Source: a virus (taxonomy: Duplodnaviria > Caudoviricetes). From it: a stretch of DNA of 33,091 bases. Under the pieces are notes generated by a model. It worked only from the letters and a program-made list of their open reading frames with translations, did no database searches and was not told where the DNA came from. Shown here one piece after another: positions 1-33,091 of this stretch. Made by a program: the position numbers and the translations under genes. The stretch is taken from positions 1 through 33,091 of IMG/VR virus record IMGVR_UViG_3300037424_003016; one strand, 5' to 3'. How positions within the stretch are numbered: position 1 is the first letter of the stretch; each line of letters starts with the position of its first letter.

Positions 1-225
1 ATGACTGACAATAGTACACAAAAAACTCTCGGACAAATTGAGGGAATACTTGATCCAAAGAAGCAGATGAAAACTGTGCTTTTCATTGATACTGTTCCTG
101 CCTTTGTGGATTTAGATTTGAAGACAAGAGGTCCTTTCAAGAAAGGAGATGTCTTGAGGATTCACATTGATATTGCGAATCTTTTGATTCTCAAAGGTAA
201 GGCAAAAGCATTCGATCTTGACTGA
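1..225 (+). CDS. Small protein resembling the archaeal GINS (Gins15/51) C-terminal B-domain; may be 5'-truncated by the window edge
   Basis: Motif VLFIDTVPAFVDLDLKTRGPFKKGDVLRIHIDIANLLILKGKA matches the recalled archaeal GINS B-domain pattern (P.FV..D...GPF..GD...+....A..L+..G.A). Confidence 0.65.
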   Translation: MTDNSTQKTLGQIEGILDPKKQMKTVLFIDTVPAFVDLDLKTRGPFKKGDVLRIHIDIANLLILKGKAKAFDLD

Positions 226-403
226 GGTGATACAAATGAGCGAAGCAAAACAAATGCAAACAAAACTGAAATCGGATATCATGGCATTGGCACAAGACAA
301 TGAATCATGGAAACGTAAGATAGCTGAAAACGAGCATACCATTTCAGAACTTCAGAAAATTGTTGAAGTTCTCGAACCGTTATGTAAGGAGGTAGAACAA
401 TGA
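218..403 (+). CDS. Small coiled-coil hypothetical protein; probable start ATG 236
   Basis: ORF track; GAGGTGA upstream of ATG 236; ATGA overlap with next ORF. Confidence 0.6.
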   Translation: MTEVIQMSEAKQMQTKLKSDIMALAQDNESWKRKIAENEHTISELQKIVEVLEPLCKEVEQ

Positions 404-570
404 AGGATCTAAAAAGAAGATATGTCTATGAAGACACTTACAAAGAGATTGTTGAGTGGGCTAATAGTAATGGAGTAAGAGCTCCAAACTACAAAGAGAA
501 TTTTCCTTTTTTCTTACAGGAATATCTAAAACAGTTCGGCGGAGGTACTCAAAATGTGGAAAGGGTATGA
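400..570 (+). CDS. Hypothetical protein, 56 aa (MKDLKRRYVYEDTYKEIVEW...), not in ORF track
   Basis: Manual translation; GGAGGT RBS upstream; fills the gap and overlaps both neighbours. Confidence 0.6.
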   Translation: MKDLKRRYVYEDTYKEIVEWANSNGVRAPNYKENFPFFLQEYLKQFGGGTQNVERV

Positions 571-1501
571 AGCTATTCCGAGTTATTTTGGAGGGAAACG
601 AAAACTTGCAAGGAGAATACTAAGCCACGCTAAAGGAGAAGTATTTATTGATGCTTTTTTAGGTGGTGGAAGTGTTTCTCTTTTAGCGAAAGCTAAAGGA
701 ATGAAAGTTATCTGTAATGACATTTCTGAAAGGTCAAGGATAGTAGGTAAAGCAATAATTGAAAATAAGGGAAAGAAACTTACAGATTATGATCTTTACA
801 GTCTATTCAATGAGACTGAAAATAAATTTATTAGAGATCATTTTCCAAACCTTGCTTTAGAAAAGGATATTCAATTCCTTGATGATGCTTTTGCTAATGC
901 AAAGACAGACTTGCAGAAACTTCTTTTGATTAAATTTCTCTTTAAGTATAAGCCATTTAGTATGTTATCAAATAAAGTACCTACTGACTTGAATGATTGT
1001 AATTTGAAAGTTATACAGCCACACTTAAAGTATATGTTCAAACCAATTAGGACACTAAAAAAGATTAAGGAACAAATTAATTATGGGATCTTTGACAATG
1101 GAAAAGATTGTGAGTTTCATAATAAAGATGTTTTTGAATTCTTAGATACTGTTCAAGGAGATACTGTTTACTTTGATCCACCTTATGCAGGAAGTCAAAG
1201 TTATGAAGAATTTTACTATATACTTGATAGTATTCTTTATCAGAAGAAAGAGCCTCTGAAGAAAAGCAAATTTAATTCTGATGATTACGAAGATTTCTTG
1301 CATAAACTTATGGAGAAATCCATGCACATTCCAAGAGTTATTTTTAGCTTTGGAGGACCTAAAGTAGATGGCAAAAGACTTCTTGAGATTGTACAACAGC
1401 ACAGACCTGCTAAGTTGTATGAGATTCAGCATAAATGGTCTATTACTGCAACAAAAGAATCAATGCAAACTGCAACTGAAATATTGGTGGTGACAATATG
1501 A
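554..1501 (+). CDS. N6-adenine DNA methyltransferase (Dam/D12 class), orphan
   Basis: YFGGK, DAFLGGGSV (SAM binding), ND and DPPY catalytic motifs; GGAGGT RBS. Confidence 0.9.
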   Translation: MWKGYEAIPSYFGGKRKLARRILSHAKGEVFIDAFLGGGSVSLLAKAKGMKVICNDISERSRIVGKAIIENKGKKLTDYDLYSLFNETENKFIRDHFPNLALEKDIQFLDDAFANAKTDLQKLLLIKFLFKYKPFSMLSNKVPTDLNDCNLKVIQPHLKYMFKPIRTLKKIKEQINYGIFDNGKDCEFHNKDVFEFLDTVQGDTVYFDPPYAGSQSYEEFYYILDSILYQKKEPLKKSKFNSDDYEDFLHKLMEKSMHIPRVIFSFGGPKVDGKRLLEIVQQHRPAKLYEIQHKWSITATKESMQTATEILVVTI

Positions 1502-2145
1502 AAACTGAAAAAATACAAATGGAAAAAATAGTTGAAAACAAATATAATCCAAATGAGATGGATGAGAATAAGTTTGCGAAACTTGTTCTAAACATTAAAA
1601 GAAAAGGGTTTCGTAAACCTATCGAAGTTCGTAAAGTAGATGATAAATATGTTATTGTTGATGGTGCTCATAGATTTAGAGCTTGTAAAGAATTAGGATA
1701 TACTGAGATTGACTGTATTGTTGATGAAGTAGACGATACTGAAGCAATGATTGACACTTTGAATGCAAACATTCATGGAAGTCATAATCCTTACAAGGAA
1801 GCACAAATCTTCAAACAGATTCATGAACGATATGCTCTTAAGGATATTGAGAAATTAACTATTTTTGGTCAGTCTGAAATAAAAGATCGAATGGAATTAT
1901 TGAATCTTTCTCCAAGTATCCAGGCACAGATTGAACAGATGGAGAAATCTGAATCTAAGGAAGCACCCGTCATTTTAACTTTTATGATTAAAGAATCAGA
2001 AAAGAGTATTGTTGATTCTGCTTTAATTCAGTTTGGAAGTGTTTCTGATAGGAATAAGTCTTTCTTGGAATTATGCAAGAAATTCGTTTCTGATGTTGAG
2101 GTAAATCATGGAGAAGAAAACACTGGAAAACACAACGAACAGTAA
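1498..2145 (+). CDS. ParB/Srx-like N-terminal domain protein
   Basis: YNPNEM...I..+GF..PI.V...IVDGAHRFRA..LG pattern of the ParB/Srx fold. Confidence 0.85.
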   Translation: MKTEKIQMEKIVENKYNPNEMDENKFAKLVLNIKRKGFRKPIEVRKVDDKYVIVDGAHRFRACKELGYTEIDCIVDEVDDTEAMIDTLNANIHGSHNPYKEAQIFKQIHERYALKDIEKLTIFGQSEIKDRMELLNLSPSIQAQIEQMEKSESKEAPVILTFMIKESEKSIVDSALIQFGSVSDRNKSFLELCKKFVSDVEVNHGEENTGKHNEQ

Positions 2146-2716
2146 GACGAGCAGTCATGAATCGGATAAGCAGTACTTTGGTGGTAAGGTTCACAAACTG
2201 ACACAAAATGATAGAAGTAAAGGTGGGAAAACCATGACTCCAAAGCGTTACTTAGCTAATGCTTTTAACTCTATGAAAACTGGGAAATATTCAAACAAAA
2301 TACCTCATTGTCATACTTGTATTTTGAAAGATAGGTGTAGTGCTTATGATCCAAAAGATCCTAAAGCAGCGTGTAAGGTAATTGACATTCCTAATTATTA
2401 TCATTTAATGACTGCTCTTACTTTTAAGAATGAGGAAGATTTTGATGATTTTTTGAATAAGCAAATTCAAAGAATGTATTTGAAAAACTTGACCAGTGAT
2501 GATTGGGCTAAACTCAAGGATTTTGTTTTATTGCTTTTGAAACTTAAGGAGACTAAGTATAAGAGTCCTCAAGAACAAACAGTGAATATTCAGATAAATA
2601 ATTTTCAAAATGAATTTACCGTTTTTAAAGATGTTACTATTAAGATTCTCAAAAAGCATCCTGATGTGATGTTAGAATGGAGGGATGCTCTTGAATCTGC
2701 CAAACGATCCAATTGA
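2108..2716 (+). CDS. Putative terminase small subunit with Cys cluster
   Basis: Overlaps the start of terL; MKTGKYS motif followed by CHTC...C...C. Call is largely positional. Confidence 0.5.
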   Translation: MEKKTLENTTNSKTSSHESDKQYFGGKVHKLTQNDRSKGGKTMTPKRYLANAFNSMKTGKYSNKIPHCHTCILKDRCSAYDPKDPKAACKVIDIPNYYHLMTALTFKNEEDFDDFLNKQIQRMYLKNLTSDDWAKLKDFVLLLLKLKETKYKSPQEQTVNIQINNFQNEFTVFKDVTIKILKKHPDVMLEWRDALESAKRSN

Positions 2717-4163
2717 GAATGCTCTCTTTGAGAGTTATTCAGAACCATCTTATATTAATTTTATAGGATTTGTCAAAAGATATTTATCTCCTTTTATGGA
2801 ACAGGATTTTGTAGAAGAAGATTATTATCGAGATTGGTTTAATCTTGAACAGGATTATCAGTACAATGCTATTGAAGCTCCAAGAGGACATAGTAAGAGT
2901 GAAAACTTTACTGTGTGGTTTACTATTTATTATGCAGTCTATAATATTATGCATGAGCAGATTGTTTCTTCAGTAAGTGGAGATCAAACAAATGAATTAT
3001 TTGACAGGATTAAATTCTTTTTTTATGTAAGTCCTTATCTTAATCAATACTTCAAACCTGAAGGAGCAGATAAGAATGTAAGTCTTAGCTCATGGAATTC
3101 AAAGAAAATAGTCTTAAAAAATGAATCAATTATTCATGCAAGAAGTATAGGAGGAAAATGGAGAGGGCTTCATGTAAATAGAATTGTTTGTGATGATATT
3201 ATTACAGAAGACAGTACATTAAGTGATAAGCAAACTATCAATAAGTTTTATTCTGCAGTGTTTAATTGTTCAACAGCTAAAAGAGGAAGAATTACAGTAA
3301 TAGGTACACCGTTAAGATTCTCTGATATTTTATTTGATCTTAAATCAAATAAGCAATTTAATTTTAGAGCATATCCTGCAATTGTTGATCAAGAAAGAAA
3401 GATAGTGTTATCTCCAAATAGAAAATCATTTGATGAATTAATGAAAATAAAACTAACCATTGGTTCTGTAAGATTTCAATGCGAGTATATGCTTAATCCT
3501 ATTGATGATCAAATTTCTATTTTCAAAAGAGAATGGCTTCAAAGATCACGTTCAGAAAGTTTTGATTTAATAAGAAATAGACAAGACCTTAGTAAGTATG
3601 GGATAGATATAGTTTTTCTTACTTGTGGAGCAGACTTTGCATTTTCGGAAAGAAAAGGTGCTAATTATTCAGTGTTCTTAACACTTGCAAAACTAACTGA
3701 TGGCAGATTCTTACTTTGTGATTTCTTTAGAGGTAAAGGATTTACAGGTCAGCAACAAGTAGACAAACTTAGAGACTTACATAAAGTCTACGATTATGAT
3801 ACTATGGCTTTAGAAGAGAATAGTATTATGGCTATAAGTAAGGATATGAGAAGTTTAGGACTTCCTTTCAAAATGTTAAGGACTGGAAGTAGAGACACTG
3901 ATAATACTATTTCTAAAACGAATGCAATACTTAGAATGACTACTTGGTTTGAAAATAACCAAGTAATCATACCTTATGCTAGTGATGAAGCTAAAGAGAA
4001 GTATGATCTCTTGGAACAGGAATTCTTGAGTTTTGCATTAGAAGATGGGAAGATTATCGAGATTGGTGTTCACCCAGATATTCCAATAGCATTGTTGTAT
4101 GCTGGAGAAGCATCAAAGAAAGTACAAACCACAGGAGGTTTTGTTACAAGCATTGTAAGATAA
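2685..4163 (+). CDS. terL: Terminase large subunit
   Basis: Walker A APRGHSKS, Walker B IVCDD, coupling motif IGTP, FQCEY, RNase H-like GADFA and C-terminal HPD. Confidence 0.93.
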   Translation: MLLNLPNDPIENALFESYSEPSYINFIGFVKRYLSPFMEQDFVEEDYYRDWFNLEQDYQYNAIEAPRGHSKSENFTVWFTIYYAVYNIMHEQIVSSVSGDQTNELFDRIKFFFYVSPYLNQYFKPEGADKNVSLSSWNSKKIVLKNESIIHARSIGGKWRGLHVNRIVCDDIITEDSTLSDKQTINKFYSAVFNCSTAKRGRITVIGTPLRFSDILFDLKSNKQFNFRAYPAIVDQERKIVLSPNRKSFDELMKIKLTIGSVRFQCEYMLNPIDDQISIFKREWLQRSRSESFDLIRNRQDLSKYGIDIVFLTCGADFAFSERKGANYSVFLTLAKLTDGRFLLCDFFRGKGFTGQQQVDKLRDLHKVYDYDTMALEENSIMAISKDMRSLGLPFKMLRTGSRDTDNTISKTNAILRMTTWFENNQVIIPYASDEAKEKYDLLEQEFLSFALEDGKIIEIGVHPDIPIALLYAGEASKKVQTTGGFVTSIVR

Positions 4164-4175
4164 AAGGAGGTTAAA

Positions 4176-4541
4176 ATGTTCGATTCAAATAAACTAAACA
4201 GAAGAGATAAACACATATTGAAAGCATTACTGTATTTCTATCCTAAAAAAAGAAGTGCAGCACAAATTTATGATTATGTATCAGGCTTTAATCAAAAGAC
4301 TGGACTAAAAAATGCCAAAGCATTAGGACATATCTTAATGATATTTCCAGTAAAAAGCGAACTTACAGTTTACAGAACTTATACTGATAAACGAATTACA
4401 GGAAGCAGATTTATTCGAATATATGTTCTTGAAGAATCCTTTGTAAAAAAATATTATAAAGAAAAAAATGGAATAATAAAACTGGGGAAACAGAACTCTG
4501 CAAAGTTGAATAAAAATGTCAGAAGCCGAAACAAAGAATAA
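4176..4541 (+). CDS. Basic hypothetical protein, possibly winged-helix
   Basis: GGAGGT RBS; K/R-rich helical N-terminus followed by a beta-hairpin-like C-terminus. Confidence 0.55.
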   Translation: MFDSNKLNRRDKHILKALLYFYPKKRSAAQIYDYVSGFNQKTGLKNAKALGHILMIFPVKSELTVYRTYTDKRITGSRFIRIYVLEESFVKKYYKEKNGIIKLGKQNSAKLNKNVRSRNKE

Positions 4542-6564
4542 ATCACTGATGGTCTTATCAGAAGTGAATGAAGGTGTTAGACAGACTTCAGTTACAGTGG
4601 ACTACTCTACTGTAAATTATTCTAAGCTTGAAACTATTTACAAGACAGAACAACTTATTTTTCAAGCAGTAAACATTATCAGTACATTTGCAGTTTCTAA
4701 AGGATACGATTATGTTGTCTCAGATAATTCTGAAGAAGAAATTGATATGAAAGAGATCATTCTTTCATTTGACAATAAAGTAGGATTACCTAAAATGATC
4801 ACAGACATTGTTCGTCATCTTCACATTTATGGAAATGCATATCTTGAAATTATTTATTCAAAGACAGATAACAAAAAGGTTGTTGGACTTGCACTTATTG
4901 ATCCCAAAACAATTACTTTCAAGAAAAAAGGAACAGGAGAGATTGATCTTGATGAATCAGGAAATATCAAAGGATATGTTCAAACTGTAAATGCCAAAAA
5001 GATTGATTTAGAACCTGAACAAGTAATTCATTTTAGAATAAATACAATTGCAGACTCATTAACAGGAACAGGAATAATTGAACCTCTTGTCAAGATTATT
5101 GAAGCTAAAAGAAATATTGAAGCAGGATTATCTGAAGCAATTTATAGACATGGCTTCCCACAATTTCATGTAAAGTTAGGAGATACAGAACATCAACCAA
5201 CAGGAGAACAAGTAACAGAAGAAAGTGAGAAATATAAACGTATTAATTCAAAATCTGAATTTGTAACTCCATATTATTATGATATAAAAGTTTTAGAATC
5301 GCCATCAATTAAAGGTGGAGAAAGTTACTTAAAATATTTCATAGACCAAATAGTAGCAGGAACAGGTGTTCCTCAAACAATACTCTTAGGAACAGGAGAG
5401 AACAGTAACAGAGCATCATCTTTTACTCAACAGCAAAATTTCTTTTTGTATATTTCTGCAGTTCAAACTTTAATTTCTGAAATATTATCAAAAGATTTAT
5501 TCACAAAAATATTGACAGTTGATGAATGTCCAGTATATATGAACTTTAATTCACTTGAAACAAAATCAGATCTTGAATTAGCACAAGAACGTGAAATCTA
5601 TCTTCGAAACGGTGTTTTAACTCCTGATGAAGTCAGGCAAGAGATGGGCTTAGAACCTATTTCTCAATCCCCCTATCTTCCTCAACCCATCACTGATGAT
5701 TCAGGAGCTTTTATTTTTTCAACCAATTTAGACGATCCTGAATTAAGAATTGAAGCTGAAGAAGATTTTGTATTTAATGCAAATGAAAATATGGAATTTG
5801 GTGGAATACTTCAAAATCTTTCAGAACCAATCAAATCAAGATTTATTCAAGACCAACAAATCTTATCTCATAAAATTGACAAGATTATGGATAAGTACAG
5901 AAATAAAATAGATAAAGAAATTGATTTAAATCTTACTTCAGATGATCAAGAACTTGCTGGAGAAAACATCTTTATTGATTCAGAATTACTTGCTCCTGAA
6001 AGAGATGCATTAATAGCTGCAATATTCTTAGATTCAAAGAAAAAATTCAAACAAGGAATTGCATTAGGAGAAGATTTCATCAAAAAACAATATCCCCAAG
6101 TTGCAGGAATAAAAGTCAAAAGCACAGTAAATGAAGGAGCTATCAAAGCTCTTGATCTTAGAGCCACTCAATTAGCAAAAACAGTTCATGGCGACTTACT
6201 TACTGCAACACAAATAGCAATAAGAGAAGGACTACAAGCTCGTAAAGGAGCAAGACAATTAAAAGAAGATATTGAGAAAGTCTTTGAAAAATATGGCGGG
6301 ACTTCTGGAAGATTCCAAAAGTTAGGAACAAGAGCAGAATTAATAGCAAGAACAGAATTACACCGTTCATTTATTGATGGCACATTACAAAGCTTCAAAG
6401 AACTTAAAGTTTCAAAAGTTGCTATGGTTGTAAATACAGGGGCTTGTGAGGAATGCATAGAATTATCTGCAGACCATCAAGAGATTCCATTACATTTATC
6501 TCAAGGAATAATCCCAATCCACCCAAGATGCAGATGTGGATGGGTTGCTTCTCAAGTGGATTAA
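4516..6564 (+). CDS. Portal protein fused to C-terminal MuF/SPP1 gp7-like head morphogenesis domain
   Basis: Portal motifs IYGNAYLEI, VIHFR, GVP..+LG, GVLTPDEVRQEMGLEP; MuF motifs RAELIARTE, ACEEC, HPRCRC. Confidence 0.9.
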   Translation: MSEAETKNKSLMVLSEVNEGVRQTSVTVDYSTVNYSKLETIYKTEQLIFQAVNIISTFAVSKGYDYVVSDNSEEEIDMKEIILSFDNKVGLPKMITDIVRHLHIYGNAYLEIIYSKTDNKKVVGLALIDPKTITFKKKGTGEIDLDESGNIKGYVQTVNAKKIDLEPEQVIHFRINTIADSLTGTGIIEPLVKIIEAKRNIEAGLSEAIYRHGFPQFHVKLGDTEHQPTGEQVTEESEKYKRINSKSEFVTPYYYDIKVLESPSIKGGESYLKYFIDQIVAGTGVPQTILLGTGENSNRASSFTQQQNFFLYISAVQTLISEILSKDLFTKILTVDECPVYMNFNSLETKSDLELAQEREIYLRNGVLTPDEVRQEMGLEPISQSPYLPQPITDDSGAFIFSTNLDDPELRIEAEEDFVFNANENMEFGGILQNLSEPIKSRFIQDQQILSHKIDKIMDKYRNKIDKEIDLNLTSDDQELAGENIFIDSELLAPERDALIAAIFLDSKKKFKQGIALGEDFIKKQYPQVAGIKVKSTVNEGAIKALDLRATQLAKTVHGDLLTATQIAIREGLQARKGARQLKEDIEKVFEKYGGTSGRFQKLGTRAELIARTELHRSFIDGTLQSFKELKVSKVAMVVNTGACEECIELSADHQEIPLHLSQGIIPIHPRCRCGWVASQVD

Positions 6565-6572
6565 AAATAAAA
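6561..6572 (-). terminator. U-rich archaeal-type terminator for the TR RNA
   Basis: Minus strand reads TTTTATTTTTAA immediately after the closing stem of the predicted RNA. Confidence 0.5.
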
Positions 6573-6574
6573 GG

Positions 6575-6828
6575 TGTCTCAGCTCACTTAGCCTGACTAT
6601 TCCGACAAACCGGCCATTATTGTTTAGATTATTGTTGCCGTTGAGACCGTTATAATTATTATTAAGGAACAGGACACGGCCCCAAGAGTAGCCATTTCAC
6701 TTTCTGAAAAGCCACCACCACTTCACACATTAGGTGTCGTGGTTGTATTTTATAACAGCTAGGCTGTCATAGTGAAACGACGTGTAGTTCCAAGCTACTT
6801 CATTGCTTTTAATAAAGCAGCTGAGACA
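6575..6828 (-). ncRNA. Predicted ~254-nt DGR template RNA
   Basis: No ORF in the track; contains TR; ends form a perfect 10-bp inverted repeat (TGTCTCAGCT 6575-6584 / AGCTGAGACA 6819-6828); several internal stems; TATA box upstream and U-tract downstream. Confidence 0.7.
6597..6682 (-). repeat. DGR template repeat (TR), 86 bp including IMH* (CGGAATAG)
   Basis: In target frame reads GRVLFL-NNNYNGLNGNNNLNNN-GRFVG with 11 AAY codons; aligns without gaps to 6916-7001 and 9818-9903. Confidence 0.97.
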
Positions 6829-6848
6829 AGGTAGATAAGAATATATCT

Positions 6849-6867
6849 TATATAAAAACGTTTTTAT
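6849..6867 (-). promoter_or_regulatory. TATA box (TTTATATA, 6856-6849) for the TR RNA, overlapped by a perfect 16-bp palindrome ATAAAAACGTTTTTAT (6852-6867)
   Basis: TATA lies ~21-28 nt upstream of the predicted RNA 5' end at ~6828, close to canonical archaeal spacing. Confidence 0.6.
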
Positions 6868-6903
6868 TTTCAGATTCTTTAGATGATTATTTTCGCGCGC
6901 TTG

Positions 6904-6916
6904 GCGCCTCCGGCGC
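6904..6916 (-). other. DGR target-recognition hairpin GCGCC-GGA-GGCGC 3' of VR1/IMH
   Basis: 5-bp GC stem with GGA loop directly after IMH; absent from the TR; identical copy after VR2. Confidence 0.8.
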
Positions 6917-7001
6917 TACCCCGACAAACCGGCCACCATAGTTCAGACTATAGTCGCCGTAGAGACCGTCCTAATCATCACCAAGGAACAGGACACGGCC
7001 C
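6916..7001 (-). repeat. DGR variable repeat VR1 with IMH (CGGGGTAG)
   Basis: 16 mismatches to TR by manual alignment; 15 are at TR adenines (2 of them in IMH) and one is the T>G creating TAG. Confidence 0.96.
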
Positions 7002-7785
7002 TGAGGAGTAACAGCATCACGACCACTAAAAGGATGATAACAACCTAAAGTATCATCAGAAGTGTCTTTTGCTCTTTCAAAGTATTCTTCTAAATTTTGC
7101 ATTCCTGCGTTTCTTGCCATCACTAATGGATTTGCTAAAAACTTCCCTTTTTTAACATAAGTAGATTCAGTATTCTGAGCTACTGAATAAGGCATTACAA
7201 TTCCAAACTGATGAGGCAAATCAGAAACTCCTTTCTTAATTTCATCATCAAAATGATATAACTTAATTCCAGATCCATCATGAAGTTTACCATCCAGTAA
7301 ATCATCAAACTCCTGATTTGTATATTTAGCACTACCGTTCATTAATCCTTCATCATAAGCTTGTTTAATACGTTTAGGAGTTAGTATTCCCCCTCCATTA
7401 ACTAAAACAAGAACAGGCTCATTAGCGGCATAGAATCTACCTTTTTGATCAATACCAATGTTTTCTTCAGTGTGAACAGTAAGCCAATTTTGATAAAAAT
7501 CATGATCATTTCCAGCTTTAACTTTAGCTGCAATAAGTTCAGGCATTGTAGCAACATAACCAGTACTTCCAGCATGTTCTAAAGCTTGTTGCAAAGCATC
7601 AGCAAGATTGCCATCATAAAACATCTTGCCTTTTAGTATATCATCAATATTAACGATACTTTGAGAAGTAACAGGTTGAGTTCTATTTGGATTATTAACA
7701 GGTTGTCTTACAGGTATTTCTTGTCCAGGAATCCAACCAGTAGCTTGAATGAATTTCTCCAAATCTTTATCAGGAATTATTCGAG

Positions 7786-9774
7786 TCATTTTGAAAGTAA
7801 CACCTCCAGTCCAGCTTGAAGCATTTTATCCTTATCGTGAACAGGATGATAAACAATATTAGGATCATTTCTTACTGCATTTCCTAGATCATAAGTTCCA
7901 CCAATTTCAAAAAGTACAACATGATTATTAGGATTACTTGCTATTTCTTTCATTTTCTTAGCTTCTCTTTGTGTTCGACCATCAATAACTAAACTACCGT
8001 CAGTTACAACAACATATGTTCTTTGCTGTCCATCACGATAATTTGTGATATTGATATCTTCTTCATCATAACCATTATTAGGCTTAAACAAAGCACTTAA
8101 AGGTCCTGTTTCTCCTTTCCAAAATTGATCAACAGTTACAATATCTGAACTTACTTGAGAATTACCAAAATTATGAATTCTCATTTTTGCTTGTTTACTG
8201 ACTTGTTTTTCTCCTTGATATAAAGCATCAACAAAACCATACATGACATGACTAAGCATATCCCATCTACTTCCGTCATTTACTTTATATCTGCCAGCAG
8301 TACCGCCAAACATACTTCCTGAACTGTCAAGATAAAACTCAACCATATCAGGAACATTCATATGAGCATCAACATAAACAATATCTTTAAGATCTCGCTC
8401 TTTTAATTCATATTCATTAAGTCGATAAGTGCCATTTCCTAAATCCATAAGCCATGGCAAACGAGTTTTCTTTTGTAAAGTACTGATTCTTCCAAGATTT
8501 ACTCTACTTAATTGGTCTTCTGTAAGGACGGTGCTCTTCTTTAGATTCCAATATTCTTGTTTTCCAACTACAACACTCTCGCCAAATTTTTTACCTCCAA
8601 GAATTTGAACCTTAGGATGATTTCGTTTGTAAAATTCATGTGTAGCTAAAACATCAAGATTTTTCATCTCATCAGCACTAGAATCTTTACTGCCAGGTTT
8701 TTTACTATCAACTTCATGGAGAAGTTGCATCTGAGATGCAGCCTGTTGTAAATCACCATCACTTTCTTGAGCTAAACCTTGAACGAATTGCTGTTGTTCA
8801 ACAGGTGTCATATCATCTAATAAATCTTGTAAAATATTTTGAGGTGAAGCACCGCTACCAGCACCTTGCATATCAGGTCTTCCTTGAGGCATTCCTTTCT
8901 GAACATAAGGACCTAATACAGCCATAAAACGTTCAATACCCTTATATCTATCATCTCCAGAAAAAACATCTCTAACAGCACTAACATAAGCTTGAACACG
9001 CTCATAAGTCTCTTGATTAGAATCACTTCCAAATAAAGATTTAGCTCTATCGACTAACGAAGCTCCTTTCGATTTAGGTAAATCAACAGATTGACCGATT
9101 AAACTGCCTAAAGCTTTCTCAGCAACAGCAACTCCTTCTTTGCCAGATTTACCTTCAAAGAAGCCATGGGTGCTTGCAGGACCGTACATAACTCCATACA
9201 AGAATCTTGTAACAGTATAAAAATTAGTTTCAGAAGGAGAATTTTGTAATTCTAACAAGTCCCAAGTAGGAATAATATCATCTCTAACATACTCTCCTTC
9301 TTTATTATCTAATGCAAAACGGTTATCTAAAATAAAATCTTTAACTCCATTTTGAGATGCTTGAACCTTAACTACTTGTTCAAGTGGACTAAGATTTGGT
9401 TCAGCTTTTACAACTCCACGCCTAATAGCTTGATGAATTAATTTATTATCATTGTTTTCTCCTTCCACACTAAACGGAGCTTCAATAGGATGATAAAGTT
9501 CATGATGTAATAAATAATGTAAAGTTTCTTTTGCTAATTCTTCAGGAGTCCCATCCCAATACTTAGCAACAACATCTTCAAACTTTTGAGCTAAATTATT
9601 ATCTTGAGAAATTTCTGCATAAATTCTTTTAAGATCAGTTGAAAATGTCCAGTCACGACCATTTTGTGCAACTCTTCGAATAACAGGGGTATCACTACGT
9701 AAAGGAAAGTCTCTCCTGACGTCATCACGCCAGTCACGTTCAGCTTCATTAAGAAGCAATTGCATATCTTTCAT
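7786..9774 (-). CDS. vWA-domain protein with N-terminal HExxH putative metallopeptidase domain (MoxR partner, DUF2201-like architecture)
   Basis: HHELYH motif in the N-terminal part; MIDAS DSSGS, later VVVTDG; Q/G-rich linker between the domains; ATGA overlap with target 1. Confidence 0.8.
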   Translation of the reverse strand: MKDMQLLLNEAERDWRDDVRRDFPLRSDTPVIRRVAQNGRDWTFSTDLKRIYAEISQDNNLAQKFEDVVAKYWDGTPEELAKETLHYLLHHELYHPIEAPFSVEGENNDNKLIHQAIRRGVVKAEPNLSPLEQVVKVQASQNGVKDFILDNRFALDNKEGEYVRDDIIPTWDLLELQNSPSETNFYTVTRFLYGVMYGPASTHGFFEGKSGKEGVAVAEKALGSLIGQSVDLPKSKGASLVDRAKSLFGSDSNQETYERVQAYVSAVRDVFSGDDRYKGIERFMAVLGPYVQKGMPQGRPDMQGAGSGASPQNILQDLLDDMTPVEQQQFVQGLAQESDGDLQQAASQMQLLHEVDSKKPGSKDSSADEMKNLDVLATHEFYKRNHPKVQILGGKKFGESVVVGKQEYWNLKKSTVLTEDQLSRVNLGRISTLQKKTRLPWLMDLGNGTYRLNEYELKERDLKDIVYVDAHMNVPDMVEFYLDSSGSMFGGTAGRYKVNDGSRWDMLSHVMYGFVDALYQGEKQVSKQAKMRIHNFGNSQVSSDIVTVDQFWKGETGPLSALFKPNNGYDEEDINITNYRDGQQRTYVVVTDGSLVIDGRTQREAKKMKEIASNPNNHVVLFEIGGTYDLGNAVRNDPNIVYHPVHDKDKMLQAGLEVLLSK

Positions 9775-9788
9775 TGTTTGAACCTTCT

Positions 9789-10712
9789 CTATTTTCGCGC
9801 GCTTGGCGCCTCCGGCGCTACCCCGACAAACCGGCCACCATTGTTTAGATAACCGTAGCCGCCGAGACCGTCATAACCACCATTAAGGAACAGGACACGG
9901 CCCTGAGGAGTACCAGCATCACGACCACTAAAAGGATGATAACAACCTAAGTCTCCATCAGATGCTTTTGCCATTTCATAGTATGGTTCTAAATTCTCAA
10001 TGCCTCCTGCTCGAGCAATTACTAAAGGATTTTCCATAAAATCTTTCTTTTGATGGTAACCTGACTTTGTTCCTTGAGCCATAGAATAAGGCATTACAAC
10101 ACCAAATCTATGAGGCAAATCAGAAACACCTTTCTTAATTTCATCATCAAAATGATATAATTTAATTGCAGATCCATCAGGAAGCTTACCATCTAGCAAA
10201 TCATCAAATTCTTGAGGTTCATATTTAGCACTATTACTAATTAATCCCTCATCATAAGCTTTCATAATTCTATCAGGAGTTAATATGCCTCCGCCATTAA
10301 CAACCACTAAAACAGGTTCATTTGTAGAATAAAATCTGCCTTTTGTATCAATACCTATATTTTCTTCAGTATGAACTGCATACCATTTTTGCCAAAAATC
10401 ATGACTTTTATCTGCTTTTAATTTAGTAGCAATAAGCTCAGGGATTGTAGCTACATAACCATTAGCTCCAACATAATCTAAAGCTTCTTGAAGAGCAACT
10501 GCTAAACCAATATAATAACCATCTTTCTTTTTTTCACTAAAAAAAGTCTTTCCCTTCAAAATATCATCAATATTAACGATACTTTGAGAAGTAATGGGCT
10601 GTGTTCTATTTGGATTATTAATAGGTTGTCTTACAGGTATTTCTTGTCCAGGAATCCAACCCGTAGCTTGAATGAATTTCTCCAAATCTTTATCAGGAAT
10701 TATTCGAGTCAT
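9789..10712 (-). CDS. DGR target protein 2 (C-type-lectin-like variable protein), intact
   Basis: C-terminal VR; YVATIPEL helix and terminal GRFVGV strand typical of DGR CLec-fold targets; paralog of 6887-7789. Confidence 0.9.
   Translation of the reverse strand: MTRIIPDKDLEKFIQATGWIPGQEIPVRQPINNPNRTQPITSQSIVNIDDILKGKTFFSEKKKDGYYIGLAVALQEALDYVGANGYVATIPELIATKLKADKSHDFWQKWYAVHTEENIGIDTKGRFYSTNEPVLVVVNGGGILTPDRIMKAYDEGLISNSAKYEPQEFDDLLDGKLPDGSAIKLYHFDDEIKKGVSDLPHRFGVVMPYSMAQGTKSGYHQKKDFMENPLVIARAGGIENLEPYYEMAKASDGDLGCYHPFSGRDAGTPQGRVLFLNGGYDGLGGYGYLNNGGRFVGVAPEAPSARK
9806..9818 (-). other. DGR target-recognition hairpin GCGCC-GGA-GGCGC 3' of VR2/IMH
   Basis: Identical to the hairpin at 6904-6916. 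Confidence 0.8.
9818..9903 (-). repeat. DGR variable repeat VR2 with IMH (CGGGGTAG)
   Basis: 15 mismatches to TR by manual alignment, all at TR adenines (2 in IMH). Confidence 0.97.
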
Positions 10713-10717
10713 TTTAT

Positions 10718-12307
10718 CTACCTCACAATAGAACCTAACCTGTGCTCATAGATACTGCTTTGTCCTTTTTTAGCTTGATAGATTTCTCCAAAAGCTTTTA
10801 TTGCGTCAGGTCCTTTTTCTTTTAGAGCAGAAGAAATATCTCCCTCATATGACCTACTAAAATGATCAAGCACTACAAGGTCAGCTAACACTCTTGATCT
10901 CATTGTTGCTTGAGCTGCACTTGTTGCTTGAGTATTAAGTTGAGACATATTATGTTGTAAAAAATTAAGATATTCCTTAAATCCATGTTCTTGACCAACT
11001 TTAATAGCCCCTTGCCATGCAGCTTGTCTTAATCCATATCCTTCAGGGATTCCAGCACCCTTATGCATATCGGCATAAGCTGATCTAGCATCATTTACAA
11101 GAGCCATTAAACTACCATAATCAGTACCTGTAATTGTTTTACTTTCTAAAATAACTCCAATTCCTGCAGTAACATCATTTAAACCAACAGATGCATCATA
11201 CGAACCATCTTTTACTCCTTTAATAAATCCAAGAAGTCGTGACAAATCTCTGATTTTTCTAAGATCACGTCTAACAAATCCATGCTTTAATTTACCTTGC
11301 GCATCAAGAATCTTTCTATAATTATTATCATCTCTAACTGAAAAATTTGGAGTAACACCTGCTTGTTGTAGTAATTCGATATTTCTTTCAAATGTTTGTT
11401 TAGGATCATAACCTACATAGCCAAGAGCTACATCAATAAATTCTCTTGTTTGACCGTCAAGTTGAGATGGGAATTGCTCAGGATCTGTTATAATTGGATA
11501 AACTTCTTTCCAATTACCTTTTACACCTGAACGTTTAGCAAATTCATTCCAAAACTGTTCATGTAAATCTCCTGCTAATGTTTTTTCTAACTGACTTGAT
11601 CCAGCTTCTGCAACTCCATTAGGAAATTTGAATTTTAAGAATCTGTTTTCTCCTGCGATATCAAGGTCAAGTGTTGCACTATGTTCTGCATCCGCAGGGT
11701 TCATAGCAGCTAAGATGGCAAGTCCTTTGTAACTGCCATCTTTTCCAGGAATAGGAAGACGTAAATATCCAGTATCTCCATTGACGTGTACTACGCCATC
11801 AACTACTTGAAATACTTCTTGACTATCTCCTCTGTTAATTTCATCAATAAATAATGCTCCGTATTTAGAACATTTTTCTTGGTCAATCCTTGTTTTTGGT
11901 ACTCCATTCTCTAAAGTGGTTTTAGTAAAAGGTTCAAGAGCGGAACTACCTAAAACTCCTCCGCTAAGTCTAAGAGTGTAATGACCATCAGGACCGAATA
12001 CTGCACTAAATAAGGCATCACTTGTGTACGTTTTTCCAACACCTGTTACACCTTCATAAAGCACGTGAAAATCATCAAAAAACATGGACGCAGTATCAAT
12101 ATCAAGTACTGTTACCTCGGTTGAATTTGGAGAAGGTAATCTTCCTTTTCCATTTAAGAATTTTACGTCAACATTATCTCCTTCTGTGATCTCCATATAA
12201 GGTGTAGGGGATACAACGCCATCAAGTGTGTCATACAAAGTTTGAACGAAATGTTTTCTCATTTCCTTATAATCTTTTTTTTCAGTTGCCATTTTGTACT
12301 TCTCCAT
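10718..12307 (-). CDS. MoxR-like AAA+ ATPase; probable start ATG 12292
   Basis: Walker A GVTGVGKT, Walker B LFIDEINR, sensor-1 AAMNP, arginine finger AGENRF. Confidence 0.88.
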   Translation of the reverse strand: MEKYKMATEKKDYKEMRKHFVQTLYDTLDGVVSPTPYMEITEGDNVDVKFLNGKGRLPSPNSTEVTVLDIDTASMFFDDFHVLYEGVTGVGKTYTSDALFSAVFGPDGHYTLRLSGGVLGSSALEPFTKTTLENGVPKTRIDQEKCSKYGALFIDEINRGDSQEVFQVVDGVVHVNGDTGYLRLPIPGKDGSYKGLAILAAMNPADAEHSATLDLDIAGENRFLKFKFPNGVAEAGSSQLEKTLAGDLHEQFWNEFAKRSGVKGNWKEVYPIITDPEQFPSQLDGQTREFIDVALGYVGYDPKQTFERNIELLQQAGVTPNFSVRDDNNYRKILDAQGKLKHGFVRRDLRKIRDLSRLLGFIKGVKDGSYDASVGLNDVTAGIGVILESKTITGTDYGSLMALVNDARSAYADMHKGAGIPEGYGLRQAAWQGAIKVGQEHGFKEYLNFLQHNMSQLNTQATSAAQATMRSRVLADLVVLDHFSRSYEGDISSALKEKGPDAIKAFGEIYQAKKGQSSIYEHRLGSIVR

Positions 12308-12434
12308 CTAGAATTTTTATTTTAATTTCAACAAGCATTTTAGGTCTAAGTTTATCTCTTAGGAAGGCTGGAATAATAATTATATTCTGAGCTCCTTGCT
12401 TGCTGATTTGTTTTGTTAGTGTAAATTCATTCAT
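12282..12434 (-). CDS. AbrB/SpoVT-like small DNA-binding protein (50 aa from ATG 12434)
   Basis: KQISKQGAQNIIIIPAFLRDKL...VEIKI swapped-hairpin pattern; GGTGA RBS upstream; overlaps the AAA+ start. Confidence 0.65.
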   Translation of the reverse strand: MNEFTLTKQISKQGAQNIIIIPAFLRDKLRPKMLVEIKIKILDGEVQNGN

Positions 12435-12489
12435 TATACGTTCACCATATAAATCACATAACATTTGTATGTTATCACTGTGAGGTAGA

Positions 12490-12534
12490 CACTACTACTA
12501 TTTAAATCTTTCTACTATTAGTCATTTAGTAGTG
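12490..12534 (-). promoter_or_regulatory. Candidate operon promoter: TATA-like TTTAAATA (12506-12499) flanked by inverted repeat CACTACTA / TAGTAGTG
   Basis: Seen in the intergenic region upstream of the AbrB-AAA-target-vWA-target operon. Confidence 0.4.
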
Positions 12535-12608
12535 GTTATAGTTTAATCGATTACTCCACCATTTATAAAGAAATAGCTAATTCTTTAAAAAGTTCTCCAA
12601 TATAAACA

Positions 12609-12803
12609 TTACTCAGTTATGGGAAATTTTTCAATAATTATGAACTCTTTATCACCTGATCTGACTGCACTAACTTGAACTTTGCTACCGCTCTTTAAAC
12701 CAATAGCTTTAGCTTCACGAGTGACCAAAACCCCAATTCCATTCCCGTAAGTATTCAACTGTTTTACAGATCTTTCGATGATTTCTTTTTTTGAATCAGT
12801 CAT
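12609..12803 (-). CDS. Second AbrB/SpoVT-like protein (64 aa from ATG 12803)
   Basis: KQLNTYGNGIGVLVTREAKAIGLKSGSKVQV...IIIEK matches the AbrB-fold pattern. Confidence 0.7.
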   Translation of the reverse strand: MTDSKKEIIERSVKQLNTYGNGIGVLVTREAKAIGLKSGSKVQVSAVRSGDKEFIIIEKFPITE

Positions 12804-12810
12804 ATATTGT

Positions 12811-12906
12811 ATAATACTGTATATAACTAATAAACACAGTATTATACTGTATATTACATATCCTTTGAACAAAGTTAATAAATAAATGTAAGATACTGTA
12901 TATTAC
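12811..12906. promoter_or_regulatory. Operator-like repeat array in the divergent promoter region between the AbrB-like gene and RT
   Basis: ATACTGTATAT at 12814, 12844 and 12893 (last two extend to ATACTGTATATTAC); inverted copy gives palindrome ACAGTAT-T-ATACTGT at 12836-12850. Confidence 0.6.
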
Positions 12907-12907
12907 T

Positions 12908-14584
12908 ATGGATGATAAAAAAGGCATTCTTGTAGAAATATATGATGAAGTTTGTTCATATGAAAATTTAGAGCTAGCATTTCAAAGAGCCAGAAGGGGA
13001 AAAACACTAAAGCAGTATGTGATTGATTTTGAAAAAGATTTAAAGGAAAATTTATTACAATTAAGATCAGAACTTCTTTTACATACATACGAACCAAGAC
13101 CATTAAAAACATTCATTCTACGAGATCCAAAAACAAGAAAAATTAGTAAATCCGCATTTAGAGACAGAGTCATTCATCATGCAATATATAACGTTATAGA
13201 ACCTGTTTTTGATAAGCGATTTGTTCATGATTCGTTTGCTAATAGAATTGGTAAAGGAACTCTTAATGCGATAAAACGATTTGATGTTTTCAAGAGAAAA
13301 GTATCTAAGAATAATACTATAAAATGTTATGTTCTTAAAGCAGATATTAAAAGTTATTTTGATACAGTTGATCATGAGATTTTAATAAAACTTCTATGTA
13401 AAAGAATTCATGATGGGAGATTAATGTGGCTAATTAGAATTATATTAAATAATCATCAAGGAAAAGTATCGAGTAAGGGGATGCCTTTAGGAAATCTAAC
13501 ATCTCAATTCTTTGCTAACTTGTATCTTAATGAGCTTGATCAATATGTTAAACAAAAACTCCGAGCAAAATATTATATAAGATATGTAGATGATTTTGTA
13601 ATCCTACATCAATCTAGAATTCAATTAGAAGAGTATAAGGAAAAGATAGACCAGTTTCTCAAAGAAAAATTAGAATTAAAATTACATCCATTTAAATCTC
13701 AAATTATAAAATTAGAAAAGGGAATTCCTTTCTTAGGAATTAGAGTCTTTTATCATCACAAACTTCTCGTTAAAAAGAATATGAGAAAATTTGAGAAAAA
13801 AATGGAAGTTATGAAAAAAGACTATCAATTGGAGAAAATAGAACGTGAAAAGGTAATGGAAAAATATGAGGGATGGATTGCCTACGCATCACATGCCAAT
13901 ACATACAAATATAGAAAACGAATGACTAGCAAATTAAATCATTCTTTCCCTGCTCAACCTGAAGTAAAAATTACTGCAGTAAAAAAACATGAGAATTTTC
14001 ATAAAAAAGTTGATCTGAGTAAAATTGATTTTACTCAACAAAAAACTTTACAATTAATTAATAGAGGAGTATCCATTGAAAACATCGCTAAACAAAGAAA
14101 CTTAAAGATTGGAACTGTGTGGGATCATATTGCGAATTTAGTAGAACAACATCAAGTACCTCTGAAAAAAATACTTTCTCCAAAGAAAGTCCATAAAATT
14201 TTATATGCAATAGAATCTCCAGAAGATAAACTCAAAGATATCAAACAAAGAATAAATGATGAATCAATAAGTTATAATGAAATTCAAGTTGTGTTGGCAA
14301 ACGTAAAAGCTAAACATAAGAAGAAAAGTATATCCTATTACGCTGAATGGTATCAACGAACAAATTGTTTTAGAAAATGCTATTACAATAAAGATCAAAG
14401 AAAGGAATGCAGAGTTAAATTTCAGCAATTAGTAGCAAAAGGATTGAATATGGATTTCTCAAAACATGATTTTCTGGATTTTTTCCATAATCACGTAAAT
14501 ATCTGTGTTCTACCTGAGAAAGATAAAAAAAGATTTATGTCTTGGGAAGAATTTAAGAAATCAATTAAAAGAAAGAAAAAATAA
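12908..14584 (+). CDS. DGR reverse transcriptase with C-terminal HTH (RecQ/YpbB HTH_40-like) and Cys-rich extension
   Basis: FRDRVIHHA, KADIKSYFDTVDH, GMPLGNLTSQ (DGR-type GxxxSQ), YIRYVDDF; extension TLQLINRGVSIENIAKQRNLKIGTVWDHI. Confidence 0.96.
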   Translation: MDDKKGILVEIYDEVCSYENLELAFQRARRGKTLKQYVIDFEKDLKENLLQLRSELLLHTYEPRPLKTFILRDPKTRKISKSAFRDRVIHHAIYNVIEPVFDKRFVHDSFANRIGKGTLNAIKRFDVFKRKVSKNNTIKCYVLKADIKSYFDTVDHEILIKLLCKRIHDGRLMWLIRIILNNHQGKVSSKGMPLGNLTSQFFANLYLNELDQYVKQKLRAKYYIRYVDDFVILHQSRIQLEEYKEKIDQFLKEKLELKLHPFKSQIIKLEKGIPFLGIRVFYHHKLLVKKNMRKFEKKMEVMKKDYQLEKIEREKVMEKYEGWIAYASHANTYKYRKRMTSKLNHSFPAQPEVKITAVKKHENFHKKVDLSKIDFTQQKTLQLINRGVSIENIAKQRNLKIGTVWDHIANLVEQHQVPLKKILSPKKVHKILYAIESPEDKLKDIKQRINDESISYNEIQVVLANVKAKHKKKSISYYAEWYQRTNCFRKCYYNKDQRKECRVKFQQLVAKGLNMDFSKHDFLDFFHNHVNICVLPEKDKKRFMSWEEFKKSIKRKKK

Positions 14585-14616
14585 GTTAATCTTAACCTTC
14601 TAATTCTTCTTTTCTA

Positions 14617-14650
14617 CTAAAATAATATTAAGAAAAAAACAGATTTCTAT
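14617..14650 (+). promoter_or_regulatory. 34-bp perfect repeat, copy 1; putative late promoter
   Basis: CTAAAATAATATTAAGAAAAAAACAGATTTCTAT ends 4 nt before ATG 14655; identical at 20156-20189. Confidence 0.7.
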
Positions 14651-14654
14651 TGTT

Positions 14655-15572
14655 ATGTCAGTTGAATTAATCCAAGAGATAAACTCTTTTATTGAAAACT
14701 CGCAAGAGCCACAGGACTCAAAAGCTTTGATAGATAATTTCATCGCATATAACGATGCGACAGTCCAAGAGATTAATCAATTCATTGAGTTATTGTCTGA
14801 TTGGGATAGTAAAGAATCTGAAAGAGAAGAAAAATTATCTAAAGGACTTGCTGAGAACTGGGAAGACACACCTAATGAAGTTGTCTGTGTATTTCAAGAA
14901 GCATCAGAGTTTATTGGAGAATCTTTTAGAAATAGATACTTAGGTAATGGCATCTATATCTTGACAGGAGTTCTTAAGGATTCTGAGACTGGACAAATAG
15001 CAATTCATAGTTTTAAGTTCAATAAACAAGAGCCACATAAATGGTCTTTGGAAAGATCACAGGATTGGATTGAAGGAAAAAAAGTATTTGATAATTCTAA
15101 AGTTGCAAAGAATCTCAAATATGTTGAGATTGGTAATGTTAAGATTCAGCATTTGCTAAAAGAAGGTGCTGGATTAAAGATTACAGGAATTGCAATAAGT
15201 GAAGGGACATGGAATGGAATATATTATCCTGCTGAAGAAATAGAAAAGGCTTGTCCTAGTTTAGAAGGAAAACCTTTGCGTATTGATCATTCATCAAGCT
15301 CACGAGATATTGTTGGAAAAGTTTTGAAAGCAGTCTACAATCAGGCTAAGAAATGTATTGAGTTTGAAGCGATTGTAACTGATGAAGAAATTGCACAGAA
15401 ACTATTGGATAACTTAATTGATTCTGTGAGTGTAGGTGTATTGATAGACAATGAAGAAGAGAATGGGCAACAGGTAGCTCGTAATCTTGAGTTTAAAGAA
15501 TTAAGCTTGGTGGATGAACCAGCTTGTAAAGATGCAAAAATTCAACCTGTAAAAAACGGAGGTACTGATTAA
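14655..15572 (+). CDS. Prohead (capsid maturation) protease with N-terminal extension
   Basis: GTWNGIYYPAEEI, PLRIDH, SVSVG, ELSLVDEPA motifs of HK97-type prohead proteases; position before scaffold and capsid genes. Confidence 0.8.
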   Translation: MSVELIQEINSFIENSQEPQDSKALIDNFIAYNDATVQEINQFIELLSDWDSKESEREEKLSKGLAENWEDTPNEVVCVFQEASEFIGESFRNRYLGNGIYILTGVLKDSETGQIAIHSFKFNKQEPHKWSLERSQDWIEGKKVFDNSKVAKNLKYVEIGNVKIQHLLKEGAGLKITGIAISEGTWNGIYYPAEEIEKACPSLEGKPLRIDHSSSSRDIVGKVLKAVYNQAKKCIEFEAIVTDEEIAQKLLDNLIDSVSVGVLIDNEEENGQQVARNLEFKELSLVDEPACKDAKIQPVKNGGTD

Positions 15573-15573
15573 A

Positions 15574-16035
15574 ATGACTGAACCAAAAGAAATGGAACAC
15601 GCAAAATCATTATTGAAAAAAGCCTCAGATGAACTAGCAGAGAAGAACAAAGAGATTACTAAACTAAAAGAAGACTTGTCTTCAAAAGATAAACTAATCT
15701 CTGATCTTACTGCAAAGCATGAATCTCTTAGTAAAGAGTTCGAGGTACTTTCAAAGGAGCTTAAGGAGATTAAGCAAGAAGCACGATATGTTGTACTAAA
15801 AGAAGTTATTGATGCTGAAGAAAAACTTGGTGTCTTAGATGCTTCAAAGGAAGACAGACTAGCAGAATTAAGGAAACTTGATGATGCAGGTGGATTTGAT
15901 TTGTATGCAAAACAAACGAAAAGAATTTTGGAATTGCATAAGACAGTTGGCGAGAGAAAATCTCTTGTGAATAACTCAAATCAGGTAACTGACAAAAAAC
16001 AAGAAATTGCTCAAGCATTGGGCATGAAGGTATGA
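15574..16035 (+). CDS. Putative scaffolding protein (coiled coil)
   Basis: Heptad-rich K/E sequence between protease and capsid genes. Confidence 0.6.
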   Translation: MTEPKEMEHAKSLLKKASDELAEKNKEITKLKEDLSSKDKLISDLTAKHESLSKEFEVLSKELKEIKQEARYVVLKEVIDAEEKLGVLDASKEDRLAELRKLDDAGGFDLYAKQTKRILELHKTVGERKSLVNNSNQVTDKKQEIAQALGMKV

Positions 16036-16046
16036 GGTAATCCAAA

Positions 16047-16421
16047 ATGACATATGATATTATGATTGATGATGGAAAAAATCCAAGTATGCTCACTGCA
16101 ACAGCTGATATTTTGAAAAGTCAGTTTGTTGGTCTTGATCTGCAACCTGCAGGAGCACAAGAAGACATACTTGGTCTGTGTCTAAAAGACACAGCACAGA
16201 ATAGTCCTATTTCCATAGGTTGCATAGGTACATTCTATGTAACTGTAGAAGTTGGAGCTTCAGCGACTCTTAATGTTGGTGATGAGTTGGAAGTCAAAGA
16301 TGCAAATACACTACAAGCAAAAAGCACAGGAGTAACAGTTGCTAAAGTCTACGAGAAAGTAGATAACTCAACAGGAGGAAGCGCTGTTACAAAAAAGATT
16401 CCTGTGAAGATCATAAAATAA
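16047..16421 (+). CDS. Putative capsid cement/decoration protein (DUF2190-like)
   Basis: Small beta-rich protein (ILGLC, GTFYV, LNVGDELEV) directly upstream of the MCP. Confidence 0.6.
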   Translation: MTYDIMIDDGKNPSMLTATADILKSQFVGLDLQPAGAQEDILGLCLKDTAQNSPISIGCIGTFYVTVEVGASATLNVGDELEVKDANTLQAKSTGVTVAKVYEKVDNSTGGSAVTKKIPVKIIK

Positions 16422-16434
16422 GGAGGTAACAAAG

Positions 16435-17241
16435 ATGAAAACTATGCAAGAATTATTTTCAACACAAGATGTTGCACCTCTGATCAAAGAAGTGATTGAC
16501 TCCAATATATTCAAAGTCGCTGAAAGAGAAAGAGTAGGTAGACGAATTTTAAGAGTCATTACTTTGAGTGAAGGTTCAGCTCTAAAGATCCCGCGGATGG
16601 GGAAAGGTCAGGCTTATGTTGTTCCTGAACTCGGAGCAATACCTCAAGATGCTAGTAACTTTGATGATGTTGTAATTACACCTTACAAGATTGCCAAAGC
16701 ATTTACTATCTCAAAAGAAGCGATTGAGGATTCAGCTTTTGATGTTGTAAGACTTAAAGCTGACATTGCAGCTGAAGATGTAGCAAGAAAAGAAGATGAT
16801 GAAATTTTCAGACTCTTATCTCAGACTTCAAATTCAGTTAGTCCAAAGACTGCTGGAGAGTTTGTCCAGGAAGATGTGATAACATTAAGGAATGCTGTTA
16901 ATAAGAATAACTACAAGGCTAAATGGCTTGTAGCACACCCTGATGATATGGCTAAGTTGGAAAAAGACTTAATCAGTAAGGGTTACAAAGCTTTTGACAG
17001 GCTTGATGAAAATGGTATCATGGGTAACGTGGCAGGTCTTCAGCTATTGGAAACTACAGCTGTCGAATCTGGGACTATCCTTGCCTTAGATAGCAGAGCA
17101 GTCGTGCTGGTTGAAAGACGACCTCTAAGTACTGAGAACTTTAGCGATCCTTTACGGGACCTTGCAGCTGGAGTAACAATTACTGAGAGAGTTGCACCTG
17201 CAGTACTTGACGATTTAGCAGTCGCAAAGATGACCTTGTAG
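16435..17241 (+). CDS. Major capsid protein, HK97 fold (compact, 268 aa)
   Basis: VPELGAIP, PYKIAKAFTISKEAIEDS, LVAHPDD patterns; strong AGGAGGT RBS; position. Confidence 0.85.
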   Translation: MKTMQELFSTQDVAPLIKEVIDSNIFKVAERERVGRRILRVITLSEGSALKIPRMGKGQAYVVPELGAIPQDASNFDDVVITPYKIAKAFTISKEAIEDSAFDVVRLKADIAAEDVARKEDDEIFRLLSQTSNSVSPKTAGEFVQEDVITLRNAVNKNNYKAKWLVAHPDDMAKLEKDLISKGYKAFDRLDENGIMGNVAGLQLLETTAVESGTILALDSRAVVLVERRPLSTENFSDPLRDLAAGVTITERVAPAVLDDLAVAKMTL

Positions 17242-17289
17242 GTCATCAACTGCAGGTTCTGCTATCTTTAATTTAGCAGGTGATAGACT

Positions 17290-18027
17290 ATGGACTTAAT
17301 TACTGTAAAGAATGAAATAATTGTAGAATCAAACAAGTACAGATTAGGTCCTAGAGTGTTAAAACTTCAAAAGCTAAATGAAGGCTCAGCTACTAAAATA
17401 ACCAAGATAAGAAATGTTAATGGAGCAATAGTTCCTGAGTTAGGTTCTGCTCCTATTTCTCTTTTGGATATGGATTCTTTTTTTGTTTTTCCTTTAACAT
17501 TAAAAATGACAATTCTATTTCCTAACGAAGTCTTTGAGGATAATGATCTTGCTCAAATATTTCAGAAATCTCTTTTAGAGACTTATCATTTTGCATCTAT
17601 TGAGAATAAGTTAGTAGTTGAAGTTTTGATAGCAGGAGCAGGAAAGACTATTATTTCTGAGAGTAAGCCAAATGTTCGAGAGATTCCTATTCTTGATAAT
17701 TTTATTTCAGCAATAAGGTTTATTGAAGATAATAATTATCATCCTAATGTGATTTTGATTAATCCGTCAATTGCTGAAACATTAAGGCAAAGAGATGAAT
17801 TAAAAGAAAAGCTTGTTACTTATGCAATAGAAGTAATCATTGATAATTCTATACCTAAAGGGATGGTTATCATTCTTGATTCAAATCATGCAGGGTTGCT
17901 TGTTGAAAGAAAATCTCCTGAAGTTTCTGATTATGTAGATCATTGGAATCAACAAACAGGATTCTTAGTAAGATCAAGAATTGCTCCGATAGTTACTGAT
18001 GGAAATGCTGTGGTGGTGATCTCATAA
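17290..18027 (+). CDS. Second, divergent HK97-fold capsid protein paralog
   Basis: Colinear similarity to the MCP: LNEGSATKI/LSEGSALKI, VPELGSAP/VPELGAIP, NNYHPNVILINP/NNYKAKWLVAHP, LVERK/LVERR, RIAPIV/RVAPAV. Confidence 0.75.
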   Translation: MDLITVKNEIIVESNKYRLGPRVLKLQKLNEGSATKITKIRNVNGAIVPELGSAPISLLDMDSFFVFPLTLKMTILFPNEVFEDNDLAQIFQKSLLETYHFASIENKLVVEVLIAGAGKTIISESKPNVREIPILDNFISAIRFIEDNNYHPNVILINPSIAETLRQRDELKEKLVTYAIEVIIDNSIPKGMVIILDSNHAGLLVERKSPEVSDYVDHWNQQTGFLVRSRIAPIVTDGNAVVVIS

Positions 18028-18683
18028 TGGGAATGGATATTGAACTCATACAGGAATTAAGAGGTTTGATTTCTGAAATGAAAGATTTTATTTCCAGGCT
18101 AACCATTGAACCTGATGGGAGTATTAACACTAATGTTGATGGTACAGTAAATGTAGATACTATTTCAATTAAAGATTCTCTTCAAGAATATAGAGCAATT
18201 GTAGATCAATTTGGCAGACTTCTTGTTAATCAAAGAGATAATGCTCAGATAATGATTGTTGATTCTTCAAATCCTAATCAAAAGGCTACTGTTGATTCAT
18301 CAGGAAGACTTCTTGTTTCAACTCCACCACCACAACCACCACCAAATACTACACCTATTATACTTACAGGTTTTGGAGCGGTTTCAGGAAATAATGACAT
18401 AGAATACACTATAACAAATGGGAAGAAATTGATCATAGGGAGATTACTTGCAGGAGCTGAAGCTATGACTAAAGCAGGAAACATTACTTTGTATGATAAT
18501 CCTGATGGAAACAAAGTCACTCTTAATCTCATTGCTATTCTTTATGTGAATGGAAGTTCTGATGTTGCTGATTTGACTGAGAGTTTTCAAGGTGATGGGA
18601 TTAGAAAGATTATCTTGAGAAGAACAAATCTTGGTGGTGGAAGTAAAGAAATATTTGCAAGATTTGAGGGGTATGAAGAATAA
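18027..18683 (+). CDS. Hypothetical virion protein with short internal repeats and a proline linker
   Basis: VDQFGRLLV / VDSSGRLLV repeats, PPPQPPP linker, beta-rich C-terminal domain. Confidence 0.6.
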   Translation: MGMDIELIQELRGLISEMKDFISRLTIEPDGSINTNVDGTVNVDTISIKDSLQEYRAIVDQFGRLLVNQRDNAQIMIVDSSNPNQKATVDSSGRLLVSTPPPQPPPNTTPIILTGFGAVSGNNDIEYTITNGKKLIIGRLLAGAEAMTKAGNITLYDNPDGNKVTLNLIAILYVNGSSDVADLTESFQGDGIRKIILRRTNLGGGSKEIFARFEGYEE

Positions 18684-18684
18684 A

Positions 18685-18921
18685 ATGGTAACAGTTAATG
18701 ATACGATCTCAATTATACAATCTAAACCTGAATATGTTTTTGGCTCTTTGATAGTTCATAGCATGGATGATTCAGGAGTTGTGTATAAATGGCTTGAAGA
18801 AATTGGTGGAGTCGCTGAAAGAAAGAAGATGTTCATACAATTATCTATAGAAGATAAAGATTTGGCTTTAGAATCAAGGACTGCTGTCAAATCAGTTGAG
18901 ATAGAACCTGCAGGAGATTAA
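18685..18921 (+). CDS. Hypothetical protein
   Basis: In-frame ATG at 18685 within track ORF 18631-18921, right after the upstream stop. Confidence 0.55.
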   Translation: MVTVNDTISIIQSKPEYVFGSLIVHSMDDSGVVYKWLEEIGGVAERKKMFIQLSIEDKDLALESRTAVKSVEIEPAGD

Positions 18922-18922
18922 G

Positions 18923-19093
18923 ATGGGTAAATGGAAATACAAAGTTACAACGAAAAGAATCAAAGATATTGATGAAGATAGCTTGAACAATTTAGGAAAT
19001 AATGGTTGGGAACTTATCTTCATGAATCAATTATGGAATGGCAAGATTATTGCTGTTTTCAAAAAAGAAGTAGGTGGTACAAATGTCGAATAA
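18923..19093 (+). CDS. DUF4177-like small protein, 56 aa, not in ORF track
   Basis: Manual translation MGKWKYKV...LNNLGNNGWELIF...AVFKKE matches the recalled W.YK...LN.LG..GWEL pattern; GGAG RBS. Confidence 0.65.
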   Translation: MGKWKYKVTTKRIKDIDEDSLNNLGNNGWELIFMNQLWNGKIIAVFKKEVGGTNVE

Positions 19094-19313
19094 AATACAA
19101 GTACAAGGAGAATATGATTGGAAAACAAGAATCAAAGCTGGTTCAAAAAGATTCCTTAAAGGATTAGGGGCAACTCTTTTAGTAGCAGGAATACAATATG
19201 CTGTTCAGTTTGTTCAGACAAGTCCTGATCTTTTTCCAGCAGAAAGTGCAATGGCAGGAATAATTATTTCAGGATTATTGGCTCTTGAAAAATCTTTGCA
19301 GAGGAGTAAATAA
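19083..19313 (+). CDS. Small two-TM membrane protein (holin-like)
   Basis: Two hydrophobic segments and a basic C-terminus; GGTGG upstream of ATG 19083. Confidence 0.5.
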   Translation: MSNKIQVQGEYDWKTRIKAGSKRFLKGLGATLLVAGIQYAVQFVQTSPDLFPAESAMAGIIISGLLALEKSLQRSK

Positions 19314-19790
19314 ATGAGCGAATATAGTACAGTTGATCTTGTCAAATCAAGAATAGGAATTAATAATGTGCCTGATGATGTTCAAGATAGTGAGATAACT
19401 CAATGGATTAAGGAAGCAAGTAATTTCATAGATTTATCTACAAAAAGAATAGGGATAGGATTTCAAAGTACTGATGCATTATACGATACAGTTCAGCAGA
19501 TTGTTACTGATCTTTCTGTGATTAAGTTGCTTTTGAGAATGAGTGGGGCAGGTAAATCAACAACTGCAGGTATCTCGTATAAGATTGGAGAGTTCTCAGT
19601 AGATAAGAAGAACATTGAATCATCTTACATTAAGGAAGTTCAACTCTATGAATTAAGTGCGAATAATAGTCTTGAAACTTTGAAGAAATACTTGAATATT
19701 GATAGTGGTGGTTTTGTAGGTGGTTCAGTAATTCAAGGAACTCCAGCACCAAGCACAAATTATGGGGATAACAGTCCTCAACAACCTTAA
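19314..19790 (+). CDS. Head-tail adaptor (SPP1 gp15/HK97 gp6-like)
   Basis: YSTVDLVK...I..WI..AS..ID and SYKIGEFSV patterns; position. Confidence 0.7.
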   Translation: MSEYSTVDLVKSRIGINNVPDDVQDSEITQWIKEASNFIDLSTKRIGIGFQSTDALYDTVQQIVTDLSVIKLLLRMSGAGKSTTAGISYKIGEFSVDKKNIESSYIKEVQLYELSANNSLETLKKYLNIDSGGFVGGSVIQGTPAPSTNYGDNSPQQP

Positions 19791-19792
19791 AA

Positions 19793-20164
19793 ATGGAAAT
19801 CGGAGCAGAAGACTTCAATAAAATTGTAGACGTTGATATTGGCATTGATGTTTATTTAAGAAGAAAGACACAAACCATTGATCAAGATTATGGTAGTTTA
19901 ATCTCTGATTCTTATGAAGATTATAGTATAAAAGTTATTTGGGAAGAAGTTACAGGGGAAGAAGAAAACTTCAGACCTGAAGGAGAATTCAAAATAGGCG
20001 ATATAAAATGTTATGCTAAAGGTTTTTACAATGTTAATTTAATGCCTGTTCCAAAGTCAGATACTATAATAAAAGATTCGGTTGAATATAAGATTGTCAA
20101 GTCTACTGTCAAAAGAATTGGTAAGACAATAATCTATCGGCTTCTTCAATTACGGCTAAAATAA
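19793..20164 (+). CDS. Head closure protein (SPP1 gp16-like)
   Basis: Beta-rich 123-aa protein with D.I....EYKI pattern; position. Confidence 0.6.
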   Translation: MEIGAEDFNKIVDVDIGIDVYLRRKTQTIDQDYGSLISDSYEDYSIKVIWEEVTGEEENFRPEGEFKIGDIKCYAKGFYNVNLMPVPKSDTIIKDSVEYKIVKSTVKRIGKTIIYRLLQLRLK

Positions 20165-20189
20165 TATTAAGAAAAAAACAGATTTCTAT
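20156..20189 (+). promoter_or_regulatory. 34-bp perfect repeat, copy 2; putative late promoter
   Basis: Identical to 14617-14650; ends 3 nt before ATG 20193. Confidence 0.7.
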
Positions 20190-20192
20190 CTT

Positions 20193-20555
20193 ATGGTCAA
20201 GATCAAAATCACAAGTCCAGATATAATTAAACTTGGAAAAAAGATTGCTGATCTTGAAGATAAGGATTTCAAAAAAGATGTCCATGAAGGTATCAGGAAA
20301 GTGCTTCCTCTAATCCATAGAGATGCAGTGCTAAATGCTCCAAAGAACACAGGTGCATTATCAGCTTCACTTCATGTTGGATTTGAAGATGATAGCACTG
20401 GATACATAGCAGATGGAGTTTTTTATGGAGTCTTTCAGGAAGAAGGGACAAGATTCATCCCACCAAAACATTTCATGAGAAATGCAGTAAACAAAAACTT
20501 TCCAAGCGTGGGAAAAGAAGTTACTGCAATAGTCAAGAAAAGATTCAATCAATAG
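20193..20555 (+). CDS. HK97 gp10-like tail completion/neck protein
   Basis: APKNTGALSAS, YGVFQEEGTR, HFMRNA motifs. Confidence 0.85.
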   Translation: MVKIKITSPDIIKLGKKIADLEDKDFKKDVHEGIRKVLPLIHRDAVLNAPKNTGALSASLHVGFEDDSTGYIADGVFYGVFQEEGTRFIPPKHFMRNAVNKNFPSVGKEVTAIVKKRFNQ

Positions 20556-20585
20556 AGCATCTCATCAAGAGAGAGGAGTGCAATA

Positions 20586-21047
20586 ATGGAAAAAGAACCA
20601 ATCATAATAGTTCAGGACCTTTTACGTGAAAAGCTTCACGATTACAATACTTCTCGCTCTGGCAATTGGATTTATCCTGATTTTCCCAATGTAAGTTTAA
20701 GCAATGATTCTTACCCGAGGGTTTCAGTAACCGATGCTGATGAACCTGCTAAAAGAATGAGTGTTGGAACAAATAATGAAATGCAGACCATAAACATCGA
20801 TGTAGATGTTTGGGTTAAGAGTGGCATAATTTATGCAAGAGATGATGAACAGTTTGAAGGTGCAAAACTTCGAGATGCAATAGCTCGTGAGACAGCAGAT
20901 GTATTTCGTATGAATCAGGCTTCTCTTGGAGAATCTGGTTTGCATAACTATGAACGGATTGGAATGAAGACAATAAATTCCGAGGTAACTGATGGAGTGC
21001 TACGAAAGCAAATTACTGTACAGTTTTCAAGGGCAGTAATTAACTAA
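20586..21047 (+). CDS. Tail terminator protein
   Basis: YPRVSV and IDVDVWVK patterns; position before tail tube. Confidence 0.65.
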   Translation: MEKEPIIIVQDLLREKLHDYNTSRSGNWIYPDFPNVSLSNDSYPRVSVTDADEPAKRMSVGTNNEMQTINIDVDVWVKSGIIYARDDEQFEGAKLRDAIARETADVFRMNQASLGESGLHNYERIGMKTINSEVTDGVLRKQITVQFSRAVIN

Positions 21048-21073
21048 ACAAAACAAATGGAGGATGATTAAAT

Positions 21074-21547
21074 ATGGCAATCTTTTTTGGAACACAAGGA
21101 ACAATCACCTTAGATGGTGTACAATCAAAAAACATCACTGAATGGAGTTTATCCACAAGTGCAGATGTAGAACAGATAAAGACCATTGGTAATTTCACAA
21201 TCTTTGATGAAAAACCATTGGATATTCTTGAAGGAAGTTTAAGTATCATAACAGATGATACAGCATTCATTTCTAAGTTATTTGGAAATGTAGCTACACA
21301 AGCAGACACGCCTGACGCAGGAGATACTACTACAACAATAACTTTGGGAACTCAAAGAATCAAGTTTGATGCAGAGTTCACATATACTGATGCAGATGGT
21401 AATCAAGTCAAGATCAGCTGTGTTGATTGTATCGCTACTGACCACGAGTTTAGTAATGAAGCAGAAGGTATCTTTGAGGAAACATTCAGCTTTAATGTTA
21501 AGCCTGAAAATGTTACTATCACTAATGTGAAGAAGGCAACACCATAG
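21074..21547 (+). CDS. Major tail (tube) protein
   Basis: G..GTITLDG, ITEWSLS, EGSLS beta-rich acidic protein; GGAGG RBS; position. Confidence 0.7.
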   Translation: MAIFFGTQGTITLDGVQSKNITEWSLSTSADVEQIKTIGNFTIFDEKPLDILEGSLSIITDDTAFISKLFGNVATQADTPDAGDTTTTITLGTQRIKFDAEFTYTDADGNQVKISCVDCIATDHEFSNEAEGIFEETFSFNVKPENVTITNVKKATP

Positions 21548-21557
21548 ATGGATACTC

Positions 21558-21872
21558 ATGACTGAAGAAAAAAATAAGGAAAGTGATCCTGTTGAATCCT
21601 TTGCAGAACAGGAATATCGGAACATCAGAATATTTAGTATGCACAAAGATGTGGTTACTGAATTTGTTGATTGGTGTAAACGATATGCTGGTGGAAAATA
21701 TTCTGCTGGGATTCAGCTTTTGCTATCCAAAGCCAAATCCTTTGATTTGATTGCAGGTCTTGACTTGAGAATTAAATCTTTGGAACATGAAATAGCTCTG
21801 TTAAAGCAGAGTAAGATTGTCGAGGAACAATCAAAACAACAACCAAAAGTTAAGACGATAGGAGGAGAATAA
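21558..21872 (+). CDS. Hypothetical protein with C-terminal coiled coil
   Basis: ORF track; colinear with the tail operon. Confidence 0.55.
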   Translation: MTEEKNKESDPVESFAEQEYRNIRIFSMHKDVVTEFVDWCKRYAGGKYSAGIQLLLSKAKSFDLIAGLDLRIKSLEHEIALLKQSKIVEEQSKQQPKVKTIGGE

Positions 21873-21874
21873 AA

Positions 21875-22201
21875 ATGCAAAAAGTTACGATTCAAGAATT
21901 GCTAAGCAAATCTACTGAAAAGAAAAAGATAGAAGTACCATATGAAGATGGTGTAGTTGAGATGGAGATTACTCCTGTAACATTCGGACCTATAAGCAAA
22001 ATTCAAGCTAATAAGTCTGACGATACAGTAATGACCAGAGAAATGATCAAACAAGCCACAGGGCTTACTGATGAACAGATTGACAAGCTTCCTTTAGGTT
22101 TTGTACCTGCACTGGGTGAAGCCATTTCCAAAGCCTCAGGTCTTGATAAACTTGCTCAGAAACGTGCTGAACGTTTTCCAAATCCTCAGAAGGAAAATTA
22201 A
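21875..22201 (+). CDS. Tail assembly chaperone (G-like)
   Basis: Position upstream of tape measure; LTDEQIDKLP pattern; overlapping -1 frame continuation. Confidence 0.7.
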   Translation: MQKVTIQELLSKSTEKKKIEVPYEDGVVEMEITPVTFGPISKIQANKSDDTVMTREMIKQATGLTDEQIDKLPLGFVPALGEAISKASGLDKLAQKRAERFPNPQKEN

Positions 22202-22347
22202 TCTTCATTCTTCTGAGGAAATATGGATTGAGTTGGGAACAAGTTAGTAATCTGAGTATGCCTCAGTTTTACTTTATGATCTCAGCTTATAATGAGGATA
22301 TCAAGGAAAGAAACAAGCAAATGAAACGAGCAAGACGTAAGAAATAA
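22171..22347 (+). CDS. -1 frame extension of the tail chaperone (T-like segment of a GT fusion)
   Basis: Open -1 frame: SKSSEGKLIFILLRKYGLSWEQVSNLSMPQFYFMISAYNEDIKERNKQMKRARRKK, with no early start codon of its own. Confidence 0.65.
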   Translation, partial: TFSKSSEGKLIFILLRKYGLSWEQVSNLSMPQFYFMISAYNEDIKERNKQMKRARRKK

Positions 22348-22385
22348 TCCTTGCGAGGACGGGGAATAAGAATGGGTAAAAGGAA

Positions 22386-25300
22386 ATGGTTGAGTCAGTT
22401 AGGATCAAGTTTAAAGGAGAGGATGATGTTAGTCCTACGCTTGGCAAGATACAGTCAGGTATAGGTAGTTTTAGCTCTCGTCTTGATTCTGTTGGCAAAA
22501 CATTTTCTAATTTTAATCGTAAATTAATTCTTGGCTTTACAGCAATAGGTACTGCAATAACTGTTCTTGGTGTTAAAGCCATTAAAAGTTTTGGAGAGTT
22601 TGAACGACAAATAAAGAGAGTTCAAGTTCTTGCAGGTGGTACTCAAGAAGATTTCAAACGATTAACTGATACTGCTTTTAAGCTTGGTTCAAGTACTGCT
22701 TTTTCAGCTCAAGAAGTTGCTGAAGCTTTTGAAGAATTTGCTAAAGCAGGTTTTAAGGTTGACGAGATTCTTCAAGCTTCAGAATCTACTCTTGGTCTTG
22801 CAACAGCAGGAAATCTTGAATTAGCTGAAGCAGTAAACATAGCCGTATCTGCTCTTAATGCTTTTCAAAGAGATGCAGATGATACGAATAATGTTGCTAC
22901 AATTTTAACAACTGCTTTCACTAATTCTGCTCAAACATTACAGGATTTAGGAGAAGCATTAAAGTTTGTCAGTCCCTTAGCTTCAAGTTTAGGGATTAGT
23001 CTTGAAGAGTTAAGTGCAGCTCTTGGTACTCTTGCAAATGTAGGTATAAGAGGAAGTCTTGCAGGTACTTCTTTGAATCAGGCTTTGTTGCAATTGCTTA
23101 ATCCTACTTCTGATTCTGCTGAAGTAATGGAAGATTTGAATGTTCAATTCTTTTCGCTTAATGAGTCTGCTCAAGCAGCAAGTGCTATTATTCAAGCGAC
23201 TAAAGATGATTTTAATGCATTAAAAGAAAGAGTTAGAGAAAGTGATATTGAAGTTGCTGGTCTTGGTTCTCAACTTGCAGAAGCAAAGAGGGAATTAAAG
23301 TTATTTGGAGATCAAGCTTCTGCTCCTAATAGTATTGTTGAGAGTTTAGATGGTTTACAGTATGCTTTTGATAGTGCTAGGTTAAAGAATTCTGAACTTC
23401 GTGATGCATTGGAAGCTCAAGAAAAGACTTTTATAAGCTTAAGGAGTCAAGTAAGTGATGGGCAACAAGATTTTATAGGTCTAAGAGATACTGCAAGACT
23501 TCTAAATGATGCGTTTGAAGAAATTGATGCATCTACTATTGCAAGAGCCACAGCACTTGTTAAAATATTCAAAGTTAGAGGTGCAAGAGCATTTCTTACA
23601 CTTACTAAAGAGATTGATAATTTCAATCAATTATTTGATACAATAGCAGCTACTGAAATCAGAACAGAGCTTCTTGATGAAGCCAGTCTTAAATCTGCTC
23701 TTGATGCTCAAGATAGTTTTTCTAAACAGTTTGGAATAACATTTGATAATCTTGTGTCAAGTGCAACTAAAGTTCCTGAAGGAGTAGATCAAGCATTAAA
23801 GGATTCAAAACTTGATGAGAGAGCAAGAGATATATTTAGAAGTTTGAGAGGAGAAGTACAAAAACTTCAACTTGATAGCGAGTCTATTGAAGCAGTATTA
23901 TCTGATTTTCTTCCTTTGGATGCCGTTAAGGATTTCAGACAAATTATTCAATTAACTGATCAAGATTTTGAAAGTTTTCTTGGTAACATTAATGCAACTA
24001 ATCAGGATGCTCAAACATTAAACAAAACTTTGCTTAATAATTTAGGAAGTGCTTTAGAAGAACTTCAAGATACTGTCACAACTACATTTATCAGGATTGG
24101 TGGAGCAATTGCAGAAAGACTTGATCTAACTTCTGTGATTAGAAATATTCAACAATCAATCGAGGATTTTTCAACAGGTGGTGGTGTTGAAAAATTAGCC
24201 GATAGACTTGTCAAAGTAATCAAAACCATAGGATCATTTTTCAAGGGAATAGGTCAAGGATTCAAAGAAGTTTTTACTCCTCAAATAGTTGAAAATCTTA
24301 AAGATGCATTTGTTAAGAATTTTGGATTAATACAGCAAGGAGCTGAAGGATTTGGTACTGCTCTTGGTCGTATTCTTGGAAGTATTGTAAAAGGTGGAGC
24401 TGAGTTAATAACAAGGATTCTAAACTCAGACATTATTGAGAATGCAAGTTCTGCTTTCAAAAGATTAAGTGGTGTTCTTGAGAAGATAGGTCCTATTGTC
24501 GGTGCTGTTGCAACTGGTTTTGTATTATTGTCACCTATTTTAGGACCTTTGTTTTTTATACTTAGTAAAGTAGTTGGTGTCTTTGGTTTCTTAACAAGAG
24601 GTCTTATTGGAGCAGGTAAAGCCATTGGTGGTTTGTTTGGTGGAGCAGGTAAACTTGCTACATTATTTGGTGGTGTTGCAGGAAAAGCATCAGCAGTTGG
24701 AGCATCTGCATCATCAGTAGCCACAGGAACAACAGGATTCATAGCAAAACTCAGTGGTTTAGGTTCAACCATAAGTGGAATCTTCTCAGCCATAGGCACA
24801 GCATTAGGAGTAACTGCTGGGACTGCAGCTGCAATTGTCGTGGCTATAATAGGAACAATCATAGGATTTGTTAATCAAGTTAGACAGAACTTCTTAGGAT
24901 TAGGAGATGATTTTAAAGTTATATTTGGTGCTGTTGTTACAGTATTTCAAGCCATAGGCAGTGCATTAAAAGAAAATTTTATTCAAGTAGGGCAATTGTT
25001 AAAACCTATTTGGGAAGGTATCAAAGAGACTTTTAATGGTCTTGGAAAAATACTTGCCAGTCTTGTTGCGATTATAATTAAGCCATTTGCTAATGGATTA
25101 AGAGATGCAGGAGAAGAAGGGTTTAATGCTTTTGACTTGATTAAGAATATTGTTTCAGCATTATTTACTCCATTGAAATTAGCATTGACTATAATTGGAA
25201 GTGTTTTAAAAGCTGTTGGGGCAATAATTAATTTTGTTGGAGATCTGATTGGGGGATTCGTAGAGTTTGGTTTTATTGTTGCTGATGCTTTCAAGAGATT

Positions 25301-26489
25301 TAAAGATGAAGGTTTCTCTGCATTTAGTGAGGTTGGAGAAGCAGCAAAGAGAATAGGATTATCTATTTTAAAATCATTTGTAGGAGCTATTGATTCTATG
25401 ATAAATATATTCATAGATTTGATTAATGAACTTCTCAATGTTGCAAAGAAAGTACCTTTGCTAAATAAGATTATTGGGGATAATTTCAAGATTGATAAAA
25501 ATGTTTTAAGTAATCTTTTAGGTTTTGCAAAAGAAGCAGAAAAAGCAATTGAACCAACAACACAGACTGCAAAAACAAGTACATCATTTTTTGGTTCTGC
25601 TAAGACTTCTTTAATGTCAGATCAATCAAGCATAACTGATAGTGCAATCGAGCCATTTAGAGAAGCAAGTTTGAGCACTTCAGATTTTGGTCTTAAAGCA
25701 GCTCAGAATTTTACTATTCCATTCAAAGATCCTGTAAATATCAAAGCAGTACAGACTGATGTAATGAATATTTTTCCAAATCAAGCCCAAGCACAACAAA
25801 TGGGGATGGAGTTTGGTAATGCTTTCTTTTCAGGATTAGCTCAAGGCTCTCAGGCTATTGTAGATATATTTCAAACAAATATTAAACCAGTTTTTACAAG
25901 TATGAATGATGCATTAAAAGAATTTATCGCATTATTTTTAAGAAACTTATTTGTCTTAAATTCTGTTCCTGGATACTTGTATAATCTTGCTTTAAAGATT
26001 CATGAATTATTTGTTGGTACTTGGCATTCTGTTTTTAATTCAATTATTGACATAACTGAAAAATCAATAAATACTATGCTAACTAATCTTCAAAAGTTTT
26101 ACAATCAATTAGTTTCTGTACTCAATAAACTTATTGCAGAATACAATAGAGCTGCAAATATTTTATCAAAAGATCTCACGAGGACTAATTCAAGAAGAGT
26201 AAGTTATACTAATTCAAAAGGAGAAACAAGGTATAAGACTGTTAAAGAAACAGAGACTCTTTTCAAAGGAGTTAATATTCCTCGTCTTCAATCATTTTCT
26301 AATGTTGATCTTAAGCCTGTTCAATTAGAAAGACCTATACTTCCAACAGCTCCTGTTTCTGTTAATGCAGGAGGATTTAGTGTAAACATTCAGAACTTTA
26401 ATGCATCATCAGAATCAGATAAACAGAAACTCTTTGCAGAGCTTGATAATTATATTGCACGTAAACTTGGAGAGGTGGTTAGATTATGA
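22386..26489 (+). CDS. Tape measure protein (TP901-family core)
   Basis: 1367 aa; FSAQEVAEA..FAKAGF, LGEALKFVSPLA, GIRGSLAGTSL; amphipathic repeats. Confidence 0.93.
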   Translation: MVESVRIKFKGEDDVSPTLGKIQSGIGSFSSRLDSVGKTFSNFNRKLILGFTAIGTAITVLGVKAIKSFGEFERQIKRVQVLAGGTQEDFKRLTDTAFKLGSSTAFSAQEVAEAFEEFAKAGFKVDEILQASESTLGLATAGNLELAEAVNIAVSALNAFQRDADDTNNVATILTTAFTNSAQTLQDLGEALKFVSPLASSLGISLEELSAALGTLANVGIRGSLAGTSLNQALLQLLNPTSDSAEVMEDLNVQFFSLNESAQAASAIIQATKDDFNALKERVRESDIEVAGLGSQLAEAKRELKLFGDQASAPNSIVESLDGLQYAFDSARLKNSELRDALEAQEKTFISLRSQVSDGQQDFIGLRDTARLLNDAFEEIDASTIARATALVKIFKVRGARAFLTLTKEIDNFNQLFDTIAATEIRTELLDEASLKSALDAQDSFSKQFGITFDNLVSSATKVPEGVDQALKDSKLDERARDIFRSLRGEVQKLQLDSESIEAVLSDFLPLDAVKDFRQIIQLTDQDFESFLGNINATNQDAQTLNKTLLNNLGSALEELQDTVTTTFIRIGGAIAERLDLTSVIRNIQQSIEDFSTGGGVEKLADRLVKVIKTIGSFFKGIGQGFKEVFTPQIVENLKDAFVKNFGLIQQGAEGFGTALGRILGSIVKGGAELITRILNSDIIENASSAFKRLSGVLEKIGPIVGAVATGFVLLSPILGPLFFILSKVVGVFGFLTRGLIGAGKAIGGLFGGAGKLATLFGGVAGKASAVGASASSVATGTTGFIAKLSGLGSTISGIFSAIGTALGVTAGTAAAIVVAIIGTIIGFVNQVRQNFLGLGDDFKVIFGAVVTVFQAIGSALKENFIQVGQLLKPIWEGIKETFNGLGKILASLVAIIIKPFANGLRDAGEEGFNAFDLIKNIVSALFTPLKLALTIIGSVLKAVGAIINFVGDLIGGFVEFGFIVADAFKRFKDEGFSAFSEVGEAAKRIGLSILKSFVGAIDSMINIFIDLINELLNVAKKVPLLNKIIGDNFKIDKNVLSNLLGFAKEAEKAIEPTTQTAKTSTSFFGSAKTSLMSDQSSITDSAIEPFREASLSTSDFGLKAAQNFTIPFKDPVNIKAVQTDVMNIFPNQAQAQQMGMEFGNAFFSGLAQGSQAIVDIFQTNIKPVFTSMNDALKEFIALFLRNLFVLNSVPGYLYNLALKIHELFVGTWHSVFNSIIDITEKSINTMLTNLQKFYNQLVSVLNKLIAEYNRAANILSKDLTRTNSRRVSYTNSKGETRYKTVKETETLFKGVNIPRLQSFSNVDLKPVQLERPILPTAPVSVNAGGFSVNIQNFNASSESDKQKLFAELDNYIARKLGEVVRL

Positions 26490-26869
26490 TTCTAAAAGAT
26501 GAAAATCAGATCAATACGTTATTTGCATTTGATAATAATCAGAAAGCAATTATTAATCTTGAGACTAAAGATAAGGTTGTATGGATAGAACATGAAATTC
26601 CTAACAAAAAAGGAAGCATAAGACATTTCATGGGGAACAATGATGGAGATGTTGTTTTAACAGGAAAACTTCTTGGAGATCACAATACTAAAGTTTTCAA
26701 TAAATCAATTCTTAGAAGTCTTGCACTTAATGGAACAATTCTATATCTTGATTCTGAAAGCTATGAAGATGACCTTGATGGAAAATATGTAATTACTGAA
26801 ATTGATATTCCTGAAAGTGGAGGAGAGCCTTGGGATTTTACCATTGTATTAACTGAGTTCAACAATTAA
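26486..26869 (+). CDS. Distal tail/baseplate protein
   Basis: Follows TMP with ATGA overlap; EHEIP, LTGKL, GKYVITEI patterns. Confidence 0.6.
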   Translation: MILKDENQINTLFAFDNNQKAIINLETKDKVVWIEHEIPNKKGSIRHFMGNNDGDVVLTGKLLGDHNTKVFNKSILRSLALNGTILYLDSESYEDDLDGKYVITEIDIPESGGEPWDFTIVLTEFNN

Positions 26870-26870
26870 C

Positions 26871-29426
26871 ATGACAAGACATAAACCAGTCTATGTAGTA
26901 GAAGCTGATGTAGGAAATGGTTGGCAAACTATCAGCAATAAAGTAATCAAATGGAATGCTAACACTTCAGTTACTGCAAAGACTAATACATCTTCTCTTA
27001 CTCTTGATTATTCTGCATTACAACAAATTCAATCACTCAAGAGTTCTTCAAAGATTAAAATTCTTGCAGGTTATGACCTTCTTGATCTGAAGCTATTATT
27101 TGATGGTCTTGTTAGAAGTATAAAGAAATCAAATACTTCAGAAGAATTTGACATAGAAGCTGATGATTATTCAGTTTTTATGCTTGATAGATTTATTACT
27201 GATGCATTTGAAAATGAGAAAGCTGTTGATATTATTAAAGATATTTTACAAGAAAAGATTCCTGAATATACATGGGATGATGAGAGTTTTGATGATAATG
27301 ATTTTGTTGTAGAAAAAATCGCTTTTGAAGATAAAACAATAATTGAGATTATTGAATATATTTGTAATCTTATAGGTTTTAATTTTTGGATAGAATCTGA
27401 TGGCTTAGGAACAATAAAGTTTTTTTGTAAAGTTAGAAAAAGCAATGATTCTGATTTTGTTCTTGAAAGAGGAAAGAATCTGAAAGGACTTATTTACATT
27501 GAAGATAAAAGTCAAATGTTTAACAGAGTTATTGTTGAAGGTGATAAACGAGAATTTTCAACAAATGAAAATTTCAATGGTGATGGTGTATCACAAGAGG
27601 TTTATCTTAGATTTAAGCCAAGAAATGTCAGAGTACTTATCGATGGCGTTCTATTAAAAGGTGGTGTTGAAGGTATAACACAAAATCCTGATTTTACTGT
27701 TGATTATTATAATCGTAAAATTTCATTTACTGTTTCTCCTGCATATGGTTCAGACATTGAAGTTGATTATGCTTATGATGTTCCGATAAAAGTAGAAGCA
27801 ACTGATTTAGGTTCGATTGCTAAGTATGGAGAGAAAGTTCAGTTTATCAAGAACAAAAATATCAAGGAAAAAACTGAAGCTAAAAAGTATGCAAGAGAAT
27901 ATATTAAACAATATGGTAAACCTCAATTTATTGCTGAGGCTGAAACTCCAGCAAGTACTGAGTTTTCAGTTGGAGATGTTATTACAGTAAAAGACTTAGC
28001 AAAAGGAATAAATAATTCAATGCAAGTTCTTGAATGCAATTACACTTATTCAAAAACAGAAGGATTCAATAGTTCTCTTAAACTTGCTCACACATCTCAA
28101 ACAGGAACAAATGTTTTGAAAGATATTATTCTTAGACTTAAACAATTAGAAGAATTGCTAAAAGGAGATGTTGAGGTAGTAACTAAACTAACTTCATTTC
28201 AAGATACGATCACAATTAGAATCAAGAGAATTACTGCTAAGAAAAGAGCATTGCTGGAAGGTTTTACTTGGAGCAAAGAAGGAGTTTGGAATCATAATGA
28301 TTGGGGTGTTGATAACTATGTTGGTTTTGAAACATTCTTTGAATATGGAGATAAAGATGTGCTTCATAGAGATACTTCTTTTTTTGCAGAAGAAGATTTG
28401 AGTGTTCATGTAATCTTTAGTCCTGAACTTGATAAAATATTTGTATGGTCTTATGGAAATTGGAATAAAGATTCTTGGAGTGGAGAAACTGAATTTGTAA
28501 TTCCGACTCCAACAATACTTAAGAAAATAATAGATGACATTAAGTTTGATATTGAAAGATCAAGATTTGAATTATCAATACATCCTGATTTCTCAGATGC
28601 AACTCTTTGGAGTCTTAATGGTGGAAGTCCACCATATTGGTCTAAATTAGGCTTTACAAGAACAATCAAAGATTTCACTCCAGCTCAAGCAATCCACGAT
28701 AAAAAAGTATATGATGAATTATTTGAGACTGATAGACTTCTTGGAGAATTATCAATTAATTCTAACATTCAAGAGCACACACCTATTTGGTCTTTGAGAT
28801 ATACTTGGAGCAACACAGGACAAGAGAATATTTTGTCTGAAGAAACTCAGTTAAAATATACACAGGACTTGCATAACTTCTCAGATAGATTAATCCTTGC
28901 ACAAGAATTCTTATCATACTTAGATGATGAATTAGTCTTTAGCAGGTCAAGATGGAATAAATCTCAAAATGTAGATGTGGAATTAACAGAAAATATTATT
29001 TTGAAAGAAATAGATAATAAGATTATCTCGGAAGATAAAGTCAGTTTCCAGATTAATGATCTGCAAGACGGTTTCTTCTGGGGAGTAAGAGGATGGAGTA
29101 CTGATGACTGGGGAAATATCCCTAAAGGATTATCACAACAAGACATCCAACAAAGAAAACAAACATCAGGAATAGTTTCATCAGATAAAACGAGAGTCGA
29201 ATTAACATTTGACTCAGTGTTCAAAGGATGGAGCATTAAGCTTTGGAGTAAAGATGGATGGATATCATATCAACAACCAACTCAAACAGAATCAACTCAT
29301 GAAAAAACAAAGAATGAAGAATTGCTCGTTTCAGAAAGAGAATCTTTTGAAACAATACTTGCAACAAACATTCAGACAAATTATGTTCATTCAAAATCAA
29401 AATGGAGTGATGTAGCATGGTCATGA
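26871..29426 (+). CDS. Baseplate hub/Tal-like tail protein with Trp-repeat C-terminal extension
   Basis: LFDGLV, FNRVIVEG, SIAKYGEK, VGDVITVKD hub patterns; repeated W-x4-W-x4-W-like motifs after about aa 465. Confidence 0.7.
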   Translation: MTRHKPVYVVEADVGNGWQTISNKVIKWNANTSVTAKTNTSSLTLDYSALQQIQSLKSSSKIKILAGYDLLDLKLLFDGLVRSIKKSNTSEEFDIEADDYSVFMLDRFITDAFENEKAVDIIKDILQEKIPEYTWDDESFDDNDFVVEKIAFEDKTIIEIIEYICNLIGFNFWIESDGLGTIKFFCKVRKSNDSDFVLERGKNLKGLIYIEDKSQMFNRVIVEGDKREFSTNENFNGDGVSQEVYLRFKPRNVRVLIDGVLLKGGVEGITQNPDFTVDYYNRKISFTVSPAYGSDIEVDYAYDVPIKVEATDLGSIAKYGEKVQFIKNKNIKEKTEAKKYAREYIKQYGKPQFIAEAETPASTEFSVGDVITVKDLAKGINNSMQVLECNYTYSKTEGFNSSLKLAHTSQTGTNVLKDIILRLKQLEELLKGDVEVVTKLTSFQDTITIRIKRITAKKRALLEGFTWSKEGVWNHNDWGVDNYVGFETFFEYGDKDVLHRDTSFFAEEDLSVHVIFSPELDKIFVWSYGNWNKDSWSGETEFVIPTPTILKKIIDDIKFDIERSRFELSIHPDFSDATLWSLNGGSPPYWSKLGFTRTIKDFTPAQAIHDKKVYDELFETDRLLGELSINSNIQEHTPIWSLRYTWSNTGQENILSEETQLKYTQDLHNFSDRLILAQEFLSYLDDELVFSRSRWNKSQNVDVELTENIILKEIDNKIISEDKVSFQINDLQDGFFWGVRGWSTDDWGNIPKGLSQQDIQQRKQTSGIVSSDKTRVELTFDSVFKGWSIKLWSKDGWISYQQPTQTESTHEKTKNEELLVSERESFETILATNIQTNYVHSKSKWSDVAWS

Positions 29427-29881
29427 AAACAAATGAAAACCTAAAAGCAAAAGGAACAGTAAACATACAGGTCATCAATAAAGATGGCAAGGTCATTGAG
29501 AGTATGACCACAAACAAAGTAGTAAATCTTGGAATTCAAGCACTACTAAAAAGCGTAAACGGAGCATACAGTGGACTAATTGAACATTTTAAGATTGGTA
29601 CAGGAAACACAGCTCCACAAGGAACAAACACAGATTTAGAACAACCCGTGGAATTTGAAACTGGCTTATCGACTAAAGCATACGATACAGTAGGATATCC
29701 TTCTGAAAAAGAAGTACAGTATCAGCTAACGATAGATTTCACAGAAGGAAACGGAAACACCCTAAGTGAAATTGGATTATACTTTGCAGATAGTAGAATG
29801 TTCTCAAGATTTATTCATCAAGGAATAAACAAAACAAGCTACATCAAGATAGTATTCCAATACACTATCAAAATCGAATGA
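29417..29881 (+). CDS. Minor tail / fibre-attachment protein
   Basis: NKVVNLG, HFKIGTG, EGNGNTLSEIGL, KTS motifs. Confidence 0.65.
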   Translation: MVMKTNENLKAKGTVNIQVINKDGKVIESMTTNKVVNLGIQALLKSVNGAYSGLIEHFKIGTGNTAPQGTNTDLEQPVEFETGLSTKAYDTVGYPSEKEVQYQLTIDFTEGNGNTLSEIGLYFADSRMFSRFIHQGINKTSYIKIVFQYTIKIE

Positions 29882-29889
29882 GGTAAACC

Positions 29890-30237
29890 ATGGCAATAAC
29901 TAACATTGGAAAAAAGCAAGTGCTTGAAGCATTAAAAAATAAAATAACTCATTTTGCTTTAGGAACTGCTCTAAACAGTGATTCAGAATTTGCCACAAGT
30001 TTAGGAGAAGAACAATTCAGAAAACCAGTCACTGACAAAATAATAATTGAAGAAACAAACAGCATAGATGTAGAATGCTTTGTAGCATCAGCTGAAGGTA
30101 ATGGACACGACTTCTCAGAATTAGGATTACTTGACTCATTTAGTGGAGGCAATCTATTCGTAATCACAAATTTTCCCCCTGAAACAAAAACAAGCTTACT
30201 CGAATGGTTGGTGGACATTGAGATTGAGATAAAATAA
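29890..30237 (+). CDS. Minor tail / fibre-attachment protein, paralog of the preceding gene
   Basis: ITNIG, HFALGT, EGNGHDFSELGL, KTS motifs. Confidence 0.65.
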   Translation: MAITNIGKKQVLEALKNKITHFALGTALNSDSEFATSLGEEQFRKPVTDKIIIEETNSIDVECFVASAEGNGHDFSELGLLDSFSGGNLFVITNFPPETKTSLLEWLVDIEIEIK

Positions 30238-30266
30238 CATAAAGAAAGAAATAAGAGGTATATACT

Positions 30267-32936
30267 ATGGCATACGAAATCAAAAATAATGAAATTGCTT
30301 GGGCATCTGCAGTTGAAAATATCAATAGAGGTTACAGAGTTTTTGGAGTTAGTGATAATAATTCATTCAAAGTATTCCCTTTTGAAAACATGACAATTAA
30401 TCTGCCAAATGGTGGACAATGTTGGATAAATGATAAAAGGAATGTTTGGACTGATCACATTCAGGATGATTTTGAAGGAGGAGTATCTAACTGGCAATCA
30501 CACGAAGACACAGCAATTACTACAGAGAACAGTATTGTATTTGAAGGAAACCAATCATTAAAAATGAATTGGAGTCACGACGGAATAAGTCAGTTCAAAA
30601 ACAGAATTTACAAAGAATATAACTCAGTAGATATAAAATACAGAAATAAATTAATCTTACAATTCTATCCTCTTGCAACACTACAAAATGATCTCTACAT
30701 CAAATATAAAAATAACAACAGCGAGTTTATCTTAACTCAAATTCCTGCAGGTTCACTAATTGCTGGACAATGGAATAGAATCTTAGTTAATCTTCCAAGT
30801 AACGATGTTCAAAAGAATAAATTTCAAGCATTAATCTTTGAATTTGATGGACTACAATGGACTGCAGGAACACATTCATTCTATTTTGACATGGTTGAAT
30901 TTGATACTCAAATAGAACTTCCTGAAGCAGATCCAAACGATGAAAGAAAAGACCTTGTTGTAGTCGGAGATGATGGAAAGATTCAACTTATTGAAGGAAC
31001 ACCTCAAAGTCAGAATCCTGTTGAACCACCTGATCTTCCAGCTGATAAACACGCACTTGCAATCATAACAGTTCCTGCAGGATTAACTACTATTACTGCA
31101 ACAAATATTTTTGATACAAGAGTCCCAAATACTTTCGCAGTAAATGCAGACAAAACTAAAAATGAACTAACAGTAATCAAAAGTCAAATAGTAGATTTAG
31201 CTCTTGCAGATATTGAACAGAATGCACTTCTTAACTTACCAAGTGATATTCCTTTCTCTAACATGGTTGTTGAGAAGTTCTGGGATAAAGATGGACTTAA
31301 TGACACAGTTGAAGTTGTGACTGAAGGAGAAAACACCCATGGATTTTATGAAGCCATAGATGTTGCTAGAGGACAAGTTAATGTTTCAGGATTACCTGAT
31401 ATTTCAGGTCTTGGAGGAACTGGATGGGGACAAGCTACATGGAGAACAAGAGCATATTATTGGAGAGGAAAAGTATGGACTTGGATGCATAGTAATTCTG
31501 TCTACAATGAAATTGGTTGGGGAATTGCATCAATAAATCCAATCACAGGAGAAAAAGTCTTTGCGAATATATGGACTGATGATTGGCAAAGCGATCCAAA
31601 TGATATAACTCCAAATGCAAGTCGAGAATTTAGTTTCTATAAACAAAATAGCACTACTTGGTGTGCTCATCCAAAAGACTGGTGTCATGATGAAGATTAT
31701 TTGTACATTCCAGTTTATATCTCATCTACTCATGCAGGATACTATTCAAGTCAAGTTATTATTTTAGTTTTAGATGAAGATGGGAATGTAGTTAGAAAAA
31801 TTCAAGCTGAAGATACTAATGGTGGTTTTCATGATTGGTATGGAATCCAAACTTTCTATTATGATGTAAATTTGAAAGCTTTTCTTTTATGGCATAGTGG
31901 GAGACGATACACTGATTGGGGTCATCATTATTGTCCTGTGATGTATGATAAAAATTGGAATGCTATCTTTTCAGGAAATATGGTCTCAGCAGAATATTAT
32001 CCTTATGTCTTTGCTTACCTGCCTGAAAACCAATTTTTATATCAAATTAATTGGAGACAAGCTACAAGTAATTTTAGGTTGGATGCCTGGCGATGGAGAG
32101 TTAATACTGAGACAAATGGTAGGATAAACATAACTTATCAGGGAGCATACTCTCAGGTAAATCACACAAACACAAATGGTAGACCATTATGGTTTAATCA
32201 AGCCACAATCTGTAATCAGAAAGATAGAATATGGTTACCTTATAGAGATGCCGAATATCATATCAGATGTCTTTACATTCAAGCTGGATATAATGATGAT
32301 TGGTGGCAAAATTACAATATAGGGGACAATCCTAATGACAGAGGTATTATTGTTGAATCGGCTGTTGAATCGGCTGAAACAAACGGTATTCCTTTCGTGT
32401 CATGGGCTGTTGCTTATGGAAGTGATACTGCATTCTATGGATTTGGAGATAAAACTTACAAGTTAGAGGGTGGTAAAACAACACCTGGAGAAGTAGTTGC
32501 AGCTGGATCATTTGCAGGACGAAGAGGTGTTAGTTCAGTAGGTAAATCAAGTCTTGCTTTTTGGGATACTACAAATGATGCATTCTATATTGCTGATTAT
32601 GCAAATGCATTGACTGGTAGAGAACAGACTGGATTTGATTTCAAAACAAAGACATTCAATTTTGAAAACACTAAAGGAATTTACATTACAGCAAAAGTTG
32701 CAGGTAGAGGAACATCAGAACTTCTTTCTAAAATGAGAGTTGATGTTCTTGATAACACTGGAAGTCCTATTGCTGGATTAACTGATTTGAGTGTAGATAC
32801 TTATCAATCAATACCTTTGGGAGTTCAACCTTTGAATCAATTTAAACTTAGGTTTTACTATGTTCCTGATGGTGTTGCAGACATCTTGGCTCAATTCCAT
32901 GAGTATGGTGTTTTCATTGATAATGAGGTGGCTTAA
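30267..32936 (+). CDS. Putative tail fibre / receptor-binding protein (carbohydrate-binding-like N-terminal domain, aromatic beta-rich C-terminal domain)
   Basis: DDFEGG..W, EGNQSLK, GQWNRI, FYFD pattern; RKDLVVV...GTP...PPDLP fibre-anchor motif; W/Y-rich C-terminal half. Confidence 0.65.
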   Translation: MAYEIKNNEIAWASAVENINRGYRVFGVSDNNSFKVFPFENMTINLPNGGQCWINDKRNVWTDHIQDDFEGGVSNWQSHEDTAITTENSIVFEGNQSLKMNWSHDGISQFKNRIYKEYNSVDIKYRNKLILQFYPLATLQNDLYIKYKNNNSEFILTQIPAGSLIAGQWNRILVNLPSNDVQKNKFQALIFEFDGLQWTAGTHSFYFDMVEFDTQIELPEADPNDERKDLVVVGDDGKIQLIEGTPQSQNPVEPPDLPADKHALAIITVPAGLTTITATNIFDTRVPNTFAVNADKTKNELTVIKSQIVDLALADIEQNALLNLPSDIPFSNMVVEKFWDKDGLNDTVEVVTEGENTHGFYEAIDVARGQVNVSGLPDISGLGGTGWGQATWRTRAYYWRGKVWTWMHSNSVYNEIGWGIASINPITGEKVFANIWTDDWQSDPNDITPNASREFSFYKQNSTTWCAHPKDWCHDEDYLYIPVYISSTHAGYYSSQVIILVLDEDGNVVRKIQAEDTNGGFHDWYGIQTFYYDVNLKAFLLWHSGRRYTDWGHHYCPVMYDKNWNAIFSGNMVSAEYYPYVFAYLPENQFLYQINWRQATSNFRLDAWRWRVNTETNGRINITYQGAYSQVNHTNTNGRPLWFNQATICNQKDRIWLPYRDAEYHIRCLYIQAGYNDDWWQNYNIGDNPNDRGIIVESAVESAETNGIPFVSWAVAYGSDTAFYGFGDKTYKLEGGKTTPGEVVAAGSFAGRRGVSSVGKSSLAFWDTTNDAFYIADYANALTGREQTGFDFKTKTFNFENTKGIYITAKVAGRGTSELLSKMRVDVLDNTGSPIAGLTDLSVDTYQSIPLGVQPLNQFKLRFYYVPDGVADILAQFHEYGVFIDNEVA

Positions 32937-32938
32937 AG

Positions 32939-33091
32939 ATGAGGATTTATCGTAGAAGATTATCTGTAGCTCAAATGATTCAAGCAAGAGCAAGACTCAT
33001 GGCACAAAAAGCAGAGTATGAAGTTGGTTCAATAGAAGAATCAAATTGTCAGATTATAATTGACAGATATACACAATTAATAGGAGAATAA
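32939..33091 (+). CDS. Small hypothetical protein, 50 aa
   Basis: Manual translation MRIYRRRLSVAQ...QLIGE*; GAGGTGG upstream. Confidence 0.45.
   Translation: MRIYRRRLSVAQMIQARARLMAQKAEYEVGSIEESNCQIIIDRYTQLIGE

Follow-up and report, generated by a model that had tools for sequence, protein, structure and literature searches.

A mobile cassette with a DGR, a MoxR-type ATPase and a HExxH-vWA protein, and a predicted docking tag on its receptors

Precedent for the association of DGRs with MoxR-vWA pairs is provided by bacterial conflict systems (Kaur 2020, PMC7159879; Dore 2024, PMC10907252). In the VMAP systems of cyanobacteria and gammaproteobacteria described in these papers, the lectin is mostly fused to the vWA domain, and the VMAP component carries a trypsin or caspase peptidase. 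With respect to archaea, Roux 2021 found the targets of clade 5 to be without recognisable domain and left their location open, and no conflict domains were seen beside DPANN DGRs (Dore 2024, PMC10907252). DGRs with AvpA have been described from DUSEL4 and DPANN (Paul 2015, PMC4372165; Handa 2016, PMC5006420). The locus analysed here resembles the latter in its AvpA-like target, in a short, AAY-rich variable repeat (VR) that ends in an RFxGV strand, in IMH/IMH* of the GGGGT/GGAAT type and in an in-gene hairpin with a GRA loop. Unlike AvpA, its targets carry a 55-residue N-terminal tag plus linker, absent from the AvpA alignment, and no long C-terminal extension; furthermore, their operon also encodes an ATPase and a HExxH-vWA protein, partners that do not appear in the portions of Paul 2015 and Handa 2016 at hand.

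The locus lies in a stretch of 33,091 nucleotides from a temperate archaeal virus (IMG/VR record IMGVR_UViG_3300037424_003016), referred to as the window. The favoured interpretation, held with a probability of about 0.6, is that of a mobile three-part system, in which lectin proteins diversified by the DGR are predicted to use their tag for docking on a MoxR-type ATPase; as exchangeable receptors, they would likely pass foreign proteins that they have caught on to the HExxH-vWA partner for cutting. For one large group of DPANN DGR targets the locus offers a partner and a testable interface, made up of a peptide and a 110-residue domain producible in E. coli.

Layout of the cassette and its DGR

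The cassette, compiled in Table 1, is situated between the portal gene (end 6564) and the prohead protease gene (start 14655). Its gene order on the minus strand, with the divergent reverse transcriptase (RT), had been proposed in a sequence-only reading and is confirmed by the coordinates. Within the operon the 60-aa ORF overlaps the AAA+ gene, 5 nt separate AAA+ from target 2 and 14 nt target 2 from vWA, and vWA and target 1 overlap by 4 nt. A different provirus, L001, matches the window by 94.7% at the nucleotide level across 6563-14573, the slot is empty in the relatives L094 and L095, and in run X3 a contig was found that runs from 6545 directly into 14598, although its short side comprises only 23 letters. 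The 34-nt element at the right edge is a putative late promoter. No family match in Pfam, PHROG, NCBIfam or PADLOC was obtained for AAA+, vWA and targets, which are named after their motifs and predicted folds. The label AbrB, given earlier to the 60-aa ORF, could not be confirmed: the resemblance is by eye only, and a family search of the window ORF and 18 homologues returned none. The second small ORF matched TIGR01439 with E 0.04-0.08, under the cutoff.

Table 1. Coordinates of the cassette features in the window
Feature	Position	Strand	Basis
Whole mobile cassette in the portal/prohead-protease slot	6563..14598	.	L001 match, empty relatives, X3 junction
Template repeat (TR), 86 nt	6597..6682	-	repeat comparison
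RT-16 structured RNA (Rfam), adjacent to the TR on its 5' side	6683..6826	-	84.6 bits vs gathering 50
Target 1, AvpA-like, stop-interrupted in this assembly	6888..7789	-	ORF and TR/VR comparison
Hairpin, 3-base GGA loop, inside target 1 gene	6904-6916	-	motif type as in Paul 2015
VR1, IMH-like end	6916..7001	-	TR comparison
Target 1 tag (N-terminal residues 1-23), predicted to dock	7721..7789	-	tag profile
HExxH putative metallopeptidase with beta-hairpin insert and vWA/MIDAS	7786..9774	-	motifs and predicted fold
vWA DxSxS	8314-8328	-	conserved residues
HExxH motif	9490-9504	-	invariant residues
Target 2, 307 aa, AvpA-like (presumed C-type-lectin fold), intact	9789..10712	-	phmmer to 5IOO
VR2	9818..9903	-	TR comparison; hairpin 9806-9818
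Target 2 tag (N-terminal residues 1-23), predicted to dock	10644..10712	-	predicted docking; complex model
MoxR-type AAA+ ATPase, 529 aa	10718..12307	-	motifs and predicted fold
Small conserved ORF, 60 aa, operon head	12282..12464	-	homologues precede AAA gene in many loci
Second small ORF	12609..12872	-	weak AbrB-family match
DGR RT, 558 aa, C-terminal HTH_40 extension	12908..14584	+	Pfam, PHROG
34-nt viral element before protease gene, right edge of cargo slot	14617..14650	+	repeat at 20156-20189

The DGR is real and consists of one TR, two VRs and an RT. Relative to VR2, 15/15 mismatches fall on TR adenines, and relative to VR1 15/16; since adenines account for 27 of the 86 TR bases, this bias is far beyond chance. 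The TR holds 13 variable codons, equivalent to about 1.7e14 protein variants, and no stop is reachable via adenine changes. The RT matched Pfam RVT_1 (E 2e-27) and phrog_1423 (E 8e-115), the RT-16 RNA is likely part of the template RNA, and IMH/IMH* as well as a post-VR hairpin are present when compared with the motif types in the portions of Paul 2015 (PMC4372165) at hand; the accessory Avd gave no family match among the 34 window ORFs, the small ones of which are unassigned. As had been suspected, the tail fibre is not the DGR target: both VRs reside in targets 1 and 2, and a search of all 33 kb, which covered the tail fibre gene (the contig ends just past it), yielded no further VR, nor is there one in the tail genes of L001's provirus.

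The single non-adenine mismatch of VR1 creates a TAG at 6971-6973, inside the VR, and thereby shortens target 1 from about 299 to 272 aa. In L001 this gene is uninterrupted, and run X3 agrees with the TR at the TAG base. An alternative genetic code was ruled out, as TAG terminates the intact capsid, AAA and target 2 genes, among others.

Variation of the VRs is seen between populations only, from contigs, the form in which the runs are available: VR1 of run X3 departs from that of the window at sites of TR adenines, with 2 differences in 648 nt of the same gene, and L036 differs from L037 at 12 of 834 nt, all within the VR. Identity between the window and L001 amounts to 88.7% and 92.4% for the receptor genes vs 96.4% and 96.6% for AAA and vWA. 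A credible TR was found in 23 of 59 loci, many of which are cut by contig ends and some of which are without RT; the candidate in L069, with 10 non-adenine mismatches, was dropped from this count.

The ATPase, the HExxH-vWA protein and the tagged receptors

The ATPase displays Walker A and B, sensor I, arginine finger and sensor II, with K92, N203 and R222 conserved in 111/111 sequences and E156 and R347 in 110 each. The predicted fold matches 2R44 (Z 17.9, rmsd 4.2, 311 aligned), which we take to be a MoxR protein, and RavA (Z 16.3) above MCM (12.7), with NorQ and CbbQ2 also among the matches; a profile search of PDB sequences gave weak McrB-type matches only. This ATPase has an extra C-terminal helical domain (residues about 418-529; 10721-11056, minus strand), which the fold matches leave uncovered and for which no atlas match above 0.79 was obtained.

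In the HExxH-vWA protein, H91, E92 and H95 as well as D146 and D150, which would supply the acidic ligand downstream of HExxH, occur in 114/114 homologues, and the MIDAS residues D483 (111), S485 (111), S487 (110) and D592 (113) in nearly all of them. The vWA fold was matched with Z 13.8-14.6, the vWA domain with its hairpin insert aligning over residues 369-662, and a profile search of PDB sequences gave chance matches only. The vWA domain runs to the last residue, 662, with no effector or lectin domain fused to its C-terminus, and the receptors are separate genes. For the N-terminal HExxH domain, no match was found in Pfam or among the solved structures listed as fold matches, which are filled by the vWA domain; the atlas gave low scores of 0.90 for CobT (15% of members) and 0.85 for DUF2201_N (79%), and the full-length, low-TM matches are phage CobT-like proteins. 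Judged by its motif, the domain is a putative metallopeptidase. AAA and vWA genes are both present in 36 distinct loci. A third conserved large gene, as expected for VMAP, was not found in the 81 loci beyond AAA, vWA, targets and RT.

The match of target 2 to AvpA (5IOO, phmmer E 9e-7), together with the motifs VVV.., HP/NP..P..G and RFxGV of the AvpA subclass, identifies the targets as AvpA relatives among the CLec variable proteins. Three divergent bodies (L004, and L036 twice) gave no meaningful PDB sequence match, and a lectin fold is assumed for them solely on the grounds of where the VR lies. Irrespective of body type, a 20-residue N-terminal tag is common to the receptors of these loci. 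Target bodies of six sequence clusters begin with it, and it occurs on LRR proteins (L075, L080/L081), on two kinds of propeller-like repeat proteins (no PDB sequence match below E 0.15 for a propeller-like protein) and on helical-repeat proteins. The tag was detected in 135 of 872 ORFs, none >3.5 kb from core genes, and in five whole genomes the strong matches were cassette genes in 11/11, with a profile built from these same genes and hence circular as to sensitivity. The linkage of targets to AAA+ and vWA genes, expected from the single locus, holds across many genomes, with the next gene tagged after 41/46 distinct AAA genes and 38/44 distinct vWA genes; one to five receptors are present per locus. 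The targets had been read as lacking signal peptide and TM helix, in agreement with the finding that 0/125 tagged proteins possess a hydrophobic segment above KD 1.6; among the cassette proteins, no signal or membrane segment was found except for the doubtful N-terminus of an 87-aa ORF.

Prior to folding of the complex, covariation indicated that AAA positions 437 and 449 change with a longer variant of the tag, with little change in vWA, a signal that represents about one evolutionary event (one AAA clade) and derives from the same alignments as the complex model. The model of tag and ATPase scored 0.76 vs 0.00 for the best control; 116/157 solved complexes and 2/215 mismatched pairs reach this mark, counts that are only roughly valid with the alignments used. 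At least 87% of contacts recur across the model runs, with a partner pLDDT of at least 69, and AAA 437 and 449 touch tag residues 14, 17 and 19. Conservation is lower in the interface columns (0.54) than in the remainder of residues 400-529 (0.67). The tag is predicted to bind the C-terminal helical domain, and the evidence, with a complex model that covered tag and ATPase, points to the ATPase and not to the vWA adaptor as the docking partner. Along these lines, the proposal of swappable substrate receptors of an ATP-driven machine gains from the predicted docking on the ATPase, while vWA is not the indicated partner.

A tag-docked machine might also serve DPANN symbiosis, with receptors that recognise partner-cell proteins; the ATPase would then read the tag as a label for delivery or export, and the tag would not be a standing adaptor. 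A contribution to symbiosis has been proposed for DPANN DGR targets, whose function Paul 2015 and Roux 2021 leave open, and 7 loci (cluster c5) have pilin and TraG-type genes in their flanks. The TraG genes, however, come with integrases and look like a vehicle, most loci are without them, and the near-absence of signal or membrane segments described above also speaks against it; this explanation is regarded as unlikely.

Distribution, viral carriage and the proposed machine

Only two distinct proviral cases were found among the 81 loci, L001/L002 and L031, which adjoin virion genes of this virus family. Searches of IMG/VR with AAA and vWA yielded no further loci, and 4/4 related IMG/VR viruses are without cassette, their slot being empty or occupied by unrelated cargo. 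In most cases the cassette has housekeeping genes as neighbours or is part of conjugative-type islands of Woesearchaeota-type archaea; the flanks of many loci are housekeeping genes, not defence islands, with no PADLOC match, and no portal, terminase or capsid was found among 296/316 flanking ORFs of 41 loci. Insertion sites vary, and carriage by islands and by proviruses occurs. On the viral side, three related genomes harbour the cassette in the same slot, and its DNA identity of 95%, vs a protein identity of 57-80% for the virion genes, indicates recent transfer. The cassette is optional cargo of this virus family and mainly chromosomal, and it is not a viral invention. One to five receptors, varied insertion sites, island and provirus carriage and faster receptor divergence are conflict-like traits.

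Two explanations centred on the virus can be judged from this distribution. A device for anti-defence or host takeover, destroying host defence proteins, was one role offered by the sequence-only reading; the recent transfer into the same slot of three viral genomes is in its favour, but the mainly cellular distribution and the optional carriage render it quite improbable. In the other, ATPase and vWA protein together would act as a chaperone of virion assembly, a role proposed for such pairs in ATV and jumbo phages, and the targets would decorate the head or serve in attachment. The location between portal and prohead protease would suit such a role, as would the MoxR and metallopeptidase-vWA pairs proposed in jumbo phages, the AAA-vWA pairs in haloviruses and the phage CobT-like proteins as full-length fold neighbours. 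On the other hand, the cassette runs opposite in strand to all virion genes, it is mostly cellular, and in relatives the slot is filled with unrelated cargo or, in L094 and L095, empty, the latter implying normal assembly without it. Virion assembly is therefore highly improbable, and the targets are not virion structural proteins, as had been anticipated.

The three-part system could operate as follows. If NorQD and Rea1 are taken as analogues, the ATPase would form a hexameric ring with up to six receptors displayed at its rim, the vWA hairpin insert would engage the pore, and ATP hydrolysis would switch on or feed the HExxH peptidase. Receptors would catch foreign proteins and hand them to the ATPase, and the HExxH-vWA protein would presumably cut them. 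The probable role is to defend the cell from within against viruses or other mobile elements; in a provirus the cassette, transcribed against the virion genes, would protect the lysogen. A bolder version, to which slightly less than even odds are assigned, sees an adaptive, SCF-like intracellular immune machine of DPANN archaea, an ATP-driven protease ring that takes any tagged receptor, be its body a lectin, an LRR, a propeller or a helical repeat. The retroelement would generate ~1e14 specificities for each lectin receptor, and temperate viruses would capture the machine to arm lysogens against rival viruses. If the machine does cut what the receptors catch, it would amount to programmable protein targeting that brings its own diversifier, which would be relevant both to archaeal immunity and to tools for targeted degradation. 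Non-destructive chaperoning or remodelling as by NorQD, CbbQO and RavA-ViaA, with receptors that pick client proteins or small ligands and no conflict role, is in keeping with the chaperone-type MoxR proteins as closest characterised folds and with the often housekeeping flanks. It is nevertheless improbable, given that hypermutation, change in receptor copy number and swapping of lectin, LRR and propeller bodies make little sense for fixed clients, and that the distribution is patchy and mobile.

Comparison with known systems

As in the VMAP ternary systems (Kaur 2020, PMC7159879; Dore 2024, PMC10907252), a MoxR ATPase, a vWA domain, a peptidase (here putative) and a DGR-diversified lectin sensor are united in one locus, and short adaptor domains link the parts. 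In contrast to these systems, the receptors of the cassette are free, with a tag predicted to bind the ATPase, HExxH is fused to vWA, and the hosts are DPANN archaea. The two-component core of MoxR and metallopeptidase-vWA is shared with jumbo phage group 2.2 (Iyer 2021, PMC7824862; CobS/CobT- and DUF2201-like) and with ATV p618/p892, for which no tagged receptors or DGR are reported in the portions of the sources at hand, and the cassette ATPase differs by its extra C-terminal helical domain. The predicted ATPase fold and the vWA domain with hairpin insert recall NorQD, CbbQO, RavA-ViaA and Rea1/Midasin, which have fixed clients, in contrast to the variable receptors of the cassette. In the F-box/SCF system of eukaryotes, LRR, propeller or lectin recognition domains are connected to a single destructive machine through a short N-terminal module that they have in common; this is an analogy only, with no relationship in sequence or fold claimed, and the cassette is without ubiquitin-like component. 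In distinction from the tropism-switching DGRs of BPP-1 (Mtd) and ANMV-1 (AdtA), no VR is located in a tail-fibre or adhesin gene. No description of a tagged receptor system was found in the literature searched, to which supplements and Paul 2017 (Nat Microbiol) did not belong. The new elements would be the predicted docking site on the ATPase and the tagged non-lectin receptors.

Tagged receptors and their predicted docking on the ATPase

The window holds a real tagged-receptor cassette (Positions of the features), whose receptors, despite bodies that sort into six clusters, share an N-terminal tag of about 20 residues, M-x2-I-I-P-x2-L-I-x-H-L-x-W, followed by a proline-rich linker. Among distinct AAA genes whose downstream sequence runs to 300 nt or more, 41 of 46 have a tagged gene next (the exceptions being three that lead directly into the vWA gene and two followed by weak-scoring tags). 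The same is true of 38 of 44 distinct vWA genes; the linkage of ATPase, vWA protein and target claimed in the sequence-only reading thus recurs elsewhere. Each locus carries one to five tagged genes. The tag was found in 135 of 872 ORFs, none of them more than 3.5 kb from the core AAA and vWA genes, and in five whole genomes all 11 strong matches are cassette genes, with one weak match elsewhere. Five loci without a detected TR (L024, L075, L079, L080, L081) have LRR, propeller-like repeat and helical-repeat proteins that begin with the tag or a variant of it. Locus L004 also has another DGR; neither of its two targets bears a tag, and their bodies are akin to those of the tagged targets on that island, so tags can be acquired as well as lost. 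The comparison of tagged receptors with F-box proteins is an analogy only.

Positions of the features in the window and in related loci
Feature	Sequence	Position	Remark
Portal gene	window	4516-6564	plus strand; fused MuF-like C-terminal domain
Cassette	window	6563-14598
TR	window	6597-6682	86 nt
Target 1	window	6888-7789	minus strand
VR1	window	6916-7001
HExxH-vWA protein	window	7786-9774	minus strand; 662 aa
Target 2	window	9789-10712	minus strand
VR2	window	9818-9903
ATPase	window	10718-12307	minus strand; 529 aa, MoxR type
34-nt element	window	14617-14650, 20156-20189	AT-rich, identical copies
Prohead protease start	window	14655	plus strand
Capsid-fold gene pair	window	16435-18027	tandem; 268 and 245 aa
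Slot cargo	L096	6530-7700
Slot cargo	L097	7460-8500
Slot cargo	L001	15738-16538, 6724-7733
Second DGR	L004	246-2480	two untagged targets

None of the four operon proteins matched Pfam, PHROGs, NCBIfam or PADLOC. The best fold matches of the modelled ATPase (pLDDT 91) are 2R44 (Z 17.9), RavA (Z 16.3) and then MCM (12.7), over residues 5-426; among its 111 homologues, between 107 and 111 conserve each of the Walker, sensor and arginine-finger residues, and none lacks the Walker A T/S. In the 662-aa protein (model pLDDT 87) the C-terminal part has the vWA fold (Z up to 14.6), with Rea1 MIDAS and NorD aligning from residue 369-374, hairpin insert included. All 114 homologues keep HExxH and two aspartates; since the named clusters nearest to the HExxH domain, CobT and DUF2201_N, score at lead level, and phage CobT-like vWA proteins align over its full length with low TM, it is regarded as a putative peptidase only. 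Target 2 resembles AvpA (5IOO; E 9e-7) from residue 63 onwards.

The tag is four residues longer in the window, L001, L003, L033 and L040, loci that cluster in the AAA tree, while L040 separates in the vWA tree. In this group alone two otherwise conserved ATPase residues differ, A437 being V or I and T449 being F, and because of this joint change the ATPase was folded with residues 1-36 of target 2. The complex scored 0.76 against 0.00 for the best of three controls. The docking mark is reached in 116 of 157 cases by solved complexes and in 2 of 215 by mismatched pairs, figures that transfer only approximately to our own alignments. Modelling of complexes was proposed in the sequence-only reading, and for ATPase and tag it predicts binding. 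At least 87% of contacts are shared between runs, the partner pLDDT is at least 69, and the modelled interface comprises ATPase residues 418-456, 499-507 and 527-529, with 437 and 449 facing tag residues 14, 17 and 19. Conservation is 0.54 in interface columns versus 0.67 in the rest of ATPase residues 400-529, and the covariation amounts to one event, in the same alignments that feed the fold. The tag probably docks on the extra domain of the ATPase.

Template and variable repeats

Mismatches to the TR fall at adenines in 15 of 15 cases for VR2 and 15 of 16 for VR1, and the VRs diversify between populations. The 13 variable codons allow about 1.7e14 variants, with no stop codon reachable through adenine changes. 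The sole non-adenine mismatch in VR1 creates a TAG that cuts target 1 to 272 aa, with loss of the final lectin strand and the greater part of the VR; the gene is intact in L001, and contigs of sequencing run X3 have the template base at this position, two indels having been re-read. Rfam RT-16 adjoins the TR. In the window no tail gene carries a VR, and the tail fibre is not a target, in agreement with the sequence-only reading. TR was detected in 24 of 59 loci (23 credible) and RT in 20 of 36 distinct loci with both core genes, so the machine occurs with and without a DGR.

Short-RT cassettes (350-430 aa; L004, L010, L036, L037, L071) place the TR next to the RT, with the targets encoded on the other strand; long-RT cassettes have it after the last target. 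The rare non-adenine mismatches (window 6971 and related pairs) frequently turn a T into G or A at the base immediately 5' of a template adenine (CTA, TTA, ATA, GTA); this set of 20, half from one doubtful TR/VR pair, hints at RT errors beside mutated adenines.

Viral slot and mobility of the cassette

The window is a complete virus record of 33,091 bases. Its plus strand encodes methylase, ParB, terminase, portal, protease, capsid, neck, tape-measure and tail proteins, and gene positions agree with the earlier placement of the minus-strand operon and divergent RT between portal and prohead protease. The GC skew reverses across the operon. All four IMG/VR relatives lack the cassette, the slot being empty in two and holding other cargo in two.

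The slot is a cargo hotspot: across L096, L097 and L001 it holds a 352-aa lipoprotein-like gene, a C5 methylase-like ORF, three small ORFs, and a small ArsR-like/DsrE-like/membrane-protein group named by eye. The 34-nt elements directly precede the protease and neck genes, which are devoid of the ribosome-binding motif found at neighbouring genes; conserved at both sites in all four relatives, and found in L001 and L031 ahead of the protease gene, the element probably acts as a late promoter from which leaderless transcripts arise. The capsid-fold pair (about 24% identical) is kept in all relatives.

Homologues number 126 (AAA) and 119 (vWA), those named being nearly all from Nanoarchaeota or Woesearchaeota; a profile search gave 105 representatives at 50% clustering, and 32 genome and 49 metagenome loci were retrieved. 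Just two cases among the fetched loci, L031 and L001/L002 (a single sequence binned twice), have virion genes of the window's virus family as neighbours; the L001 and L031 contigs also bear integrases along with genes of the host (MetRS, ribosomal S2 and S8e, PolB, S-layer) and are therefore integrated proviruses. In the flanks of 41 loci, a Pfam survey of 296 of 316 ORFs found tRNA synthetases, thermosome, topoisomerase VI, SMC, eRF1 and similar genes, as well as islands of pilin, TraG and integrase genes; families of capsid, portal or terminase did not turn up. A part in virion assembly is exceedingly improbable. The cassette of the window and that of L001 are 94.7% identical in DNA, versus 57-80% for virion proteins, so the cassette has moved recently. 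The cassette is a cellular mobile module, carried at times by the window's temperate virus family. Of the viral recognition system first proposed, carriage by a virus family stands, but the cassette is mainly cellular and viral anti-defence is a poor candidate.

The L002 bin label, Cloacimonadota, and the labels Methanosarcinales, Doudnabacteria and Flavobacteriaceae on other loci probably stem from mistakes in binning or labelling. Pilin, TraG/VirB4-type ATPase and integrase genes adjoin the cassette at L004, L010, L018, L032, L052, L071 and L078, suggesting carriage by conjugative elements in DPANN archaea. At L080, L081 and P0239 a distant AAA-vWA pair accompanies tagged LRR and propeller-like genes, with a ubiquitin-domain gene nearby; one homologue in this set is named Ca. 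Sigynarchaeum (Asgard), and the module may extend beyond DPANN.

Proposed function and known systems

A MoxR hexamer would display the receptors, the ATPase might engage the vWA hairpin much as NorQ is reported to engage the finger of NorD, and the HExxH domain could cut the captured protein or a host protein. No further effector gene is conserved across the loci, which leaves the HExxH peptidase as the only candidate effector. We give this defence-type reading as a whole a probability of roughly 0.6. A role in symbiont-host interaction is unlikely, and that of a plain chaperone more unlikely still.

No description of the tagged-receptor system was found in the literature searched, supplements and Paul 2017 lying outside the search. 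In the portions available, Roux 2021, Wu 2018 and the 2024 survey report CPR targets fused to ATPases, or archaeal targets without an explanation, and do not mention the window's arrangement. MoxR with a metallopeptidase-vWA protein is described for jumbo phages in the accessible part of Iyer 2021 (PMC7824862), and haloviruses and ATV have, from partial accounts, AAA-vWA pairs. By the sections available, the window DGR belongs to the DUSEL4/AvpA kind (Paul 2015, PMC4372165; Handa 2016, PMC5006420). The locus misses defining features of the MoxR-vWA conflict systems, VMAP and the lectin-vWA fusion being absent, whereas in function, as far as the excerpts of Kaur 2020 (PMC7159879) and Dore 2024 (PMC10907252) go, it is like those linked to DGRs.

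Follow-up and report, generated by a model that had tools for sequence, protein, structure and literature searches.

A DGR cassette in a stretch of viral DNA encodes an RT that is fused at its C terminus to a conserved two-domain extension, an HTH_40 domain followed by a Cys4 domain, and RTs with this extension are accompanied by a characteristic short hairpin immediately next to the IMH of their targets. The element itself is of a known kind; the RT fusion is real and conserved, and its link to the target hairpin is undescribed in the literature searched. We give a probability of roughly 45% to the reading, predicted from sequence, that the extension reads this IMH-adjacent RGA hairpin, thereby docking the RT at the target. 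Target finding is the least understood step of the DGR cycle; the hairpin that follows the VR is known to be important, and within the literature searched no DGR protein is named as its reader. If true, this reading would offer the first protein handle on how DGRs find their targets.

The DGR cassette and its surroundings

The window, by which we mean the whole 33,091-nt stretch of DNA that was analysed (IMGVR_UViG_3300037424_003016:1-33091), is a provirus fragment with an estimated completeness of 33%. It includes virion genes for portal, capsid, tape-measure and tail proteins, together with a weak terminase match. The DGR cassette occupies 8 kb between the portal gene and a protease-like gene, and its features are as follows.

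4516..6564, plus strand: portal gene, left flank of the cassette (Pfam scan)
6575..6584, minus strand: 10-nt segment downstream of the TR, exact complement of 6819-6828 at the RT-16 5' end (sequence pairing)
6597..6682, minus strand: template repeat (TR), on the strand opposite to the RT gene and 6.2 kb away from it
6683..6826, minus strand: Rfam RT-16 RNA, directly upstream of the TR (84.6 bits, E 4e-12)
6887..7789, minus strand: target gene 1, 272 aa after TAG truncation (300 aa in the 95%-identical cassette of L002)
6904..6916, minus strand: IMH-adjacent hairpin 1, with a 5-bp GC stem and a GGA triloop (sequence)
6916..7001, minus strand: variable repeat 1 (VR1), 15/16 mismatches at TR adenines
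7786..9774, minus strand: 662-aa gene with a DxSxS motif and without Pfam or NCBIfam match, which we take to be vWA-like
9789..10712, minus strand: target gene 2, 307 aa, AvpA-like (5ioo, E 9e-7)
9806..9818, minus strand: IMH-adjacent hairpin 2, identical to hairpin 1 (sequence)
9818..9903, minus strand: variable repeat 2 (VR2), 15/15 mismatches at TR adenines
10718..12307, minus strand: 529-aa gene with Walker A/B motifs and without Pfam or NCBIfam match, presumably AAA+
12282..12872, minus strand: two small ORFs of 60 and 87 aa, neither an Avd match, which by eye we take to be AbrB-like
12908..14584, plus strand: DGR RT with C-terminal extension, 558 aa, intact, YVDD, without a poly-G tract (ORF, Pfam, fold match)
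13979..14020, plus strand: predicted linker helix of the RT, aa 358-371 (model)
14033..14296, plus strand: HTH_40 domain (PF14493), aa 376-463 (Pfam)
14315..14581, plus strand: helical Cys4 domain (~85 aa), aa 470-558, likely Zn-binding through C487, C491, C501 and C533
14655..15572, plus strand: prohead-protease-like gene, right flank of the cassette (weak match)

The cassette is a genuine DGR, because the TR/VR mismatches are adenine-specific and the best fold match of the RT model is the BPP-1 DGR RT (8ub7, E 9e-17, 26% identity). RVT_1 covers aa 75-280 of the RT (Pfam, E 2.1e-27), which joins the DGR class in trees with phage DGR RTs as the outgroup. Both VRs sit at the 3' ends of their target genes (CLec-type fold, by the AvpA match of target 2), and the IMH/IMH* pair and the hairpin after the VR are present. 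As to ongoing mutagenic homing, a comparison of contigs shows that the VRs of the window differ from those of the related provirus L002 and that a contig from run X3 has other letters in VR1. The sole non-adenine difference between TR and VR1 creates a TAG stop at 6971-6973, inside the VR of target 1; this gene is intact in L002, and a run X3 contig differs at that codon.

On the RNA side, only tens of bases separate the TR end from a T-rich run. The exact complementarity of 6575-6584 and 6819-6828 suggests a duplex that likely closes the RT-16/TR RNA. Similar complementary ends are visible in most of 14 aligned RT-16/TR loci, and the 5' strand (6819-6828) is also part of the first RT-16 stem, such that two folds may compete.

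The host of the window provirus is likely a woesearchaeon, because a cassette 94.7% identical to that of the window occupies the same position in the Woesearchaeota provirus L002; the L001 stretch is identical to L002 but was binned as a bacterium. The virus genes of the two proviruses are only ~70% identical, and on this comparison the cassette likely travels between viruses as a unit. In several proviruses (window 6563-14570; L002, L012, L013), the cassette is flanked by a portal-sized gene of ~680 aa on one side and head genes on the other, and the block formed by target, vWA-like, target and AAA-like genes occurs in other contexts as well (L037, L050). By position, the targets are not tail-fibre genes.

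Several further observations concern the flanking virus genes. An exact 34-nt repeat lies upstream of two virion genes (14617-14650 and 20156-20189) and is also seen near the protease gene in L002; it is possibly a viral promoter element. Two capsid-like genes are adjacent, the first (16435-17241) matching Pfam Phage_capsid and the second (17290-18027) weakly matching a PHROG major head protein. One contig of run X3 joins 6545 to 14598 and skips the cassette, with just 23 letters on one side of the joint, and is given no weight here. RNA sequencing runs contain almost nothing of the window.

The RT extension, its spread and its likely origin

Beyond the thumb, the RT continues for 213 aa. The first-pass annotation had described a 558-aa RT with an HTH_40-like domain past the thumb, and this was borne out by a match to the whole PF14493 profile (1-89/89) with E 2.3e-20 and 73 bits against a cut-off of 27. 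The region is basic, with a pI of 9.4 for aa 372-466. For the tail, the same annotation had proposed a possible Zn site of the form C-x3-C...C...H.H...C, of which the cysteines stand and the histidines do not. The motif C487-x3-C491-x9-C501-x31-C533 is invariant in 52/52 full-length homologues, and the four cysteines are kept in 52, 53, 53 and 53 of 53 tail sequences, respectively. H527 is found in 7/53 and H529 in 33/53 tails, and this poor conservation rules out the H.H pair as metal ligands and leaves a Cys4 motif. The domain likely binds zinc, as judged from the third cysteine, which is a histidine in 4/17 stand-alone Cys4 homologues. Such Cys/His interchange at a ligand speaks for zinc rather than for disulfides or an iron-sulfur cluster.

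AlphaFold predicts a confident, helical extension (mean pLDDT 83, pTM 0.57), and the tail modelled by itself is also confidently helical (pLDDT 88). The HTH_40 part of the extension is clear by Pfam. In the structural comparison proposed in the first-pass annotation, the Cys4 part gave no Foldseek match at E<=0.001 and none at Z>=5 in the fold search, its best structural match being at Z 4.7 (rmsd 3.1, 66 aligned). No useful match to the tail was obtained in ESM Atlas, NCBIfam or PHROGs, and searches of PDB sequences with the module returned matches only at E>0.05 and no solved structure. The HRDC domain is absent among the 34 window proteins by Pfam scan.

The query spanning aa 345-558 retrieved 64 proteins, 63 of them with the extension (62 with RVT_1 + HTH_40) and one YpbB-like. 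A genome scan confirmed 88 stretches, of which 80 were kept, comprising 79 of archaeal type and one bacterial RecQ-like gene; most are labelled Woesearchaeota, Nanoarchaeota or Pacearchaeota, and some are labelled otherwise. Out of 273 RT loci, 27 were removed as too short or unclassifiable, and the other 246 were reduced to 204 at 90% identity. Of these 204 RTs, 87 have both HTH and tail, 31 have the HTH alone (in some cases because a contig end cuts them) and 86 have neither; the last set was drawn from best-scoring matches and is biased to intact genes. The module is kept in 118 non-redundant RTs, and 20/86 extension-less RTs terminate in a stub that resembles the linker helix. Neither the extension nor its stand-alone form was found in viral contigs, where the closest RT is 50% identical and extension-less. 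In the main text of the DGR literature searched, we found no description of this fusion, of the hairpin link, or of RT-16 in a DGR, and a subset of that literature makes no mention of HTH_40; Table S1/Data 4 of Wu 2018 may list such extensions.

The trees leave room for one or a few independent events. In FastTree the extension group forms one clade (118 rows, support 94). In IQ-TREE (57 of 214 rows) the stub-bearing extension-less clade is nested within the extension group (97/96 and 100/95), and the AU test (55 rows, without L049 and L091) does not reject a single extension clade (p 0.35). Along this history there were several losses of the tail and at least one of the entire extension, with TR/VR pairs kept. 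L049 is a recombinant in which an extension was grafted onto an extension-less RT core; an assembly chimera is unlikely there, as its extension is just 65-75% identical to that of the other RT in the same genome.

Searched against 1.84 billion representatives, a profile of the tail matched 46 proteins, among them free-standing forms of 85-130 aa and two HTH_40+Cys4 proteins of 203-205 aa. The 386 genomes of the phylum gave 34 tail matches, and ten of the best matches are stand-alone; the ten regions around them contain no RT and no RT-16/TR profile match (one region is without a called ORF). In two of the ten, the HTH_40+Cys4 gene overlaps a DEAD/Helicase_C/PF21210 helicase gene, which we take to be Hef-like. 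With a third such locus found besides, HTH_40+Cys4 genes overlap or abut the helicase gene in 3 loci, all belonging to one lineage with helicases 80-88% identical. A stand-alone HTH_40+Cys4 protein and the RT extension share 29% identity over 201 aa (E 5e-18). It is likely that the RT module was captured from a helicase-associated gene, in what we infer to be the direction of transfer. Genes for the Cys4 domain only (L450-L458; 94-154 aa, the domain without Pfam match) were observed in unrelated contexts, often next to HEPN/nucleotidyltransferase, AbiEii, Schlafen or Bro-N genes.

Two observations concern the RT genes of relatives. Poly-G (8-11) or (AG)n runs lie upstream of the GMPLGN motif, in one RT loop and often out of frame, for example in L003:9480-9500, L005, L027, L053, L060, L064, L068, L069, L075, L098 and L099, and RTs split at the same position are also found among class-wide matches. 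These runs, which the window RT lacks, look like an on/off slippage switch; Paul is said to have reported similar slippage runs in RT genes in 2017. In addition, a provirus-like region carries, at most 9 kb from an extension-bearing DGR, another RT that is truncated and comes with a TR/VR pair of its own (L013:19557-20447).

Target hairpins and the role of the module

TR/VR pairs were assigned in 74 extension-bearing and 69 extension-less loci, of which 70 and 61, respectively, could be anchored at the IMH. Under a relaxed rule, a 5-bp triloop hairpin starts 1-4 nt past the IMH in 66/70 extension-bearing versus 1/61 extension-less loci; under a strict rule that demands an [AG]GA loop, these counts are 62/70 versus 0/61. 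Loops in the extension group are GGA (61), AGA (22) and GAA (3), with a middle G in 83/86 hairpins. Extension-less VRs mostly have a hairpin farther away with a G-N-A loop (GAA 26, GTA 6 and GCA 3 of 81 VRs), and in 22/81 of them no hairpin was found. The stems of the extension group covary, with compensated pairs that change the encoded residues (APEA 59, ASET 8, AAEP 4, ATES 4, APEV 3). As a Glu codon begins at this fixed middle G, selection at the protein level is possible for this position.

Individual losses and gains mostly follow the same pattern. HTH-only RTs retain the hairpin in 15/17 loci. Where the extension has been lost (L269), the proximal stem contains two non-Watson-Crick pairs; where it is shortened and divergent (L091), only a distal GAA hairpin is seen; and in the stub-bearing extension-less clade, none of the anchored VRs has a proximal RGA hairpin. 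Two loci are discordant: L049 gained its extension by recombination and kept a distal hairpin, and L289 kept the HTH and lost the hairpin. The link between fusion and hairpin is sharp, but its basis is one to three deep events together with these single cases. Domain and hairpin type appear and fade together in more than 100 natural cassettes, and the extension-less sisters are ready controls.

The co-occurrence of the fusion and the proximal RGA hairpin is the ground for proposing that the module reads the hairpin. The idea that the extension may steer the RT towards the hairpin DNA of the VR had been raised in the first-pass annotation, and our counts favour it in the form of a correlation, over few independent events and between traits shared by descent (one gain and few losses at most). 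As we picture it, the RT-16 + TR RNA would support cDNA synthesis without Avd across the whole lineage, and the target hairpin would form on single-stranded or supercoiled DNA. While the target is single-stranded, e.g. on the lagging-strand template, the HTH_40 domain would grip the hairpin next to the IMH, and the module would keep the complex of RT, RNA and cDNA at the site that receives the mutated copy. Since tail-less RTs keep the hairpin, HTH_40 would be the reading head and the Cys4 domain an optional stabiliser. Such docking at the target might also explain how the RT gene tolerates separation from the RNA gene. For a reconstituted DGR, the orientation of the target relative to the replication fork is reported to matter, with the lagging-strand template favoured, and the stem-loop is thought to hold the DGR target open (both in the available text of PMC12875486). 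We found no demonstration in the literature searched that HTH_40 binds DNA hairpins.

A bolder version is distinctly less probable, and we regard it as rather unlikely: that the RT, with a module taken from a helicase partner, reads the RGA triloop base-specifically, providing orthogonal one-protein addressing without Avd or template linkage and the first DGR-encoded target-hairpin reader. Should the module indeed read the hairpin, a lone Avd-free RT that carries its own 13-nt address would also have appeal for targeted mutagenesis.

The strongest alternative, to which we assign a modest minority share, is that the module binds not the target DNA but the RT-16/TR RNA, capturing the template in trans from a separate transcript. 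The basic HTH_40 domain would suit such a role, and the BPP-1 RNA is wrapped around the thumb, with Avd bound to a stem-loop in the spacer that follows the TR (available text of bioRxiv 2023.10.23.563531). Template layout also fits: among loci with a placeable template, 39/89 extension-bearing versus 2/81 extension-less ones have it uncoupled from the RT gene, corresponding to 9 versus 2 parsimony changes on the tree (binomial p 0.013 by branch length). However, p rises to 0.09 once orphan RTs count as uncoupled, and the independent-pairs test is uninformative with only 3 pairs. RT-16 was found in 6/6 extension-bearing and 8/8 extension-less loci tested, with no extension-specific RNA feature discernible by eye in the 14-row alignment, and RNA capture leaves the hairpin switch unexplained. 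Cassettes with more than one target are about as frequent with the extension as without it (19/74 versus 18/69).

Somewhat less probable still is an adaptor role, in which the module would contact a fork helicase or single-strand-binding protein of the host and so bring the RT to replication forks. Its model is YpbB: ypbB overlaps recS, the two proteins associate stably, and YpbB reaches forks through SSB (available text of PMC3000357). The stand-alone genes that overlap or abut the helicase gene in 3 loci, and the dependence of DGR editing on replication direction (PMC12875486, in part), point the same way. Against this, the helicase-linked loci are a single close lineage, and an adaptor would not directly account for a new hairpin sequence at a constant spacing from the IMH.

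A little below it we place the idea that the fusion is a near-neutral passenger or a general processivity aid, with hairpin type and layout co-inherited with the RT lineage. A single origin is possible by the FastTree clade and the AU test, losses of the tail and of the whole extension left TR/VR pairs in place, and L049 and L289 are discordant. Two findings speak against a passenger: in many genomes the extension retains its invariant residues at 40-94% identity, and L269, L091 and the stub clade have either no such hairpin or a damaged one. On the condition set in the first-pass annotation, that the extension might be dispensable and unconserved in related RTs, the outcome is mixed: it is conserved in 63 protein clusters and dispensable for this DGR lineage overall. 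These three alternatives, RNA capture, fork adaptor and passenger, are not mutually exclusive.

Substitution of the fused domains for Avd in cDNA synthesis, also suggested in the first-pass annotation, is highly improbable. Its premise held, in that no avd is visible in the cassette, and the Avd profile searches it had recommended in the record and in a host genome found no linked avd. NF033474 gave 0 matches at E<=10 in the window record, a 33%-complete fragment, and a local Avd profile, which recovers Avd in 69/79 phage DGR loci, found none in the window or in any DPANN DGR loci scanned. Avd was likewise not found in G001, a genome with a cassette 95% identical to this one, and the extension is basic like Avd. 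Nevertheless, extension-less sisters lack Avd too, and these control loci are the ground for rejecting the substitution: among 39 loci with an RT ending 0-62 aa past the thumb, 34 have adenine-specific TR/VR pairs and 0 have Avd matches. No Avd match was obtained in 51 fetched loci or in 151 further loci, and Avd-less DGRs have already been described (available text of PMC5758913).

A sample of 401 genomes of the class gave a similar picture. This RT type is present in 91 of them and the extension in 18; the Avd profiles NF033474 and PF22296 matched 5/401 genomes each, above cut-off in 0/401 and 1/401, respectively. The lone genome above cut-off has a phage-like contig with its own avd-TR-RT, the RT being a distant one, and three weak Avd-profile matches that were scanned are 23S rRNA IVP proteins. 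Because the extension-less sisters with TR/VR pairs are also without Avd, the loss of Avd predates the fusion and exceeds it in extent. Avd-independence in these archaea is not explained by the fusion and points to the RT-16 RNA.

Equally improbable is a role of the HTH as transcription regulator of the cassette's own promoters: a palindrome, YACT-N4-AGTR, lies ~28 nt upstream of the TATA box in 22/27 target promoters of full-extension loci, but it is also found, exact or with at most 1 mismatch, at extension-less DGR targets (14/27) and at many non-DGR promoters, which speaks against the RT as its regulator and makes it resemble a host operator. The palindrome likely marks a host regulon. It is present in the window at 12470-12540 and in many related loci, and among 370 promoter-like sites of these archaea it was counted 46 times at -28 and 19 times at -27.

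Comparison with known systems

Among the closest known systems are the DUSEL4 Nanoarchaeota DGRs (Paul et al. 2015), here compared with the available text of PMC4372165. They share the RT lineage, a DUSEL4 locus (L312) being among the extension-less relatives, and they have an AvpA-like target (5ioo), the GGGGT/GGAAT IMH pair and a triloop hairpin within the target gene. That text notes GRA loops for the DUSEL4 hairpins without a split by extension and, in place of Avd, points out only small ORFs of Avd-like size and charge. Unlike DUSEL4, the window has an RT with the 213-aa extension, a hairpin that abuts the IMH and has an RGA loop, a TR on the opposite strand 6.2 kb off, and a cassette placed in a provirus between portal and protease.

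With the BPP-1 DGR (8ub7), the window shares the RT fold, adenine-specific TR-to-VR changes, and the IMH with its hairpin. In contrast to BPP-1, it has no Avd, a conserved RNA (RT-16) lies upstream of the TR, and the downstream spacer is tens of bases long; the BPP-1 bRT is without any such extension.

C-terminal extensions of up to ~150 aa, unexplained, are reported for about 20% of DGR RTs (PMC5758913, in part). The available text of that survey (Wu et al. 2018) names no HTH_40 or Cys4 extension, and 'helix-turn-helix' occurs 0 times in its main text. The HRDC-accessory and MutS-like-extension DGRs described there resemble the window in that a DNA-repair-type domain was recruited to a DGR. 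They differ in that HRDC is encoded by a separate, near-neutral gene, with avd present half the time, while the window module is an RT fusion.

Outside DGRs, there is a likeness to YpbB-RecS and to long RecQ proteins with HTH_40 at their end (Costes et al. 2010; available text of PMC3000357), which share HTH_40, and the stand-alone archaeal form of the module likewise adjoins an SF2 helicase gene. The YpbB-like protein P0065 is composed of RQC + HTH_40 and matches just 43% of the extension, whereas the window combines HTH_40 with a Cys4 domain on an RT.
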